Part shown: positions 1 through 64,000 of the stretch, piece by piece | How positions within the stretch are numbered: position 1 is the first letter of the stretch | Layout of the letters: each line of letters begins with the position of its first letter | Origin: Nitrososphaeria archaeon | Lineage (GTDB): Archaea > Thermoproteota > Nitrososphaeria > JACIWG01 | NCBI GenBank assembly: GCA_026413865.1 | Contig: JAOAKB010000003.1 | Location: 32,480-96,479 of the forward strand | DNA: 64,000 nt | Direction of reading: 5' to 3' | The notes under the pieces: generated by a model | Database searches by the model: none | The model's input: the letters and a program-made list of their open reading frames with translations, nothing else | What the model was told of the DNA's origin: nothing | Made by a program: the position numbers and the translations under genes

Positions 1-98
1 CTACATTTTAAAATGAAGGACTATCTTATCCTATGTTTACATTTAATGCTAGTCGTTTTGTTTATATTACTAGTATACTTTTTACATTTATGATGTGA

Positions 99-779
99 AT
101 GGTCTCCATAATAGTTGACTCTAGAGAATCAAAATCCAAAATACCTAATCTGTTAAAATCTATGAATATAGACATTATTTTTAAATTCTTAGAAGTAGGT
201 GATTATATAATTAATCCTGAAACCGCTGTAGAAAGGAAATCAGTTAAGGACTTTGTCTCTTCACTATTTGATGGTCGTTTATTTAATCAAATAGAACAAT
301 TATCTTCCTCTTACACGAATGCTTTTCTTATAATAGAAGGAAATTATAATGAAGTAGAATCCTATATGAAGAATCCTAAGGTAGTACAATGTGCCATTGC
401 CTCTCTTCTTATAAACTATAAAATAAAGCTAATTAACTCATATTCTGAAGACGAAACAGCCTTGTTCTTATCTTGTCTATTAAATACTACTCCTAGTAAA
501 AGGGGTGAATACTTTATTAAACACGCTAAGAAAAAGGATTTTCTTGGGCAACAGATATATTTAATTTCTTCTCTTCCAGGTATTGGCTATAAAACTGCTG
601 TGAATCTTTTAAAACATTTTGGCTCCCCCAAAAATATTTTTCTTGCATCAGTTAAAGAACTTTCTAAGGTTCCTGGAATGGGATTAAAAAGGGCTCGTAG
701 GATAAGATTACTTTTAGATACTAATGTAAAATTATATGAGCAGTTTTTTAAAAATCGAGCAAATAACCTTTTTATCTAA
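99..779 (+). CDS. xpf: short XPF/ERCC4-type structure-specific nuclease (nuclease domain + HhH2, no helicase domain)
   Basis: GDY...ERK ERCC4 motif (VGDYIINPETAVERKSVKDF). C-terminal helix-hairpin-helix pair (LPGIGYKTAVNLL...VPGMGLKRA). 226 aa is the short crenarchaeal/thaumarchaeal form. In-frame TGA lies immediately upstream of the ATG. Confidence 0.6.
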   Translation: MVSIIVDSRESKSKIPNLLKSMNIDIIFKFLEVGDYIINPETAVERKSVKDFVSSLFDGRLFNQIEQLSSSYTNAFLIIEGNYNEVESYMKNPKVVQCAIASLLINYKIKLINSYSEDETALFLSCLLNTTPSKRGEYFIKHAKKKDFLGQQIYLISSLPGIGYKTAVNLLKHFGSPKNIFLASVKELSKVPGMGLKRARRIRLLLDTNVKLYEQFFKNRANNLFI

Positions 780-799
780 TATATTGTTAACCTAAAAAT

Positions 800-1402
800 A
801 TGAGCAGTAACGTACAAAGTATTAAGGAACGTGCTATACTTTTATCTGAGCTTGTAAAAGAAAATTTATCTCAAGTAAATGAAGAAGAATTAAGAATTTT
901 TGTTGAAATGTTAAAATCGCATAAAAGTAGCAAAATTCTAATAATGGGCGCTGGACGAAGTGGTCTTGTTGGGCGTGCTTTTGCAATGCGTCTACTTCAT
1001 TTAGGCTTTAATGCTTATGTTTTAGGTGATACTATTGTTCCATCAATTTCTAAAGAAGACCTTGTTATAGCAATTTCCGGTTCAGGTTCAACAAAGCTTA
1101 TAGTTACGGCTGCAGAAGCGGCAAAGCAAGTAGGTGCAAAAATTATATCAATAACTTCCTATGCTTCTTCTCCTTTAGGTAAACTTTCCAATCATATCGT
1201 ACTTTTAAAAGGACGAATTGAAGTTTCTCCTAGAGATTATTTTGCTAGACAAATATTAGGCCTTCATGAACCTCTCGCTCCACTAGGAACCCTTTTTGAG
1301 GATAGTGCATTATTTTTGCTGGATTCAATAATAGCCACACTTATTGCTGAATTTCATGTAACAGAATCAGATATGAAAGAAAGGCATGCTAATATTGAAT
1401 AA
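800..1402 (+). CDS. SIS-domain sugar-phosphate isomerase, 6-phospho-3-hexuloisomerase-like
   Basis: About 200 aa single SIS domain ([20 protein letters not shown]...AISGSGST), as in archaeal PHI/HxlB. Confidence 0.5.
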
Positions 1403-1439
1403 AAATAAATCAAATTAGTTAAAAACAAGATCATTTTAC

Positions 1440-1448
1440 TTTATATAA
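1440..1448 (+). promoter_or_regulatory. TATA-like box upstream of EF-2 exon 1
   Basis: TTTATATAA about 66-74 nt upstream of the ATG at 1514. No experimental support. Confidence 0.25.
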
Positions 1449-1513
1449 TTATCTTACATAGTTTTTCCAAAATCTTTTAAAAGGGTTTTTCTAGTGGTTT
1501 AGTGTGGTTCAAT

Positions 1514-3738
1514 ATGCCCAGGTATAAAACTACCGCAGAAGCATTAAAAATCATAGGCAACAAGGACCAGATTCGAAAGGTTTAGAGTAAAAATCCCTAA
1601 ACCCGAATAATCTGGGTGTTGTTGCCCATGTTGATCATGGAAAAACTACAATGAGTGATAGCTTGCTTGCTGCTTGTGGTATGCTTAGTCCTGCTCTTGC
1701 TGGTCAAGCTCTTGCCCTAGATTATATGGATCTTGAACAACAACGACAAATGACGATTAAAGCAGCAAATGTCACACTCTATTATGAATACGAAAATGTT
1801 CCATACGTTATAAATCTAATAGACACTCCAGGGCACATTGACTTCACTGGTAGAGTGACAAGAAGTTTACGTGCAATTGATGGTGCTGTTGTAGTTTGTG
1901 ATGCTGTTGAAGGTATAATGACACAAACCGAAACAGTAACCCGTCAGGCATTAGAAGAAAGGGTTCGTCCTGTTTTATATATAAATAAAATTGATAGGCT
2001 AATTAAGGAATTGAAACTTACTCCTGATAAGATGCAAGCTTGGCTTGCAAATATAGTTAATGAATTCAATAATCTAATAGATATTTATGCTGAACCTGAA
2101 TTTAAATCTAAGTGGAAAGTAAGTATACAAGATAGTAGTGTTGCATTTGGTTCAGCAAAGGATCGCTGGGGTTTCAATTTTATGATTGCTCAAAAGAAAG
2201 GAGTACGCTTTAGTGACATATATAAGGCATATGAAACTGGAGACGTGAAAACGTTAGCTGAAAACATACCATTACATGATGCTATTCTCTCAATGGTGAT
2301 AAGGCATCATCCTCCTCCTCATGTTGCGCAAAAATATCGTATTCCAAAAATATGGAAAGGTGACCTAAACTCTGAGGTCGGTCAAGCTCTTTTGAATTGT
2401 GATGAAAAAGGACCTACCGTTATGATGGTCACAAATGTTGTGGTTGACCCACAGGCTGGTGTAGTTGCTGTCGGTAGACTCTTTTCTGGCACAGTACACG
2501 ATGGAGACATACTTTATTTGCATAATGCAAAAACGCATGCTCGTGTACAATCAGTAAGTATGTTTATGGGGCCATTTAGGGAAATTGTTGGTGTTCTTAC
2601 AGCAGGAAATATTCCTGCTTTATTGGGCTTAGATGCTGCAAGAGCAGGTGAAACGTTATCGTCAATAAAGGATATCGTTCCATTTGAACAGATACGTTAT
2701 GTTTCAGAACCTGTAGTAACAATTGCAATAGAACCTAAATATCCCCGAGATCTGCCTAAACTTATTGAAACATTAAGGCGATTATCAATTGAGGATCCTA
2801 ATCTTGTAATCAAAATTAATGAGGAAACTGGTGAAATGCTAATGTCTGGTATGGGTGTATTGCATTTAGAAATAGCCACGACACTTATTACTCAAACTGG
2901 TTTGGAGATAGTGACTACACCACCACTTATAAACTATCGTGAGACTATAAGAGCGTCCGCTGGACCGGTTATGGCCAAGTCTCCAAATAAGCATAATCGT
3001 ATATTTATGCGTGTAGAACCTTTAACACCTGAAGTTATTGAATTAATACGAAATAATACTATTAATGAACAACTTGATAGAAAAACTATAGCAAAAATAT
3101 TGAGAGATCATGGATGGGATGCTGATGAAGCAAGGAATGTGGTTGCTGTTGATCCTAGAGGTAATCTATTTGTTGACGCTACAAAAGGTGTTCAATTTAT
3201 GCAGGAATCAATTGACTCAATAAGGGTTGGCTTTTTTGATGTAATGGAGAACGGGCCTTTAGCCCAAGAACCATGTAGGGGCGTCAAAGTTGTTCTACAT
3301 CATGCAGAATTTCACGAAGACCCTGCTCACAGAACTTATGCTCAGCTTTTGCCAGCCTCTAGACGTGCAATTTTAGGCGCCATGCTTCTAGCAAATCCAA
3401 CTTTACTAGAACCTGTGTTGGGTATAGAAATAAAAGCAAATAGTGATCTAATTGGCGCTGTTGCTGGAGTAATTTCTGCTAGGAGAGGAAAAATGTTAAA
3501 TGTTGAACAGAAGGGTGTCCTTACAATAATAGAAGGTGTAATACCTGCGGCAGAGACATTTGATTTAAGTGAAGCCATGAGGGGTGCAACTGCAGGCAAA
3601 GCTATGTGGAACACGCACTTTAAAGAATGGAGCCCAGTTCCCTCAAACATCCTTCCACAGCTTGTTGCATCTATTAGAAAGAGAAAAGGCTTAAACGAAA
3701 CCCCGCCTTCGCCAGAAGAATTTATAGACAAAGAATAA
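1514..3738 (+). CDS. fusA: translation elongation factor 2 (aEF-2), interrupted by a 32-nt BHB-type intron (exon 1 1514..1577, exon 2 1610..3738)
   Basis: Frame-2 ORF from ATG 1514 encodes MPRYKTTAEALKIIGNKDQIR, the conserved crenarchaeal-type aEF-2 N-terminus, then hits a stop at 1583. The G1 P-loop (N)[13 protein letters not shown] is encoded in frame 1 from 1609, with no start codon between the frame-1 stop at 1594 and the motif. The called ORF start (MSDSLL at 1651) lies downstream of the P-loop. Splicing out 1578..1609 yields [26 protein letters not shown]..., colinear with archaeal EF-2. The remaining 695 aa are a full-length EF-2. Confidence 0.8.
1578..1609 (+). other. predicted bulge-helix-bulge (hBHBh') intron within the EF-2 coding sequence
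   Basis: H1 1567-1571 CCAGA pairs 1611-1615 TCTGG. 3-nt bulge TAA at 1608-1610. Central 4-bp helix 1572-1575 TTCG pairs 1604-1607 CGAA. 3-nt bulge AAA at 1576-1578. H3 1579-1585 GGTTTAG pairs 1597-1603 CTAAACC, with an 11-nt loop. Cleavage after the 2nd nt of each bulge removes 32 nt and restores the frame. Confidence 0.6.
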
Positions 3739-3743
3739 GGTTC

Positions 3744-4037
3744 CTAAATATATCCTTTCCTATAATCTTCTTTTTCAACTTTTTCTAATGTTATAAAAAA
3801 ATCTTTGAGTACACGGGTAAGCTTATTGTCCTCAAGACTTATAATCCTTATTTTACCAAACCTTTTTTGTCTAATTATTCCTTCATTTTCTAATTCAAAA
3901 AGATACCTTTCCACAAACTTATATGATATTCTAGTCTTTCTGATCAAAGCTGAAATATTTATTTCATCTTCTTCTAAAAGAATTTTTAAAATTTTAAATT
4001 TACTCTTGCTATTAAAAAAGGTTAAACTCTCATTCAT
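3744..4037 (-). CDS. small winged-helix (ArsR/TrmB-like) DNA-binding protein, translationally coupled to orc1/cdc6
   Basis: 97 aa. Helix-turn-helix pattern INISALIRKTRISYKFVERYLFELENEGIIRQKRFGK. Its start overlaps the orc1 stop by 4 nt (ATGA overlap). Confidence 0.45.
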   Translation of the reverse strand: MNESLTFFNSKSKFKILKILLEEDEINISALIRKTRISYKFVERYLFELENEGIIRQKRFGKIRIISLEDNKLTRVLKDFFITLEKVEKEDYRKGYI

Positions 4038-5200
4038 AATTCTAATCTCTCTTTTATTTCATTATAGAGTTGTTCAGCTGGAATATTTAATAAGCTAATT
4101 AAAGTTGTTCTTCCCCTAGGTTCTGTACTTGTTACTGTTGCACTTATAATCTCTTTTTGACTTAAATTTTTTATTTTTAACCAAAACTGGGTATGTTTTA
4201 AAGCCTCTTTCCCAAATTTTTTACACATATTCTCATATTCTTGTTCTAAAATCTTTAGAGTAACATAACTATCTAATTGTTCTTTTAAGAGTTTAGTTAA
4301 TGCTAACAAAATTATTTTCTCATGGATATCTAAATAATTTAATTCTTCTTTTCTTATCTGAGGAGGTAATTGTAGTCTTGCTTCTCTAACATGTTCTGGT
4401 CTAACTTTTCTTTCCCCTCTGAATTCTGCAATTCTTCCTGAAAGTTGGAGGAGTTCTATAGCATATCTTGCATCTCCATATTTTGATGCAAGCTTAGAAA
4501 TTAATTCTATAGTTTCATTTTCTACTGTGTCTTCTTCAAAGGCTATTATAACACGGTCATAAACTATATCCTTAAGTTGTGATTCATTGTATGATTCAAG
4601 TTTAATTATATTCTTTTGAATGGAACTTAATATACTTTGGTCTGCTTTATCTAAATAAGAAAAAGATTTACTCACAATAATTGAAGATAGTATCTGATTT
4701 TCTGTTCCCATTTCTCTAATTCTTGTTATTATATATAATGGTTCTATTCCCTCATGAGAAATAAGGGCGTCGAATTCGTCAAAAACTGCTATCACATGTA
4801 CTTTTTCTTCATTTAATTTTAATATAAAATATTGTACAATTTCGTCTAAAGAGAATCCTCTAGTTGGGAACGAGTGGCCTATAGTAGAAAGAATACTATT
4901 TAATATACTTCCAAACACCTTATTAACTCTACAATTTGTGTAAAAGGTCTTTAATCTTATATCATAGAAACTATATTGTTCAGTCACATGTTGAAGAAAT
5001 TTTTTAGAAATAAGAGTTTTTCCACTTCCTACTGCTCCTACTATAAAGACTTGTTGACTATTCCTTTTAGGATCTTGCAGTACTGTCTTAAAATATCTTC
5101 TTAATTCATTTAATTCCCTCTCTCTATGTGGTATTCTTTTAGGAATATACTCTGGAGAAAGTTTATTTTCATCTTTAAATATTCGATATTCTTCTATCAT
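4034..5200 (-). CDS. orc1: Orc1/Cdc6 replication initiator (AAA+ ATPase with C-terminal winged helix)
   Basis: Walker A GAVGSGKT, Walker B VIAVFDEFD, typical 388 aa Orc1/Cdc6 layout. Confidence 0.85.
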   Translation of the reverse strand: MIEEYRIFKDENKLSPEYIPKRIPHRERELNELRRYFKTVLQDPKRNSQQVFIVGAVGSGKTLISKKFLQHVTEQYSFYDIRLKTFYTNCRVNKVFGSILNSILSTIGHSFPTRGFSLDEIVQYFILKLNEEKVHVIAVFDEFDALISHEGIEPLYIITRIREMGTENQILSSIIVSKSFSYLDKADQSILSSIQKNIIKLESYNESQLKDIVYDRVIIAFEEDTVENETIELISKLASKYGDARYAIELLQLSGRIAEFRGERKVRPEHVREARLQLPPQIRKEELNYLDIHEKIILLALTKLLKEQLDSYVTLKILEQEYENMCKKFGKEALKHTQFWLKIKNLSQKEIISATVTSTEPRGRTTLISLLNIPAEQLYNEIKERLEL

Positions 5201-5412
5201 CTTTGCATAAAGATAATTTAAACAATTATTTAACTATAACTTTAGTTTTGTTGTATAAAAAATAGAGAGAGGTAGGTGAAAATAATTTTTTGGGCTCTGA
5301 ACTCAAGATCTCTCTCATAAGCTTCGAACCCCCTTTTCTTCATCGCCCAACAAAATCTATTTAAAAAACTAATTTATAGCCCTTATGTTAAAAATAATAT
5401 CCTGGGGATAAT

Positions 5413-5832
5413 ATGGTGGAAATTAATCTAACAGTACACCTTAATAAGGTAAGGACCTTTTTGATAAATAGTACTTGTCGTTCTTTTATGCCAAAAAGCT
5501 ACATTCGAAACCCTGATATATTTCCAGAAAAAGAAGAAGGTCCAGGTGCAATATATATAGAAGCAGTTGATAAAGTAACTCTTACAAAAATGTATGGTAT
5601 AACATTTGTTAATGCAAAAGATGTACTTGGAATAATATATGTGTCTAAAAGTGGTAATACAAGATTAAAATGGCGCCAAATTAGTGGAAAAATAGGAAAA
5701 TTAACTGGCGTTGCTTCAGCAAATTCGATTGCAAATTTAATAGATTCGGGCATATTAACTAAAGAGCAAATAGAAAGTATGCTCACTAAAGAGGGGGGAA
5801 CTTCCTCCCCCGAATTTCAGCAGGCAAGTTAG
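5413..5832 (+). CDS. hypothetical protein (start uncertain, possibly Met27 at 5491)
   Basis: ORF only; no recognisable motif. 3' end overlaps the convergent MBL gene by about 47 nt. Confidence 0.25.
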   Translation: MVEINLTVHLNKVRTFLINSTCRSFMPKSYIRNPDIFPEKEEGPGAIYIEAVDKVTLTKMYGITFVNAKDVLGIIYVSKSGNTRLKWRQISGKIGKLTGVASANSIANLIDSGILTKEQIESMLTKEGGTSSPEFQQAS

Positions 5833-6802
5833 CCCAGTGAATAAATTCTTTACTAGGCTCATCTTTTGAATATAGTTCCATTCGTTTTGCCTCAAGCAAC
5901 TGGTTATCTTTTCCTTGAAATTCTGCAAAAGTCCTTACTTGGTGTTTGAATTCTTTTGCCCTATTCTTTAAATTTTCTATAAAGGCTATTGCTTTAATAT
6001 CCCTTAAAATGTGATGATCGATTATCATCAATTTTGTTTCTTCAACAAGTTTTAAAAGATTACTTTTTGCAATAATATAATTTTTTTCTTCAAAACTATT
6101 AAGATATGTCGGTGGTCCTCCAATAACTAATATGTCTGGACACTCTTCTAAAATAAATCTAAATGTGTAATCAGAAATTGCCCCTTGAATATCGGATGTA
6201 TGAATAAATGTTAAATCCCTACTCCTTATGATAGTAGCTAAAACATATCCTAATTTACTATTTTCTTCACCGTGAAATAAAGGTTTACTAAATTGTAATG
6301 TGGTTCCACCGTAATAAAAATTTTTTTCATCAGCTTTAATAATTTTTTTAGCAATACCTAAAGCAGCCTTATTGAATAGTCGCCCTCTTACTTTTTGGCT
6401 AAAATTAATATTTCTTTCAAAATCTTTGATATATATAATTTTATCATAGTAAATCTCTCTTGCAACATTTTGGTCACTCCATGTCCAGACAGTATCGGTT
6501 TCTTCAAAAAATGGTGAAAAATGATCAAAATGATAATGTGATACAACAATTGCTTCGCAACGTTCTGCGTGCTCTCTAATAATTTTTCTAGCCCTTTCTA
6601 AAGCTCGATACTCTAATGGGTGAGGTACCTGTCCAAAACGGGGTGCTAATGCACATCCAGCGTCTATTAAAAGTTTCAAATCAGGTGTTTCAACATATGT
6701 TGCTGTAGATCTTACACCCAAACTTTCAGCACAAAGGGGTCTTACTAATATCTTCAACCACAAGAGGCTACTAAAAGGTATAAAATTAATTTTTATTTCC
6801 AC
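5786..6802 (-). CDS. metallo-beta-lactamase-fold hydrolase
   Basis: HxHxDH zinc motif (VVSHYHFDHF) plus downstream Asp/His-containing segments. Confidence 0.6.
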   Translation of the reverse strand: MEIKINFIPFSSLLWLKILVRPLCAESLGVRSTATYVETPDLKLLIDAGCALAPRFGQVPHPLEYRALERARKIIREHAERCEAIVVSHYHFDHFSPFFEETDTVWTWSDQNVAREIYYDKIIYIKDFERNINFSQKVRGRLFNKAALGIAKKIIKADEKNFYYGGTTLQFSKPLFHGEENSKLGYVLATIIRSRDLTFIHTSDIQGAISDYTFRFILEECPDILVIGGPPTYLNSFEEKNYIIAKSNLLKLVEETKLMIIDHHILRDIKAIAFIENLKNRAKEFKHQVRTFAEFQGKDNQLLEAKRMELYSKDEPSKEFIHWANLPAEIRGRKFPPL

Positions 6803-6830
6803 CCTTTTTAAATAGATATGGTGGTAGAAA

Positions 6831-7160
6831 ATGGTATTAGTGAAAGTGTTTAGAATAACAAGCTATACTGCACCAGATACAGGCGAACCTGGAAAACAGA
6901 TAGAATTAGTTGAAGTAAGGAGTCAACCATTTATGTCACATCAATATGGTGATGAAACAGCAAGAATAGCTCAATCTATATTTACTCAAATACAATCAAT
7001 GGGTCTCTTCCCTCCAGTTCCAAAAGAAATCAATTATCCAAAAGTTATCTTATTTTTAACAGAAAAAGAATTCGATCAACTTGGGATACCCATGAATGTT
7101 AATGATACATATGAAATGATTTTAGAAAAAGAAAAAATTATATTTAAGTTGCCAGAATAA
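6831..7160 (+). CDS. hypothetical small protein (109 aa)
   Basis: ORF only, no recognised motif. Confidence 0.35.
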   Translation: MVLVKVFRITSYTAPDTGEPGKQIELVEVRSQPFMSHQYGDETARIAQSIFTQIQSMGLFPPVPKEINYPKVILFLTEKEFDQLGIPMNVNDTYEMILEKEKIIFKLPE

Positions 7161-7172
7161 GATAATAAAATT

Positions 7173-7246
7173 GCGGCGTTGATCTAGTGGTCTAAGATGC
7201 CAGCCCCCCAAGCTGGATATCCCGGGTTCAAATCCCGGACGCCGCA
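7173..7246 (+). tRNA. tRNA-Gly(CCC)
   Basis: Cloverleaf by hand: acceptor GCGGCGT/ACGCCGC, D-stem ATCT/AGAT, anticodon stem CCAGC/GCTGG, loop CCCCCAA (anticodon CCC; position 33 reads C), T-arm CCGGG-TTCAAAT-CCCGG, discriminator A, no encoded CCA. Confidence 0.65.
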
Positions 7247-7443
7247 TACCCTTCTCTAGTTTGTGATACAGCGTTCTATTAAATAAGCCTGATCGTTACA
7301 CAAGTAAGGGACTGAAGCATGTGTCCGGTCCGTAGATGAAGTCAAATTTTGCGTGAGCAAAAGGGTAAAAGCTTCAACTTACTATTATAATACACTTTCT
7401 TGTAGGTTGCTCTTAATTTGTGTAAACTATATAATAAAAAGTT

Positions 7444-8184
7444 CTACTGTTGTATAATCTTATCTTTCAATTTTTCTATAGCGTACGATATTTTTGTGTT
7501 AATAATATTTTCTTTTCTTTCATCGCAAACCTCTTTTATTCTGTTAATCATTTTTTCAATTTGAATATCTGACCTATACCATTTAATTATGTCTGATACT
7601 TTTTTGGCTGCTTTTGTAACATTATATCCAACATTATATGAGTTTAAAATTGCCTCTTTATTATCAAGTATGTTTGTTTTGCTATGATGGTAAGCTAGTG
7701 CCCAAGGTGGAATATGTACTCCCATGCTATTAAATGTGACCATCAAGTAGGATATTGCTGTTATAGATCCAGAATCGTTTCCGACGGCTAAAAAACCTGC
7801 AACTTTTCCATCTAAGAGACTTCTTCCGACATGAATGATCATGTTTTCCATACTTGTTAATCTGTCAATTAAATTCTTTAATTGCCCACTAACCATATAC
7901 CAATATAATGGTGTTGCTATGATTAATCCTTGGGCGCTAACAATTTTTTCTCCTAGTTTGTTAAAGTCATCGTCCTTAATTAAGCAAGGGAATTTACAAT
8001 CTTTTGGATTACTGGATACACATCCAAGGCATGGTTTAATATCATATTGATAGAGATGTAAAATCTCTGGTTCTCCTTTTGCATCTAAAACGCCATAATT
8101 TGCGGCTAATAACATTTTTTGGGACCAACCACTATTTCTTGGTGAAGCATTTATTAACAATATTTTGGTTTTCATACCAATCAC
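7444..8184 (-). CDS. iron-sulfur flavoprotein / NADPH-dependent FMN reductase-like (flavodoxin fold)
   Basis: N-terminal LLINASPRNSG-type flavodoxin-like start. Compact Cys motif CLGCVSSNPKDCKFPC typical of Isf-family flavoproteins. Confidence 0.55.
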   Translation of the reverse strand: MIGMKTKILLINASPRNSGWSQKMLLAANYGVLDAKGEPEILHLYQYDIKPCLGCVSSNPKDCKFPCLIKDDDFNKLGEKIVSAQGLIIATPLYWYMVSGQLKNLIDRLTSMENMIIHVGRSLLDGKVAGFLAVGNDSGSITAISYLMVTFNSMGVHIPPWALAYHHSKTNILDNKEAILNSYNVGYNVTKAAKKVSDIIKWYRSDIQIEKMINRIKEVCDERKENIINTKISYAIEKLKDKIIQQ

Positions 8185-8359
8185 CTAGACAGTTTGTAAG
8201 TCTAGGTAGTTGGTTAGCCCTACATACTTCCACCTTAAATTATAAATTTTTTTCCTTAAAATATTTCTTGTCCTCCTTTATTAATAAGATAAAAATTATC
8301 TATTTAACGAATTTCTTTTATACTCCGCCTATTTTACCCCTATCTGGAGTGAGCAAAAA

Positions 8360-8794
8360 TTGGGAATGGTTGACATTTCTAAAAAACCAGTGATTGAAAG
8401 GGAAGCCTTAGCTGAAGGCACTATTTTCCTAAAGCCTGAAACAATAAAGTTAATAAAAGAAAATAAAGTTGAAAAAGGTGATGTTTTGCAAATTTCCTCA
8501 GTATGTGCTTTAAATGCGGTTAAAAAAACTCCTGAACTTGTACCATTCTGTCATCCAATACCTATAGAAAGTGTTAAACCTGAATTTGAAATTGGTGACG
8601 AATATATAAAAGTACGTGTTAAAGTTAAGTCTACTTCAAAAACAGGTGTTGAAATGGAAGCTATTTCCGGTGTTTTAAATGCGCTGTTAAACATATGGGA
8701 TTTAGTGAAAAAATATGAGAAAGATTCTTCTGGAAATTATCCATTTACAAGAATCGAGGGTGTAAGAGTTATAAGTAAGGTGAAATATGAATGA
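8360..8794 (+). CDS. moaC: cyclic pyranopterin monophosphate synthase accessory protein MoaC
   Basis: 144 aa. MoaC-like sequence (DISKKPV...EAISGVLNALLNIWDL). First gene of a moaC-moaB-moaA run. Confidence 0.75.
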   Translation: MGMVDISKKPVIEREALAEGTIFLKPETIKLIKENKVEKGDVLQISSVCALNAVKKTPELVPFCHPIPIESVKPEFEIGDEYIKVRVKVKSTSKTGVEMEAISGVLNALLNIWDLVKKYEKDSSGNYPFTRIEGVRVISKVKYE

Positions 8795-9315
8795 AAAGCT
8801 ACGAGTCCCATCGCTCTTCTTCTCCAACTGAAATTTACTGTTCTGTCATAACAGTAAGTTCGTCGAGATATGAAGAGGCTTCTAAAGGGCATAAAATAGA
8901 TGATTTGTCTGGGCTCAAAATTGTTCAATTTTTGACTAATAAAGGCTATCATATAAGGTCAAGAAAAATTGTTCCCGATAATATTGAGATGATAAGGAAA
9001 GAAACACTTAGATCTATTTATGAAGAAAACTGTGATGTAATAATATTGACAGGAGGGACTGGAATCGCTTCTTCTGATGTAACAGTTGAAGCTCTCTCTC
9101 CTTTATTTATAAAATCGATGCCTGGATTTGGAGAAATTTTCAGAATAAAAAGTTTTGATAAAGCTAAGAGTGCTGCTATAATCTCAAGGGCCACTGCTGG
9201 TATTATATCTGGAAAGATTGTCTTTTGTCTTCCAGGTTCACCAGATGCAGTTGAAATTGCTATGGAAATATTATGTGACGAACTTCCACATATAGTAAAG
9301 CATGCGAGGGAGTAA
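8791..9315 (+). CDS. moaB: molybdopterin adenylyltransferase MoaB/MogA family
   Basis: GGTG motif (ILTGGTGIASSDVT). 174 aa. Start overlaps the moaC stop by 4 nt. Confidence 0.7.
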   Translation: MKSYESHRSSSPTEIYCSVITVSSSRYEEASKGHKIDDLSGLKIVQFLTNKGYHIRSRKIVPDNIEMIRKETLRSIYEENCDVIILTGGTGIASSDVTVEALSPLFIKSMPGFGEIFRIKSFDKAKSAAIISRATAGIISGKIVFCLPGSPDAVEIAMEILCDELPHIVKHARE

Positions 9316-9317
9316 AT

Positions 9318-10235
9318 ATGCTCTTAGACTTGTATAACAGGCCTGTTTATAATATAAGGCTATCAATTACATCAAAGTGCAATTTAAAATGTTTTTATTG
9401 TCATAATGAAGGCTTCAGTAAGACTGATAATGAAGAATTATCAGTTGATGAAATAGAGAGAATAGCCAATCTTGCTGCTTCATATGGTGTTAAGAGTGTA
9501 AAGCTTACAGGTGGTGAGCCATTATGCAGAAATGATGTTTTGGAAATAGTACATTCTATATCATCCATATCTGGATTAAAGGAAGTTTCTTTAGTAACTA
9601 ATGGCCAATTGTTAAAAGATTATGCTTTAAGGTTAAAAGTTGCTGGATTAAAAAGAGTTAATGTAAGTCTTCCTACACTTGATGATATAAAATATAGAGA
9701 AATAACAGGTGGAGGAAATGTTACTAATGTTTTACATGGTATAAAGGAAGCATGTGATGTTGGATTAAATCCTGTGAAAATAAATATGGTTTTACTGAAA
9801 GGCATTAATGAGAATGAGGTAGACGCTATGATATCATATTCCGCGAGTGTAGGCGCTATACTACAAATAATCGAATTGGAACCAGTACGTATTCTTCCTA
9901 AACTTTATGGTGAATATCATGAACCTGTTGATGAATTGGAAAGCATGCTTTTGAAAAGAGCAAAAAATGTATATTTTAGGGATGATATGCATAAGAGGAA
10001 AATATTCGAATTAGATTCAACAAAAGTTGAGGTGGTTCATCCAATTGAAAATAGTGAATTTTGTGCAAATTGTAATCGTTTAAGGGTTGCTTATAATGGT
10101 GCTTTCAAACCATGCTTAATGGTTACTGGTAATGAAGTTGAGACTAAAATGTATTTGAAAAATAAAGATTATGATGGGTTAAGATTAGCTTTCCTAAAAG
10201 CTGTTATGTTGAGAAAGCCATATTGTGTAAAATAA
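9318..10235 (+). CDS. moaA: GTP 3',8-cyclase MoaA (radical SAM)
   Basis: CNLKCFYCHNEG radical-SAM cysteine triad. C-terminal auxiliary-cluster cysteines (CANCNRLRV). Confidence 0.85.
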   Translation: MLLDLYNRPVYNIRLSITSKCNLKCFYCHNEGFSKTDNEELSVDEIERIANLAASYGVKSVKLTGGEPLCRNDVLEIVHSISSISGLKEVSLVTNGQLLKDYALRLKVAGLKRVNVSLPTLDDIKYREITGGGNVTNVLHGIKEACDVGLNPVKINMVLLKGINENEVDAMISYSASVGAILQIIELEPVRILPKLYGEYHEPVDELESMLLKRAKNVYFRDDMHKRKIFELDSTKVEVVHPIENSEFCANCNRLRVAYNGAFKPCLMVTGNEVETKMYLKNKDYDGLRLAFLKAVMLRKPYCVK

Positions 10236-10238
10236 TAA

Positions 10239-10568
10239 TTATTGCATAATATAGAACGCGTAACTTTCATCTTTTGCTAGACATTCTTCACAAACACATT
10301 TTTCTGAAACCTTATAATAATCACAGCTTAAACTGTACTCACAACTCCTACAATCTACATTTTTTCCGCAAATTCCACATTCTTTGTAAAGGATTATCTT
10401 ATCATTTAAGACGTTTTCTAAAAATTCAATTAAAAGTTTTTTATTTGTTTCATAATTTATCATCATGCCCTTACTTTTATCATACTTTACTCCTAAACTC
10501 ATTAATGTTTTAAAATCATCAACTGTCAGTCTAGGCAATCTAAACCATTTTCCTTCAACAATTTCCAT
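10239..10568 (-). CDS. small cysteine-rich (zinc-ribbon-like) protein, translationally coupled to the RFC large subunit
   Basis: 109 aa. C-terminal cluster CGICGKNVDCRSCEYSLSCDYYKVSEKCVCEEC (8 Cys). Its ATG shares one nucleotide with the RFC-L stop (TAATG). Confidence 0.4.
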   Translation of the reverse strand: MEIVEGKWFRLPRLTVDDFKTLMSLGVKYDKSKGMMINYETNKKLLIEFLENVLNDKIILYKECGICGKNVDCRSCEYSLSCDYYKVSEKCVCEECLAKDESYAFYIMQ

Positions 10569-11770
10569 TATAATTTCACCCTCTTTTGTATATATGCAAG
10601 AAAATTTTCTCCAAAACCTACATATTTTAAATATTCTAATGTCTTATCAGGTTTCTCTTTAACTAACGAAATTAAACATGGCAAATAGTATAGTGTAAAC
10701 TCTCCAATAGATGTATGATACTTTTGATTCACTCTTTCCTTTACTTCTTTAAATATCTTGTATTCTGTCCAATATTTTAGTTTTAATTCCCATAGAGGCT
10801 CTTCCTCACAATATCTAAATCCTTTACGAATGTCTGTGTCAAAAAGCTTTTCAACAAAATACATATCATACCAGCTAGCCATTCTCCACTCTTGTGTCTG
10901 GGTTATTCTATTTCTAAATAGGTCGATATCAGCTATTGCCCTTAATGCCTTTCTCCTAATATGTTTATCAAGGTTTGAAGCTAAAATAGAATAAAATGCT
11001 ATCATTAACTTTTCGTTCACATCAGCATCCATTTTAGAAAATTTTTTAAAAGCTTCGTCTTTCTCTTTTTCAGAAATTAAAGCCATAATCGCGTCAAATT
11101 TTGATATAGCCTCATCTTTCATAAAATCAGTTTCTTCCATAAGATATGGTGTGTCTATCATCGCCTGAAGCATATTTAACGCATTGCGGACATCACCATT
11201 ACTCTTTTTAGCAATATTATAAAGAATTTTTTTGTCGATGTTTCTATTCTCTTTTTTACATATATGCTTTAGGTATATCTCAATAAGTCTTAATGGTACC
11301 TTTTGAAATCTAATTACTATTACCCTTCTAGAAAGTTTTAGGACATTATCGTTGGTTTCATCATTTGCTGTGAGCACAATTGGAAGAGGTGGCTTATCAA
11401 TAAGTCCATTAATGTATTCTAGGCCCCCATAATCTTCTCTACTATATAAGCCATCGATTTCATCAAATAAAACCATCCTTTTTTCATTAAGTAAATTTGC
11501 AGCATAAAGGCTACTTCCTAATCTTTTATTAAGTGCATCCCTGGTTCTTATATCACTAGCATTCAATTCTATAATATAGTAACCTAAGCGTTTTGCAACT
11601 GCGTATACTGTCGTGTTTTTGCCTATTCCTGGAGGCCCTACTAAAAGTACTGCCTTATCCCCTTGTTTCCATTTTTTCAGCCATTCAAAAAACTCTTTTC
11701 TAGCCATATCATTTCCAATTATCATGTTAAATTCAATACTCCTATATTTTTCCGCCCAAGGTAAGCTCAA
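10568..11770 (-). CDS. rfcL: replication factor C large subunit
   Basis: N-terminal PWAEKYR box, Walker A GPPGIGKNT, Walker B LFDEID, 400 aa. Confidence 0.75.
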   Translation of the reverse strand: MSLPWAEKYRSIEFNMIIGNDMARKEFFEWLKKWKQGDKAVLLVGPPGIGKNTTVYAVAKRLGYYIIELNASDIRTRDALNKRLGSSLYAANLLNEKRMVLFDEIDGLYSREDYGGLEYINGLIDKPPLPIVLTANDETNDNVLKLSRRVIVIRFQKVPLRLIEIYLKHICKKENRNIDKKILYNIAKKSNGDVRNALNMLQAMIDTPYLMEETDFMKDEAISKFDAIMALISEKEKDEAFKKFSKMDADVNEKLMIAFYSILASNLDKHIRRKALRAIADIDLFRNRITQTQEWRMASWYDMYFVEKLFDTDIRKGFRYCEEEPLWELKLKYWTEYKIFKEVKERVNQKYHTSIGEFTLYYLPCLISLVKEKPDKTLEYLKYVGFGENFLAYIQKRVKL

Positions 11771-12662
11771 CTATTATCACCCACACACTTTCTATAGTAA
11801 ATGATAAAAATCCAATAAGCATTCCATTTAACGCTATTCTTTTGACACGTAAAGCATTTTCCCTAGAATTATTCTTTAAGATAGAGTTTACAAGATAAAT
11901 AAATATAATATCGGGTACCATAACAGATAAGAGATAAATCTCTCCCATATGCTTAAAAATGTATGGTCCCAAAGTGCAAACTATTGCTAAAATAAAAAAT
12001 ACTGAACCTATTTTTGCTGCTTTTTCTGCACCAAATTTTATTGCAACTGATTGTACACCCCTTATCTTATCACCTTCTATATCTGATATTGTTTTTATCA
12101 CCTCTCTTCCTGTTACTGCAAAAAAGGATACAGTAGAAAACCAGCATACGATAGGACTTAAAAGTGTTGGATTCACAATAAAGTCCTGTAATCCATTATA
12201 TGCCAATATAACATTTCCATAAATATATGGTATAATGGTTGAAACCGCTACTGTTATATTTCCAATTATTCCATGTTTTTTTAAGTCAAAATTATAGAGC
12301 CATGAAATAAAAGCAAAAAGTATAGCTATTAGTAAACCTAAAATTGAAGTAAAATATGCAAATATAAGTCCTGTAAAAAGTAATATAATGCTATATGCCC
12401 AAGCATTTTTTACTGTAATATAACCTTTAGCTAATGGTCTATCCATCCTATTGATTATATCTACCTCAACATCATAAATGTCATTTACTACCATAGAATA
12501 GGATGAAATGAAGAATCCCGTTAAAAAGCCATATATTGTTTTTATTGAAAGAATCTGTCTTGGGTCAGTCAAAATTATTCCTATTATGACTGCCAACCCA
12601 ATCATGATACTGTTTTTAGGTCTAACTATTGTAATATAATGTTTTAGACTACTTTTTTTCAT
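11742..12662 (-). CDS. UbiA-family prenyltransferase, digeranylgeranylglyceryl phosphate synthase-like
   Basis: Polytopic membrane protein with NDIYDVEVDIINRMDRPLAKG Asp-rich motif. Confidence 0.6.
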   Translation of the reverse strand: MKKSSLKHYITIVRPKNSIMIGLAVIIGIILTDPRQILSIKTIYGFLTGFFISSYSMVVNDIYDVEVDIINRMDRPLAKGYITVKNAWAYSIILLFTGLIFAYFTSILGLLIAILFAFISWLYNFDLKKHGIIGNITVAVSTIIPYIYGNVILAYNGLQDFIVNPTLLSPIVCWFSTVSFFAVTGREVIKTISDIEGDKIRGVQSVAIKFGAEKAAKIGSVFFILAIVCTLGPYIFKHMGEIYLLSVMVPDIIFIYLVNSILKNNSRENALRVKRIALNGMLIGFLSFTIESVWVIIVELTLGGKI

Positions 12663-13197
12663 AAAAGGCCGCCTCAGAAACTTGATAATATATAGCTTCT
12701 CCCCTTCTATCTAATACTGCTATAATCATCCCTTCCCTTTTATTTTTTGTAATGTTCTCAAAAATTTTCTCAAACTCAATTTCATATCCTTCATTTAGTA
12801 CAAAAATAGCATACTTTACAGACCTAACTTTATAATCATCTTTATTATAAATGTAAAAATCGATTCCATCTTCTAAACTTTCCTTAACTATAAAACCCCT
12901 GTTTTTTAAATCCCTATAAACTAGGTAACGGGAGAGTATATTCTTATCCTTTCTATAAAATGTTTTCATCAATTCATTAAAACTTATACTCTTATTATTA
13001 TGTAAAACCTCTATTTTGTTAATCTCAAGCAAGTATAATCCCTCATATTTTGACAGGATTAATCTATGTCCATCTATTTCGCCAAAACCACTCTGGTACA
13101 CTTCTTGGATTCTCCCATTACATTCTACAATAATGTTTTCCCCATCCAATTTTCCAATAAATTTCATTTTCTTTGCTTCATCTTTTTCGCTTGTCAT
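12649..13197 (-). CDS. endA: tRNA-splicing endonuclease catalytic subunit (EndA)
   Basis: Hallmark RYLVYRDLKNRGFIVKESLEDGIDFYIY and C-terminal AVLDRRGEAIYYQV. The ORF track extends it to 13284, which would leave no promoter space before the divergent gene at 13286. The start is therefore trimmed to Met at 13197 (MTSEK); Met at 13167 (MKFIGK) is an alternative. Confidence 0.65.
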   Translation of the reverse strand: MTSEKDEAKKMKFIGKLDGENIIVECNGRIQEVYQSGFGEIDGHRLILSKYEGLYLLEINKIEVLHNNKSISFNELMKTFYRKDKNILSRYLVYRDLKNRGFIVKESLEDGIDFYIYNKDDYKVRSVKYAIFVLNEGYEIEFEKIFENITKNKREGMIIAVLDRRGEAIYYQVSEAAFYEKK

Positions 13198-13285
13198 CGG
13201 TCTAAAAACACAAAGTAAAGCTTTTAAGCGTTTGTTTATAAGTTTATGTGCGACTAATTTGAAAATATCACAATTAAGGGACAAT

Positions 13286-13555
13286 ATGAAGGGTGTTCAA
13301 GTAGTTGGAAAGATAATTGAAAAATCTGAATCAAGGGAAGTTACACTAAAAACTGGTCAAAAGGCTAGAGTTGCAGACCTAACCTTGGCGGATGAAACTG
13401 ATAAAATTAAATTAACTTTGTGGGATGAACAAATTGATAAAGTTGATGTAGGTGATGTTGTTAGAATTGAAAATGGTTACGTGAATAGTTATAAGGGTGA
13501 AATTCGTCTTAACGTAGGTCGCTATGGCAAGCTTACAGTCGTTGAAAAGGTTTAA
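13286..13555 (+). CDS. ssb: single OB-fold ssDNA-binding protein (crenarchaeal SSB-like, no acidic C-terminal tail)
   Basis: ADETDKIKLTLWDEQ...VGDVVRIENGYVNSYKGEIRLNV closely parallels the Sulfolobus SSB OB-fold core (GDETGRVKLTLWGK...YKIENVRVRTFSGGLELSV). Start reset to ATG 13286; the longer ORF would overlap endA. Confidence 0.55.
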   Translation: MKGVQVVGKIIEKSESREVTLKTGQKARVADLTLADETDKIKLTLWDEQIDKVDVGDVVRIENGYVNSYKGEIRLNVGRYGKLTVVEKV

Positions 13556-13556
13556 A

Positions 13557-15611
13557 CTAATTATCTGTCTGTAAGGTAGTAATTCTGGCTGAATTACATC
13601 TGGTACACTTTGTTCCACTAATACTTTTATTTCCACAGGTTGCGCAAGAAATCATGTTCCTTCTTAGTTTAACTACACTTAATTTTGAAATTATTTTATC
13701 AATTGTTGTTTCCAGTGAATTATTTTCCTCTTGTGTATCCAGGTCTATGATTACATGGTATCCTCCATCTGTAGCTTCGATTCTTGATTGCAGCCATTTA
13801 ACTATGTTTTCATCATCCATCATCTTTACATCTACTACTGGTACTTGCGAATATCTTTCTTTACTAATTTTATCTATAATTCCTCTTGGAATATTTTCTT
13901 TATCCATTTCATAGAATCTTTTAGAAGAATCGTCATTATAGACGGCTGGTAAAATCCTTAAACTTTTTTCTTTTCCATACTCTTTTAATATTCTTTTAGA
14001 AAATTCCATAAACTTTATCCATAACCTATTTTGTTCCTCCTCATTTCCTGCGGCTATTTTCGTAAGTTCATCTAATCCTACTAGATTTACGATTGAAAGA
14101 AAATTTGTAGAGAATATATCATTATTGTACGCATATATGTAAAGTATTTCTTTCTCTATTAAATCAATTAAATTATTTTTCCGTTCTCCTACAGCATCAC
14201 ATATTTTCTCTAGTTTAATTTTGATTAAACTTTTCAAAAATGTTTCCTCTGTACCTATGTAGGCTAGACGTGGCAGGTTTAAGGATATTGAATGTAAAAT
14301 TATTGTTCCCGAAGAAATTATATCATTGGGTTCAAATTTTTTTCTTATGCCCATGTATGATATTGACTTTATTGGTTGTTTTGAAATCATAATATTTCCT
14401 CCTTTCTTGATAATATCAACAATATAAGGTGTTATATGAAAAAAGTTTTCTTTTTCAAAAATGTTAAAGATAAGTTTTATGCGTGATTTTAAAGTTTTCT
14501 GGAGATAAATTAAATATGCTTCAAAAACAATTTTCAACAGTTCTATTCTATTTTCATCATTAACATTTATTTGGAAGGTAATAAAGTTATTAGATAAGGG
14601 ATTAATTCCCAAAACCGAATTTGTGAAAAACTCATAAACTCTTTTAACATTCACTTCCCCCTCTACTTCTTTTATTAATTGTAAAAATTCGATAAAATTT
14701 TCAATACACACCTCATTTGCAACACTTTCAAGCATTTTATTTATTGATAATACTGCTTTAGTAAAGCTAACATTTTCCTTATCAAATTCTCTAGGTAAAT
14801 GTGGGTCCTTTAAACCAAATTTTATGTTAAAAGAGTTTAAGGCTAAAGCATCAAAAAATATGCTATCTGGCATAATACCCCAACATCCGGTGTTTACTAA
14901 ACTAATTTCTCCTGAAAGATGCATGTCTAAGATTTCTGAACTAACTTGAGTCAGTAAAAGATAGTCAGTAAAAACTGCGTCAGCAGCTGTATTTCTCAAT
15001 GATCTTATATTTCCCTCAGAAAGTCCTACTTGAACAATCTTATCTGCAACGTCCTTTACAGGTAAACCTAATCTTGTAAGCTTATTACGATATTCATCTA
15101 ATCCCTTTTCAACAAGTATAGAATTTACAAATTCTCTTATTAATGGTGCCGTTAAATGTACATTTTCCAGTTTGCTAATACGTGCTTCAGCTTCAGCGGT
15201 GATCTTAGATGCCAAATCACGAGGAACATTTGCCTCTCTAATTAGTGACTGATAAATTTTGTTGCTATCAAACTCTTCAATTTTGTGCTTTGATGTTCTG
15301 ACATAAATTTTTCCTGAAAACTGTAATGCTGCCTCCTTTAACTCATTAGTAGCCGCTAAAACTGTCCTACCAAAAGGAGTTAAACTATACTTCTTTGTAT
15401 TTTTATTTAATGTAATTAGATTTACAGAAGTAAGTAACCTTAAATGGTAAGCAAATCTACCTGACTCTCTTTTCTTAACAAAACCGCAATTATTTTTTAA
15501 TTGAGTGTACGATAACGGCCCATTCTTATTCAATTCATTCAAAATATTTAATCTCTCATTAGATCCAAGAGCAGAATAAAGTGTTTCGAAATCAATTACA
15601 TCTCCGTACAT
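13557..15611 (-). CDS. wHTH + ATP-cone + large NrdD-like domain + C-terminal CxxC-x9-CxxC zinc ribbon protein; no glycyl-radical motif
   Basis: Residues about 100-180 match the ATP-cone consensus (KIYVRTSKHKIEEFDSNKIYQSLIREA...APLIREFVNSILVEKG). N-terminus is wHTH-like. C-terminus is ISCATCGNKSISGTKCTRCNS, then only 11 residues. Overall order resembles anaerobic class III RNR, but the RxCGY glycyl-radical tail is absent. Confidence 0.4.
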   Translation of the reverse strand: MYGDVIDFETLYSALGSNERLNILNELNKNGPLSYTQLKNNCGFVKKRESGRFAYHLRLLTSVNLITLNKNTKKYSLTPFGRTVLAATNELKEAALQFSGKIYVRTSKHKIEEFDSNKIYQSLIREANVPRDLASKITAEAEARISKLENVHLTAPLIREFVNSILVEKGLDEYRNKLTRLGLPVKDVADKIVQVGLSEGNIRSLRNTAADAVFTDYLLLTQVSSEILDMHLSGEISLVNTGCWGIMPDSIFFDALALNSFNIKFGLKDPHLPREFDKENVSFTKAVLSINKMLESVANEVCIENFIEFLQLIKEVEGEVNVKRVYEFFTNSVLGINPLSNNFITFQINVNDENRIELLKIVFEAYLIYLQKTLKSRIKLIFNIFEKENFFHITPYIVDIIKKGGNIMISKQPIKSISYMGIRKKFEPNDIISSGTIILHSISLNLPRLAYIGTEETFLKSLIKIKLEKICDAVGERKNNLIDLIEKEILYIYAYNNDIFSTNFLSIVNLVGLDELTKIAAGNEEEQNRLWIKFMEFSKRILKEYGKEKSLRILPAVYNDDSSKRFYEMDKENIPRGIIDKISKERYSQVPVVDVKMMDDENIVKWLQSRIEATDGGYHVIIDLDTQEENNSLETTIDKIISKLSVVKLRRNMISCATCGNKSISGTKCTRCNSARITTLQTDN

Positions 15612-15698
15612 TCAACCCTCTCCACTAATTTATCTCCTAGGTGCTAAAAAACATTATTTTTAAAAAATTAATAAAAAAGAGAAATTGAACCTAAACAT

Positions 15699-15774
15699 GG
15701 GGTCGTGGGCCAGTCTGGTCTACGCTGCGCGGCTTGGGCCCGCGCGGACGTGGGTTCAAATCCCACCGACCCCA
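15699..15774 (+). tRNA. tRNA-Pro(TGG)
   Basis: Acceptor GGGGTCG/CGACCCC, anticodon stem CGCGG/CCGCG, loop CTTGGGC (anticodon TGG, G37), T-arm GTGGG-TTCAAAT-CCCAC, discriminator A. Confidence 0.75.
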
Positions 15775-15858
15775 TTTTCTATTTTTATTACCCAAATTAT
15801 CCAACACTAACCCTATCTTAATAAAACTAGCATCTTTAAGAAGTTATATATAATGAAG

Positions 15859-15933
15859 CGGGCCCGAGGGGATTTGAACCCCCGACCCCAGGCTTAGAGG
15901 GCCTGTGCTCTATCCATACTGAGCTACGAGCCC
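15859..15933 (-). tRNA. tRNA-Arg(TCT)
   Basis: Reverse complement folds as acceptor GGGCTCG/CGGGCCC (one G-U), D-stem GCTC/GAGC, anticodon stem CAGGC/GCCTG, loop CCTCTAA (anticodon TCT, position 33 reads C), T-arm GGGGG-TTCAAAT-CCCCT. Confidence 0.65.
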
Positions 15934-15998
15934 ACTATAATGCCTCTATTCAAACCTTTTAAAGTTTCTATTAAAATATTTTATCCTAAGAATCAAAT

Positions 15999-16023
15999 TA
16001 AAAAAAGTTTGGGGAGGGCGCCC
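15999..16023 (-). terminator. hairpin plus T-tract downstream of the small ORF 16024..16209
   Basis: On the minus strand the stop codon is followed at once by palindromic GGGCGCCC, then CTCCCCAAAC and a T-run of 7. Confidence 0.35.
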
Positions 16024-16209
16024 TTATGTTAGTCCTAAGTCTGGAAACTTTGCCTTTTCTACGCCTAATTCTTCCTGCAATGTTCTAATTCTTTTGGCGT
16101 ACTCAAGCATTTTTTCTCTATCATTTTGTACCTTTGCAATCTTGTAAGCTTTCCACGCCTTCTTTAAGGCGCCCCATGTTTGTCCTGTCGTATAAGTTTT
16201 AGAAGACAT
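16024..16209 (-). CDS. hypothetical small basic protein (61 aa)
   Basis: ORF followed by a terminator-like hairpin; no recognised motif. Confidence 0.35.
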   Translation of the reverse strand: MSSKTYTTGQTWGALKKAWKAYKIAKVQNDREKMLEYAKRIRTLQEELGVEKAKFPDLGLT

Positions 16210-16276
16210 ATTGTCTCACTATAAGCTTTCATTTAATGAGATAAAAATGTTTCTTTTTTATCATCAAAAACCATCA

Positions 16277-17242
16277 TTATCTTTTGAAGTGGATCCATCC
16301 TCTCTTCTCTATCAATTCTCCTTTAAAGAAAACTCTTCCACTTCCTTCAACAGTTCTACCTATTATTTTTACTGGGGTGTTCGTTTCCTCACCTATCTTA
16401 AATATTTTTGGGGCGTCCTTAATTTTACACGTAAAAACTATCTCGTATTCTTCACCACCATATAATGTGTATTCTCTTTTCTCATTTTCAGAAAGCTCAT
16501 TATTATTTTTAAGGGATTCATTTATTGGAAGTTCATCTAACAATATGTCCACATGACTTCGCTGCGCTAACTCGTATAAAGATATTGCTAGTCCATCACT
16601 CGAATCTATAGCCGCTGTAATCAATTTTCGATTACAGGCAATTAAACCAAAATTTAACCTTGGCATAGGATACAAGACTGTCTCTATAGCCTTCTCTGTT
16701 AATCGAGGGCTTCTAATTTTCTTTCTTTCATTTAGAATATCCACTCCCAAAGGTGGAAGTCCAAAGTCGCCTGTTACCAGAACATACTCATCAATATAAG
16801 CCCCATCCCTACTCACTATATTCTTTCCCCATCCAAACATAATACAATCAATAACCAAATCTGATGCCTCATTAGTATCCCCTCCCACAATTTCTATATC
16901 AAATTCGTTTCTTGCATCCTTTAAACCATTTGCTATCTCTAGCACATGCTCCTCATTAAACCCTCTTGGTAAACCTATTGAGACAAGCACACCCCAAGGT
17001 TTAACTCCCTTACATGCAAAATCGCTCACGCAAGCGACAACACTTTTCCTTGCCGCTTGTCGTAAACTCATACCTTTAGGCATATCAGTTTTACCGACAA
17101 ACATGTCGGCCTTGATAACAAATTTATCCCTCTTCACTGCCTTTCTAGTCCAAGCTACATCATCTCCAATTTCAGAAAAAAGTTTCCTAGGCTGGCCTAA
17201 AACTTCCAAGAACATATTAATAACCGTCAATTCGTCAACCAT
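16277..17242 (-). CDS. thiL: PurM-superfamily protein, thiamine-monophosphate kinase (ThiL)-like
   Basis: N-terminal IGDDVAW motif and internal EIVGGDTN, 321 aa. HypE or SelD-like alternatives not excluded. Confidence 0.5.
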   Translation of the reverse strand: MVDELTVINMFLEVLGQPRKLFSEIGDDVAWTRKAVKRDKFVIKADMFVGKTDMPKGMSLRQAARKSVVACVSDFACKGVKPWGVLVSIGLPRGFNEEHVLEIANGLKDARNEFDIEIVGGDTNEASDLVIDCIMFGWGKNIVSRDGAYIDEYVLVTGDFGLPPLGVDILNERKKIRSPRLTEKAIETVLYPMPRLNFGLIACNRKLITAAIDSSDGLAISLYELAQRSHVDILLDELPINESLKNNNELSENEKREYTLYGGEEYEIVFTCKIKDAPKIFKIGEETNTPVKIIGRTVEGSGRVFFKGELIEKRGWIHFKR

Positions 17243-17336
17243 TATGCTTCCACACCATCACCAACATAAACTACAAACATAAATTAAATAAAATTTTAAC
17301 AAACTTAAATAATACTCTATTAAAAATAAAGGCTGC

Positions 17337-17409
17337 GCCCCGGTAGCTCAGAAGGCAGAGCGATAGCCTCGTAAGCTATAGGTCGCGGGTTCAACCCCCG
17401 CCCGGGGCT
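17337..17409 (+). tRNA. tRNA-Thr(CGT)
   Basis: Acceptor GCCCCGG/CCGGGGC, D-stem GCTC/GAGC, anticodon stem ATAGC/GCTAT, loop CTCGTAA, T-arm GCGGG-TTCAACC-CCCGC, discriminator T. Confidence 0.75.
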
Positions 17410-17483
17410 CTAACTTTTACTAGAAAATTAATGGTGTGTGTTCAAATAAAAGGTTTTAAATTAGAATTGAACTTTTTGCAATT

Positions 17484-17885
17484 ATGAAATGTACAAGATG
17501 TGGTGATTGCTGTAAATTTACACAAATGCAATTAACAAATGAGGACATAAGAAGGATAGAGCAATTAGGTTTTAAGAAGGATCAGTTCATAGAATTTGAT
17601 AAAAACGGGTTTGCCAAGTTAAAGAACAAAAGTGGCTATTGTATCTTTTACGATATTATCAAAAAGGAATGCAAAATATACGAAAATAGACCCATAGGAT
17701 GCACATTATATCCTATAATGTATGATCCAATAAAAAATGATATAACAATAGACTATTCTTGTCCCTCTGCAAATACAATCACAGAAGAAGAGCTTGAAAG
17801 CAAACAAGTAACATTAATGAAAACAATAAAACAAATATATAAAGAAGCAAGAAAAAGATCCTATTATATAAAACAAAAAAATTAA
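17484..17885 (+). CDS. YkgJ/UPF0153-family Cys-rich zinc/iron-chelating protein
   Basis: N-terminal CTRCGDCCK motif and later cysteines typical of the YkgJ family. Confidence 0.5.
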   Translation: MKCTRCGDCCKFTQMQLTNEDIRRIEQLGFKKDQFIEFDKNGFAKLKNKSGYCIFYDIIKKECKIYENRPIGCTLYPIMYDPIKNDITIDYSCPSANTITEEELESKQVTLMKTIKQIYKEARKRSYYIKQKN

Positions 17886-17914
17886 GAACCTCTAAAATAA
17901 TACCTAAACCAATA

Positions 17915-17999
17915 GCGGGGGTTGCCAAGCCAGGTCAAAGGCGCAGGACTGAGGCTCCTGTCGCGTAGGCGTTCGTGGGTTCAAATCCCACCCCCCGCA
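17915..17999 (+). tRNA. tRNA-Leu(GAG), class II with long variable arm
   Basis: Acceptor GCGGGGG/CCCCCGC, anticodon stem CAGGA/TCCTG, loop CTGAGGC, long variable arm, T-arm GTGGG-TTCAAAT-CCCAC, discriminator A, 85 nt. Confidence 0.75.
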
Positions 18000-18086
18000 T
18001 TATTAATTGTGAATCTAAAGCTCGATTATCTCCTTATGGGTATTGATATCGTAGTTCTATTTAAATAACAGGCTCGTTAATAGGTT

Positions 18087-19109
18087 TTGTATATGAAAAT
18101 CCAGGTTATAGGCTTAGGTAATGTTGGAAAAAGCTTGCTGGGACTTCTGTTAGAGGAGGAAAAGAAACTTAAAGCCAAAGGATTAGACCTAAGGATTGTA
18201 TCAATATCTGATTCTAAAGGAACAGCTGTAAATGAGAACGGTCTAGAATTGTCTGAAGTTCTCAGATATAAGGAACTTGGATGGCATAATTGTAACTATT
18301 ATTCGAAAGGATATTCTGCAATAGATGCCATAAAAAATATAAATAGTGACCTTGTTGTTGAGTTAACACCATCTACAATAGATGGTGAACCTGGGTTATC
18401 CCATATCAAAGAAGCTTTTGTACATAAAAAGCATGTTGTAACAGCTAATAAGGGTCCATTAGTTGTAGCATTTAAGCAGCTTAAAAATATGGCTTTAGAA
18501 AATAATGTTTATTTCCTGTATGAGGCAACCGTTGCAGCGCATGTGCCCATTTTTTGTCTTCTTTCCTCATGTTTTATAACTGATGAAATATTAAAGGTTG
18601 AGGGAATATTTAATGCTACAACAAACTTTATTATATGTGAAATGGAAAGAGGCTTTTCTTTTCAAGAAGCATTGGATAAGGCGATAAAAGCTGGTTGGGC
18701 TGAGACAAACTATGCAGATGATGTAGACGGTATAGATGCTGCCAGAAAAGTAGTTATATTGGCTAACACAATTTACGATCGCGATTTTAAATTAAATGAT
18801 GTAAAAATTGAAGGTATAAGAAATGTGGATCCATTAATAATGGAAGCAAAAAAACAAGGTAAGAGAGTAAAACTTTTATGTGAAATAATAAAGGAGCATG
18901 ATAATATTATTTTACAAGTTTCTCCCAAGATGATTTCCCAAGATAATCCATTTTCTACAGTAAACTACGGGGATATGTCAGTAAAATTTTACTTCAAAAA
19001 TTCTCAAGAAATATTCGTGTCAGCAAAATTTGTAAGCCCCCGTCAAACTGCACAAGCAGTGCTAAATGATATAGTTACAGTTGCTTTAAATAAAAAGTGT
19101 ACAGGCTGA
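18087..19109 (+). CDS. hom: homoserine dehydrogenase
   Basis: N-terminal VIGLGNVG NAD(P)-binding motif, VTANKGP catalytic-region motif, 340 aa. Confidence 0.7.
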   Translation: MYMKIQVIGLGNVGKSLLGLLLEEEKKLKAKGLDLRIVSISDSKGTAVNENGLELSEVLRYKELGWHNCNYYSKGYSAIDAIKNINSDLVVELTPSTIDGEPGLSHIKEAFVHKKHVVTANKGPLVVAFKQLKNMALENNVYFLYEATVAAHVPIFCLLSSCFITDEILKVEGIFNATTNFIICEMERGFSFQEALDKAIKAGWAETNYADDVDGIDAARKVVILANTIYDRDFKLNDVKIEGIRNVDPLIMEAKKQGKRVKLLCEIIKEHDNIILQVSPKMISQDNPFSTVNYGDMSVKFYFKNSQEIFVSAKFVSPRQTAQAVLNDIVTVALNKKCTG

Positions 19110-19145
19110 ATAATAGTATATACTCAGTTTAATTTAATTAATTTA

Positions 19146-19221
19146 CGGGCTCGGTGGGACTTGAACCCACGATCTTCGGCTCCGAAGGCCGATGCCTTAG
19201 TCCATTCTAGGCCACGAGCCC
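19146..19221 (-). tRNA. tRNA-Arg(TCG)
   Basis: Reverse complement: acceptor GGGCTCG/CGAGCCC, D-stem GCCT/AGGC, anticodon stem TCGGC/GCCGA, loop CTTCGGA, T-arm GTGGG-TTCAAGT-CCCAC, discriminator G. Confidence 0.75.
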
Positions 19222-19243
19222 AATTCCTCTTATTACAATTTTG

Positions 19244-20266
19244 TTAAGAAAAAAGCTTACTTATACTTTTTTCGAAGGGTGGATGGATTATTCCTTTTTC
19301 GGTTATTATTGCATTAATAAGATTTGGAGGTGTTTTGTCAAAAACTGGATTATATACTTTTACACCTTTAGCTACAATTCTCTTTCTCCCAACAAATACT
19401 ATTTCATTTGCATCCCTTTCTTCTATAACTACCCTATTATGTTCTATATTAATGTCGAAGGTTGATGTCGGTGCTGCAACATAAAATGGCAAATTATGTT
19501 CTTTAGCTAATAATGCAATCTGATATGTTCCAATCTTATTAAATACGTACCCCTCCTTAGTTATCCTATCAGCGCCAACGATCACCTTATCAACCATTCC
19601 CTTAGACATTACATATCCAACAGCCGTATCAGAAATAACTGTGACAGGTATCTTTTCATTTAAAAGTTCCCATGCTGTTAGTCTTGCTCCCTGTTGAGCT
19701 GGTCTTGTTTCTGTAGCTATAACATACAGACATTTTCCTTTTTTCTGTGCTATCCTTATCGGAGCTAGTGCAGTACCATATGCTATTGTAGCAAGTTCTC
19801 CTGCATTACAATGTGTTAAAATTGTGTCACCATCATTTAAAAGTGTTTCACCATATTCTCCAATTCTCCTACTATTTTCTATCTCTCTTTCCATTAACTC
19901 TTGCGCTGTTTCTATTGCCACCTTCCGCATGTCCTCTATATGGTTACATTCACTTATTTTTTCGCAAACAAATTTTACACAGTACTGTAGATTATATGCA
20001 GTCGGTCTACTTTCTAGAATATATTTGGCCCCTTCCTCTATTTTCTTTAAAAATTCTTTTCTATCGTCTGTCTTTATTTCTTGAGCTAGAACTGCTATTG
20101 CAAAAGCTCCCACTATACCTATCAATGGTGCCCCTCTTACTTTCATTTCAACAATCGCTTTATGGAATTCCTCAAGATTTTTAAGGAAAATATATTTAAC
20201 TTTTCCAGGTAGTTTTCTCTGATCTATTATTTTTAAACATTCTCCTGTCCACTTTATATGTTTCAT
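19244..20266 (-). CDS. e2b2-family isomerase (methylthioribose-1-phosphate isomerase MtnA / ribose-1,5-bisphosphate isomerase-like)
   Basis: N-terminus LKIIDQRKLP...EMKVRGAPLIGIVGAFAIA matches the MtnA/eIF-2B-like family. 340 aa. Confidence 0.65.
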   Translation of the reverse strand: MKHIKWTGECLKIIDQRKLPGKVKYIFLKNLEEFHKAIVEMKVRGAPLIGIVGAFAIAVLAQEIKTDDRKEFLKKIEEGAKYILESRPTAYNLQYCVKFVCEKISECNHIEDMRKVAIETAQELMEREIENSRRIGEYGETLLNDGDTILTHCNAGELATIAYGTALAPIRIAQKKGKCLYVIATETRPAQQGARLTAWELLNEKIPVTVISDTAVGYVMSKGMVDKVIVGADRITKEGYVFNKIGTYQIALLAKEHNLPFYVAAPTSTFDINIEHNRVVIEERDANEIVFVGRKRIVAKGVKVYNPVFDKTPPNLINAIITEKGIIHPPFEKSISKLFS

Positions 20267-20323
20267 CCTTTCCCAGCAGCATCTTTTTTAAGCCTTTGAT
20301 TTAAACCTAAAGTCGGAATAAAA

Positions 20324-21304
20324 TTGCTGCAACTAACATATTTCCTTTTTCCCATAGTATCTTTTATAATCACTTTTTTTGCTATAAAATGGCTTATTCC
20401 TTTCCTCTCTAAAAGGAATATGTTAGTTATTGATTTCCATAAAAAGGGTAGTAGTATGATTCCCAAACCCGCTGGACCCGCTATTTTTGTTGGTCTTGTT
20501 TTCCCAATGATATCACTTTATCTTCTGACTTTAGATTTAAAGTATCTTGCAATCTTCTTAGTTACATCAATAGTTTTCATAATTGGGCTAGTTGATGATT
20601 TAAGAATATTAAGTGGATTTTTGAAAATGGCATTAACTATTTTAGGCTCTATTCCTATATTGATTTTTGGGACGTATACTCCTTCCATAGTACTTCCATT
20701 TATTGGTTCAACTAGATTAACAATTGTTTACCCTCTAATGGTGCTTATTACAATTCCTGTTGTTGCAAATGCAATAAACATGATTGATGTATACAATGGT
20801 ACACTTAGTGGAGCTTGCACAATTTTAGCATTTTCACAATTTATTATAACATTAATATCTGGAAATTTTGGTGATCTTGTTTTTCCTCTAACCCTTTTTA
20901 TGGTGTCTCTTGCATTTTATATTTTTAACAAATATCCATCAAGAATTTTTGCTGGAGATTCTGGGAGTCTTATTTTAGGCGCATTCTTCGGTGCAAGTAC
21001 GATAATATCTAGAACAGAAATTCCATCACTAATCGCTTTTCTTCCAGCCATATTAAATGGATTTTATATACTTGCAAGCATAAAGGGATTTGTTGAACAT
21101 AGACAAATAAAAGAAAGGCCTATCATATTAAATGAAAATGGATTGCTTGAGGTTTCTAAAAGTAGACACGCTCCAATAACTCTAGCAAGACTTATTGTTG
21201 CAGACGGTCCTATGTCAGAATACATCGCTGCTAGACGCATTTTATTTCTTTTTGCATATAGCTCACTTTTGGCTATCATAACTTCATTGTTAATGAGATG
21301 GTGA
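20324..21304 (+). CDS. aglH: polyprenyl-phosphate N-acetylhexosamine-1-phosphate transferase (MraY/WecA/AglH family, GT4)
   Basis: Multi-TM protein with DFHKKGSSMIPKPAGPAIFVG, NAINMIDVYNG and IFAGDSGSLILGAF motifs. Confidence 0.6.
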   Translation: MLQLTYFLFPIVSFIITFFAIKWLIPFLSKRNMLVIDFHKKGSSMIPKPAGPAIFVGLVFPMISLYLLTLDLKYLAIFLVTSIVFIIGLVDDLRILSGFLKMALTILGSIPILIFGTYTPSIVLPFIGSTRLTIVYPLMVLITIPVVANAINMIDVYNGTLSGACTILAFSQFIITLISGNFGDLVFPLTLFMVSLAFYIFNKYPSRIFAGDSGSLILGAFFGASTIISRTEIPSLIAFLPAILNGFYILASIKGFVEHRQIKERPIILNENGLLEVSKSRHAPITLARLIVADGPMSEYIAARRILFLFAYSSLLAIITSLLMRW

Positions 21305-21307
21305 AAG

Positions 21308-21544
21308 TTGAATAATCTTATAAGATTAATTCTTTTAATAACATTTTCATGGATTACATTTCTTTTTATGTCTTATATTATTCTCATAGTTATTGTACCA
21401 TTTCCAATTCCATCAAACACTTTTCTTGACAGAGTTTTAGTTGGAATAATAAAAGTCGTATTTTCAGCAATTCTTTTCCTTTTATGGCTTTTATTATTAC
21501 TTATATTAAGAAACTATATTGCGATTAAAAGCATTTTCAAATAA
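21308..21544 (+). CDS. hypothetical small membrane protein
   Basis: 78 aa, two predicted TM helices; ORF only. Confidence 0.3.
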   Translation: MNNLIRLILLITFSWITFLFMSYIILIVIVPFPIPSNTFLDRVLVGIIKVVFSAILFLLWLLLLLILRNYIAIKSIFK

Positions 21545-22031
21545 TGTTTTCCTCCCATCTCTTTTTCTTATTTTCATATAAACTTCTATCATATATTGGT
21601 TTTGCAGGATTTCCTAAAACAACTGTATTTGGTTGAACATCACGTGTAACAACTGATCCCATTGCGACCACACAAGCTTTTCCCAGTTTCACTCCTGCTT
21701 TAATAACTGCACGTGCACCAATTACAACGTCATCCTCTACAATCACACCAGTTAATCGTTTACTTGGGGGATATGGGTCATTTGTGAAGACTGTCGCAGG
21801 TCCTATAAAAACATTATTTCCTATTACAGTTAAAGGTGGTATATAACATGAACCTTCTATTCTCACATTATTTCCAATTTTAACATTATAATCTATGTGA
21901 CAAAGCGAACCTATTACAACATTATCCCCTATAACTGTATTATCTCCAATATAGGTAAAATGCCATATTCTCACATTATTTCCAATTTTAACATTTTTGC
22001 CAACATAATTTATAGGTTTATTTGTTTTCAT
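21537..22031 (-). CDS. hexapeptide-repeat (left-handed beta-helix) acyl/acetyltransferase, sugar N-acetyltransferase-like
   Basis: Tandem [LIV]G-x-x-x-x hexapeptide repeats (IGNNVRI, IGDNVVIG, IGNNVFIG). Confidence 0.65.
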   Translation of the reverse strand: MKTNKPINYVGKNVKIGNNVRIWHFTYIGDNTVIGDNVVIGSLCHIDYNVKIGNNVRIEGSCYIPPLTVIGNNVFIGPATVFTNDPYPPSKRLTGVIVEDDVVIGARAVIKAGVKLGKACVVAMGSVVTRDVQPNTVVLGNPAKPIYDRSLYENKKKRWEENII

Positions 22032-22047
22032 ACTCTACCCCTAATCC

Positions 22048-22992
22048 CTATTTTTCTAAGTGAATAAATATTGCTGAACCAAGTTTGTTAGATGCTAGTG
22101 CAGCATGCGCTATTTTAGTCGCTTTAACTCCATCTTCTCCACGAACTTCGGGGCTTTTTCCATCTTTTATACATTCTATAAAATGCTTTAATTCTAATAG
22201 AAGAGGTTCTTCATATTTTGTTCTTGGAATATCTGTTTTATCCTCTAAATCTATTTTTATTTCCTGTGTAATAAAATTTAAGGATATTGTCCCATTCTCG
22301 CCTACAATCTCCAACTCTCTTACCTTTCTTGGAGTTATCCAATTAGATATTATAAGAGATGTCCTTTCTTTTGAAAAGCCCAAAACTAGGGCCGCAACTC
22401 TCTCATGTTTTGTCCCAAAGGCACCCATTCTAGCGAAGACCATAGAAGGTTCCTCTTCAAAAAACCATCTTGACAAGTCTATGTCATGTATAGCCGTATC
22501 TAGAATTACGCCTACATCAATAATGTGTACTGGCCATCGATTTTCTCTTGTAAAAAGAAGATATAGTGGTGCGCCAATAGTTCCTTCTGCAACAAGCTTT
22601 TTAACTTCTCTCATTGCAGGATTGAATCGTTCAATGAATCCAACAGTTAAGATAACATTTTTTTCTTTAGCCATTTTAACAAGTTTTTCTCCTTCTTCAA
22701 TTTCATATGTAAATGGTTTTTCAACCATAACATTAAGTCCTTTTTCAATAGATTTTAATGCAATTTCGTAATGGGTTTTCGTTGGTGTACTAACAATCAC
22801 GCCATCTAATTCATGTTCTAAAAACTTATCTAGGTCAGTATAGCCATAAACTTGATATTTTATAGAATATTCTTTAACTCTTTCTTCATTCACATCACAT
22901 ATTGCTTCTAAGGCTTTAAGCTCATTTAGTACTCTAACATGATTTTTGCCCCATCCTCCTACTCCTATTACACCTATCTTTACATTAGACAA
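22048..22992 (-). CDS. Gfo/Idh/MocA-family NAD(P)-dependent oxidoreductase (sugar-nucleotide 3-dehydrogenase-like)
   Basis: N-terminal Rossmann VKIGVIGVGGWGKNH and EKP motif. Confidence 0.7.
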   Translation of the reverse strand: MSNVKIGVIGVGGWGKNHVRVLNELKALEAICDVNEERVKEYSIKYQVYGYTDLDKFLEHELDGVIVSTPTKTHYEIALKSIEKGLNVMVEKPFTYEIEEGEKLVKMAKEKNVILTVGFIERFNPAMREVKKLVAEGTIGAPLYLLFTRENRWPVHIIDVGVILDTAIHDIDLSRWFFEEEPSMVFARMGAFGTKHERVAALVLGFSKERTSLIISNWITPRKVRELEIVGENGTISLNFITQEIKIDLEDKTDIPRTKYEEPLLLELKHFIECIKDGKSPEVRGEDGVKATKIAHAALASNKLGSAIFIHLEK

Positions 22993-22993
22993 C

Positions 22994-24115
22994 TTACTCT
23001 AACCTAGATGGTGGTAAAGTGGCTTTAATAACTATAACTTTATCTCTATTCTGTATGGACTGACGTTCTAAAACTTTAAAATCTTTTTCTGAACAAGCCA
23101 CCGTAATGCACATGTTTCTAATATAGGGTGTTAAAAGTTTCTTGTGAACTAGTTGTTCTGAAGATAATAGTTGAACATCGGGGAAAATATCTTGTAACAT
23201 TAGTAAAAACTTATTACTAGCTTCGTCAAAATCTGGTCTAACATGATAGCTACTTTTACTCCATAGAACAATAACTCTAACCCTACTAGGTTTAAGTTTT
23301 TTTTCTTTGATTATATTTTTTATATAATTTACTAAATTCTTAGGATAGCTTTCAATATTTCGTAAAAGGGTGCCTGAAAAGCTTTTTAATGATGTCCCCC
23401 TTTTAGTTGTATAATATATTAACTTTAAATCAGTATAGTACGAAAAAATATCGTTAAAATAGTATTGTATTTCGGATGATATATCTTTATCCGAAAGTGT
23501 TATCATTTGAGTTGTATACCCTGAAATCTTCTCTAACACCATTAAACTAAATTTTCTTTCAGCTTTTTCTAAAGTTAATGAACTTATATTAACATTTGTA
23601 AGTTCTTTCAAGAATTTTATTCCCTCTTCTATATTGCCTATTGTTCCAGCATAATTTGTATCTGTCCCAAAAAATGGTGGTAGAAAGATGATGCCTAATT
23701 CGTTTTCCTTTAGTCCAGAATAGTCATAAACTACTTTAGCTATTCTTTCTTGCCCATTTTCGCCTAAAGGTATCCAAAAAAATATTATACTATTTTTTAC
23801 AATTTTTTGAGACACTTCTTTTAACATTTTTTCATAGTAACTTTGTATCTCTTCTATTTCGCATCTAATTTTTGGACAAAATAGAAGGTATTTTGTATTA
23901 GCTATTACTTCATCTAAAGATGTTATTTCCGCTAAGTTTTCTTCTTCAAAAAATTCGTCAACACTTTTATAATTTAAAATTTTTTTGCTAAACTTTATTG
24001 GAGAATTTAATTTCTCGTCTACTACTGAAGTTATGTACCCTTTTTCTAAAGCCTTTAATGCTATCTCATATCCCTCTGTACTTAAACCATATACTGTAAA
24101 ACCAGTCTTTTCCAT
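22994..24115 (-). CDS. hypothetical protein, distantly nucleotide-sugar dehydrogenase-like with a degenerate dinucleotide-binding motif
   Basis: N-terminus FTVYGLSTEGYEIALKALEKGY...VVD parallels UDP-glucose/ManNAc dehydrogenases, but GxGxxG is replaced and no catalytic Cys motif is visible. Sits between a MocA oxidoreductase and a DUF354 gene. Confidence 0.3.
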   Translation of the reverse strand: MEKTGFTVYGLSTEGYEIALKALEKGYITSVVDEKLNSPIKFSKKILNYKSVDEFFEEENLAEITSLDEVIANTKYLLFCPKIRCEIEEIQSYYEKMLKEVSQKIVKNSIIFFWIPLGENGQERIAKVVYDYSGLKENELGIIFLPPFFGTDTNYAGTIGNIEEGIKFLKELTNVNISSLTLEKAERKFSLMVLEKISGYTTQMITLSDKDISSEIQYYFNDIFSYYTDLKLIYYTTKRGTSLKSFSGTLLRNIESYPKNLVNYIKNIIKEKKLKPSRVRVIVLWSKSSYHVRPDFDEASNKFLLMLQDIFPDVQLLSSEQLVHKKLLTPYIRNMCITVACSEKDFKVLERQSIQNRDKVIVIKATLPPSRLE

Positions 24116-24163
24116 GGCATCAACAAATTTAAAAACCTAAGCTATTATAGTTTTGTGTAAAGT

Positions 24164-25225
24164 ATGAAAATTTGGATTGACGTACTTACTCCAAAACAGG
24201 CGTTGTTTTTTAATGTAATAAGTCATTGGTTAAAGGAAAGAGGGCATGATGTTTTCTCAACAACCAGATCTGGCTATGGTGGTTTTGAGATTGGCTCAAT
24301 AATTGGATATAAGCTTGTTGTGGTTGGTAAGCATGGTTTAACACCCTATGAAAAGCTTGTTGAAAGCTCTAAAAGAATTGCGCTTCTAGCAGATATTGTT
24401 AAAGGAGAAAGGTTTGATTTGTCTATTTCATTTTCTTCGCCAGAATGTGCTCGTGTTTCTTATGGAATGGGTGTACCCCATATAATGTTTAGCGACAGTC
24501 CTCACGCGATTCATGCTTCCAAATTAGCTGTCCCCCTTTCGAAGCTTCTTTTCACACCATGGATAATTCCAAAAAAATATTGGACATGCTATGGAATAGC
24601 AAGAGAAAATATAGTAAAATATAAATGTATTGATGCAGCAATATGGCTAAAAAGCTGGAAGTTTAGGGATGTTAGAGACGAATTAAATCTGGAAAAAAAG
24701 ATAACAATTACTATTAGGATGCATGAGGAGTATGCTTCATATCTTTTAGGTGGAAGCAAAATAAATGTGTTTGAGGTGCTGAAAAATGTTGTGAAAGAGT
24801 TTCAGGATAAGGCTAACATAATAGTATTAGCCCGCTATCCAAATCAGTTCTATTATATTAAGCAAGAGCTTGATGGGAAAATAATCTTGCCTGAACATGC
24901 TGTTGAGGGGCCTAGTCTGTTAAAATGTTCTGATGCTTTTATAGGTTTTGGTGGTACTATGACTCATGAAGCTGTTCTATTAGGTGTCCCATCCATATCT
25001 TTGTTCCCGGGAAAGCCTACATTAATAGAAGATTTTCTAATAAAGAAAGGGTTTGTGATAAGGCCTAAAAATCCGAATCATGTAATAAAAGTAATAAGAC
25101 ATTTCCTCAATAATAGAGAAAATAGGATAAGGTATGAAAAGAAAATTAAATCATTTTGGAAGTTTATGGAAGACCCGAAAGAAAAAATAGTTTCTAAAAT
25201 AGAATCTTTTGGAGAAAAAGTTTAA
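24164..25225 (+). CDS. DUF354-family protein (GT-B-like, sugar-cluster associated)
   Basis: Characteristic N-terminus MKIWIDVLTPKQALFF. About 350 aa. Confidence 0.5.
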   Translation: MKIWIDVLTPKQALFFNVISHWLKERGHDVFSTTRSGYGGFEIGSIIGYKLVVVGKHGLTPYEKLVESSKRIALLADIVKGERFDLSISFSSPECARVSYGMGVPHIMFSDSPHAIHASKLAVPLSKLLFTPWIIPKKYWTCYGIARENIVKYKCIDAAIWLKSWKFRDVRDELNLEKKITITIRMHEEYASYLLGGSKINVFEVLKNVVKEFQDKANIIVLARYPNQFYYIKQELDGKIILPEHAVEGPSLLKCSDAFIGFGGTMTHEAVLLGVPSISLFPGKPTLIEDFLIKKGFVIRPKNPNHVIKVIRHFLNNRENRIRYEKKIKSFWKFMEDPKEKIVSKIESFGEKV

Positions 25226-25251
25226 ACCATCTGATTTCTATGGGAATAGAC

Positions 25252-25324
25252 AGCCCGGTGGTGTAGCGGTCAAGCATAGCGGGCTTTGGACCCGCCGACG
25301 AGAGTTCGAATCTCTCCCGGGCTA
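25252..25324 (+). tRNA. tRNA-Gln(TTG)
   Basis: A1-U72 acceptor AGCCCGG/CCGGGCT typical of archaeal tRNA-Gln, anticodon stem GCGGG/CCCGC, loop CTTTGGA, T-arm GAGAG-TTCGAAT-CTCTC, discriminator A. Confidence 0.75.
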
Positions 25325-25480
25325 TCAACAAAACTTAGTTCTCAACAAAATTAGAAAACCAACCAATAATTGGATAGAAAGAAAAATTTTCTTTTCTAAG
25401 TAAGGTAAAGGCCACTATCTATCCGAAAAGTGAATATAATCTTACAGTAATCTAAGAAATAAAAAATATTATCATTATTC

Positions 25481-26761
25481 TTAATTCATTAATGTTTCAA
25501 GTTTTTCGAAGATTTTAGTATATTCTACCTTCTCCTCGTCCCCTGTTTTCAAATTTTTTATTATGCATCTGTTTTCCAAATCCTCTCTTGGAGCCAAAAT
25601 TATTACATAATCACTATATTTTGATGCACAAGCCAGTTGCTTTTTCAATTCTCTTGAATACATGTCAGTTTCCGCAGGATAACCTCTTTTCCTAAGTTCT
25701 GTAACGATTCTTTGTGCCTTATTTTTTAATTCTAATGTTACAAATGCAACAAAAACTCTTCTTTTCTTCTTTATCTTAATCTTCCCTCTCTCCTCTAGTG
25801 CCATAAGTATTCTTTCTATGCCACCAGCAGCTCCTGTTGCTGAAAGGTCTTTTCTACCAAAAACTTGCATTAGCTTATCATATCTACCACCACCGGCTAT
25901 TGCTAACCTAGGCAATGTAGGGTCATAAAATTCATAAACAATCCCACTATAATAGTCTATTCCTCTTACTATGCCTAAATTTATACGGAAATCTTTTATT
26001 CCCCTAATTTCGAGTTCTTCGACAACTTTTTTTAAATCTTCAACTCTCTTTAAACCTTTTTTTTCCAATTCTGTTAAAATGTCTTCTGTTTTTCCAGATA
26101 TTTTTGCCAATTCTAACACATCCTCTATAACTTTCCTCTGGAAGCCTTTTGAAACATATTCTGAGATTATTTCTTCTTCATTCTTTTTTGTTGTTTTATC
26201 TAGAAGTCTTAGTAATTCATTTACTGCACTTTCTTCTTTAACTTCTATCACATCTACAATATATTCTTCTACAACCTTTCTATCATTTAATTCAACTTTA
26301 ATATTTTCTAATCCAATTTTTTCAAAGTATACTTTTGCTAATTCTATTATTTCTGAATCAGATTCTGCACATGGTTTTCCATATATTTCTGCATCCCATT
26401 GATAAAACCATCTGTATCTACCGCGTTGTGGTTCATCATATCTCCAAACACTTGAAAATGCTCCCACCTTTACAGGATACTCTAAATCTCTTCTACTGCA
26501 CACGTATCTACTTATTCCAACAGTTAAATCAAATCTTAGCCCAAGTTCCCTTCCTGCCTTATCTTTTAAAAAATATATTTCATCAATTATAGAAGGTCCA
26601 CTTTTTGCTTTAAGTATATCTAATAGTTCTAGAGTTGAAGGTTCCATCTTCTTGAATCCAAAAAGGTCAAGTGTTTCCATAAATTTTTCTCTCAGCCATT
26701 CCATTTTATCAAATTCTTCAGGCTCTATGTCACGCAATCCCCTTGGTGTCTCAAGCTTCAA
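25481..26761 (-). CDS. hisS: histidine--tRNA ligase
   Basis: Class II aaRS motifs including GGGRYD. 426 aa. Confidence 0.85.
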   Translation of the reverse strand: MKLETPRGLRDIEPEEFDKMEWLREKFMETLDLFGFKKMEPSTLELLDILKAKSGPSIIDEIYFLKDKAGRELGLRFDLTVGISRYVCSRRDLEYPVKVGAFSSVWRYDEPQRGRYRWFYQWDAEIYGKPCAESDSEIIELAKVYFEKIGLENIKVELNDRKVVEEYIVDVIEVKEESAVNELLRLLDKTTKKNEEEIISEYVSKGFQRKVIEDVLELAKISGKTEDILTELEKKGLKRVEDLKKVVEELEIRGIKDFRINLGIVRGIDYYSGIVYEFYDPTLPRLAIAGGGRYDKLMQVFGRKDLSATGAAGGIERILMALEERGKIKIKKKRRVFVAFVTLELKNKAQRIVTELRKRGYPAETDMYSRELKKQLACASKYSDYVIILAPREDLENRCIIKNLKTGDEEKVEYTKIFEKLETLMN

Positions 26762-27750
26762 CTTCTCTCACTTTTTAATTCCTCAATTTCAGATATAAGT
26801 GCCGTTAATTGTATTTCTGGATTTGCACCTTGTACTAGCCTATAATCGTATTCTGCTAGAATTTTTGCAGCTTTACCATGATCAATTCTTTTATCCCTCA
26901 ATAATATTGTACCTAAGATTCTTAGTATTTCGTTTTCTGAAACGCCATTAATATTTAGCATTTCAACTAAAATTTTTCTTGCTTCATTAAAATTTCCGTT
27001 TAATGCATGTTCTACCATTTCCTTAACCTTTGCTTCACCCATTAAGCCAGCTTGTTTTATCACGCTTTCTTTTGTAAGTCTTCCTTTGTTTACTGAAGCT
27101 TGCAAAAGGTTTATGGTATATCTTAAATCCCCACTTGTTATTTCATATAAAAGTTCAAGTGCTTCTTCTTCGAATTCAACTTTTTCATTTCTGCATATCC
27201 TTTTAATGTGTTCAATGACATCTTCCTTGCTTAAGCTCTGAAATCTAAAAATTGCGCATCTGCTCTGTATTGGTTCAATTATTTGGGAAGAGTAGTTGCA
27301 TATTAGAATAAATCTTGTATATTTTGAACTTTCTTCCATTATTCTTCTTAAAGCAGTTTGAGCATCATGTGTCATCTCATCAGCTTCATCTAAGATTATA
27401 AGCCTAAATGGTATATCTACACTTCTATCTACATATCCTGCAAAGGTCTTTATCCTCTCTCTTACTGTCTTTATTCCTCTTTCATCTGAAGCATTTAGTT
27501 CGAGTGTATAGTTCCTCCAACCTTCTCCAAGCAGTTTTCTTGCAATTATTAAAGCAACTGTTGTTTTCCCCGTTCCCGGAGGGCCGGCAAAAAGCATATG
27601 AGGCATTTCATGAGGTCTTTGGATAAGTAACTTTATTCTTTCTATAACCTCACGTTGGTTTACTACCTCATCTAGTTCTTTAGGCCTATACTTTTCAACC
27701 CACATTAATTCCTCCATACTCATGTTTGACACTCTACCAATCAAATCCAA
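26758..27750 (-). CDS. rfcS: replication factor C small subunit
   Basis: WVEKYRPK box, GPPGTGKTT Walker A, LDEADEM Walker B. Stop overlaps the hisS start by 4 nt. True start probably Met10 or Met12 (MSMEEL). Confidence 0.85.
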   Translation of the reverse strand: MDLIGRVSNMSMEELMWVEKYRPKELDEVVNQREVIERIKLLIQRPHEMPHMLFAGPPGTGKTTVALIIARKLLGEGWRNYTLELNASDERGIKTVRERIKTFAGYVDRSVDIPFRLIILDEADEMTHDAQTALRRIMEESSKYTRFILICNYSSQIIEPIQSRCAIFRFQSLSKEDVIEHIKRICRNEKVEFEEEALELLYEITSGDLRYTINLLQASVNKGRLTKESVIKQAGLMGEAKVKEMVEHALNGNFNEARKILVEMLNINGVSENEILRILGTILLRDKRIDHGKAAKILAEYDYRLVQGANPEIQLTALISEIEELKSERS

Positions 27751-27877
27751 TAGATATAAGTATAAATAATTGACTAGTTTAGTTAAAAAGACATTTTTAA
27801 GAAACTAATGTAAATTGTCTGGATATCAATTAAAGTTTTTAACCTTTGATATATTGTTTATAGGGTGGTTGTAAACC

Positions 27878-28435
27878 TTGTATACTACAATTGAAGAGGT
27901 AATTGAAATAAGAAGATTAGGGTACAAACTTACTCCTGTTAAGGTACAGTTTAAATCTTCAGTTCAAAACCTAAAATTTGGTGATTTTCATGCAGATACT
28001 ATTTTAGAAGGTTCAATAATGTCAGTACCTTTTTGGGTTGCAAAGGTTCTTGAAAAAAATGGTTTTGTGGAAATTCAAAGTGAAGGTTTTGAGGAAGAAT
28101 TCTATAAAAGCGTTGCTAAAGAAAAGCTTTTAAAAGATTCATTAAATCTTTCTCAACTTTCAGAAAACTTTTATCTTGTTATTATTGACTTTTTAGATAA
28201 AAAGCGCTCTATTCCCGCAACAGATATAATGGCAAGAAGTGAATATTTAAAAATATATAATGATGCCCAAGATTTAATTAGTATTAGGATAAGAAAACTC
28301 CTACATTATGCTCGTCCCTATTCAGATGTAAGTGATGTACTTCCAAAATTAACTCTTGAGGAACAAACTCTTTTGAAAATGTTACAAAAAAATGTTAGAG
28401 AGTTTGTTTCAAAAATATTGGGGGTTGAAAAATAA
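27878..28435 (+). CDS. gins23: GINS subunit (Gins23-like)
   Basis: 185 aa, beta-rich N-terminal domain and helical C-terminal domain. Sits immediately upstream of mcm, as the Sulfolobus gins23-mcm arrangement does. TTG start as in the ORF track; N-terminus uncertain. Confidence 0.45.
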   Translation: MYTTIEEVIEIRRLGYKLTPVKVQFKSSVQNLKFGDFHADTILEGSIMSVPFWVAKVLEKNGFVEIQSEGFEEEFYKSVAKEKLLKDSLNLSQLSENFYLVIIDFLDKKRSIPATDIMARSEYLKIYNDAQDLISIRIRKLLHYARPYSDVSDVLPKLTLEEQTLLKMLQKNVREFVSKILGVEK

Positions 28436-30478
28436 TTGCTTGAATCTGTATCTGATTCAAAGATTAAAGATCTCTTCTTAGATTTTATTAAGGGCTGGTT
28501 AGACGATTATAAACAGCCAAAATATAGAATTCAATTAAATAATATAATTCAAAAAGGTGGAAACTCGCTTATTATAGATTATTCTGATCTCTCACGCTAT
28601 AATAGCGATCTTGCAGCTATGGCGACAAAAGACCCGAGATATTTAGAACTTTTTTCTAAAGCTGCATTAGATTTTTTAAAAGAAGAGGATCCAGAATACG
28701 CTAGAAAGGTTGAAAAGTTTTTCATAGTTAGGATAAGGAATCTTCCAGAAAAGTACCCTCTTAGAAAACTGGATGTGCACCTTTTAGGCAACTTAGTCGC
28801 TGTAACAGGTATAGTTGTAAGAGTTTCTGAAATAAAGCCCTATATAATTGAAGCTGCATGGGTTTGCCCAAATAATCATGTTACATCAATGCCACAGAGG
28901 GAACGTACTTTAAAAAAACCCTTAAAATGTAGAGAATGTGATGAAAAAGACATTTTTAAACTTGATGAACTAAAAAGTGCTTACGTAAATTTCCAGCTTT
29001 TAAGAATTCAAGAATTGCCGGAAGAACTCCCTCCCGGACAACTTCCTAGACAGTTAGAAATAAAATTGTATGGAGATATAGTTGATATAGCCCGACCTGG
29101 AGATAGAGTGACTGTCACAGGTATCCTTAGAGCTGAAGAAGAATATGGTGCAAGGGGAGGCCGCTCACGTACATTCAACGCATTTTTAGAAGGAAATTAT
29201 GTTGAAGTTCTAGGAAAAGGCCCTCAAGATATAATAATTGAAAAAGCTGACGAAATAAGGTTCAGAGAACTGGCTAAACGTCCTGACTGGATGAAAACAC
29301 TAATTAGCTCTTTTGCTCCATCAATATATGGGCATGACCTTCTAAAGGAAGCTATCTTACTCCTAATAGTTGGTGCTCCACAAGTTCCTTTGCCTGATGG
29401 AACTACCCTAAGAGGCGACATAAATATACTTATTGTTGGTGATCCAGGAACAGCAAAAAGTGAACTTTTAAAATACGCTGCCCGTTTAGCGCCTAGAGGT
29501 CTCTACACTTCTGGTAAAGGTACAACTGCAGCTGGCTTAACAGCTGCAGTCGTTAGAGAAAAAAGTGGTATGCTGATGCTTGAAGCAGGTGCTGTGGTCT
29601 TGGCTGATCAAGGTGTATGTGCAATAGACGAATTTGATAAAATGAGCAATACAGACAGGCAAGCTCTTCATGAAGCAATGGAACAGCAGACTGTATCTGT
29701 TGCAAAAGGAGGAATTGTGGTTACCTTGAATGCAAGAACTTCAATATTAGCCGCTGCTAATCCTCTGCTTGGAAAGTACGATCCATACAAAAATTTGACT
29801 GAAAATATTAATCTACCTTCACCTTTATTAACAAGATTTGACTTAATTTCCATAATAAGGGATGTTCCAGAGAGGTCTGCGGACGAACAGATTGCATCAC
29901 ATATAATGGCTCTTAGACGCTCACGTACTTTTGTGCAAAAGCCTCCACTTGACATTGATTTTCTAAGAAAATATCTTGTATATTGTAAAAATCTAACTCC
30001 ATCGATAACACCTGAAGCTGAAAAAATGTTGATTGACTTTTATCTTCAAATGCGCCTCCAGTCTGATACACAAGGCATTCCTGTTACACCTAGACAACTA
30101 GAATCGTTAATACGTCTAGCAATGGCGAGAGCAAGACTATTACTTAAAGATAAGGTTACTGAAGATGATGCAGCTGAAGCTATTACATTAACTAAGCATA
30201 TGCTTTACACTGTAGCAGTAGACAAAAAGACTGGGAAAATAGATATGGGTACAATAACTGGAATGCCAGTAAGTGAGAGAAGTAAGCTAGAGATCATTTT
30301 TCAAAAATATAAGGAATTAGCTGGCCCGTCAAATGAGCCTGTAGAATTAAATACATTAATAAAAGCCATTGTTGCAACTGGAAAATTCAATGAAGTAGAA
30401 GCCAAAACGTATTTTTCACAGCTAGAGAGTAAAGGTGTATTTTACATGGTAAAACCTGGCTACTACAAAAGGGCATAA
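28436..30478 (+). CDS. mcm: minichromosome maintenance replicative helicase MCM
   Basis: C4 zinc finger CPNNH...CRECDE, Walker A GDPGTAKS, Walker B CAIDEFDKM. 680 aa, no intein. TTG start directly after the gins stop. Confidence 0.9.
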   Translation: MLESVSDSKIKDLFLDFIKGWLDDYKQPKYRIQLNNIIQKGGNSLIIDYSDLSRYNSDLAAMATKDPRYLELFSKAALDFLKEEDPEYARKVEKFFIVRIRNLPEKYPLRKLDVHLLGNLVAVTGIVVRVSEIKPYIIEAAWVCPNNHVTSMPQRERTLKKPLKCRECDEKDIFKLDELKSAYVNFQLLRIQELPEELPPGQLPRQLEIKLYGDIVDIARPGDRVTVTGILRAEEEYGARGGRSRTFNAFLEGNYVEVLGKGPQDIIIEKADEIRFRELAKRPDWMKTLISSFAPSIYGHDLLKEAILLLIVGAPQVPLPDGTTLRGDINILIVGDPGTAKSELLKYAARLAPRGLYTSGKGTTAAGLTAAVVREKSGMLMLEAGAVVLADQGVCAIDEFDKMSNTDRQALHEAMEQQTVSVAKGGIVVTLNARTSILAAANPLLGKYDPYKNLTENINLPSPLLTRFDLISIIRDVPERSADEQIASHIMALRRSRTFVQKPPLDIDFLRKYLVYCKNLTPSITPEAEKMLIDFYLQMRLQSDTQGIPVTPRQLESLIRLAMARARLLLKDKVTEDDAAEAITLTKHMLYTVAVDKKTGKIDMGTITGMPVSERSKLEIIFQKYKELAGPSNEPVELNTLIKAIVATGKFNEVEAKTYFSQLESKGVFYMVKPGYYKRA

Positions 30479-30480
30479 TC

Positions 30481-32643
30481 ATGAATGTTGATTCGCTACC
30501 ATTACCTGAGCAAGTAAAAATCCTATTAAAAAATTTAGGCTATCATACACTATATCCTCCACAGGAGGAAGCAGTTAAAAAAGGGGTTCTGAATGGAAAA
30601 AATGTTCTTTTAACCACTCCTACAGCAAGTGGCAAGACCCTTATTGCTTTAATGTGCGCTGCAAAAGCTGTACTTGAAAATAAAAAGGTAATATACCTTA
30701 CACCATTAAAGGCTCTTGCGAATGAAAAATATGAAGAATTTAAGTCACTCTCAATTTTATCAAAAACAGATGGGTCTAACCCGACTATTGCAATCTCAAC
30801 AGGAGACTATGACGTTAGAGATGACTACTTAAAAGAAAAAGATGTTCTAATACTAACTAATGAAAAATTTGATTCAATGATAAGACATGATCCTAGTTGG
30901 GTAGAAAGGATAGGGCTAGTAATATTTGATGAAATCCATTTACTTAATGACGATGATAGAGGTCCCGTTATTGAAATATTAATATCACATTTTCTCTCTC
31001 ATTCTATAAAGCCTCAGATCATTGCCTTAAGTGCAACTGTTTCAAACTATAAAGATATTGCCTCTTGGATTGGTGCAGAAACAGTTAATATTTCGTGGCG
31101 TCCAGTTAAATTGATTGAAGGTGTTTATCAAAATGGTCAAATATTTTTTTACGACGGTCAAAAGTTCGAAACATTAAGAAGTAACTACGGTCCAGCGATT
31201 GATGTTGCGTACACAATGTTAAAAGAAGGTGGCCAAGTATTAATCTTTTCCGACAACAGAAAAAATGCAGTTTCACTTGCAGAAAAGGCAACAGTTGTCT
31301 CATCAAAGTTTTTAAGTGTTTTAGAAGCTGAAAAGCTTAAAGAATTTTATGAAAAAATAATAGCCTCAGAAGAGTTAACTGGGATAGGGCAAAGGCTTGC
31401 TAACTGTGTATTAAAAGGCTCAGCATTCCACCACGCTGGGCTCTCTCATTCACATAGAACATTAATTGAAGAATCATTTAAGGAAGGGTATATCAAAATA
31501 TTATGTGCAACTCCAACATTAGCGGCTGGTGTTAATCTTCCTGCGAGAACAGTAGTAATAAACAGTCTTGCTCGTTATCATAGTGAATGTGGTCAAAGTG
31601 AAGATATAAGTGTTCTTGAATATAAGCAACTTTGTGGAAGGGCTGGTCGTCCGAAATATGATAATGTGGGCTATGCAATTACTGTATTAAGGTCAGGAGA
31701 TCCTAAAACATTTTTTGAGCATTATGTTAAAGGTTCACCTGAACCAATATACTCGAAACTCATCAATACTGAAACATTAAGGAATCATGTTCTTGCAACA
31801 ATAGTTAGATTTCCAGGCTTGACTGAAAAGGAATTGTACAATTTTTTTTCGAACACTCTACTTGGTTACCAGAGGCGCCCTCAGTTTGTTTTATCAAAAA
31901 TTAAATCATGTCTATCGTATCTTAAACTAAATGATTTGATAGAGGAAGAGGGTGAACGATATATTTCTACTGAATTCGGTAAAAATATCTCATTCCTTTA
32001 TATTTCTACTTCAACTGGAATCCATTATAAAACAATTTTCGAAGAATATAAAAATATTAAGAACAAAAATATAAACGACGAAGATCTCATACTTTTATCG
32101 GCTGTTTCCTCTGGGGATTTTCAACCAAAATTTTATCTTAGACATTCTGATTACTCAGAATTTAAGTCATTTATAGAAAATAATTTAATGTCAATCTTTA
32201 ACATATTTGCTAATCTAGACTTTAAATGCTTCGAATATGTGGGTAGAAGTTTTCTTTCATTAAAAAGTTGGATAAATGAGGAAACTGAAAACGAAATATA
32301 TGAAAAGTTTTCAATCGAACCGGGTGACCTTTATCGTCAGGTAGAATCGGCTCATTGGTTAGTGCACGCTTTCACAAAATTATCTAATTTATTTGGTATT
32401 AGAAGCCTTCAATCTGTATCTAGCTCGCTTGAAGAACGTTTACGTTATGGTGTTAAGAAAGAACTTCTAGAACTTACAAAGCTTGAAGGTATTGGGCGTG
32501 TAAGAGCTCGAATACTATTTTTTAATGGTTATAAGACAATAGACGACCTAAAGAAAGCAAAAGAACAAGATCTTGCAAAAATTCCAAAACTAGGTCCAAT
32601 TATAGCTAAGAAGATAAAGGAACAACTCAAATATTTTCCATAA
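30481..32643 (+). CDS. hel308: Hel308/Hjm Ski2-like DNA helicase
   Basis: Walker A TTPTASGKT, DEIH box (VIFDEIHLL). 720 aa. Starts 2 nt after the mcm stop. Confidence 0.8.
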   Translation: MNVDSLPLPEQVKILLKNLGYHTLYPPQEEAVKKGVLNGKNVLLTTPTASGKTLIALMCAAKAVLENKKVIYLTPLKALANEKYEEFKSLSILSKTDGSNPTIAISTGDYDVRDDYLKEKDVLILTNEKFDSMIRHDPSWVERIGLVIFDEIHLLNDDDRGPVIEILISHFLSHSIKPQIIALSATVSNYKDIASWIGAETVNISWRPVKLIEGVYQNGQIFFYDGQKFETLRSNYGPAIDVAYTMLKEGGQVLIFSDNRKNAVSLAEKATVVSSKFLSVLEAEKLKEFYEKIIASEELTGIGQRLANCVLKGSAFHHAGLSHSHRTLIEESFKEGYIKILCATPTLAAGVNLPARTVVINSLARYHSECGQSEDISVLEYKQLCGRAGRPKYDNVGYAITVLRSGDPKTFFEHYVKGSPEPIYSKLINTETLRNHVLATIVRFPGLTEKELYNFFSNTLLGYQRRPQFVLSKIKSCLSYLKLNDLIEEEGERYISTEFGKNISFLYISTSTGIHYKTIFEEYKNIKNKNINDEDLILLSAVSSGDFQPKFYLRHSDYSEFKSFIENNLMSIFNIFANLDFKCFEYVGRSFLSLKSWINEETENEIYEKFSIEPGDLYRQVESAHWLVHAFTKLSNLFGIRSLQSVSSSLEERLRYGVKKELLELTKLEGIGRVRARILFFNGYKTIDDLKKAKEQDLAKIPKLGPIIAKKIKEQLKYFP

Positions 32644-32676
32644 CACTTAAAGGTTTTAGAAGGCTATGCTCAATCT

Positions 32677-34038
32677 ATGTCCTACACTCCAGTACTTCCA
32701 ATAGACTCAGGCCGTTATGGAACAGATGAAGTTAAAAAGATATTTTCTGATGAATCTAGATTAAAGTACATGCTTATGGTTGAATCTGCTGTAGCAAAGG
32801 CTGAGGGTGTTCTAAAAATTATTCCAGAAGATGCTGCAATTGAAATATCTTCCAAATGTAATACGGATTTTGTTCCTTATAAATTGTGGAAAGACATTGA
32901 AAGGGTTACAAAGCATGAAACTGCCTCACTTGTTGAAGCAATTGTTTCTGTAGTTTCAGATAAAGCAAAGCCCTGGGTGCACTATGGTTTAACTAGTAAT
33001 GATGTACTAGATACTGCTCAATCTTTACAATTAAAGGATTATTTTGAAATAATTGAAGAAAAGCTTAAGAATATAATAAAAGTTTTAGGTTCTTTAGCGG
33101 AGAAATACGCTTCTCTTCCTTCTGTTGGACGAACACATGGTCAGCATGCCTCAATAATATCTTTTGGACAAAAGTTTGCAGTCTGGACTAATGATCTTCT
33201 AGATCACATTATTAGATTGTATGAAATTAAGCCAAGAGTTCTGGCATGTAAAACCTTAGGTGTAGTTGGTAGTGGTTCTATTTTAGGAAAAAGGGCGTTA
33301 GATGTTATGAACTTAGTAGGGTCGGAACTAAATCTTTATCCAGTTAAAGCTGCAACACAAGTGGTTTCAAGAGAAAATTATGCAGAATTTGTGTGGTGGT
33401 GTGCTCTTGTTGGCTCTACATTAGATAAGATTGCAACCGAATTTAGGAATCTTTCTAGAACAGAAATAAGTGAATTTGAGGAAGAATTTTCCAAGGATCA
33501 GATTGGAAGTTCAGCTGTTCCTTCAAAAAGAAATCCAATAATATGTGAAAAGATTTCGAGTCTTTCAAAACTTTTGCGTTCTATGCCTTTAGTTGCTCTC
33601 GAAAACATAGCGTTATGGCATGAAAGGGATTTAACAAATTCTGCAAATGAACGTTTCATAATACCAATTTCAGCTATTGTATTGGATGAGATGGTCGAAT
33701 CAATTCTTAGGGTGTTATCAAAAATGGTTATAAAAGAAGATAAAATCAGAGCCAATATTGAGTTTACAAAAGGTTTAGTGTACTCTGAATTCGTTCTCGA
33801 AGCTCTTATTAGGAAAGGTTTTTCAAGGTCTGAGGCGCACAAAATTCTAAGGGAACTTTCTAATAAGTCTAGAATTGAAGGCAAAGATTTTAAAGAAATT
33901 TTACTAACAGACCATATTGTCTCGAATTTTCTAAGCAAAGAAGAAATTGATCAAATTTTTACGCCTGAAACTCACATTGAGGGTTCTAAAGAAATAGTTA
34001 AAAGAACTTTAGAAAGGATCGCGAAGGAAATTGGCTAA
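32677..34038 (+). CDS. purB: adenylosuccinate lyase
   Basis: Fumarate-lyase signature GSSAVPSKRNP. 453 aa. Confidence 0.8.
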   Translation: MSYTPVLPIDSGRYGTDEVKKIFSDESRLKYMLMVESAVAKAEGVLKIIPEDAAIEISSKCNTDFVPYKLWKDIERVTKHETASLVEAIVSVVSDKAKPWVHYGLTSNDVLDTAQSLQLKDYFEIIEEKLKNIIKVLGSLAEKYASLPSVGRTHGQHASIISFGQKFAVWTNDLLDHIIRLYEIKPRVLACKTLGVVGSGSILGKRALDVMNLVGSELNLYPVKAATQVVSRENYAEFVWWCALVGSTLDKIATEFRNLSRTEISEFEEEFSKDQIGSSAVPSKRNPIICEKISSLSKLLRSMPLVALENIALWHERDLTNSANERFIIPISAIVLDEMVESILRVLSKMVIKEDKIRANIEFTKGLVYSEFVLEALIRKGFSRSEAHKILRELSNKSRIEGKDFKEILLTDHIVSNFLSKEEIDQIFTPETHIEGSKEIVKRTLERIAKEIG

Positions 34039-35341
34039 TAAAGCAATTAAAACTAACGGTTACCTAATTGTAAAAAGTGATAAAGATGCAAACAGTTTAA
34101 CTGAGTCCATAATCAAGCTGATGCGATACAGAAGGTATTCGAAAATTGTATCCAAAAAGATTTCAAAAGATTCTATTTTATCATATTTTTCTATAAATAG
34201 TCAAGAGCAAGAATCTAATATACTTATTCATGGACGGGTTTTCGATTTCTATAATAGTATTAAAAAGATACTAAATCTTTGTGAGAAAATTAAAACTGGT
34301 TCTGATCGTTTTTTCGCTCAAGATGTAGAAGGTGATTTTTCACTTACAGTGTTAGAAGATGATGAACTTCTTGCTTTCCGTTCTCCTACTTGTTCAAAAC
34401 CATTATACTTTTCTAGTAACAAAAACCATTTCATACTTTCATCTGACCCTTATCCTTTAAAATTTTACAATTTAGTGTATGAACCCATACCACCCGCATC
34501 ATTTTTCTACATTGATTTTTCAAAAAATATTTTTTTTCTCAAAAAATATTATGAATATAATTCTTTGAAAATTGTTGACTTGGATGATGCCCTAAATTTT
34601 CTAAATTCGGCTTTAAAGTATTCTATAGAAAAAAATCTTAATGGTATAAGTGAAGTTGCAATAGCTTTTTCTGGAGGAATTGATTCAACTCTACTAGCAA
34701 AATTAATCAGTGTTCGTGGTATAACACCACATTTAATAACCTTCTGCTTGAAAGACTCATACGATTACATTAACTCTGAGAAAGTGTCTTCACTTCTTTC
34801 TCTTGAACTAAAGAAGATAGATTTGACTAAAGAAGGTTTAGTTGAAAAAATTAGCTTTTTAAGTAAGATATTTGGAAAAGAAAATTTGATGAACTTATCT
34901 ATTGCGTTATTGTTGAATATGGTTGCAGAAAAAGCCTTAAATTCTGGTTTTCAAAATTTAGTAGTGGGCCAAGGTTCGGATGAACTCTTTGGTGGTTATA
35001 AAAGATATTTATCCTATGCTAGAGAAGGTTATAATGTTAACGAAATTTTAAGAAAAGATTTTGAAAAGCTACAATCTACTGATATTTCAAGAGATGATGT
35101 TTCCATATCAATGTATTGTGAGCCAATATTTCCATACATAAACAATAAGGTTGCGGAGGTTGCTTTATCTCTTCCTTTAAAATATAAAATTGATGTTGAA
35201 AAGAGTGAAAGAAAAATTATTTTACGCTTACTAGCTAAGGAACTTGGTCTACCTCCAGAAGTTTACAATATGCAGAAAAAGGCTATGCAGTATAGTAGTG
35301 GGATACAAAAGCTGGTATCAAAAATTATTTACTCATTATAA
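34031..35341 (+). CDS. asparagine synthetase B-family PP-loop ATPase, N-terminal domain lacking the catalytic Cys2
   Basis: PP-loop AFSGGIDST. N-terminus is MANKAIK (no Cys at position 2, so probably not glutamine-hydrolysing). Overlaps the purB stop by 8 nt. Confidence 0.5.
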   Translation: MANKAIKTNGYLIVKSDKDANSLTESIIKLMRYRRYSKIVSKKISKDSILSYFSINSQEQESNILIHGRVFDFYNSIKKILNLCEKIKTGSDRFFAQDVEGDFSLTVLEDDELLAFRSPTCSKPLYFSSNKNHFILSSDPYPLKFYNLVYEPIPPASFFYIDFSKNIFFLKKYYEYNSLKIVDLDDALNFLNSALKYSIEKNLNGISEVAIAFSGGIDSTLLAKLISVRGITPHLITFCLKDSYDYINSEKVSSLLSLELKKIDLTKEGLVEKISFLSKIFGKENLMNLSIALLLNMVAEKALNSGFQNLVVGQGSDELFGGYKRYLSYAREGYNVNEILRKDFEKLQSTDISRDDVSISMYCEPIFPYINNKVAEVALSLPLKYKIDVEKSERKIILRLLAKELGLPPEVYNMQKKAMQYSSGIQKLVSKIIYSL

Positions 35342-35347
35342 AATTTA

Positions 35348-35920
35348 TTATATTCTCTTCCTTATACTATAGCGTGTTATAATTATTGTCCATAATGTTA
35401 TCAAAATTATGTTATATATTTCAAGTAGGGCTGTAGACGGCCATTCTATCAGCGCGCTGCCTAAAATTCCTGTTAGAAATATTGTTATTGAAAGGTTACC
35501 ATAACATTTTTCTCCATCTACGTAAAATGCTATTGCCATAAAAAAGATTGTAATCGCTACAAGTAGAAAAAATTCTAGCGAAACAAATCTATGTGGTGCG
35601 GTTCCCGAAGGAAAAATGGCTATCATTATTAAATGGGCTGCTGCTATTAGAGAAATTCCAGATGCTATTGCACTAATCCTATTTTTAGTAATCTTTTCTA
35701 GACTGCTAGAGTATATTCCAAAGACTATGCCAGTAAAAATAAGTCCACAATTGAAAATATAATTCGTTTTTAGGTTTTCTGCTCCCAAATCACTTAAAGC
35801 ATTTTCGTACAAGTTAAACCATGGGTTCGCTACTATGGCACAAATTATTGTAATCCATGCACTTATTAAAGCCAACGGTCCTAGAAAATAAGTTACTTTC
35901 ATGCAATTAATTATTTTCAA
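35348..35920 (-). CDS. hypothetical integral membrane protein (DUF998-like)
   Basis: About 6 predicted TM segments; ORF only. Confidence 0.3.
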   Translation of the reverse strand: MKIINCMKVTYFLGPLALISAWITIICAIVANPWFNLYENALSDLGAENLKTNYIFNCGLIFTGIVFGIYSSSLEKITKNRISAIASGISLIAAAHLIMIAIFPSGTAPHRFVSLEFFLLVAITIFFMAIAFYVDGEKCYGNLSITIFLTGILGSALIEWPSTALLEIYNIILITLWTIIITRYSIRKRI

Positions 35921-35987
35921 ATTCGCTTATATAATATTTGCGTTTTTTTCCAAAAGTATTTTAAAAGAAATTTTTTAAAGCATAAGC

Positions 35988-36563
35988 GTGAACTATATGT
36001 TTGATATTTTTCAGGCAATACTATTACTTTTAATTATTTTAGACCCATTCACTAATGCTCCATACTTTTTTATTCTAACTAAAGATTTTGATTCCAAATT
36101 ACGTTCTAAGATCATAAAAAAGAGTGTTATTGTAGCAACACTAATTTTGTTAACTTTTTCTGTTTTTGGTGATACCCTATTTTCATTGATGGGTGTCAGT
36201 GTTGAAGACTTTAAAATAGCTGGAGGTCTCGTTCTTCTCATATATTCCATTCTCGGTCTTCTTGAAATATCGATGATGCCAAAGCCTGAGGCTGACAAAA
36301 TAAGTATAGTTCCAATGGCAACACCCCTTCTTGCAGGACCGGGTGCAGTCACTGCAGTAATTTACATAAAATACACTTGGGGTTTAGGCATATCATTGGT
36401 TACCATATTTATATGTACTTCAATAACATTAGTTATACTCTTAAGTGGTGAAAGAATGCTAAAGTTGCTTGGAAAAAATGGTACAATAGTTTTGGACAAA
36501 GTTATGTCTATGTTGATTGCCGCATATGCAATATCGCTTATCCGTGAAGGGTTTATAGGGTGA
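35988..36563 (+). CDS. MarC-family (UPF0056) membrane protein
   Basis: N-terminal ILDPFTNAPYFF-type MarC motif. 6 TM, 191 aa. Confidence 0.55.
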   Translation: MNYMFDIFQAILLLLIILDPFTNAPYFFILTKDFDSKLRSKIIKKSVIVATLILLTFSVFGDTLFSLMGVSVEDFKIAGGLVLLIYSILGLLEISMMPKPEADKISIVPMATPLLAGPGAVTAVIYIKYTWGLGISLVTIFICTSITLVILLSGERMLKLLGKNGTIVLDKVMSMLIAAYAISLIREGFIG

Positions 36564-37831
36564 TAACGATGATTAGGGTGTTTGATTCTGTACTAGTTGT
36601 TGCAGATGATTTTACAGGCGTCAATGATACTGTTGCACAGTTTGCTAAACTTGGTTTAAGGTCTGTTACCACATTAAGCTTGGACAAGGTTTGTAAGCTA
36701 CTTGATGAATACGATGTTGTCGGGATCACTACAGAAAGTAGGTCAGTGGATAAAGAAAAGTCTTATGCAATTTTATATAAGCTTGGTGAGAGGGTAAAAG
36801 AAAGTTTAAATAATAAGCTTGTCTACAAAAAGATTGATTCAACTCTAAGGGGTAATATTGTCTCTGAGATTGTTGGATTAATTGATGCCTTGAATCCTGA
36901 ATTAGTAATTTTTGCTCCAGCTTTCCCTAAACAAGGTCGTACAACAAAAGATGGTGTGCACTTAGTTAACGGTATACCCGTTGAAAAAACGTATTTTGGA
37001 AGAGATTTAAGAACGCCAGTCAAATCTTCATATATTCCATCATACTTTGAACCTATTTTTGGTCCATCTTATTATCATGTTAATTTAAATGAACTTAGGA
37101 ACAAAGATGTAAGAAAAAATCTTGAAGAATTTAAAATTTTATCTTTTGATGTAGAAGACGATCAGGACTTAAAAAGTATCGTAAATATAATATTCTCGTT
37201 AGAAAAGAAGAGGATAATATGGGTTGGCTCAGCGGGGCTCGCTGAACAACTTGCTTACAATACAATTATTGGATCTACTGTAGGTAAACCTATTCTTATG
37301 GCCGTTGGTTCTGTTAACGAGCTTGCAAAAATTCAGATTAAAGAATATGTTAAAGTTTTTCCAACCAAGCTTATACAAATTAAAATATCAGACTTAATAA
37401 AAAATTTTAAGCAAGAAGAGGATAGAGTGAAAAAAGAAGTTTGTCAAGCTCTAAATTTTTCTCAAGATATTATTCTTGCAACTTCATATTCTAAAGAGCA
37501 GATCGAAGAAGGTATAATGTTGGCTAAAGAGTTAGGTTTAGATGTTCCACAACTTGGTTCAATTTTAGCAGAAAAATTTGGCTTTCTTGTTCATTCAATT
37601 TTAGATTCTTTTAAATTTGAAAGCTTTTGCGGTCTTTACATGACTGGTGGTGATATTGCCGTATCAATAATAAAAAATCTGAAACTTGATTCATTTAAAA
37701 TTATAGGCGAAATTGAACCCGGTCTTCCTATTCTTAAATCAGAGGAGTTATTTATTGTTACTAAGGCTGGTGGATTTGGGGGTTTGGAAACGCTTATTAA
37801 AGTATCAACTAGACTAAAAAATGTGAAATAA
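36560..37831 (+). CDS. four-carbon acid sugar kinase (DUF1537/DUF4392; OtnK/DtnK/DenK family)
   Basis: N-terminal VVADDFTGVND hallmark of DUF1537. 423 aa. Start overlaps the preceding gene by 4 nt and the gene abuts pdxA2. Confidence 0.65.
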   Translation: MITMIRVFDSVLVVADDFTGVNDTVAQFAKLGLRSVTTLSLDKVCKLLDEYDVVGITTESRSVDKEKSYAILYKLGERVKESLNNKLVYKKIDSTLRGNIVSEIVGLIDALNPELVIFAPAFPKQGRTTKDGVHLVNGIPVEKTYFGRDLRTPVKSSYIPSYFEPIFGPSYYHVNLNELRNKDVRKNLEEFKILSFDVEDDQDLKSIVNIIFSLEKKRIIWVGSAGLAEQLAYNTIIGSTVGKPILMAVGSVNELAKIQIKEYVKVFPTKLIQIKISDLIKNFKQEEDRVKKEVCQALNFSQDIILATSYSKEQIEEGIMLAKELGLDVPQLGSILAEKFGFLVHSILDSFKFESFCGLYMTGGDIAVSIIKNLKLDSFKIIGEIEPGLPILKSEELFIVTKAGGFGGLETLIKVSTRLKNVK

Positions 37832-37832
37832 G

Positions 37833-38849
37833 ATGTCCCCTCATAAGCCAATTATTGCAATAACAATGGGCGATCCAGCGGGTTCAGGACCAGAAATTGT
37901 ATTAAAAGCATTAAGAAATGAAGAGATTTCTAAAAAGGCGAATTTTGTAATATATGGTGATTTCAATGTTTTTAGAAGGGCTGCTGAAATTGTTAATGCT
38001 AAAGACTTAAAGCTTATAAAAATTAATGATATTTCACAATATACTGATGAACCATTTCATATAAACATATTTGATCTTAATAATGTTGACCTTACTAAAC
38101 TTGTTTATGGTAAGCCATCTGTGTTAGGTGGTAAGGCATCCTATGAATCTATTGTGGAGGCTGTAAAATCTGCTCTATCAAATAAGGTTCATGCAATTGT
38201 TACTGCACCAATAAGTAAAGAAAGTCTTAACATGGCTGGCTACAATTATCCTGGGCACACTGAACTTTTGGCAGACCTAACTTGTTCTAAAGATGTGAAG
38301 ATGATGCTTGTTGCGGGCTCATTTAGAGTAGTGCATGTGACAACACATGTTTCCCTTAGAAATGCTATCAATCTTATTAAAAGAGAAAATGTTTTAAAAA
38401 CTATAAAATTGGCTCATGAAAGTTTGATAGAGCTTTTTGGCTTAGAAGACCCAAAAATTGGTGTGTCAGGCTTAAATCCCCATGCTGGTGAAGGCGGCTT
38501 ATTTGGTGATGAAGAGATTAATGTAATAACTCCTGCAATTCAAGAAGCTGCATCACAAGGCATAAAAGTTTCAGGTCCATATCCACCTGACACAGTCTTT
38601 TACCGCGCATACTATAATAAGCAATTTGATTCAACTATAGCTATGTATCACGATCAAGGTCATATTGCAGTGAAAATGGTTGGGTTTATGGAAGGTGTTA
38701 ACTTAAGTCTCGGTCTTCCAATAATAAGGGTTTCGCCAGACCATGGAACTGTATGGGGTAAAGCAGGTAAGGGTACAGCGAGCGAAGGTGCAACTTTGGA
38801 AGCAATAAAGCTTGCAATTGAATTATCTTCTAAAAAGTTTAGGCTCTAA
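37833..38849 (+). CDS. pdxA: PdxA-family NAD-dependent dehydrogenase (4-hydroxythreonine-4-phosphate / 4-phospho-D-threonate dehydrogenase, PdxA2-like)
   Basis: ITMGDPAGSGPEI motif and GHTE metal-binding region. 338 aa. Confidence 0.75.
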   Translation: MSPHKPIIAITMGDPAGSGPEIVLKALRNEEISKKANFVIYGDFNVFRRAAEIVNAKDLKLIKINDISQYTDEPFHINIFDLNNVDLTKLVYGKPSVLGGKASYESIVEAVKSALSNKVHAIVTAPISKESLNMAGYNYPGHTELLADLTCSKDVKMMLVAGSFRVVHVTTHVSLRNAINLIKRENVLKTIKLAHESLIELFGLEDPKIGVSGLNPHAGEGGLFGDEEINVITPAIQEAASQGIKVSGPYPPDTVFYRAYYNKQFDSTIAMYHDQGHIAVKMVGFMEGVNLSLGLPIIRVSPDHGTVWGKAGKGTASEGATLEAIKLAIELSSKKFRL

Positions 38850-38899
38850 AAATTTTCAGATAAAAAAATTTATTTTTTTCTATAAAAAATGTCTAGATA

Positions 38900-39883
38900 A
38901 TGGCATCATATAAAATAGTTTACCTATCAAAAAAAGAAATAGAGTCAATGTGCATAAATTCTTTAGATATAATGCAATGGGTTGAAACTGCCTTTAAAGA
39001 AAAATATTTTAAGACGGTTGAAATTCCACCGAAACCCGGTATTCATCCATCAAATGGTACATTTATCCATGCGATGCCTGCCTTTATTCAAAAATTTGAT
39101 GCGGTGGGCATAAAATGGATTGCAGGTTCAGCTTTAAATCCATTAAAGAATCTTCCATATCTTACAGGTCTTATAATATTAAATGATCCTGAAACAGGTT
39201 TGCCTATTTCAATTATGGATGCAGCATGGATTACTGCAAAAAGGACTGCTGCTGTTTCAGCAATTTCAGCAAAATATCTTGCTAGAAAGGATTCTGAAAC
39301 TATCTCAATAATAGGTTGTGGTGTGCAAGGTAGGAGTCATTTAGAGTTTTTATCACTGGTATTAAAAAATCTAAAAAAGGTTAGTGTCTTTGACATTGTT
39401 TTTGAAAGGGTATTAGAATTTGAAAATTTTGTGCAAAAAAATTTTGGTTTAGAAGTTCGTAAAAGTAGTTCTCCTGGAGAAGCAGTACAAGGGTCTGATA
39501 TTATTGTAACTGCTACTCCAATACTAAAGAATCCCAAACCTGTTGGAAGAATAGAATGGGTTAAGAACGGTGGGCTTATTGTGCCACTTGAATTTGACAG
39601 TTACTGGTTACCTGAAACTTTTTCTAAAGTTGATAAAATTTATACAGATGATATTGAGCAACTTAAATATTATCAAACATTGGGCCATTTTCCTTCAATA
39701 AAAAAAGTGGATGGTGAGCTTTGTGAGTTAATTGTTGGGAGGATAGAAGGTCGTGTCGATGATAAGGAAAAGATAATGGCTTTAAATTTAGGTCTCGCTA
39801 TATCCGACATTATCGTTGCAAAAAAGATTTATGAAAAAGCTTTAGCTAAAAATTTAGGTTTATCTTTAGAATACAATATGTAA
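38900..39883 (+). CDS. ornithine cyclodeaminase/mu-crystallin family protein (possibly archaeal-type alanine dehydrogenase)
   Basis: OCD-family Rossmann IIGCGVQGRSHLE. 327 aa. Confidence 0.6.
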   Translation: MASYKIVYLSKKEIESMCINSLDIMQWVETAFKEKYFKTVEIPPKPGIHPSNGTFIHAMPAFIQKFDAVGIKWIAGSALNPLKNLPYLTGLIILNDPETGLPISIMDAAWITAKRTAAVSAISAKYLARKDSETISIIGCGVQGRSHLEFLSLVLKNLKKVSVFDIVFERVLEFENFVQKNFGLEVRKSSSPGEAVQGSDIIVTATPILKNPKPVGRIEWVKNGGLIVPLEFDSYWLPETFSKVDKIYTDDIEQLKYYQTLGHFPSIKKVDGELCELIVGRIEGRVDDKEKIMALNLGLAISDIIVAKKIYEKALAKNLGLSLEYNM

Positions 39884-40040
39884 ATCTCCAATTGTTATAT
39901 GTTTTTTAAAGTTACATAAAATATACTTTTCTAGGGAAACCTGGTTATTTCTGTGATGTTTAGACTAGAGTGGCATTAGAGGTAAGATTGGAAATCTTAA
40001 AACTTAATTATGGTATTAACCCTCATGTCTTAGGCTGAAA

Positions 40041-41138
40041 ATGATCGATAGAAACGAGATTTTAAGTGTTCTTTCAAGATATGATTTGAAAAAAATTTCT
40101 ATAGCCACATTATGTTCCCATTCTTCCCTTCAGATATTTCATGGTGCAAAACGTGAAGGTTTTAGAACTGTTGGTATTTGTTTAGCAGATAGGGTAAAAT
40201 ATTATCAGGCTTTTCCCGAAGCTTTTCCTGATGAGCTTGTAGTCATTGATAACTATAAAGATATTCTTGATGATAGGGTTCAAGAGCAACTTATTGGCTT
40301 AAATTCTATAATAATTGCTCATGGATCATTTGTTGAATATGTTGGTTCAAAAAATATTCTAGACTTATTCTATGTACCAATGTATGGTAATAGACTTGTT
40401 TTAGAATGGGAGGGTGATAGGGAAAAACAGTTTAAGTGGTTTGAAAAAGCTGGATTAAATTTTCCAAGAATATTTAGGAGTCCCGACGAAATCGACACCT
40501 ACGCGTTTGTAAAAGTTTATGGTGCGAGGGGAGGTAGAGGATACTTTAAGGTTAGTAGTAGGGAAGATTTTTATAAAAAGCTTGATGAGAAGATTAAGGC
40601 AGGTTTGATTGGTGAAAATGAGAAGCTTGTTATACAAGAGTTTGTTGCGGGTGTCAGATACTATCCACACTACTTTTATAGTCAAATATATTCTAGAGGT
40701 TTAAAGTTGAGCAAGGGTGGATTAGAACTTTTAAGTATTGATAAAAGAATTGAGCCAATAGATGAAGTGTACAGGGGTTATCCTGACATCATACCCGACT
40801 ACCTTGACTATACTGTAACAGGGAACCAGCCTGTTGTTGTTAGAGAAAGTTTTCTTCCACAAATCTTAGACATGGGTGTAAAACTTGTTGAATCATCAAT
40901 AGAACTCTTCCCTCCTGGTCTTATAGGCCCATTTTGTATTGAAACAGTCTATAATCCTAGAAAAGGTTTCATGGTTTTCGAAGTGTCTGCACGGATTGTT
41001 GCTGGTACAAATCTTTATCCAGAAGGTTCTCCTTATACACCATACTTGTTTAGGGAGCCTATGTCAACAGGTAAAAGAATAGCTATGGATATAAGGGTTG
41101 CTCTAGAAAAGGGTATCATATCCTCTTTAATTTATTAA
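40041..41138 (+). CDS. purP: 5-formaminoimidazole-4-carboxamide ribonucleotide synthetase PurP (ATP-grasp)
   Basis: N-terminal IATLCSHSSLQIFHGAKREGFRTV matches archaeal PurP. 365 aa. Confidence 0.7.
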   Translation: MIDRNEILSVLSRYDLKKISIATLCSHSSLQIFHGAKREGFRTVGICLADRVKYYQAFPEAFPDELVVIDNYKDILDDRVQEQLIGLNSIIIAHGSFVEYVGSKNILDLFYVPMYGNRLVLEWEGDREKQFKWFEKAGLNFPRIFRSPDEIDTYAFVKVYGARGGRGYFKVSSREDFYKKLDEKIKAGLIGENEKLVIQEFVAGVRYYPHYFYSQIYSRGLKLSKGGLELLSIDKRIEPIDEVYRGYPDIIPDYLDYTVTGNQPVVVRESFLPQILDMGVKLVESSIELFPPGLIGPFCIETVYNPRKGFMVFEVSARIVAGTNLYPEGSPYTPYLFREPMSTGKRIAMDIRVALEKGIISSLIY

Positions 41139-41142
41139 ACAA

Positions 41143-41685
41143 TCATTTTATTAAGTCGTATACGGTTTCCACTATATTTTTGTCTTCTAGTTGTTTAAGT
41201 GTTTCCATCAACTCAATCTTTGTTGTTTCTATGATTTCATCTACTTTATATCCTCTACTCTTGTAGCTTTTAGCCTGTAATATTGTTGAAAGTTTGTCTG
41301 CAAGTTTAACAATCTTTGCCTCCAAACTTTCTCCGTTAGCATATTCTTTAAAAATTTTTCTTATTTCTTCTGAGCCTGTGATTTTCTTGACTGTTTCACA
41401 CTCGATTTCATGCTTTACTTTTTCACTTAATCTTTCAGTTAATGCTTTTGGAGTATCTCCCAAAACTGATTCGCTTAGATCATGAACTAGAGCCATTGTC
41501 AAAACCTTTCCATTATCAACTTTATCATCCAATTTAAAGGCAAATGCTAGTGTAATTAGAGCTACCTCGAAAGTGTGTTCTGCCACTGTTTCTGCATCAT
41601 ATGATGGTATCTCTTTCTGTAACCATCCTGTTCTAGGCATATTTTTTAATATTCTAGTGGCTTTAGTGACTGTTCTTATGTCCAT
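41143..41685 (-). CDS. HD-domain phosphohydrolase (YfbR-like 5'-deoxynucleotidase)
   Basis: H...HD...D metal motif (VAEHTFEVA...LVHDLSESVLGD). 180 aa. Confidence 0.6.
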   Translation of the reverse strand: MDIRTVTKATRILKNMPRTGWLQKEIPSYDAETVAEHTFEVALITLAFAFKLDDKVDNGKVLTMALVHDLSESVLGDTPKALTERLSEKVKHEIECETVKKITGSEEIRKIFKEYANGESLEAKIVKLADKLSTILQAKSYKSRGYKVDEIIETTKIELMETLKQLEDKNIVETVYDLIK

Positions 41686-41691
41686 TAAAAT

Positions 41692-41994
41692 CTAGCCTTT
41701 CCATAACCCTAATGCTAACCCAAGTAAAAATGTTAGAGAAGAATAAGGTAATATGTTTATTAGTGGGCTTGCTTCACTCCAAATCTTTGGCAGATATACT
41801 AGTGCTGCCTTAGCTATTTCCTCTAAGCTAGGTAGTTGCATGTATCCTATAATCGCCAAAAATATTAGTAGTATGATAAGTGCTATTACTAACTTTAATG
41901 CCTTTTTGATTATTACACCAACTATCAATCCAATAATAAATGGTGCTATTACTGGAATAATCCATGCATATTCTGGTGGAATAAAATTTACCAT
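41692..41994 (-). CDS. hypothetical small membrane protein
   Basis: 100 aa, 3 TM; ORF only. Confidence 0.3.
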   Translation of the reverse strand: MVNFIPPEYAWIIPVIAPFIIGLIVGVIIKKALKLVIALIILLIFLAIIGYMQLPSLEEIAKAALVYLPKIWSEASPLINILPYSSLTFLLGLALGLWKG

Positions 41995-42046
41995 AATTCT
42001 AATCTCTTAACATCATGATTTAAATATTTTCTAAGGAATTTAATTT

Positions 42047-42952
42047 TTAGGAAAGCAACTTTTCTATATTAAAATCCTCTATTTTCCATTTTCTTTGCAG
42101 GCTGTATGTTATATGCGGTTTAAATTTTCTTCTCACATTTTCTAGTTTTTCTCCTATAATCTCAATTTTTTCTATGCTTCCTTCCCCTATTCCCGCCTTT
42201 TTTAAATAATGCAAGTATCCTATTTCATCTGGATCAAATCCCATAATATATGCTCCAACTGTGTCGGCTGCAACTGCGTCTGTGCTAGCTATAACTATTC
42301 CCATTTCTACCGGCGTTCCTGAAACTGGGCCGTCTCCTTCCATTGCCAAAAATCCATCTATTATTGCTAATTGTGGCCAAACATATTTTGCGATTTTGTA
42401 AATGTTCAAGTTTATTGCCTTATATCCCTGATGGATTCTATGTTTGTCACCTTGCAATATGCTTCCTACAACCATATTTTTTATTGAGAGGGTTGCAATT
42501 ACTGTGTCATGTGTTTTTAATACGGCTGACGATATTCTATAATCACTTTCTAAGACTTTTTTTGAAATTCTAACTGGAATCTGACTATAGTTGCTGTCAT
42601 AGATCATTACTTCCCTATAATCGTCTTGGTTTAGGTCAAAAAGTTCTATTCTATTTTCTTGTGCAAATTGTGTGTATCCAAAGTTTTTGAATGCTGTAAT
42701 TGTATTGGTTGCAGACCCTTCTACAATAGAAATTTTTCCATTATAATATTGTTTTATGAAATCAAATATTGCCTTAATTGTATCAATGTGTGTGGATGCA
42801 AGTTGTCTGTATGATGACACAAGGTTTGGTTTAATGATCACATTATTTTTTCCATAAATTCCCTCCACTATCTCATCTTTTATGTACTCCAATGCCTTTT
42901 TAACAGTATTATATCTTGTCTGTCCTTTAGCTATTGCTACCCTTTTACCCAT
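42047..42952 (-). CDS. DUF362-domain protein
   Basis: 301 aa, DUF362-like. Confidence 0.45.
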   Translation of the reverse strand: MGKRVAIAKGQTRYNTVKKALEYIKDEIVEGIYGKNNVIIKPNLVSSYRQLASTHIDTIKAIFDFIKQYYNGKISIVEGSATNTITAFKNFGYTQFAQENRIELFDLNQDDYREVMIYDSNYSQIPVRISKKVLESDYRISSAVLKTHDTVIATLSIKNMVVGSILQGDKHRIHQGYKAINLNIYKIAKYVWPQLAIIDGFLAMEGDGPVSGTPVEMGIVIASTDAVAADTVGAYIMGFDPDEIGYLHYLKKAGIGEGSIEKIEIIGEKLENVRRKFKPHITYSLQRKWKIEDFNIEKLLS

Positions 42953-42991
42953 TTCCCCCTATAATTGTAGACTGCATTAGTTTATGAAATT

Positions 42992-44119
42992 TTAAAATTT
43001 AAAAAATCTGTTTCGTGTTTTCTCGTACTCTATATTATCTAAACCGAATTCTTTTGCAAGCTCTTGAATTAGTTCCTTTTGTCTTGGTGTAAGCTTCTTT
43101 GGCACTATAACGTTTACCTCTACAATAAGGTCGCCTCTACCTCTTCTATCAAGCCTTGGCATACCTTTTCCATGTAATCTTATAGTTTCTCCAGGTTGGG
43201 TGCCTGGAGGTATCTTAATAATTGTGTTTCCATCTAATGTTGGTATTGTTACTTCTGTACCTAGTACTGCTTGTGGGAAACTGATTTCAAGCTTATAGAA
43301 TATGTCATCTCCTCTTCTTCTAAAATGTTTGTGGGGTGCTATTCTTATTCCAATGTATAAATCTCCAGGTCTTCCTCCATTTGGTGGTATATCACCTTGC
43401 CCTTCTAGTCTCAGCCTGTAACCTTCATCTATTCCTTGAGGTACTTTAACTGTAATCTTTCTCTTACGTTTTGTAACGCCTGTACCTCTACATTCCCTAC
43501 ATGGTGTTTCTATAACTGTACCCTTGCCCTTGCATGCGTAGCATGTAGTAATTTGAACAAATCTAGCAAATCCACTGCTTTGAACCCTCTGTATTTGGCC
43601 AGTTCCTTTACATACATTACATGTTTTTGGAGCTGTTCCCGGGCTTGCACCTGAACCATGGCATGTGTCACATATTTCGTTCCTGTAAATTTCTATCTCT
43701 TTCTCTACACCTTGTGCTGCCTCCTCCAATGTTATCTGAAGTTCATAGTATAAGTCTCTGCCTACATTTTCCCTAACTCTATCCTTTCCAAAGAAGAAGT
43801 CAAATATGTTGTCGAAGTCGAATCCGAATCCTAAGTCCCTAAATATTGATTCAAAATCTGTTCCTCTGAATATATCTTCTGGAGTATATTGTTGCTGGAA
43901 GCCAGCCTGTCCAAGCATATCATATTGTCTTCGCTTTTCATCATCAGATAGTACTGCATATGCTTCAGAAATTTCCTTAAATTTTTCCTCCGCATCAGGT
44001 GACTTGTTCCTGTCTGGGTGATAGAGCATGGCAAGTCTTCTATATGCCTCCCTAATTTGTTCCTTAGTAGCGTTTCTTGGTACACCAAGTATCTCATAAT
44101 AGTCCTTTTTTCCAGACAT
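42992..44119 (-). CDS. dnaJ: chaperone DnaJ (Hsp40)
   Basis: J-domain with HPD (LYHPDRN), G/F region, four CxxCxGxG zinc-finger repeats. Confidence 0.9.
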
Positions 44120-44237
44120 GCTCTATCACCCTATTTTTAGACGGTATACATTTCCATATCCAATATAATTAAAAGTTTAGGATATCAATTCTAATTTATT
44201 TAAAAACTTATTATTGCTGTGCCCATTTTTTACTTGT

Positions 44238-46097
44238 TTATGTTACCTTATAATCTGTATTTACGGTCTTATCGTCTGGCTGTTTTCCTTGCTCACTTTT
44301 TTGCTGCTTAGCATATTCTGATGCTGCTTGCTGGTATATTATTGTTCCTACTTCCTGTAGTACTTTTCTAAGCTCCTCACGCTTCTGCTTTATCTTTTCT
44401 ATTTCTTTGCCTGAAAGTGCTTCACGTAATTCTGAAACGGCTTTATCAATTTGTTCTTTCTGCTGCTGTGTAAGCTTGTCTCCAAGATCTTTTTTAGTCT
44501 TTTCAGAAGTGTATATTAGTGCTTCTGCATCATTTCTAAGCTCAGCCTCCTCTTTTTTCTTTTTATCTAGTTCAGCGTACTGTTCCGCCTCTTTTATCAT
44601 CTTCTCCTTTTCTTCTTGTGAAAGTTTTGTTGCTGCTGTTATTGTTATCTTTGCCTCTTTTCCTGTTCCCAGGTCTTTTGCAGTAACATGAAGTATTCCA
44701 TTTGCGTCTATATCGAATGTGACTTCTATCTGAGGCACACCTCTTGGTGCTGGAGGTATTCCAGTCAAATGAAACATTCCTAGAGAAATGTTGTCCGCTG
44801 CCATTGCTCTCTCACCTTGTAAAATATGTATTGTTACAGCAGTCTGGAAATCTTCGGCGGTAGTAAATATCTGGCTTCTTCTAGTAGGTATTGGTGTGTT
44901 CCTTTCAATAATTTTAGTGAATATTCCACCTAATGTTTCGACACCCAATGATAATGGTGTAACATCGATTAGAAGTATGTCTTTAACTTCTCCCGTTAAA
45001 ACTGCTCCTTGTATTGCTGCCCCTATTGCAACACATTCCATTGGGTCCACTCCTCTTTCTGGAGATTTTCCTATAATTTTTTCAACAAACCTTTGCACCA
45101 AAGGCATTCTTGTTGTTCCACCAATTAGAATCACTTTATCTATATCCTGAGGTTTAAGTTTAGCATCCTCTATAGCCCTCATAATAGTGTTTCTTGTCCT
45201 CTCTACTATCGGTTCAGCAAGCTCCTCCAGTTTTGCCCTCGTTATTGTCATATGAAGATGTTTTGGCCCTGAAGAATCCACGTATATGAATGGTAGGTCT
45301 ATGTCTGTCTGTAAGAGTGTTGAAAGTTCTATCTTCGCTTTCTCAGCCGCCTCCTTTAGTCTGGCCATAGCCATCTTGTCTCCTCTTAAATCTATTCCAG
45401 TCTGTTTCTTGAATTCTTCAATAATATATGTCATGAGTGCTTGGTCTATGTCTGCTCCACCAGTTTGTGTGTCACCGCTAGTTGAAAGAACCTGGAATAC
45501 TCCTTTACCAAAGTCCATTATTGTAACATCATGTGTCCCTCCTCCAAAACTGAATACTAGAATCTTCATTTCTTTTTCAAGTTTATCTATTCCGTAAGCA
45601 AGGCATGCTGCTGTCGGCTCATTTATTATTCTTAGAACCTCGAATCCAGCAATTTCTGCAGCATCTTTGGTAGCCTGTCTCTGGTTATCGTTAAAGTGTG
45701 CTGGAACAGTTATAACACATTTTTTTATCGGGACTCCAAGGTATGCTTCTGCATCCCTTTTTATCTTCTGTAAGATGAATGCTGAAATCTGCTGGGGTGT
45801 ATACTCTTTTCCAAAAATGTTAACCTTATAGTTGGTGCCCATTTTTCTTTTTATTTCAAATACTGTTCCCTCAGGGTTTATTGTCGCTTGTCTTTTTGCA
45901 GGCTCTCCTACAAGTAGTTGTCCATCTTTTGTAAAGGCTACCACTGATGGAAACATTTTGCCTGCAATTGTAGGTCCCTCCGCACTTGGTATGACAATTG
46001 CTTTACCATTTTCCCATATTGCTGCGGCAGAATTTGTAGTACCTAAATCTATTCCAAGAACCTTTTCACGAACTTGAGTTCCACTCATTTTAATCAC
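44238..46097 (-). CDS. dnaK: chaperone DnaK (Hsp70)
   Basis: Hsp70 signatures ([17 protein letters not shown]). 619 aa. Confidence 0.95.
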
Positions 46098-46705
46098 CTC
46101 TTAACATCATTTTTATTTATAGATTTAACTGCAACCTTAACTATACTAGGTCTAATGACCCTATCCTTCATAATATATCCTTTTCTAACTTCCTCTAAGA
46201 TTGTTCCTTCCTCTATATCCTCTTTTTCAATTCGCGCTATCACATAGTGTACGTTTGGATCGAACATTTTACCTAATGCCTCTATCTTTTTGACTCCCTC
46301 ATTTTCTAAAATCTTGTTCAGTTTTTTGAGTGTCATCTCTACACCTTCAAGTAAGGTTTTTATAGAATTTGTGTTCTTACCCGCCTCTAAAGCCATTTCA
46401 AGTTCATCCACTATTTCTAAAAGTGATATTATAAAACGTTCATTAGAATATTTTTTTATTTCTTCTATCTCTTTTTCTATTCTTTTTCTAAAGTTTAAGT
46501 AATCTGCTTGAACATATTTTAATCGTGTAAGATATTCTTCAGCTTTCCTTTTTTCCTCCTCCACCTCTTTACGATACAATTCAACTTTATTCTTTAAATC
46601 TTCGATTTCATCCATCTTTTCCTGTATTTTAATAGATTCGGTTTGGTTAACATTCTTTTCTTCTTTCTTCTCTTTCTCACTTTCTCCTTCAACTTTCATA
46701 TACAA
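46094..46705 (-). CDS. grpE: nucleotide exchange factor GrpE
   Basis: Coiled-coil N-terminus and GrpE C-terminal domain. Overlaps the dnaK start by 4 nt; grpE-dnaK-dnaJ order. Confidence 0.85.
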
Positions 46706-46911
46706 TCACCTTATAGTATGTTTACTATTAATTAAATATAATCAATAAAGGGTTAAAATGCACATTTTTTTAACTTTACTTTCTATAGTAGAAACGGGTC
46801 TACATTATTTCCTTTTTATTTGTACTATATTCCTTTTCTTCTTAAAAAAAATAATGATTTGAATTTTATCACATTATTCAAAAATATAAAATTTTAGTGA
46901 ATTACTATGTT

Positions 46912-47814
46912 TTACTCTTTTATTAGCTTATATCCTGCTAATTTTTCCATTGCCTTAATCAGCGCTTGTGTTCCTTTTTCTGAAAGTCCTTCTGCCTCAG
47001 CTACTCTGAATATCTGTTGTACGATTGCGGTTCCAGGTAATGGTACATTAAGCTCTGCGGCTGTCTCCAATACTAGTCTTAGATCCTTTTGTTGTGTAGC
47101 TATTTTGAAGCCTGGCTCCATATCTCCTTTAATCATCTTTGGGCCAAGGTTAGATAGCATCCAAGAGTTTGCGGCCCCTCCAGTTAGGACTTCTAGCAGC
47201 TTGTTTAAGTCTAAGCCTGCTTTTGCCGCTAATATTAATCCTTCACATACTCCTTGAAGGTTCATTACACACATTATTTGATTGCAGAGTTTGGTGATTT
47301 GTCCATTGCCATGTGGCCCCATATATGTGACCCTTTTTCCAAGAGCTTGGAAGATTGGAAGGCACTTTTGAAAAGTTTCATAATTTCCTCCAACCATTAT
47401 TGATAAGGTTGCGTTTATTGCCCCTATTTCCCCTCCTGTTACTGGGGCATCAAGCATTTCCACTCCTATTTCAGCAAGTTTTTTTGCAATCTTTTTCGCA
47501 ACTTTAGGCGATATTGTACTCATATCAATCACTATTGACCCCTTTCTAACACCTTCTATTACTCCTGATGGTCCAAGAACAACTTCTTCTACATCAGGCG
47601 AATCCGTTAGCATTGTTATGATAACATTACTTTTTTCTGCAACTTCTTTAGGAGAACCAGCCCCCTCTGCACCCATATCTATAAGTTCATTCATCTTTGA
47701 AGCTGTTCTATTCCATACAGTTAGTTTGAAACCTGCCTTTATCAAATTTTTTGCCATTGGTTTTCCCATTATACCAAGTCCAATAAATCCTATTTTAAAC
47801 TCCAACTTTTTCAC
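46912..47814 (-). CDS. 3-hydroxyisobutyrate dehydrogenase/2-hydroxy-3-oxopropionate reductase family NAD(P)-dependent oxidoreductase
   Basis: N-terminal GFIGLGIMGKPMAKNL Rossmann motif and 6PGDH-like C-terminal domain. Confidence 0.7.
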   Translation of the reverse strand: MKKLEFKIGFIGLGIMGKPMAKNLIKAGFKLTVWNRTASKMNELIDMGAEGAGSPKEVAEKSNVIITMLTDSPDVEEVVLGPSGVIEGVRKGSIVIDMSTISPKVAKKIAKKLAEIGVEMLDAPVTGGEIGAINATLSIMVGGNYETFQKCLPIFQALGKRVTYMGPHGNGQITKLCNQIMCVMNLQGVCEGLILAAKAGLDLNKLLEVLTGGAANSWMLSNLGPKMIKGDMEPGFKIATQQKDLRLVLETAAELNVPLPGTAIVQQIFRVAEAEGLSEKGTQALIKAMEKLAGYKLIKE

Positions 47815-47894
47815 CTTAGTCTAGGTTTATGTTTCTTATTAAAAAGGTTTTAGAAATATTAAAATAATATTTGATTTAAAATTTTGATAAGAGA

Positions 47895-49304
47895 ATGTCC
47901 TCAAAATTGTCTTTTACTATAGAAACTGAAATTTCTCCAATCAATTTCGATTATCTTCTAAAATTTATTGAAGAAAACTATCTTAGGAAGAGGAATATTT
48001 TTAAAGACATTGCATTCTTGGAAGATGGGAGAGGTAAAATCCTCTCGTTTAAGGTCATGGTTGAAGGTTTTTCTTGGTCGATGGACACTTCTATTATTGT
48101 AGGAAATCCGATTTTAGTTGAAATGTATTTAAGTGGTTCTGTTCCTGAAGAATTTGTTTCTAGAATTAAGGAGGATCTCTTTATAAGTGTTCAAGTTTTT
48201 GAGGATAAAGTTAGACAGGCTACACTATACTTTACATGGGTTGAAGGAAAGACAATTGTTCCAGAAAAGGTTTTTTCAAAAAAGAACAATTTTATAATTA
48301 AGGTTTTTTCTGAAAGTATGCTCTTTTTTTTCCTAATTTTCATTTTTGTTAGTGTTTTTCTTTTTATAATCTTTGGACCCTATACACCAATATTCCTAGT
48401 CATGATTCAATTCATTATACTCTTATTCTCTGGAAAGATTGTCTCCTCTATTGGTGATTGGGAAATTACAAAAGATAATCCATATGTCCATATACTACAG
48501 TATCAACTTACACCTGAAGAAGTTGAAAGGATTAAGATCAATCCTAAGATTTTAGCTGAAATTAAAAATGAAGTATATAATTCGACTTTAGCTAAGGGTA
48601 AAAAAGTTGAATGTGAAACGGCTAAAGATATTTTCTTAAAATATGGCTTAAAATGTATGCCTGAAAGCGTTTCTGTTAAAATATTAAATCTTTATGAACT
48701 TGTGGAATATGCATGTAGAAAATTTAATCTGAATACTCCAAAAATTATTGTATCAAACATCACGATTCCAAATGCAGCAGCATCAGGTGTAAGTTCAAGA
48801 TATGGTGTCATGTTAATAACAACAGGTCTCCTTGTACAACTTAATGAGGAAGAAATTTTGACTGTAATTGGACATGAGCTTAGTCATATAAAAGGAAAGG
48901 ATACTGTCGCTTTTTTTACACTCGCTTCAGCAGAATATATTCTTAGAGTATACATACTCTGGCCCTTGGTTATGTTGTTAGGCTTTATATATTTACTATT
49001 AGCTTTCTCTATGGTCTATTTTATTGCAAAATTTTTTGAATCTAAGGCTGACCTAGAATCTGCTATCGTAATAGGTAAACCTAAAGTTTTGGCTGAAGCA
49101 CTAAGGAAAATTGGTTTTAGAAGGCTTGTGCTAGAAAGAGATATATCATTTAGAATCAGGGCATGGCTTGGATTTGACCCTCACCCTCCAATCTACTTTA
49201 GGATAAAACGACTTGAGGAATTAGAAAAGTCTGAAGATATAAAACATCCACTAATAAAATCGATAAAAGATAATGTAAGCGCTTTTGTTTCATTGTTCAA
49301 ATAA
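47895..49304 (+). CDS. M48-family (HtpX/Ste24-like) membrane zinc metalloprotease with an extended N-terminal domain
   Basis: HExxH in VIGHELSHIKGKD flanked by TM helices. 469 aa. Confidence 0.6.
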   Translation: MSSKLSFTIETEISPINFDYLLKFIEENYLRKRNIFKDIAFLEDGRGKILSFKVMVEGFSWSMDTSIIVGNPILVEMYLSGSVPEEFVSRIKEDLFISVQVFEDKVRQATLYFTWVEGKTIVPEKVFSKKNNFIIKVFSESMLFFFLIFIFVSVFLFIIFGPYTPIFLVMIQFIILLFSGKIVSSIGDWEITKDNPYVHILQYQLTPEEVERIKINPKILAEIKNEVYNSTLAKGKKVECETAKDIFLKYGLKCMPESVSVKILNLYELVEYACRKFNLNTPKIIVSNITIPNAAASGVSSRYGVMLITTGLLVQLNEEEILTVIGHELSHIKGKDTVAFFTLASAEYILRVYILWPLVMLLGFIYLLLAFSMVYFIAKFFESKADLESAIVIGKPKVLAEALRKIGFRRLVLERDISFRIRAWLGFDPHPPIYFRIKRLEELEKSEDIKHPLIKSIKDNVSAFVSLFK

Positions 49305-49341
49305 AATCTTAAAATATGTAATTCTATAGTTTATCTCTAGT

Positions 49342-49773
49342 ATGAGATTATGGTCTATTCATCCCAAATATCTTGACCAGAAAGGGCTTGTGGCTTGCTG
49401 GAGAGAAGGGTTGCTTGCAAAAAAGGTTTTGTTATGTGAGGTAAGAGGATATAAGAATCATCCTCAACTGATACGGTTTAGGGCACAAAAGGATCCAATA
49501 TCTGCTATTAACACCTATCTTTTACATATCTTACTTGAATCACTTAAAAGAGGCTATAATTTTAATAAATACAATATTAGTCCACCATTTTTAGATTATA
49601 CAATACCTGTGACAAAAGGTCAACTAATTTATGAATTTAATCATTTGATGAAAAAGTTGTTTAAGCGTGATAGAAAAAGATATAATAAGTTAATGGAAGT
49701 TATATTTCCAGAACCTCACCCACTATTTAATGTTGTAGAAGGTGATGTAGAGTTCTGGGAAAAGGTTAAATAA
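49342..49773 (+). CDS. pdg: pyrimidine-dimer DNA glycosylase (T4 endonuclease V/DenV-like)
   Basis: N-terminus MRLWSIHPKYLDQKGLVACWREGLLAKKVL...YKNHPQLIRF matches the conserved start of the Pyr_excise family, including the N-terminal catalytic region and Glu in WRE. 143 aa. Confidence 0.6.
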   Translation: MRLWSIHPKYLDQKGLVACWREGLLAKKVLLCEVRGYKNHPQLIRFRAQKDPISAINTYLLHILLESLKRGYNFNKYNISPPFLDYTIPVTKGQLIYEFNHLMKKLFKRDRKRYNKLMEVIFPEPHPLFNVVEGDVEFWEKVK

Positions 49774-49775
49774 TC

Positions 49776-50444
49776 CTATTTTTCTCTAACCTTTTCTACT
49801 TTTTCTCTAAAATTAATCCATCTTTTCTCATATTCTCTACAATATTCTGTATACGCAATTACATGCTTTTTAATTAATTCAAGTTTTGTTTCATCATCCA
49901 TTTTTTCTGCCTTAAAATATGCATAATCCCTGCATTGAAGTTTTCCACCAAACCCGGGAGAAAAGACTATACTAACATTATATTTTATGCTGTATTCCCT
50001 TGCAAGCTCATCTAACATTCTCAAATATCTTGTTGTCCAAGGCAACTTCATCTCCAAATCAATCCATTTCTCACGCTGTCTAAGTTCCTCTATACTTACT
50101 ATAATACATCCTTTTCTAGGTTTCTGATAAAATGTATCCAAAAACTCTTTTAATTCAATATCCGCCTGATCTAAATCGTATGCTGCCCCCTGCAAATCTA
50201 TGGACATATGAGGATAAACTACCACCTCATGCTTTAAACTCTCACTTACTCCTCCAATATATCCAATAGGTCTAACATCATATGGTACACAAATATTCCA
50301 TAAAATATTAAATCTTCGCAAAAAATTTGCATCATCAACCAAAATAAATGTGTCTCCAGTATACTTTATTAAAAAATCCTTCACCTTTTCAATAAACTCT
50401 CTGTCTAAATACATTCTTATCCTTTTCCACAAACCTATAAACAA
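49776..50444 (-). CDS. hypothetical protein (222 aa)
   Basis: ORF only; no motif recognised. Convergent with pdg, 2 nt apart. Confidence 0.3.
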   Translation of the reverse strand: MFIGLWKRIRMYLDREFIEKVKDFLIKYTGDTFILVDDANFLRRFNILWNICVPYDVRPIGYIGGVSESLKHEVVVYPHMSIDLQGAAYDLDQADIELKEFLDTFYQKPRKGCIIVSIEELRQREKWIDLEMKLPWTTRYLRMLDELAREYSIKYNVSIVFSPGFGGKLQCRDYAYFKAEKMDDETKLELIKKHVIAYTEYCREYEKRWINFREKVEKVREK

Positions 50445-50541
50445 ACATACTTATAAACAAACTCTCCTCCATTTAAAAAAGATCAATATATTTAACAACG
50501 AATTTTTATGTAAAAAGTTATATATTCAGTTAATTAATCCT

Positions 50542-50618
50542 CCAAAAATGTGCCGCTGTAGCTTAACCCGGTAAAGCGGCTGGCTGTTAACCAGTAGAGT
50601 GGAGGTTCAAATCCTCCC
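50542..50618 (+). tRNA. tRNA-Asn(GTT) with genomically encoded CCA
   Basis: Acceptor GCCGCTG/CAGCGGC, D-stem GCTT/AAGC, anticodon stem GCTGG/CCAGT, loop CTGTTAA, T-arm GGAGG-TTCAAAT-CCTCC, discriminator G followed by CCA. Confidence 0.75.
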
Positions 50619-50779
50619 AGCGGCGCCATTTATTTGTTATAGCGCCCTATTTTGATGAAAGGAAAATTTGGTAATAGCTAGCTATGTTAGTTAGAGGAAG
50701 CAGTGCCCTTAACATGCAAAACCTCTCTCTAAAATAGTAATGTTTAAATAATCAATTAATTTAAAATCCTTGCCAATAT

Positions 50780-52027
50780 TTGGTGGATTGTTGCTTTGTG
50801 GTAAATATTAATTATAGCACCCTGCTTATCGAATCTCTAATTTCGTCTATAACCGATTTAGAAAGGTCTTCAAAAACTGTTTTAGATGCTTTGCTTAAAA
50901 TTACTGAAAGCGAAATTGGGTTTGTTGGCATAATAGAACCTGGAACGAAAGTGCTTGTTATTAAATCCTTTAAAAATGTAGGCAAACATTTTATGAAAGA
51001 GGAAAAAGTCATATATCCTGACGAAAATGATCGCTATCCTGCACCGTTTGGATATGCAATTAATGAAAGAATAGCTTTTTATATAAATGATCTTAAAGCT
51101 TATCCAGTATTAAAGAATATTTTAGAAGATTATTTTCTAGTAGAACGTTTTATTGTCGTTCCAGTTATGTTAAACGATAAAGTTTTAGGCTTGATTGTCT
51201 TAGCAAATTCTAAAAAAGACTATACAAACAATGATTTAGAGCAAGTAAAAAAGATTGGAAAATATTATGCTATAGCATTAGAACGCTACTGGCTTGAAAA
51301 AGAAATTAAAAAATATACACAAGATTTAGAAAGGATTGTTGAAGAAAAGGTTAAAGAATTGCATGAAAGGGAAACACTTGCAGCCATAGGACAAATGACC
51401 CTAATGGTCGCGCATGATTTAAGAAATCCGTTACAAGTAATCTCAAACTACAGCTTCCTACTAGATAATACGGCAAAAAGTAATCCTTGTAAAATTAGTG
51501 AAAGGGTAAGAAAATATGTTCAAGTAATTGAGAAAAACATATTATATATTGATAGGATTGCTAAAGACCTACAATATTTAGGTAAGCGTGAAGCGAAACT
51601 TGAGCCAGTAAACCTACAAGCTATAGTAGGAGAAACTCTTAAGCAGTTTCCTAAATCAGAAAACATAAAAATTATAAAAGACGTTGACAATATCAGAACA
51701 CAACTTGATCCACTTCTAATAGTGAAGGCATTATCTAATATTATATTGAACGCTATACAGGCTATGCCAAAAGGTGGTACATTAATGATCAAGGCAAAAC
51801 AAAAAAATAGCATAATAGAATTTACTGTTACAGACACGGGCGTCGGCATGAGTGATGAAGTAAAAAGAAACTTATTCAAACCATTCTATACAACAAAATC
51901 TAAAGGCATGGGCTTAGGCCTAGCATTAGTAAAACATGTGGTAGACTTACATCATGGAACAATTGAAGTGGAAAGCGAACCAAACAAAGGAACAAAAATA
52001 ACAATAAAAATACCAAGCATAAAATAG
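50780..52027 (+). CDS. GAF-domain sensor histidine kinase
   Basis: N-terminal GAF-like region, HisKA H-box MVAHDLRNPL, HATPase_c N/G boxes (NAIQAM, DTGVGM, GMGLGLAL). No response regulator seen nearby. Confidence 0.7.
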   Translation: MVDCCFVVNINYSTLLIESLISSITDLERSSKTVLDALLKITESEIGFVGIIEPGTKVLVIKSFKNVGKHFMKEEKVIYPDENDRYPAPFGYAINERIAFYINDLKAYPVLKNILEDYFLVERFIVVPVMLNDKVLGLIVLANSKKDYTNNDLEQVKKIGKYYAIALERYWLEKEIKKYTQDLERIVEEKVKELHERETLAAIGQMTLMVAHDLRNPLQVISNYSFLLDNTAKSNPCKISERVRKYVQVIEKNILYIDRIAKDLQYLGKREAKLEPVNLQAIVGETLKQFPKSENIKIIKDVDNIRTQLDPLLIVKALSNIILNAIQAMPKGGTLMIKAKQKNSIIEFTVTDTGVGMSDEVKRNLFKPFYTTKSKGMGLGLALVKHVVDLHHGTIEVESEPNKGTKITIKIPSIK

Positions 52028-52135
52028 GATTTTTATAGAATTTCAGTTAACTAAGAATGTTGTAGCATATGCCAGAGTAATTAGAAACTATAGTTAACAT
52101 TAAAGAGCAAATTGTAGAATATATAACGCCTATCC

Positions 52136-53134
52136 CTATGTAAAGTATGGACCTTTTTTTGGTGATATTTTATCAATTCTTTCTAACTCTGCCTCTGTCA
52201 ATTTAAGTTCTGTTGCTGCAACATTTTCTTCAAGTTGTTCCACGGTAGTGGGGCCTATTACTGGTGCTGTTATAGCTGGATTTGCTAACAGCCATGCTAA
52301 TGCTATCTGAAGCATTGGTTTACCAATCTTTTTAGAAAAGTTTTCTAGTCCCTCAATTACCTTAAGATTAAATGGGTCATCCCATTCAAAGTTGTGTCTT
52401 TTAAAGAATTCTGGTTTAAGTGCCCCCCTACTGCCTTCGGGTGGTGGTGCACCTGGTCTATATTTTCCAGTCAACACTCCTCCAGCAAGGGGACTGTAAG
52501 GGACTATTCCTATACCCTGGTCGACACATAATGGAATAATTTCTCTTTCAGCCTCTCTTTGGAGTAAATTATATCGTGGTTGGCTTACAACAAATTTTTC
52601 AAAGCCATTTTTATCGCTTATCCATAAAGCTTTGCAGTGGAGCCAAGCTGGAAAGTTTGAGCATCCAATATAATGTACTTTACCCCATCTAACTAGGTCA
52701 TTTAGTGCCGCTAATGTCTCCTCTAATGGTGTTGGTTCACCAACAAATCCTTTGACTATATCAACATTACTTGGCCTATGCAGGTAAAGGATGTCAATGT
52801 AGTCTGTTCCAAGTCTTTGTAGACTTTCTCTTACAGCAAACATTATATGTTTTCTACTTAAGCCCTCATCATTTGGTCCTGGTCCTATACGATGTCGAAC
52901 TTTAGTTGCTAAAACAATACTGTCTCTCATTCCCTTAATCGCTTTACCAACATATTCTTCAGACTTTCCATTATTGTAGACATTTGCTGTATCAATGAAG
53001 TTGATGCCCAAATCAACGGCCTTCTTAATAATCTTGTTAGCTGTTTCTTCATTCACCTTCGAACCAAAATCCATTGTTCCAAGACATATTTCAGAAACTT
53101 TTAAACCACATTTTCCTAGACGTTTATATTCCAA
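52136..53134 (-). CDS. aldo/keto reductase
   Basis: AKR family start MEYKRLGKCGLKVSEICLGTM and conserved Asp/Tyr/Lys/His catalytic-tetrad regions. Confidence 0.8.
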   Translation of the reverse strand: MEYKRLGKCGLKVSEICLGTMDFGSKVNEETANKIIKKAVDLGINFIDTANVYNNGKSEEYVGKAIKGMRDSIVLATKVRHRIGPGPNDEGLSRKHIMFAVRESLQRLGTDYIDILYLHRPSNVDIVKGFVGEPTPLEETLAALNDLVRWGKVHYIGCSNFPAWLHCKALWISDKNGFEKFVVSQPRYNLLQREAEREIIPLCVDQGIGIVPYSPLAGGVLTGKYRPGAPPPEGSRGALKPEFFKRHNFEWDDPFNLKVIEGLENFSKKIGKPMLQIALAWLLANPAITAPVIGPTTVEQLEENVAATELKLTEAELERIDKISPKKGPYFT

Positions 53135-53250
53135 ATATATTTACCTCAAGCTAGTATATAATTTTATAATTATTTATGTATATTGTTTTTATAAAATAAT
53201 ATTTTTGTCTACTCTACAAGATTATATCTGTTAAATGAACAGCTAGAGTA

Positions 53251-53345
53251 TGGGCCCGGTGGGATTTGAACCCACGGCTGACCGGTTTCTCAAGATCACT
53301 TTACTTTATGAGCCGGTCACTCTGACCTAGCTGAGTTACGGGCCC
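53251..53345 (-). tRNA. elongator tRNA-Met(CAT) with a 20-nt intron at the canonical 37/38 position
   Basis: Reverse complement: acceptor GGGCCCG/CGGGCCC, D-stem ACTC/GAGT, anticodon stem ACCGG/CCGGT, loop CTCATA then a 20-nt insert (plus-strand coordinates 53287..53306) then A, T-arm GTGGG-TTCAAAT-CCCAC, discriminator A. Confidence 0.7.
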
Positions 53346-53423
53346 ACGTTTCCTTCTATCTTTTGTGGAGGTTTAAATAATTTTTGTTTTATTAAAAATA
53401 AAGGTTGAAGGGAATCTATGTTA

Positions 53424-54194
53424 CTAAATTCCTTTCTTAACAATTTCAAGCCATTCTTTTGCAGCCCTAAGTAGTATTCCAATGTCTCCTGAAAGGTCTA
53501 TCATCTTGAAACCTTGTTTTATTCTTTTTACTGCAGTCTGTGGGTCGTCTGTCCATATTCCTCCAGGCTTGTCAGCATGCTTTCCAGCTTTTAAAACAGT
53601 ATCTATTGAGTTCTTGAACTTTTCACTTTCAAATTCTCCTGGTACTCCAAGTGAGCATGATAGATCATATGGTCCTATAAAGTAGGCGTCTACACCATCA
53701 ACCTTCAAAATATCGTATGCGTTTTTTATTGCCTCTTCTGTTTCAATCTGTACTATCACTGCAATGTTATCGTTTGCTCTTTTTGCATATGTTGGGTCTA
53801 GGCCGTATGCTGCTGCTCTTCTCGGGCCAAATCCTCTTATTCCATAAGGTGGGTATCTGCATGCTTTAACTGCTTTAACTGCATCTTCTACTGTATTAAC
53901 CCATGGTACCACTATTCCTTCTGCTCCTATGTCCAGTGCAAGTTTTATTAGTACTGGGTCATTCCATGCTACCCTTATTAATGGTGAAACTTCTGTACCA
54001 CTTAATGGTTGAATAAGCTTCTGTATTATTGAAGTGTTTAGAGGTGAATGTTCTGTGTCAAAGACAAACCAATCGAATCCCACATGTCCAAGCATATCAA
54101 CAACATCAGAATCTGTTAAAGAAATCCAGGTTCCAAATGTCAACTTATGTTCTTTAAGAAATTGTTTCATCCTACCTTTAACAAACTGAGGCAT
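53424..54194 (-). CDS. HpcH/HpaI-family aldolase (2-keto-3-deoxy acid aldolase / citrate-lyase beta-like)
   Basis: TIM-barrel aldolase family sequence with conserved Arg and Glu/Asp metal-site regions. 256 aa. Confidence 0.65.
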   Translation of the reverse strand: MPQFVKGRMKQFLKEHKLTFGTWISLTDSDVVDMLGHVGFDWFVFDTEHSPLNTSIIQKLIQPLSGTEVSPLIRVAWNDPVLIKLALDIGAEGIVVPWVNTVEDAVKAVKACRYPPYGIRGFGPRRAAAYGLDPTYAKRANDNIAVIVQIETEEAIKNAYDILKVDGVDAYFIGPYDLSCSLGVPGEFESEKFKNSIDTVLKAGKHADKPGGIWTDDPQTAVKRIKQGFKMIDLSGDIGILLRAAKEWLEIVKKGI

Positions 54195-54316
54195 ATTTCC
54201 ATCATTGCAGCATTAACAAATCTAATATAAATTATTTTCAAAAATCTATAAATATACTCTTATTTTATAAGTTTTTTCATTAAAGATTTTAAACCATTAT
54301 CACCAATCTCTAGTAG

Positions 54317-55228
54317 ATGAGCAATAAACATATTATCGCACTCCTTATCATAGTCTCAACATTCTGCTTAGGTATAAATAGTGTACAAGCCCTTTCTCCC
54401 TCACAAGTTAAGGCTGGTGTTTGGGTTATTAGTATTGATAAGGTTGACCTTGCAGCTGGAACATTTTCTGCAGACTTCTACCTCTGGTTCCATTATACAG
54501 ATGTCCCCCCAAATTTTGAATTCATAAATGGTGTACCATCTAAAATTGAAAAGACTGTTGAAAGAGAAGGGTATGTAGAATATAGGGTTAAGGCAACATT
54601 TGTTCAACAGTATAATTTTAAATCTTTTCCCTTTGACGTACAAAATCTTAATATAATTATTGAAGACAAGTCTCTTAACATATCAAAGTTAGTCTTTTCG
54701 CCTGATTTTGAACAAAGTGGTTTGGATCCTCAAGCTTATGTTGTTGGATGGCAATTCAAGGATTTTACATCAGAGAGTATTGTTCACGAATATCCTGGAG
54801 AAAACTATTCACGTATAATATTCACAATATCTATACAACGTGAAACATTTCCGGTTTTCATGAAAAATTTTGTTCCAATAACATTAATAACATTAATTAG
54901 TCTCCTCTCATTTGCTGTAAGCATACAAAACTATTCTCAAAGAATTTCCATAGGTATAACAACACTATTTTCTGCTGTAGCCTACCATCTAGCCACACTT
55001 AGCACCCTGCCCCCTCTCTCCTATCTTACATTATTTGATCGAATCATGTTAGCAATATACTCACTTTTCTTATTTAATATTGGTGTTAGTGTACAAGGTA
55101 TGCGTTTGGTTGACAGAAAACAGGTTGAACGTGCAATAGTGTTTGAGGATAGGATGCAAAAACTACTTCCACTTGTTATAATAGTGCTTCTAATATTCTT
55201 CACTATAGTAATTGAACCATTCACATAA
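54317..55228 (+). CDS. pentameric ligand-gated ion channel (Cys-loop receptor superfamily, prokaryotic Pro-loop type) homologue
   Basis: Signal peptide. About 180-aa beta-rich extracellular domain containing the family-defining FPFDVQN (FPFDxQ) loop motif. Pre-M1 R...FP. Four TM helices M1-M4, with M3 LTLFDRIMLAIYSLFLFN. 303 aa, GLIC/ELIC-like size. Confidence 0.7.
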   Translation: MSNKHIIALLIIVSTFCLGINSVQALSPSQVKAGVWVISIDKVDLAAGTFSADFYLWFHYTDVPPNFEFINGVPSKIEKTVEREGYVEYRVKATFVQQYNFKSFPFDVQNLNIIIEDKSLNISKLVFSPDFEQSGLDPQAYVVGWQFKDFTSESIVHEYPGENYSRIIFTISIQRETFPVFMKNFVPITLITLISLLSFAVSIQNYSQRISIGITTLFSAVAYHLATLSTLPPLSYLTLFDRIMLAIYSLFLFNIGVSVQGMRLVDRKQVERAIVFEDRMQKLLPLVIIVLLIFFTIVIEPFT

Positions 55229-55233
55229 AAATC

Positions 55234-56268
55234 TTAAATTTTTTTAATATATGTACTTGCTTTGTCTGCTATTGCTTTAGCCATTTCTAGTGTTCCAGCA
55301 TTTCCTCCTAGGTCATATGTAACATATTTTCCCTCTAGGATAACTTCTTCTGTGGCATCAAAAATTGCTTTTGCATAATCCTTTTCTCCAAGATATTCCA
55401 GCATCCATGCTGCTGAAAGTATCATTGCTGTAGGGTTAACCTTATACATGCCCTTATATTTTGGTGCACTACCATGCGCTGGTTCAAAGAGTGCATAATT
55501 GTCTCCAAAGTTTCCAGAATAAATGCATCCAATACTTCCAACAAGTCCAGCTGCTTCTTCTGAAATTATGTCCATGAAAAGGTTTGTTCCAAGTATAATG
55601 TTCTGGTTAAATCTTTGAGGATTCTTAACAAGCTGCTGTGCAATATTATCAACATAATATTCTTCAAACACTATTCCCGGAAAATCTTTAGCAACCCTTT
55701 CAACAGACTCAATAAATATGCCATCACATTCTCTCATAATATTTCTTTTCGTGACAACAACTACTTTATTCCACTTCCTTTCTTTTGCAATCTCAAAAGC
55801 TTTTCTTGCAACCTTCTCTGACTGTCTCCTAGAAATCTTTCTGAAAGCAATCGCTATATCGTCTGAAATCTTAAACTCTATCCCACTATAAAGTCCTTCT
55901 GTGGTTTCTCTAACACATATAAAATCCACCTCTCCAAGGGGGCCTGCTCTTCCCTTAAACGATTTTATTGGCCTTATGTTGGCATAGAGATCAAACTTCT
56001 GCCTTATAGATACAACAACACTCTTTGGTGCACCACTCTGTGGTGGTGTAGTCATAGGCGCCTTAAGGCATGCATCACTTTCTCTCAAAATTTTCCACGT
56101 TTCATCAGGTATAAGAGAATTTCCTCCATGTTCAAGCCACCACTCATATCCTGCCTCACAAGGTATAAATTCTATAGGCGGCTTTATTGCATTAAATACC
56201 ATCATTGTCGCTTCAACAAGCTCTGGCCCAACACCATCTCCCTTTATCAATGCAACCTTTTTCAACAA
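55234..56268 (-). CDS. isocitrate/3-isopropylmalate/homoisocitrate dehydrogenase family protein
   Basis: Beta-decarboxylating dehydrogenase family (LIKGDGVGPELV..., NLFGDI-like region). 344 aa. Confidence 0.75.
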   Translation of the reverse strand: MLKKVALIKGDGVGPELVEATMMVFNAIKPPIEFIPCEAGYEWWLEHGGNSLIPDETWKILRESDACLKAPMTTPPQSGAPKSVVVSIRQKFDLYANIRPIKSFKGRAGPLGEVDFICVRETTEGLYSGIEFKISDDIAIAFRKISRRQSEKVARKAFEIAKERKWNKVVVVTKRNIMRECDGIFIESVERVAKDFPGIVFEEYYVDNIAQQLVKNPQRFNQNIILGTNLFMDIISEEAAGLVGSIGCIYSGNFGDNYALFEPAHGSAPKYKGMYKVNPTAMILSAAWMLEYLGEKDYAKAIFDATEEVILEGKYVTYDLGGNAGTLEMAKAIADKASTYIKKI

Positions 56269-56419
56269 CTACCACGGCTAAAATCCTAAAAGGTTACAAA
56301 TTAAATCTTTTTGTCTAAACTTTCCATTTTAAAGTACATTTTATTGTTCTATAAATAGAACATCTGTTCAAAAATATAGTCTTATTTTTAATAAAATTCA
56401 TACTATAAGCTGATGGAAG

Positions 56420-57178
56420 ATGAATAGAGAACAAGCAATAGCAATATTTGGTGCACTTGCACTAACTCTAGCACTAGTCTCAACATCAATTTATACAATA
56501 CTTCTTAGTCAGCCGACAACAGCTACTGAAGTAGATGAAATAGTAGAGCATACCATCTATGTTTATGGGAATGGTGAAATTAAAGTTAACCCTGATATGG
56601 CTAAAGTAATGTTAAGTGTTGTAACTGAGGCGTCAAATGCAAAAGATGCTGCTGCAAAAAATGCTGTAATTGTTGAAGAATTGATCAAAAGACTTGAGAA
56701 TATGGGTGTATCAAAAGAAAATATTCAAACTACTTCATACAACATATATCCCATATACTATTATCCAAAAGAAGGTACACCAACAATAACAGGCTATAGG
56801 GTAGTTAATAGCCTAGAAGTTAGGATTATAGAGAAGGATGTTAGCAAGCTTGGATTAGCTACTGGAAAAATAGTAGACGAAGCAGTTGCAGCTGGAGTTA
56901 ACCAAGTTACAGGCATAATATTCACAGTAACAGATGAAACATACAAAAACCTAAAAAGTACTGCTTTAAAGCTGGCAGTAGAAGACGCCGCATCCAAAGC
57001 AAAACTTATTGCTGAAACATTAAACATAAAAATTGTGGGAATAAAATCTGTAAATGAAGGCTCATATTCTCCAACACCAGTATACGTTAAAGAAGCTACT
57101 ACACAATCAAGTACCACAATAATACCAGGTCAAGTTACAATACAGTACACAGTTCAAGTAACCTACCTGATAGAATAG
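56420..57178 (+). CDS. SIMPL/DUF541-domain secreted or membrane-anchored protein
   Basis: N-terminal TM/signal segment followed by a SIMPL-like domain. 252 aa. Confidence 0.5.
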   Translation: MNREQAIAIFGALALTLALVSTSIYTILLSQPTTATEVDEIVEHTIYVYGNGEIKVNPDMAKVMLSVVTEASNAKDAAAKNAVIVEELIKRLENMGVSKENIQTTSYNIYPIYYYPKEGTPTITGYRVVNSLEVRIIEKDVSKLGLATGKIVDEAVAAGVNQVTGIIFTVTDETYKNLKSTALKLAVEDAASKAKLIAETLNIKIVGIKSVNEGSYSPTPVYVKEATTQSSTTIIPGQVTIQYTVQVTYLIE

Positions 57179-57217
57179 GCTTAAATTTCTTAAGCCATTC
57201 CCAAAAATTTTTTATCC
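57178..57217 (+). terminator. hairpin plus T-tract after the SIMPL gene
   Basis: GGCTTAA-ATTTC-TTAAGCC perfect 7-bp stem overlapping the stop codon, then CCCAAAAATTTTTTA. Confidence 0.35.
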
Positions 57218-57500
57218 AATATATTCACCTATTCAAGTCTCTTGAGCACTCCTATAATAGGTCTAAATGGCTACAAAATTTACAGTTAAACAAAACATAC
57301 TCCAATAAAGAAATCACTTACACGCAACAAACTTTATCATAATAAAAATCTTATGTGCCATATAATAATATCATATGATAATGAGGATGTTATAGATTTT
57401 ATCGCAAACCTTAAACAGGAAGTTGTTTTCCAAAGCATTTGATGTACACACAAAAATCCAATTAAATTTTATATTCGTCTAAAACAATATATCCTTATGA

Positions 57501-58331
57501 ATGTATCCTTTTAAACTACATTTTAATCCTAAGAATCTACATTTAAATCATACTATAAAATTTCTAATTCTAATAACATTAATATCTATCTTATTATTGA
57601 GCATAGTTTCCTATCATTTCAGTTTAAAGGAAAGTTTTCAAGAAAAGGCTTCTAGTGTAAAAAACGATTATGTAAAAAATGTTCTTGAAAATTATGCCAT
57701 TAAGAACCTAAAAAGTTTCTCATACAACATATGCGGTTACAGTGTTGAACAAAAACCAATATACTATTGCAAAATAGGAAATGGTAAAGAAAACATTTTC
57801 ATAATAGGCGGATTACATGGTGATGAACCAAAAGGAACATACGCTTGTCTCGAATTCATAGAAACTCTCTTAAAAAACAATAGCCTAACAGAAAAATATA
57901 CTTTCACAATCATACCACTATGCAATCCTGACGGTGCACAAAATTATAAGAGAAGAAATTCTAACAACATAGACTTAAACAGAGACTTCTACAAAATATC
58001 ACAGCCAGAAACAAAAGCAATCATAAACCTATTTCAAAAACATAAACCAATAATATTGATTGATGTACACGAAAGCCTAGGAAGCATGCCACTAATCATA
58101 TACGCAAACAACAGTAAATCATTAAACCTAGCAACTTACATAAGTTTACAAAGCAATATTCCAGCTATATTGGCTGCAAATGTAGGACAGTCAGCAAACT
58201 ATGCAGAAAAAGAAAACATATACGGAATAATACTGGAGTTGCCATGCTTAAGCTGGAAATATGGTAACGGAACCATAATAATCTGGAACATTATATGTTA
58301 TTTCAATATGTACTTGTTACAAAAATTTTAG
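57501..58331 (+). CDS. M14 zinc carboxypeptidase / succinylglutamate desuccinylase-aspartoacylase family protein, membrane anchored
   Basis: Zinc-binding IIGGLHGDEPKG motif and downstream His. N-terminal TM. 276 aa. Confidence 0.5.
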   Translation: MYPFKLHFNPKNLHLNHTIKFLILITLISILLLSIVSYHFSLKESFQEKASSVKNDYVKNVLENYAIKNLKSFSYNICGYSVEQKPIYYCKIGNGKENIFIIGGLHGDEPKGTYACLEFIETLLKNNSLTEKYTFTIIPLCNPDGAQNYKRRNSNNIDLNRDFYKISQPETKAIINLFQKHKPIILIDVHESLGSMPLIIYANNSKSLNLATYISLQSNIPAILAANVGQSANYAEKENIYGIILELPCLSWKYGNGTIIIWNIICYFNMYLLQKF

Positions 58332-58366
58332 GGCTAGTATTCTTATTACTAAAATAAAATTAGTGA

Positions 58367-59683
58367 CTATCCACAATAAGTGGTTAAAAAGTGTGCTAAG
58401 ATTTTAGTGCCTTCTACTAATTGGTCAATTGGAATATATTCATTTGGTCCATGAATATTCATAAATATATTGCCAGGTCCATATGTTACACCAGATATTC
58501 CTAACTTTTGAAGGAATGTAAGATCATTCACACCCTTATTTCCTGAAAATATAACTTTTTTTCTTGTGACTTTTTCATGAACCTGAGCAAGTATCTTTAC
58601 TGCAGGATGTCCTATATCAGTTTGATAAGGTGGCCAATGAAAACGTTTAGCAAAAGTTAATTGAGGCGGGTGATTCTTTAACCAGCTATCCGTTTTTGAA
58701 TAACTTTCTATTGTTTCTAAAATTAATTTTTTTGTTTCTTCATATCCTATTTGCGGTGGGTAATAACATTGGCAAGTAATTTTAGCATTACCGGCTACTG
58801 ATGCTATATAACTTCCACCCTCTATAAATGACACATTTATAGTAAATGCAGCTCCTAAGCCTTGTAAATCGAGAGGCACAGGAAGGCCCCCTACTCCAAT
58901 TACTTGATTTCTTAAATTTATTACAGTTTCTCTTTCTAATTTTTGAAGAACCCTTACTATATCTATAATTTTAGAGATAGCATCAACACCTACCTCATCT
59001 CCACATGGTATTCCCAAGCGTTGAGGATAAAGCATAACATTTCTATTCGCTGTATGAGTTTCTTTCCCTTCAACAATAACTTCAAAATCAAAAGTGCCAC
59101 AACTTTCAACATGTATCTCACAGTTTGTAGGCTCTAAACTTAAACAAAAATCAAATTTACATCCATTATCTAATAATCTTTTGGTTGCGGCCGTCGTTCC
59201 AATATTATGGTCCATGTGTTCTTCACCCACAACTAATTCTAACCCCAAATTCTTTGGTCTCCAGCCAATACTTTGAAGTGCTTTTATAGCCCAAAGCATA
59301 CATGTTATGCCACCTTTCATATCACTTGCCCCTCTTCCGAAAATTTTTTTATCTTTAATAATCGGTGACCATGGATTACTCTGCCATCTTGATAACTGGT
59401 TTTCTGGAACGTCAACCACATCCACATGTCCATTTAATAATAGTCCATTTTTTTCTCCCTTTGAAAAGCATATAATGTTTGGTCTTCTTTCTTTAGATGA
59501 CGCATAGTAAAGCTCTTTGTATTCAAAATCTAATTCTTTCTCTATGAAGGGAAACAAAAAATTTTTCTGAACTTCTTCTTCAAAGCCTGTTATAGACTTA
59601 TATTCTATAAGTTTGCAGCAAAAGTTAGTTATCTCATTACGGTGATCTTCGATCCATTCATCTACTTTTTTTAAATTATGCAT
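58367..59683 (-). CDS. M20-family metallopeptidase (ArgE/DapE/acetylornithine deacetylase-like)
   Basis: GRGASDMKGG motif, His/Asp/Glu metal ligands. 438 aa. Confidence 0.7.
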   Translation of the reverse strand: MHNLKKVDEWIEDHRNEITNFCCKLIEYKSITGFEEEVQKNFLFPFIEKELDFEYKELYYASSKERRPNIICFSKGEKNGLLLNGHVDVVDVPENQLSRWQSNPWSPIIKDKKIFGRGASDMKGGITCMLWAIKALQSIGWRPKNLGLELVVGEEHMDHNIGTTAATKRLLDNGCKFDFCLSLEPTNCEIHVESCGTFDFEVIVEGKETHTANRNVMLYPQRLGIPCGDEVGVDAISKIIDIVRVLQKLERETVINLRNQVIGVGGLPVPLDLQGLGAAFTINVSFIEGGSYIASVAGNAKITCQCYYPPQIGYEETKKLILETIESYSKTDSWLKNHPPQLTFAKRFHWPPYQTDIGHPAVKILAQVHEKVTRKKVIFSGNKGVNDLTFLQKLGISGVTYGPGNIFMNIHGPNEYIPIDQLVEGTKILAHFLTTYCG

Positions 59684-59771
59684 AATTGAAAATTACTATT
59701 TCTTTTATATAAAGCTTAACAATAAGTAAATTTTAGAATATTTAAATAGAATAAATAATAAATATGATGGT

Positions 59772-60482
59772 ATGAAAATAGTAGCATTTATTGCTCATCC
59801 TGACTATACTGAACTTTTTTTTGGAGGCACAGTAATAAAACACGCTCGAAAGGGAGATGAAGTAATAATAGTATCTGTTTCTCCAGGTGAAATGGGTCAT
59901 CCAACAATTCCTCCACTCGAGTTGGCAAAAATTAGGGAAAATGAACTTAGGGAAGCAGCTAAAATTGAAGGTGTAAAAGAAGTAAGGGTCCTAAACTTTA
60001 AGGACACAGAAATTTTTAACACACCCGAACTTAGAATGGCTATCACTGAAATTATAAGAGAACTAAAGCCTGATATAGTGATAACACATTGGCCAAATGA
60101 TTATGCATCTGACCTAAAAAATACTGGTCAGGCTGTAATTGATGCATGTTTGCTATCATATTTGGGTGCGGTCAAAACAAAATATCCTCCACACATGGTT
60201 GGGAAAATTTACACATTTGAAGTACCTTCAACTTCTATAGGTTTCGAACCTGACTTTTTCGTAGACATAACTGACGTTATAGATATAAAAATTGAAGCCT
60301 CAAAGTGTCACAAGTCAATGATAGAATTGTTTGGTATGGGTAGTCTTGAAGCATGGACTAGCATGGTGCGTGGAATAAACAGGTACTGGGGTATAAAGGC
60401 AAGGGTAATGTATGCAGAAGCATTTAAAGAAGTTAATGTACCTTTCGCAGGCAGGAAGGCATTGAACTATCTTCCATTTTAG
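59772..60482 (+). CDS. PIG-L/LmbE-family N-acetylglucosaminyl deacetylase
   Basis: N-terminal IAHPDYTE (AHPDDE-like) and HxxH region. 236 aa. Confidence 0.55.
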   Translation: MKIVAFIAHPDYTELFFGGTVIKHARKGDEVIIVSVSPGEMGHPTIPPLELAKIRENELREAAKIEGVKEVRVLNFKDTEIFNTPELRMAITEIIRELKPDIVITHWPNDYASDLKNTGQAVIDACLLSYLGAVKTKYPPHMVGKIYTFEVPSTSIGFEPDFFVDITDVIDIKIEASKCHKSMIELFGMGSLEAWTSMVRGINRYWGIKARVMYAEAFKEVNVPFAGRKALNYLPF

Positions 60483-60635
60483 CTTCCCTTATTTTTTTAT
60501 TTGGAAAAATTTTGTTAAAACATTTTCTTTAGTCTGATTTAAAATTCTATTTATATTACATATATTTGAAGATTTTATTTGCCTGACTTGCTATTATAAA
60601 AAACTTAAATATAGTCTTAAAAATTAGATAAATCT

Positions 60636-61208
60636 ATGAAAAAAAGTATAATATATTTTGATAAACCTGGTCCAGAGAATACTGAAGAAACCATTAAGGC
60701 TGCTTACGAAAGGGCTATCGAATTGGGTGTCAAAGATATTGTTGTTGCCTCCTCATATGGACGAACTGCTTTAAAATTGATAGAATATTTTGATGTCAAC
60801 CAGTTTAACATTGTGGCTGTAACAATATGCGAGGGATACAAGGATATGGGCTGGACTATTAGTAAGGAAGAAAAAGAGAAGCTTCTATCTAAGGGAATAA
60901 AAGTTTATACAGGTGTGCATTCTTTGGATGGTGATGTTAGCTCAGCTTTTGCAGAAAGATTTAAAGGTTTTTCCGTTAATGAAATTGTTACTCAAACACT
61001 TTATAGATTCGGTCAAGGGTTAAAAGTTTGTGTTGAAATCGTTTTGATGGCAGCAGATGCTGGTCTTATTCCAGTAGACAAGGATGTTATAGCCATAGCT
61101 GGAACTGACCGAGGCGCCGATACTGCAATAGTAGTAAAACCAGCATATTCTAGAAAATTTCTAGAATTAAAGATAAAGGAAATTATTGCAAAGCCTAGGA
61201 TATTTTAA
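60636..61208 (+). CDS. hypothetical protein (possibly pyruvate-kinase C-terminal-domain-like fold)
   Basis: 190 aa alpha/beta protein; weak resemblance only. Confidence 0.3.
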   Translation: MKKSIIYFDKPGPENTEETIKAAYERAIELGVKDIVVASSYGRTALKLIEYFDVNQFNIVAVTICEGYKDMGWTISKEEKEKLLSKGIKVYTGVHSLDGDVSSAFAERFKGFSVNEIVTQTLYRFGQGLKVCVEIVLMAADAGLIPVDKDVIAIAGTDRGADTAIVVKPAYSRKFLELKIKEIIAKPRIF

Positions 61209-61323
61209 ACATAAAAAAGACATTTTTATAAAAATTTTATGCCAAAAACTACCACTTTAAAATTGCTAAATTACAATTTGACTCTCTTACATAATACTTA
61301 TATATTATAAAAATAAAGTTCCT

Positions 61324-62586
61324 ATGATAATTATGGAAAAGTTGGGTGTTGCATTTATAGGCGCAGGCTTTGCAAACACTTTTCATGCAAAGGGTTGGAT
61401 TGGTGTAAGAGATTCAGAGATTGTTGCAGTCTGTAGTCTTCATAAAGAAAGGGCTGAAAAGCTTGCAAGCTTGTGCAGGTCTCTCGGTATAGGTGAACCC
61501 AAGGTTTATACAGACGTTGCTGAAACTGTAAGAGACCCTAGAGTGAATGCAGTTTGGCTTGGTGTACCAAATTTTGCAAGACTAGAGATAGTTAAAACCA
61601 TTGTTGAAGAGGTTTTGCAAGGTAGAACAAATTTAATAGGAATCGCTTGTGAAAAACCATTAGCCCGAACAGTAAAAGAAGCAAAGGAAATGCTAAAACT
61701 TGTCGAGAAAGCGGGCTTGCTACATGGTTATCTTGAAAATCAGGTTTTTGCTCCAGCTGTTGTAAGAGGAAAAGAAATAATATGGAGAAGGGGTGTTCCA
61801 ATTGCTGGTAGGCCCTATTTGGCTAGAGCTGCGGAAGAACATAGTGGACCTCATGAACCATGGTTCTGGCAAGGTGAGAAATCTGGTGGAGGTGTTCTCC
61901 TGGACATGATGTGCCATAGCCATGAAGCTTCAAGGTTTCTACTTATTGGGCCAGAGGAAGAAAAAAAGGTTCTTAAACCAAGAACTATTAATGCAGAAAT
62001 TGCTTTATTAAAATGGACAAGGCCAAATTATGTAAACAAACTAAAGGATATGAGTAAGGGTGCTGTAGACTATTCTAAGGCTCCATCAGAAGATTTTGCT
62101 AGATCGACTGTAGTATACGAACATGAAGATGGAACAATATGTGTTAGTGAAGTAACAACCTCTTGGAGTTTCTCAGGAGCTGGGTTAAGGCTAACTTTTG
62201 AACTTTTAGGTCCAGAATATGCATTACAAATTAATACCCTACAACCAGAACTATATGTTTTCTTTAGTAGGGCTGTTAAGGGGCCAGCGGGTGAAGATTT
62301 GGTTGAGAAGCAGTTAGCGGAGCAAGGACTTATGCCAGTACTTCCAGATGAATCAATAACTTATGGTTATCAGGCAGAAGATAGACATATGGTCAGAAGT
62401 TTCCTGCAAAAAAAGATGCCATACGAAAATTGGTATGATGGCCTATTTGTAGTTGAACTATGTATGGCAAGTTATATGGCTGCAGAAAAGGGAAGGAAAC
62501 TAAAGTTTCCAATAGACGGGCTTGAAGAGTTTGTACCTAAAGTGGCTAAGGGGGAATGGAATCATAGGTCTATTTTAGACGTCTAA
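61324..62586 (+). CDS. Gfo/Idh/MocA-family oxidoreductase
   Basis: N-terminal GVAFIGAGFANTFHAKGW Rossmann and EKP motif. 420 aa. Confidence 0.65.
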   Translation: MIIMEKLGVAFIGAGFANTFHAKGWIGVRDSEIVAVCSLHKERAEKLASLCRSLGIGEPKVYTDVAETVRDPRVNAVWLGVPNFARLEIVKTIVEEVLQGRTNLIGIACEKPLARTVKEAKEMLKLVEKAGLLHGYLENQVFAPAVVRGKEIIWRRGVPIAGRPYLARAAEEHSGPHEPWFWQGEKSGGGVLLDMMCHSHEASRFLLIGPEEEKKVLKPRTINAEIALLKWTRPNYVNKLKDMSKGAVDYSKAPSEDFARSTVVYEHEDGTICVSEVTTSWSFSGAGLRLTFELLGPEYALQINTLQPELYVFFSRAVKGPAGEDLVEKQLAEQGLMPVLPDESITYGYQAEDRHMVRSFLQKKMPYENWYDGLFVVELCMASYMAAEKGRKLKFPIDGLEEFVPKVAKGEWNHRSILDV

Positions 62587-62616
62587 TTCATAATTTTTAG
62601 TTCACTTTTAATTTTT

Positions 62617-63726
62617 TTATAAACAATTTTTTAGAATTTCTGCTACATCTACCTCTGTTTCAAGGGGTAATTGGATTGGTTTTCTCTTTCTTATCGACTC
62701 GTATGCTGCTAAACAAACTTCTAGTACCTTATATGCGTCTTCCCCTGTTACAGCAGGTTGTCTATTTTCATGGATACATTTTATAAATTCATCTATTGTA
62801 GGTTTGTATACATTAGCGAATGGTGGTAAAGGTACAGATTTTTCTACATAACTCCTATCGAATACAGGGTTTGGTGGAGAAGTTTCAATGTATGTTCTTT
62901 GATTATAAGGTTCTTTTTTTGACCAAATTGAAATAATGTTTCCAGATACTTCTATTTCGCCTTCAGTTCCAATTATTCTCATAAAATTGTGTGAACTTAT
63001 GGGTGCTGTAAAAGTAGATTCAATTGTAGCAATTGAATTGTTTTCAAATCTTAAGAGTGCTACTCCATAATCTTCTACATAATATCTTCTATGAATAAAC
63101 TTGCCGATTTCAGCGTAAACTCTTTTTACTTCGCTATTGAAATATCCACGTAATTGTGCTGCTAAGTAAACTGCATGGTCAATAAATCCCCCTCCTGCAG
63201 CTTTATTTGGGTCAACAAACCAACCTGGCTCCAATACTCCAGGTTCACTTAGTGGTAATATTGCAAAAAGTGAAGCTGATGCTGCAAATGGTTCCCCTAT
63301 CACACCATTATCCATAAGCTTCTTTATAGGGTCTCCAGGAAGTACGCCTGCAGCCATAGCCATCAATTTGACACCTGCATTTTTAGCACTGTCTATGATT
63401 TCACGGGCTTCTTTGAGAGTTCTAGCTATGGGTTTTCCAATAAGTATGTCTTTTCCTGCTTTAGCTGCCGCTAAAGCTACATCTTTATGCATAGAGGTTG
63501 TTGTTGTAATTATTATACCATCTATTTTTGGATTTTCTAAAAGTTTATGATAATCTGTGTAATAAGTTTCTGCACTGTATATTTTAGCAATTTTTTTAAC
63601 ATATTCTTCATTGGGGTCCGATATTGCAACTAATTGTGCATTAGGATTTATTGATATATCGTAAGCTGAACCTAGTGCCCAATACCAATGGTCTAATCCA
63701 ATAATTCCAATACCAATTTTAGACAT
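62617..63726 (-). CDS. Gfo/Idh/MocA-family oxidoreductase
   Basis: N-terminal KIGIGIIGLDHWYW Rossmann-like segment and GKPIA motif. 369 aa. Confidence 0.7.
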   Translation of the reverse strand: MSKIGIGIIGLDHWYWALGSAYDISINPNAQLVAISDPNEEYVKKIAKIYSAETYYTDYHKLLENPKIDGIIITTTTSMHKDVALAAAKAGKDILIGKPIARTLKEAREIIDSAKNAGVKLMAMAAGVLPGDPIKKLMDNGVIGEPFAASASLFAILPLSEPGVLEPGWFVDPNKAAGGGFIDHAVYLAAQLRGYFNSEVKRVYAEIGKFIHRRYYVEDYGVALLRFENNSIATIESTFTAPISSHNFMRIIGTEGEIEVSGNIISIWSKKEPYNQRTYIETSPPNPVFDRSYVEKSVPLPPFANVYKPTIDEFIKCIHENRQPAVTGEDAYKVLEVCLAAYESIRKRKPIQLPLETEVDVAEILKNCL

Positions 63727-63844
63727 TTTTTACACCTTATCATCATTTTGAGTTATAAGTGTATTTTAACCTTTTCTACTTAAAATAAAAATTTAAAGCA
63801 TAATTTGTATAAAGTTTATATGTTATTAATAATTAACTAAAAGA

Positions 63845-64000
63845 ATGGTGTTAAATTTGAAAGTTGCATTATATACTATAAGCTATCAAGGCCTTTGGTA
63901 TAACGGTGATTTTGTTCCAATAGAACAGCTTATTCCCAAAGTTGCTAACTTTGGATATGATGGTATTTCTCTTAGTGGCAAAAGGCATCATGCTTCTCCC
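63845..64000 (+). CDS. sugar phosphate isomerase/epimerase (xylose-isomerase-like TIM barrel), 5' fragment truncated by the window end
   Basis: MVLNLKVALYTISYQGLWYNGDFVPIEQLIPKVANFGYDGISLSGKRHHAS, the typical N-terminus of the AP-endonuclease 2/xylose-isomerase-like family. Runs off the window. Confidence 0.35.
   Translation, partial: MVLNLKVALYTISYQGLWYNGDFVPIEQLIPKVANFGYDGISLSGKRHHASP

Follow-up and report, generated by a model that had tools for sequence, protein, structure and literature searches.

Pre-mRNA introns in the cbf5 genes of Crenarchaeota (Desulfurococcales and Sulfolobales) were reportedly described by Watanabe in 2002 and by Yoshinari in 2006. In the eukaryotic HAC1 and XBP1 mRNAs, Ire1 cleaves the transcript and the exons are then joined by tRNA ligase or RtcB, an unconventional kind of splicing. 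The latter is mentioned in PMC13149111, and the cbf5 introns of Crenarchaeota are the subject of Yokobori 2009 (PMC2738675). cbf5 is the sole confirmed archaeal pre-mRNA intron cited in PMC2738675 and PMC6379350, and cbf5 alone also appears in the reference list of a 2025 paper (PMC12397907), in agreement with the view of the initial annotation that bulge-helix-bulge (BHB) introns of protein-coding genes are known essentially only for cbf5. Archaeal tRNA introns span 11–175 nt, and the splicing endonuclease EndA cleaves between residues 2 and 3 of the bulge (PMC2738675). A search of open-access papers and bioRxiv found no earlier report of a BHB intron in elongation factor 2 (EF-2), and a report elsewhere is possible.

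The stretch of DNA analysed here (the window, 64,000 nt) comes from an archaeon related to ammonia oxidisers. Its EF-2 gene very probably carries a true archaeal BHB intron inside the coding sequence (Table 1). The reading frame that starts at ATG 1514 opens with MPRYKTTAEALKIIGNKDQIR and runs, in the window sequence, into AAG GTT TAG; translation of an unspliced mRNA ends at this TAG, which had been recognised initially, after 23 residues. The segment containing the P-loop is read from 1609 in a frame different from that of the N-terminus. That frame is closed by a TAA at 1588–1590, not at 1594 as first proposed, and is open only from 1591. The P-loop indeed has no initiation codon upstream, the earliest start in its frame being the ATG at 1651, which in the ORF list gives a 695-aa ORF devoid of the P-loop. 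When the 32 nt are removed in silico, a 730-aa EF-2 that includes the P-loop is obtained and the conserved DQIR/NLGVV junction is regained, as had been anticipated for cleavage at the BHB. Gene content was judged from this single 64,000-nt window, and the genome may contain another intact copy of EF-2 outside it.

Table 1. Coordinates of the EF-2 intron, its structural elements and related features in the window
Feature	Position	Strand	Evidence or remark
EF-2 exon 1, codons 1–21 (MPRYKTTAEALKIIGNKDQIR) and base 1 of codon 22	1514..1577	+	Sequence, ORFs, in silico splicing
Outer helix h, 5′ strand CCAGA, exonic, pairs with 1611–1615	1567..1571	+	Base-by-base check, alignment
Central 4-bp helix H, 5′ strand TTCG, exonic, pairs with 1604–1607	1572..1575	+	Invariant in 65/65
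5′ bulge AAA, inferred cut after 1577	1576..1578	+	AA[A/T] in 65/65
Putative BHB intron, 32 nt, AGGTTTAGAGTAAAAATCCCTAAACCCGAATA	1578..1609	+	Relatives place the cut after bulge nucleotide 2
Inner hairpin, h′ 1579–1585 with 1597–1603 (GGTTTAG/CTAAACC), loop 1586–1596	1579..1603	+	
TAG stop of the exon-1 frame, within the intron	1583..1585	+	Sequence and ORF list
Central helix H, 3′ strand CGAA, intronic	1604..1607	+	Invariant in 65/65
3′ bulge TAA, inferred cut after 1609	1608..1610	+	T[A/G/T]A across relatives
EF-2 exon 2, remainder of codon 22 to stop	1610..3738	+	ORFs, in silico splicing; Pfam domains of homologues
Outer helix h, 3′ strand TCTGG, exonic, pairs with 1567–1571	1611..1615	+	Base-by-base check, alignment
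P-loop AHVDHGKTT, without its own start codon, in exon 2	1624–1650	+	
EndA, tRNA-splicing endonuclease, 182 aa, presumed cleaving enzyme	12649..13197	-	PF02778 E = 3e-13, PF01974 E = 1e-11
tRNA-Met(CAU), 20-nt intron at canonical 37/38, further EndA substrate	53251..53345	-	Rfam tRNA match, 95 nt

The insert of the window conforms to a strict hBHBh′ motif, starting 54 nt past the EF-2 AUG, in which a 5-bp helix h, a 3-nt bulge, a 4-bp helix H, a 3-nt bulge and a 7-bp helix h′ follow one another; this 5-3-4-3-7 geometry, already described in the initial annotation, was verified base by base. The two 3-nt bulges lie on opposite strands, 4 bp apart, in the window and in 65/65 relatives. The cuts first placed at 1576/1577 and 1608/1609 predicted the correct spliced mRNA, but the sites themselves are refined here to 1577/1578 and 1609/1610. 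In the window, excision of 1577–1608 or of 1579–1610 would yield an mRNA identical to that left by excision of 1578–1609, the first and the last of these giving one mRNA because of the A runs.

Comparison with related EF-2 loci, which had been suggested as a check, revealed an insert at exactly the codon 21/22 junction in 75 loci, gathered by a genome scan and an independent pattern scan of metagenomes and corresponding to 65 distinct sequences. These loci belong to Nitrososphaeria, Nitrosocaldus and Nitrosomirales among them, or derive from metagenomes. Insert lengths range from 26 to 63 nt, those of Nitrosocaldus from 37 to 63 nt, and leave a remainder of 1, 0 or 2 on division by three in 41, 15 and 9 sequences respectively; every intron with a length divisible by three contains an in-frame stop. 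After in silico splicing, nearly every locus whose contig spans the gene gives an EF-2 ORF of 729–736 aa. The arrangement of helix H and the bulges is invariant (65/65) and, since H never varies, no covariation evidence can come from H itself. It is helix h′ that covaries: double-sided changes amount to 86 cells compared with 32.8 in shuffles, none of the 500 shuffles reaching 86, and 86% of the h′ cells are paired, as against 25–61% when the partners are slid. Compensatory changes are found in the alignment at pairs 16-68 and 17-67 of h′, and the intron interior is in 65/65 sequences a hairpin that h′ closes at the BHB. The outer helix consists in most relatives of 3 bp, a 1-nt bulge and 3 bp, and its pair 5-79 (alignment A1) is G-U, G-C or A-U across sequences.

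The relatives also indicate where the cuts would fall. All 38 intron-less loci have Asn22, and a cut after bulge nucleotide 2 is the sole one that gives Asn22 in all 65 sequences; the middle base of the 3′ bulge (A, G or T) must be intronic because Asn22 would otherwise be lost. In silico, cutting between bulge nucleotides 2 and 3 restores both Asn22 and an EF-2 of about 730 aa. The codons ATT CGA are used in 65/65 intron-bearing loci versus 1/38 intron-less ones, where the choice of Ile-Arg codons is free. Intron-bearing genes use them because helix H forces these codons, and the bias reflects a constraint of RNA structure on synonymous sites. Protein-level constraint is evident on both sides of the insert. 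Summed minor-allele frequencies at codon positions 1, 2 and 3 are 2.32, 1.92 and 6.25 in exon 1 and 0.26, 0.03 and 3.95 in codons 25–35 (65 sequences). Exon 1 is translated, because its variation is biased to third codon positions, and so are codons 25–35, for which the genome offers no start codon, because theirs is almost solely third-position. Both codons 1–21 and codons 22–35 are under clear purifying selection in the 65 sequences. The arrangement is kept across deeply diverged lineages in a neighbour-joining tree that is indicative only, and divergence of the insert keeps pace with that of the host gene. The intron appears to be old: much of the class Nitrososphaeria shares it, and some lineages have lost it.

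Could such a motif arise by chance? The local fold is more stable than expected (z = -3.3 for 63 nt and z = -3.9 for 181 nt). The initial annotation had proposed folding 1560..1620. The structure of lowest free energy (-18.9 kcal/mol) combines a 7-bp helix and a 5x5 internal loop and is not the BHB, whose conformer at -15.4 kcal/mol is 3.5 kcal/mol less stable in the nearest-neighbour model. Minimal BHB motifs of 4+4+4 bp number 38 in the window versus about 24 in shuffles. For BHBs with h of at least 5 bp and h′ of at least 7 bp, about 0.6 are expected per shuffled 64-kb window and the real one has 1; because equally strong motifs arise at this rate, the motif alone is not beyond chance. What does exceed chance is the occurrence of a BHB at a frame break within an invariant junction, together with its conservation and covariation in 65 distinct homologues. 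When the other coding sequences of the window were scanned for repair by BHB excision, EF-2 alone had a strong motif and the rest showed weak helices of 2–3 bp. One such repair candidate, at 24126–24155, sits in a divergent promoter region.

The window encodes EndA together with the EF-2 intron, at the place given by the initial annotation and on the minus strand, with PF02778 and PF01974 matches that both exceed the gathering cut-offs. The intron-containing tRNA-Met(CAU) was missed by ARAGORN and its sequence was read directly. No RtcB was found among the window ORFs of 388–720 aa scanned against Pfam.

Other explanations of the interrupted frame were considered. The bypass of phage T4 gene 60 depends on matched take-off and landing codons that preserve the downstream frame across a fixed gap. 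The EF-2 insert resembles it superficially, being short, having the TAG at 1583 just past the putative take-off region and containing a hairpin, so that a frameshift, a stop readthrough or a 32-nt hop on the unspliced mRNA might be imagined. However, the exon-1 frame is shut at 1583–1585 and the exon-2 frame is open only from 1591, and a simple frameshift cannot work because the open stretches of both frames do not overlap. As for a hop, CGA at 1604–1606 is the one landing codon that matches, and reading on from it is in the wrong frame; the gap is not fixed either. Inserts of 26–63 nt in all modulo-3 classes would need a separate recoding event per lineage, and it is the BHB geometry that is conserved, not the codons at the insert edges. 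No single recoding rule fits the insert lengths while excision fits all of them; recoding is very improbable. A translocase GTPase needs its G1/P-loop. This bears on the idea that the gene is dead or truly split, the 695-aa product from Met36 being real or a relic and the hairpin incidental. All gene callers do assign close relatives 695 aa or another length below 730, but the 695-aa product would lack G1/P-loop, purifying selection acts on codons 1–21 and 22–35 alike, lineages that diverged deeply still share the arrangement and the remaining ORF is intact in nearly every locus whose contig spans the gene. We give this idea very little credence.

Another reading takes the BHB as an EndA site that serves mRNA decay or regulation, with no productive ligation. 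PMC7714728 describes a systematic search for all non-tRNA substrates of the archaeal splicing endonuclease, and ligation of the EF-2 exons is predicted from sequence. Yet an EF-2 containing the P-loop would never be produced without ligation, the cut positions restore the invariant R21-N22 junction in 65/65 sequences, and the exonic codons are constrained for structure and protein alike; cleavage alone is accordingly improbable. That the insert is a sequencing or assembly artefact, or a recently inserted mobile element, has next to no chance of being correct: the 75 independent assemblies that contain it stem from numerous studies and habitats, and the insert evolves at the pace of its host gene, lacks terminal repeats and coding capacity, and corresponds to no known RNA family in Rfam. 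A self-splicing group I or II intron was rejected as well, the insert measuring 32 nt and giving no Rfam match at gathering thresholds. A BHB intron, which the initial annotation had put forward as the simplest explanation, is supported by the 75 instances at the same codon, the BHB core and the covariation of h′.

How do public databases present these genes? Annotations truncate the EF-2 of intron-bearing lineages, commonly to 695 aa. Database searches with the full-length spliced protein, the spliced N-terminal 100 aa and a profile of 31 spliced N-termini found no protein or cDNA of the spliced form from these lineages, an absence from assemblies that is only weakly informative. The profile covered all intron-bearing lineages, and its matches were compared by local BLAST with each of them. 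The clusters of ten truncated representatives had no 730-aa member, and relatives at least 85% identical and the other clusters checked were 695 aa or had other start-shifted lengths. The one junction-spanning fragment, P0176, comes from a genomic contig on which the ORF continues through the intron. No spliced cDNA was found, and splicing is inferred, as are cleavage and ligation in vivo, the identity of the ligase and any circularisation of the intron; circles are the usual form of excised archaeal BHB introns.

The EF-2 intron has much in common with those of cbf5. Both are short, of BHB type, and located in an archaeal protein-coding gene, where they break a codon in a catalytically essential and highly conserved motif; in both the cut is predicted to separate the second from the third bulge residue, a conserved boundary structure encloses a variable interior, the distribution over the phylogeny agrees with a single ancient gain and later losses in individual lineages, and annotators systematically overlook the intron or mis-call the gene (PMC2738675 for cbf5). 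The differences are also clear. The host phylum is Nitrososphaerota (Thaumarchaeota) rather than Crenarchaeota; the interrupted site is Arg21/Asn22 of EF-2, not the catalytic Asp codon of cbf5, and lies outside Desulfurococcales and Sulfolobales; the motif is a strict canonical hBHBh′, whereas those of cbf5 are mostly unconventional or relaxed (PMC2738675); and the start codon is, unlike in cbf5, only 64 nt away from the intron. Experiments have demonstrated splicing for cbf5, whereas for EF-2 it is deduced from sequence. By analogy, the EF-2 intron seems to work as the cbf5 introns do, outside the cbf5 family. With tRNA introns at 37/38, such as that of the tRNA-Met of the window, it shares an identical hBHBh′ geometry with a 4-bp helix between 5′ exon and intron, the same presumed enzymes EndA and RtcB, and a similar size range (26–63 nt versus 11–175 nt). 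Unlike them, it resides in an mRNA without a tRNA body, the exonic halves of its motif also encode Gln-Ile-Arg and Asn-Leu/Phe-Gly, so that RNA and protein constraints overlap, and splicing must take place in competition with ribosomes translating that RNA.

Like HAC1/XBP1, the EF-2 gene would have a short mRNA intron cut out at stem-loop sites by a protein endonuclease, with the exons joined by a tRNA-type ligase, intron removal shifting the reading frame and hence the protein product. HAC1/XBP1 relies on Ire1 and a motif of its own, EF-2 presumably on EndA and the BHB, and the former is a regulated stress switch whereas no regulation is known for the EF-2 intron. Related Nitrososphaeria carry inteins in the EF-2 P-loop (L030, L049, P0054, P0077 and P0266), which interrupt the same few codons of the same gene and whose post-transcriptional removal also restores the motif. 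These elements of about 1.8 kb encode splicing and LAGLIDADG domains and are removed as protein, whereas the BHB intron encodes nothing and would be removed as RNA. L049 carries an intein and the BHB intron together.

A model of the possible processing pathway can be proposed. The pre-mRNA would fold locally into h (exon-exon), a bulge, H (TTCG of exon 1 with CGAA of the intron), a bulge and the hairpin h′. EndA would then cut past the second nucleotide of either bulge, after 1577 and after 1609, and a ligase, presumably of the RtcB type, would link the exons into ...AUU CGA A/AU CUG GGU.... A ribosome starting at AUG 1514 could thereby make the full 730-aa EF-2 with its P-loop, while an unspliced mRNA would give only a 23-residue peptide. 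Because the BHB begins so close to the AUG, splicing and the first ribosome might be in a race. That the intron has been retained as a control point, tying EF-2 synthesis to EndA/RtcB activity and to this race, is a speculative and rather unlikely extension. If true, translation capacity would be coupled to RNA-processing capacity, the persistence of the intron through Nitrososphaeria diversification would be explained, and this would be the first case in Archaea of mRNA splicing used as a regulated switch, comparable to HAC1/XBP1.

EF-2 would represent a second, independent case after cbf5, found in a different phylum and affecting a translation GTPase that is essential and universally conserved. 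In databases the EF-2 of these lineages, including that of the ammonia-oxidising Nitrosocaldus, is truncated or given a wrong start and lacks its correct N-terminus. Phylogenetic marker sets, estimates of completeness and proteomic databases are all affected. The EF-2 case argues for systematic scans of archaeal genomes for BHB-interrupted coding sequences. With a textbook-strict motif and 65 natural variants to study, the EF-2 intron may provide a clean system for mRNA splicing where transcription and translation are coupled, for testing how the same bases satisfy constraints of RNA structure and of protein together, and for intron gain and loss.

On the plus strand from 1514, the EF-2 gene of the window reads ATG CCC AGG ... 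CAG ATT CGA AAG GTT TAG, so that the conserved aEF-2 N-terminus MPRYKTTAEALKIIGNKDQIR is followed by two extra codons and a stop at 1583-1585, and the P-loop segment, read from 1609, uses another frame. The P-loop frame is closed by TAA 1588-1590, not by a stop at 1594 as the initial annotation had it, and its first ATG, GTG or TTG is ATG 1651. In consequence, the sole co-linear EF-2 ORF has 695 aa, begins MSDSLL and lacks the G1 motif. The other elements of that annotation were borne out: N-terminus and P-loop lie in separate frames with a stop at 1583, no initiation codon precedes the P-loop, and deletion of the 32 nt in silico restores a 730-aa EF-2 with the conserved junction and P-loop region unbroken. 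The intervening bases also pair as it described, forming a bulge-helix-bulge (BHB) with an outer exon-exon helix h, a central helix H and an inner intron helix h'.

Elements of the EF-2 BHB and features related to RNA processing in the window
Feature	Coordinates	Strand	Basis
Helix h	CCAGA 1567-1571 with TCTGG 1611-1615	+	Base pairing read from sequence
Helix H	TTCG 1572-1575 with CGAA 1604-1607	+	Base pairing read from sequence
5' bulge AAA; 3' bulge TAA	1576-1578; 1608-1610	+	Sequence
Helix h', loop 11 nt	GGTTTAG 1579-1585 with CTAAACC 1597-1603	+	Base pairing read from sequence
EndA (tRNA-splicing endonuclease)	12649-13197	-	Both tRNA-intron-endonuclease domains above Pfam cut-offs
tRNA-Met(CAU), 95 nt, 20-nt intron at canonical 37/38	53251-53345	-	Rfam and direct sequence reading; missed by ARAGORN

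RNA folding, which the initial annotation had put forward as a check, agreed with it in part: the local fold scores better than its shuffles, with z = -3.3 over 63 nt and z = -3.9 over 181 nt, but the minimum-free-energy structure combines a 7-bp helix and a 5x5 internal loop (-18.9 kcal/mol) and is not the BHB conformer (-15.4 kcal/mol). The BHB fold alone proves nothing, because minimal BHB motifs are common in this window of 33% G+C (38, versus about 24 in shuffles) and a shuffled window yields on average about 0.6 motifs with h of at least 5 bp and h' of at least 7 bp. The evidence for the EF-2 intron is the position of the motif and its mode of evolution. The second-strongest BHB-like motif of the window (13021-13060, plus strand), with an h of 7 bp, an h' of 5 bp and a 25-nt 'intron', overlaps the 5' portion of the EndA ORF in antisense and is probably fortuitous, since chance alone would give about 2.4 motifs of such total strength in each window.

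The spliced EF-2 protein was used to search one genome per species, yielding 74 loci, nearly all from Nitrososphaeria (Thaumarchaeota), of which about 25 gave a match 26-63 nt longer than 2190 nt. A second, independent scan of metagenome contigs with the exact pattern of the conserved boundary bases added 49 loci. The comparison with relatives that the initial annotation had proposed thus gave, including the window, 75 instances representing 65 distinct sequences, and the insert always falls between codons 21 and 22 of EF-2. The introns have lengths of 26, 29-34, 37, 42-50, 53 and 63 nt, equal to 1, 0 and 2 modulo 3 in 41, 15 and 9 sequences, and all introns divisible by 3 carry an in-frame stop. 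After excision in silico, nearly all loci with a long enough contig have an EF-2 ORF of 729-736 aa. The nearest relatives of the window (97-99% protein identity) have introns of 29-31 nt, versus 32, with different loops, indicating that the interior evolves fast while the boundaries are fixed. In longer introns (45-63 nt; EF-2 loci L013, L014, L017, L077, L092 and L121, Nitrosocaldus-type), the loop is enlarged by short AT-rich tandem repeats (GTTAGTTAGTTAGTTA, TTAATTAATTAATTAAT, ATAAATAAATAAAT), a pattern suggestive of microsatellite-type slippage where the loop is free of constraint.

In an alignment of the 65 junction regions (A1), all four pairs of H, the first two of h' and the length of each bulge show no variation; H, being constant, gives no covariation signal. 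The h' pairs that follow do covary, with U-A 28, C-G 23, U-G 10 and A-U 1 in columns 16-68, and U-A 20, G-C 15, A-U 12, G-U 5 and C-G 3 in columns 17-67. Taken across the structure as a whole, pairing extends to 86% of cells, versus 25-61% with partners slid 1-3 columns, and two-sided changes occupy 86 cells versus 32.8 +/- 7.8 in shuffles (0 of 500 reach 86). RNAalifold independently finds the same helices, and each of the 65 interiors folded alone is a hairpin closed by G-C pairs abutting the bulges. Many lineages have one unpaired base in h', 3-4 bp from the bulge (columns 16-20 with 64-68; GGC[C]TAG/CTAGCC, GGCT[T]AG/CTAGCC); the lineage of the window itself has a perfect 7-bp h'. The codons for Ile20-Arg21 are ATT CGA in 65/65 intron-bearing sequences, and ATAAGA, ATTAGG, ATAAGG, ATCAGG or others in distinct intron-less relatives (ATTCGA in 1/38), a fixation that we read as the footprint of H.

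Because of its A runs, the window allows three equivalent cut positions, and the relatives, with bulges 5' AA[A/T] and 3' T[A/G/T]A, discriminate among them. A cut after bulge nucleotide 1 makes codon 22 AAT, GAT or TAT and one after nucleotide 3 makes it AAT or ATT; only a cut after nucleotide 2 gives A|AT, Asn, in 65/65, and none of the 38 intron-less loci departs from Asn22. Together with the published EndA rule of cleavage between bulge residues 2 and 3, applied and cDNA-confirmed for cbf5 (PMC2738675), this sets the predicted intron at 1578-1609. In the 65 spliced 5' regions, summed minor-allele frequencies at codon positions 1/2/3 are 2.32/1.92/6.25 for codons 2-19 of exon 1 and 0.26/0.03/3.95 for codons 25-35. 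As the genome offers the latter no start codon of their own, their third-position bias is hard to explain unless they are joined to the upstream start; this substitution pattern indicates that both exons are translated.

Could EF-2 be made, or dispensed with, in the absence of splicing? An assembly artefact is excluded by 75 independent assemblies. Recoding of the unspliced mRNA, by frameshift or by a hop over the insert, is exceedingly improbable: frameshifting cannot work because the open frames do not overlap, one closing at 1583-1585 and the other opening only at 1591; a gene-60-type hop to the matching CGA 1604-1606 lands in the wrong frame; and each insert length class would need a separate event. 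We give just as little credence to a pseudogene or an EF-2 that is genuinely truncated, given the purifying selection on codons 1-35, the ORFs intact across deep lineages and the need for the P-loop. EndA cleavage that is not followed by ligation is very improbable too, as this gene would then never produce a functional EF-2.

We infer splicing in vivo from the genomic pattern, since a 5.8-billion-cluster collection, searched with three queries and through the membership of ten clusters, held no spliced cDNA and no 730-aa form among relatives or the clusters checked. There, the lengths given for relatives at least 85% identical are 685-702 aa, and members of the ten clusters measure 685-719 aa, apart from fragments and an intein-containing form of 1309 aa; a single junction-spanning fragment proved to be an ORF reading through the intron. 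With lengths short of 730 aa, public annotation of EF-2 is systematically wrong in the intron-bearing lineages. All N-termini are affected (homologues P0001-P0018 and P0074-P0118, and the ten clusters): most calls have 695 aa, start at Met36 and lack the P-loop, and the remainder (685-719 aa) have spurious starts in or near the intron. NCBI, JGI and ENA name these forms 'elongation factor EF-2' or 'GTP-binding protein, partial'.

EndA is encoded where the initial annotation placed it, and the window also carries a tRNA-Met(CAU) whose intron has H = CTCA with TGAG and bulges TAA and AAA. An RtcB-type ligase is assumed from general knowledge to join the exons, as in archaeal tRNA splicing, because the window ORFs scanned against Pfam include no RtcB. 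A TATA-like TTTATATAAT (1440-1449) precedes the EF-2 ATG by 65-74 nt and could plausibly serve as an archaeal promoter, which would leave a 5' UTR of about 40 nt; if used, the BHB would start about 95 nt from the transcript 5' end. The neighbourhood is rich in information-processing genes (99-5200, 10568-11770, 28436-32643, 44238-46097), namely XPF/ERCC4 nuclease, a SIS-domain protein, EF-2, a wHTH protein, Orc1/Cdc6, an RFC-like AAA+ protein, MCM, a Hel308-type helicase, DnaK and HisRS, with eight further tRNA genes in the window; nothing in the immediate neighbours points to a connection with the intron.

In a quick NJ tree of exon-2 proteins, which is only indicative, intron-bearing sequences account for the bulk of one large group of Nitrososphaeria, which includes the window's clade, Nitrosocaldus-labelled lineages and a group with a Nitrosomirales MAG. 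Intron-less sets (L005-L009, L016, L042, L011) are nested among them; Caldarchaeales and a block including a Conexivisphaerales MAG lack the intron. Candidatus Nitrosopelagicus sp. AH-580-D06 (L043:3001-3100), alone among the 38 intron-less loci in having the codon pair needed by the BHB, retains ATT CGA | AAC, which may be the scar of a precise loss. The gain-and-loss history described for cbf5 introns resembles this pattern as drawn from the indicative tree. The EF-2 BHB is strict; that of most cbf5 introns is unconventional or relaxed.

The initial annotation held that BHB introns in protein genes are known essentially only for cbf5, and the literature agrees: reviews and a 2025 structural paper still cite only cbf5 work for archaeal pre-mRNA introns, and Yokobori et al. 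state that pre-mRNA splicing had been confirmed for no other gene (PMC2738675). The full text of 7.7 million open-access papers and bioRxiv yielded no account of EF-2 with a BHB intron; one may have appeared elsewhere. As the mechanism is already known, the EF-2 intron is a case of a known kind, new in its host gene, its phylum and its predicted strict BHB. Nor is it alone at this site. The EF-2 of Nitrososphaeria MAG KM4338-22 (L049, JBMFNX010000002.1, 1050-3001), about 95% identical to that of the window, has a 31-nt BHB intron and, 12 codons later within the P-loop, an intein (…AHVDHGK|CVSED…VHN|); another locus (L030:~1140-3001) has the intein and lacks the intron, and database homologues of 1256-1309 aa (P0054, P0077, P0266) contain Pfam domains of intein or LAGLIDADG type. 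Two kinds of intervening element thus target the same few codons of EF-2.

Follow-up and report, generated by a model that had tools for sequence, protein, structure and literature searches.

A predicted compact, Cys-less pentameric ligand-gated ion channel subunit encoded by a Nitrososphaeria archaeon

The open reading frame at 54317..55228 on the plus strand of the window, by which we mean the whole 64,000-nucleotide stretch of Nitrososphaeria DNA analysed here, very probably (we put it at about 85%) codes for a single subunit of a homopentameric channel, a Cys-less pLGIC (pentameric ligand-gated ion channel) of the compact prokaryotic type. The channel family is that of the animal neurotransmitter receptors, encountered here in a hot-spring archaeon. 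Sequence profiles, predicted fold, signature residues and topology are all concordant with the GLIC/ELIC architecture that the first-pass annotation had assigned to this gene; assembly into a pentamer, conduction and gating would follow by homology.

Identification of the gene and its profile relationships

The reading frame runs from ATG to stop, comprises 303 codons plus the stop codon (303 aa) and coincides exactly with 54317..55228 on the plus strand; taken together, the frame, the profile matches and the predicted fold mark it as a complete pLGIC (Pro-loop receptor) subunit gene. Two overlapping minus-strand frames of 80 and 67 aa are without support, and the NCBI record for the exact protein reads "hypothetical protein N3F64_01850 [Nitrososphaeria archaeon]".

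The profile search by which the first-pass annotation had proposed to check its call gave a match above the gathering score for one of the two Pfam domains and below it for the other: Neur_chan_LBD (PF02931) aligns with residues 75-177 and scores 26.9 bits, its cut-off being 26 (E 4e-6), a marginal match confined to the C-terminal half of the model, and Neur_chan_memb (PF02932) aligns with residues 186-250 at 15.3 bits, under its gathering score of 28.1. Among the NCBIfam models, TIGR00860 (LIC) is matched with E 8e-16 (57.9 bits against a curated cut-off of 280.2) and NF033918 (LGIC_1) with E 5e-14 (52.3 bits against a curated cut-off of 500); judged by these scores, the protein is homologous to both subfamilies, a member of neither and an equivalog of no named subfamily. 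When the single protein was compared with PDB sequences using phmmer, GLIC was recovered with E ~1e-14 (~59 bits) and the top score went to 4x5t, a chimera of the GLIC extracellular domain (ECD) and the GlyR alpha1 transmembrane domain (TMD; E 1.6e-19, 74.2 bits). These Pfam scores, one marginal and one sub-threshold, are compensated by a profile built from 54 family sequences (alignment A1), which matches GLIC with E ~1e-27 between profile positions 31-301 and GLIC residues 13-311. Across Pfam, phmmer, the family profile and the structural comparison by Foldseek, the match statistics rule out chance. The family HMM, run against the window's 91 six-frame reading frames with a length of 100 aa or more, matched this frame only, and hence the window holds no second pLGIC paralogue among them.

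Predicted fold, topology and signature residues

A single-chain AlphaFold2 model computed with the family alignment (mean pLDDT 88.7, pTM 0.75) has nine beta strands, at residues 29-44, 49-59, 67-70, 72-83, 86-96, 108-117, 125-129, 145-159 and 162-174, followed by four helices. A Foldseek search of the PDB with this model returned only pLGICs among its top 50 matches, with GLIC first (TM 0.78, rmsd ~3 Å, E 3e-22) and then the GABA-A beta3 receptor; structure prediction, suggested earlier as a further check, thus yields a beta-sandwich and four helices that superpose on GLIC.

The protein begins with a predicted Sec-type signal peptide (residues 1-25; 54317..54391, plus strand, as are all features given below), which comprises K4, a hydrophobic stretch at 6-20 and a predicted cleavage site after VQA (VQA/LS); it is modelled as a helix at 4-17 and a linker at 19-24 with pLDDT below 50. 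Next comes the compact extracellular beta-sandwich (residues 26-176; 54392..54844), supported by the modelled strands and conservation, which bears the candidate agonist-site residues E68, Y86, E88, R90, E116, D117, K118, H157, Y159, E162 and Y164. The membrane domain is predicted to consist of M1 (residues 177-200; 54845..54916), with the kink proline P187 that is supported by conservation and the GLIC alignment; the pore-lining M2 (residues 206-228; 54932..55000); the M2-M3 coupling loop with an invariant P232 (55001..55030); M3 (residues 239-266; 55031..55114); and M4 (residues 270-298; 55124..55210), which follows a turn of three residues. Given so short an M3-M4 turn in the model, an intracellular domain is absent. 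The stretch LTLFDRIMLAIYSLF, singled out in the first-pass annotation as characteristic of M3, lies at residues 237-251, within that helix. There are six Lys and Arg residues in the M3-M4 region (262-284) and none in the M2-M3 loop, a distribution consistent with a cytoplasmic M3-M4 turn and an extracellular N-terminus. Thus, the signal peptide, the beta-rich extracellular domain and the exactly four transmembrane helices claimed at the outset are all borne out, with both the model and the charge distribution matching a topology of an N-terminal extracellular domain plus four helices.

The most conserved residues across 561 pLGICs have been listed by Jaiteh, Taly and Henin (PMC4795631, Table 1), who found the Pro of the [F/Y]-P-x-D tip to be the sole absolutely conserved residue of the superfamily. 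All seven of these signature residues are present here, namely F104, P105, D107, W145, R175, P187 and P232, and they are conserved at 96-100% in 53 close relatives. In the Pro-loop between beta6 and beta7, whose signature F104-P105-F106-D107 (54626..54637) conforms to the Table 1 motif, P105 is invariant (53/53), with F104 and D107 nearly so (52/53 and 51/53); it forms part of the FPFDVQN loop (residues 104-110) noted in the first pass as defining the family. The pre-M1 Arg that had likewise been noted is R175 (54839..54841), which is found in 52 of the 53 relatives and would be the salt-bridge partner of D107. The beta9 W145 and P232 are each present in all 53 and P187 is nearly invariant; W145, R175, P187 and P232 correspond to W160, R192, P204 and P247 of GLIC, respectively.

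The initial assignment to the "Cys-loop superfamily" holds as to superfamily membership and fails as to the disulfide. No Cys pair flanks the beta6-beta7 loop anywhere in the 303-aa protein, the lone Cys being C17 in the signal peptide; hence, like every prokaryotic member, the protein counts as a Cys-less Pro-loop receptor, not as a Cys-loop receptor sensu stricto.

The extracellular domain and a candidate agonist pocket

The beta2 Trp and the loop-A Pro are separated by 8 residues as against 30 in GLIC, making the beta2-beta3 linker 22 residues shorter; a few further residues are missing around beta4, and the remainder of the domain aligns with GLIC one to one. Measured from G34 to P105, the distance is 71 residues here, 99 in GLIC and a median of 79 in the 150 nearest representatives, among which the present protein lies near the minimum. 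The idea that the short domain is a unique truncation was considered and rejected, since a compact ECD is common to those 150 representatives.

Charged and aromatic residues are invariant across the family in each of the binding loops: E68 and F69 in loop A; E116, D117 and K118 in loop B; H157, Y159, E162 and Y164 (or Phe) in loop C; D53, Y55 and W57 in loop D; and Y86, E88 and R90 in loop E. This invariance is seen in a family whose overall identity is just 40-50%. In the GLIC alignment, R90 corresponds to R105, K118 to R133 and E68 to R77; we take R77 and R105 to line the orthosteric carboxylate-binding site of GLIC. The conserved pattern suggests a small charged ligand or a pH-sensitive network, and our guess from the pocket chemistry is that the agonist would most likely be a small charged organic molecule (an amine, or a carboxylate or amino acid) or pH itself; the same residues could instead have been kept for subunit packing. 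The gene neighborhoods of the relatives at loci P0007, P0030 and P0043 offer no hint of a ligand.

A response to pH could take the form of a GLIC-like proton-gated, cation-selective channel, in which acidification protonates extracellular carboxylates and a cation pore opens as a result. GLIC is the best match in both sequence and structure, the ECD is rich in titratable residues (its net charge per subunit is -7, with a median of -13 in the family), two His residues (H157 and H224) are invariant, and the hot-spring hosts are likely to face variable pH. Against this stands the fate of eight residues with an effect on GLIC activation, namely E26, D32, E35 (the key proton sensor), D122, E222, H235, E243 and H277 (PMC5760087): only D122 is kept, as D107, the universal Pro-loop Asp, whereas the other seven align in that order to S39, L45, G48, S207, A220, L228 and M262. 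The position of G48, equivalent to the GLIC sensor E35, is occupied by Gln in most of the family. With seven of the eight not conserved, a GLIC-type proton mechanism is not supported; overall identity to GLIC is ~20%, and the -2' Glu of its selectivity filter is replaced by Ser or Gly. Hence, we regard proton gating of this type as unlikely.

The pore and its charge selectivity

Numbered via the GLIC M2 alignment, the predicted pore-lining residues are S207 (-2'), Q208 (-1'), R209 (0'), S211 (2'), T215 (6'), F218 (9'), A222 (13'), H224 (15') and L225 (16'). Among the 53 relatives M2 is nearly invariant, with S/G at -2', Q at -1' (52/53), R at 0' (52/53), S/G at 2' and T/S at 6' in its inner half, and F/M at 9', A at 13', H at 15' (53/53), L/I at 16' and S at 20' in its outer half. 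The inner-mouth motif is thus S-Q-R here and G-Q-R in most family members; a Lys at -5' is likewise found in most of the family. At 9', the Nitrososphaeria subgroup has Phe and most of the Hadarchaeales relatives have Met; Phe at 9' occurs in 13% of the superfamily (PMC4795631). M2 lacks acidic residues throughout, and neither of its mouths has an acidic ring. In neighboring representatives, the commonest single motifs are of the kind DPR and DAR, whose -2' is acidic, as it is in GLIC.

These features raise the question of whether the channel is instead anion-selective, with a pore like that of the glycine and GABA receptors. Several observations speak for it: the chimera carrying the GlyR alpha1 TMD outscores GLIC (74.2 against ~59 bits); in the alignment with it (4x5t), M2 reads R-I-S-I-G-I-T-T-L against R-V-G-L-G-I-T-T-V of GlyR; and the absence of acidic M2 residues goes together with the 0' Arg and the frequent -5' Lys. 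Moreover, removal of the -1' Glu is part of the classic conversion of the alpha7 and 5-HT3A receptors from cation to anion selectivity (PMC6800317). However, S207-Q208-R209 does not match the typical anionic motif of -2' Pro, -1' Ala and 0' Arg; the strongly electronegative ECD would favor cations in the vestibule; and the -2'/-1'/0' motif is insufficient to predict selectivity in prokaryotic sequences (PMC4795631). The signals are therefore in conflict and ambiguous, with the neutral-to-basic inner mouth and GlyR-like start of M2 pointing to anion or weak selectivity and the acidic ECD to cations. We consider an anion-selective pore possible, though on the doubtful side, and lean slightly towards one that would be cation-permeable and weakly selective.

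Genomic context and a putative promoter

The window is a normal segment of an archaeal chromosome, coding for MCM, aEF-2, a helicase that has the archaeal "domain 4" and further housekeeping proteins. A tRNA(CAU) with an insertion of ~22 nt beside the anticodon loop, i.e., an intron-containing tRNA, lies 1 kb upstream of the pLGIC gene. At 0.34, the GC fraction in the vicinity of the gene is ordinary for the window, in which neither a compositional anomaly nor an island was detected. The ascription to a TACK archaeon is accordingly sound: the genome is a Nitrososphaeria MAG, and MCM, the archaeal-type helicase and the intron-containing tRNA identify the contig as archaeal.

The immediate neighbors are a divergently oriented gene for an HpcH/HpaI-type aldolase and a convergent one, 5 bp away, for an isocitrate/isopropylmalate dehydrogenase (IDH); the neighborhood also includes genes for an aldo/keto reductase, a SIMPL/DUF541 protein, an M14 peptidase and a GAF-histidine kinase. 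The order HpcH-pLGIC-IDH-SIMPL recurs in three other Nitrososphaeria MAGs (L007, L008 and L011). We examined a functional reading of this synteny, involving the HpcH, IDH, SIMPL and M14 proteins, and set it aside: it is confined to very closely related Nitrososphaeria and resembles ordinary vertical context. At the distant family loci P0007, P0030 and P0043 the neighbors are unrelated (UbiA/heliorhodopsin, MFS/radical SAM and glutamine synthetase/NUDIX, respectively), which indicates that the gene is monocistronic and without a conserved functional partner.

The same context bears on whether this could be a bacterial gene that arrived through mis-binning, chimeric assembly or very recent horizontal transfer. 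Beyond E ~1e-57 the relatives do include bacterial ones, such as a Myxococcales protein, and lateral transfer is known in the phylogeny of pLGICs (PMC4795631). Yet the gene order shared with three other Nitrososphaeria MAGs, the archaeal character of the flanks (intron-containing tRNA, MCM and helicase), a GC fraction equal to that of the rest of the window and the archaeal nature of the nearest outgroups (Nitrosocaldus, Nitrososphaerota and Bathyarchaeota) make such an origin exceedingly improbable.

Upstream of the gene, the element AAAGATTTTAAA (54282..54293) is centered ~27 nt ahead of the ATG. Amid variable flanks, it is conserved at the orthologous intergenic position in L007 and L008, and almost so in L011. 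This pattern suggests that it is likely the BRE/TATA element of a leaderless transcript.

Distribution, selection and decay

Using family-specific peptide patterns, we located the close family in 18 GTDB species representatives: five Nitrososphaeria, ~11 Hadarchaeales/Hadarchaeum, one member of the Methanobacteriota and one of the Hodarchaeaceae (Asgard), a MAG whose copy is truncated and split over two frames. It is thus found mainly in hot-spring Nitrososphaeria and Hadarchaeales. An exhaustive HMM search of 1.84 billion cluster representatives recovered 12,149 at E<=1e-3, 4,883 at E<=1e-10 and 763 at E<=1e-30, with the scores grading without a gap from the family into a very extensive array of compact pLGICs from prokaryotes. 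This continuum led us to reject an isolated family; the jump from E 1e-54 to 3e-7 that had given this impression is a sensitivity artefact of word-indexed search. The traits that set the family apart are modest, namely the shortened beta2-beta3 linker, the neutral S/G-Q-R at the inner mouth of the pore, Phe or Met at 9' and the invariant 15' His. The nearest named outgroups are from Nitrosocaldus, the Nitrososphaerota/Thaumarchaeota and the Bathyarchaeota, followed by a Myxococcales bacterium. In the part of the gapped 2016 supplementary alignment (PMC4795631) that we covered, neither the motifs LISLL, AVAYH, YLWF, LTLFD and EYRV nor the taxon names are found.

The channel of the window is 88-89% identical to its orthologues in L007 and L008, as against 94-96% for the neighboring proteins. 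Broken down by region, the close orthologues share 40-52% identity in the signal peptide, 88-91% in the ECD and 94-98% in the TMD (mature protein 88-98%). The TMD identity together with the invariant binding loops would point to purifying selection on the channel. At the same time, the L011 orthologue has two frameshifts and an internal in-frame stop between intact neighbors, and the L024 copy is truncated and split across frames. Orthologues appear, from their sequences, to be pseudogenised in two MAGs, which implies that the function is not essential. Loss of pLGICs is frequent in unicellular lineages (PMC4795631), and the decay in L011 fits such non-essential, often-lost receptors.

The decayed copies, the faster divergence relative to the neighbors and the known frequency of loss could be taken to mean that the gene is itself a relic, keeping the fold of a channel that no longer works. 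The evidence from the intact copies runs contrary to this: the reading frame is unbroken in the window and in ~50 relatives; hardly any variation is seen in any of the coupling residues or in the pore lining; the divergence is mostly in the signal peptide, not in the TMD; and the promoter-like element is conserved. Hence, we consider a functionless relic very unlikely.

Proposed mechanism and significance

Briefly, we advance the following mechanism for such a channel. By analogy with GLIC, ELIC and the animal receptors, five copies would come together with M2 lining the pore between them. A stimulus from outside the cell might act at or below the pocket at the subunit interface, with the resulting movement being relayed through the interface formed by the Pro-loop (D107), the pre-M1 segment (R175) and the M2-M3 loop (P232). 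This would then open a hydrophobic gate at 9' (F218; Met in the Hadarchaeales relatives) and 16' (L225). The monocistronic organization, the lack of conserved partners and the dispensability of the gene would suit an accessory role in environmental sensing or in osmotic or ionic responses; according to PMC4795631, prokaryotic pLGICs have no known biological role.

We further put forward, as a tentative and at present rather speculative proposal, that the Nitrososphaeria/Hadarchaeales family is a functionally distinct, thermostable and minimal pLGIC, typified by the shortest ECD in its neighborhood, the ring of -1' Gln, the 9' Phe/Met and the 15' His. Were this the case, its selectivity or gating could differ from those of GLIC, ELIC, sTeLIC and DeCLIC, for example, through anion-permeable or non-selective conduction or gating by a solute relevant to hot springs, and it would be the first archaeal pLGIC to be characterized.

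The statement in the first-pass annotation that known archaeal examples are very few no longer holds: pLGICs were reported from 10 new archaeal genera, including a robust clade of Thaumarchaeota, by Jaiteh et al. 2016 (PMC4795631), and our own search yielded the 763 representatives at E<=1e-30. Genes from Methanosarcina go back to Tasneem et al. 2005, as cited in PMC4795631. The gene is thus a new member, at most a new thermophile-associated subfamily, of archaeal pLGICs already catalogued; with such receptors known since 2005 and 2016, the finding is correct but fairly ordinary and leaves the current understanding unchanged. Its value lies mainly in being a candidate for the first characterization of an archaeal pLGIC: the literature searched yielded no functional or structural study of one and no mention of thermophilic archaeal pLGICs, and every functionally or structurally characterized prokaryotic pLGIC found in it is bacterial. 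A homologue so compact (~278 mature residues) and probably thermostable could serve structural and biophysical studies as a robust template; it would furnish an archaeal data point on the origin of the neurotransmitter-receptor channels; and its neutral -1' Gln pore mouth offers a natural test case for the rules relating sequence to charge selectivity.

Comparison with known systems

The closest known system is GLIC, the proton-gated pLGIC of Gloeobacter violaceus (PDB 3EAM/4HFI), which has the same fold (TM 0.78) at an identity of only ~20%. The two share the domain order, the lack of an N-terminal helix, extra domain or Cys-loop disulfide, and a minimal M3-M4 turn, as well as the coupling residues (F/Y-P-x-D and, given as GLIC/archaeal protein, W160/W145, R192/R175, P204/P187 and P247/P232). 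Loop C is of similar length, being two residues shorter here, and R105/R90 and R133/K118 recur in the region of the orthosteric pocket. They differ in the pore: the -2' Glu of GLIC gives way to Ser/Gly, with Gln at -1'; its 9' Ile gives way to Phe/Met; and its 11' His is absent, with an invariant His at 15' instead.

ELIC, the amine- and GABA-gated cation channel of Dickeya/Erwinia, and the alkaline-pH-gated sTeLIC are bacterial homopentameric pLGICs of similar size. ELIC, which we take to have S-E-R at -2'/-1'/0' and V-A-Y at 12'-14', would thereby resemble the S-Q-R and V-A-Y of the present M2 and differ from it in the -1' residue, presumably Glu there as against Gln here. Among the anionic Cys-loop receptors, GlyR alpha1 is similar over the first two turns of M2 (R-x-x-x-G-I-T-T), and GABA-A beta3 is the best structural match outside GLIC. 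In contrast to these, the archaeal protein lacks the disulfide, the -2' Pro/-1' Ala and an intracellular domain or N-terminal helix, and its ECD is acidic.

Finally, the catalogued archaeal Pro-loop receptors (PMC4795631) are likewise Cys-less, reside in archaeal genomes including those of Nitrososphaeria (formerly Thaumarchaeota) and show a sparse distribution with gene loss. The family described here differs from them in being centered on thermophilic Nitrososphaeria that are not of the ammonia-oxidizer type and on Hadarchaeales, lineages that were unsampled in 2016.

Putative promoters and genomic neighborhood of the channel gene

Comparison of the divergent intergenic region between the HpcH/HpaI-type aldolase gene (HpcH) and the pLGIC gene (window 54195..54316) with its equivalents in loci from three other Nitrososphaeria MAGs (L007, L008 and L011) reveals two conserved AT-rich blocks: one, AATATAAATTATTTT, lies close to the HpcH gene start, and the other, AAAGATTTTAAA, occupies window positions 54282-54293, 27 nt ahead of the pLGIC ATG. 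The two are likely to constitute a pair of divergent archaeal promoters, respectively serving HpcH and the pLGIC gene.

Further upstream of the channel gene, the window encodes on the reverse strand a tRNA with the anticodon CAU (53251..53345; Rfam match, 57 bits), which features an insertion of ~22 nt adjoining the anticodon loop that is probably an archaeal intron; this tRNA was not called by ARAGORN, although it is detected by Rfam. A GAF-HisKA-HATPase sensor histidine kinase lacking an obvious membrane segment is encoded on the forward strand at 50780..52027, ~2.3 kb ahead of the pLGIC gene. As tblastn recovered no match to it in any of the related loci compared, several of which stop short of its position, we draw no link between this kinase and the channel. 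In the Nitrososphaeria MAG contig JAVZCQ010000001.1 (locus L001), the pLGIC homologue P0007 is followed, after ~900 bp, by a heliorhodopsin gene (7778..8598), called as two adjoining ORFs of 214 and 58 aa; no heliorhodopsin gene is present near the window's pLGIC copy.

Disrupted and atypical family members

The orthologue from Nitrososphaeria MAG-19 (L011; JACIWG010000008.1, 1400..2350) contains two frameshifts, together with an in-frame stop codon at the position corresponding to Y99; on either side of it, the HpcH and isocitrate/isopropylmalate dehydrogenase genes are intact (90-94% identity). Either this copy is a pseudogene or the contig is misassembled here. Separately, P0010, a JGI metagenome protein of 368 aa belonging to the family, bears an N-terminal extension of 65 residues and is named "stress response protein SCP2" in its source; these two features probably reflect a mis-called start and a misannotation, respectively.

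With respect to the Asgard archaea, Jaiteh et al. 2016 (PMC4795631) found no pLGIC in Lokiarchaeota. We recovered a family member with 54-59% identity from the Asgard MAG Candidatus Hodarchaeaceae Yes49-31, where it lies on a contig of 142 kb (L024; JASEGJ010000001.1, 4989..5763); this copy lacks its N-terminus up to about residue 43 and is broken across two reading frames.
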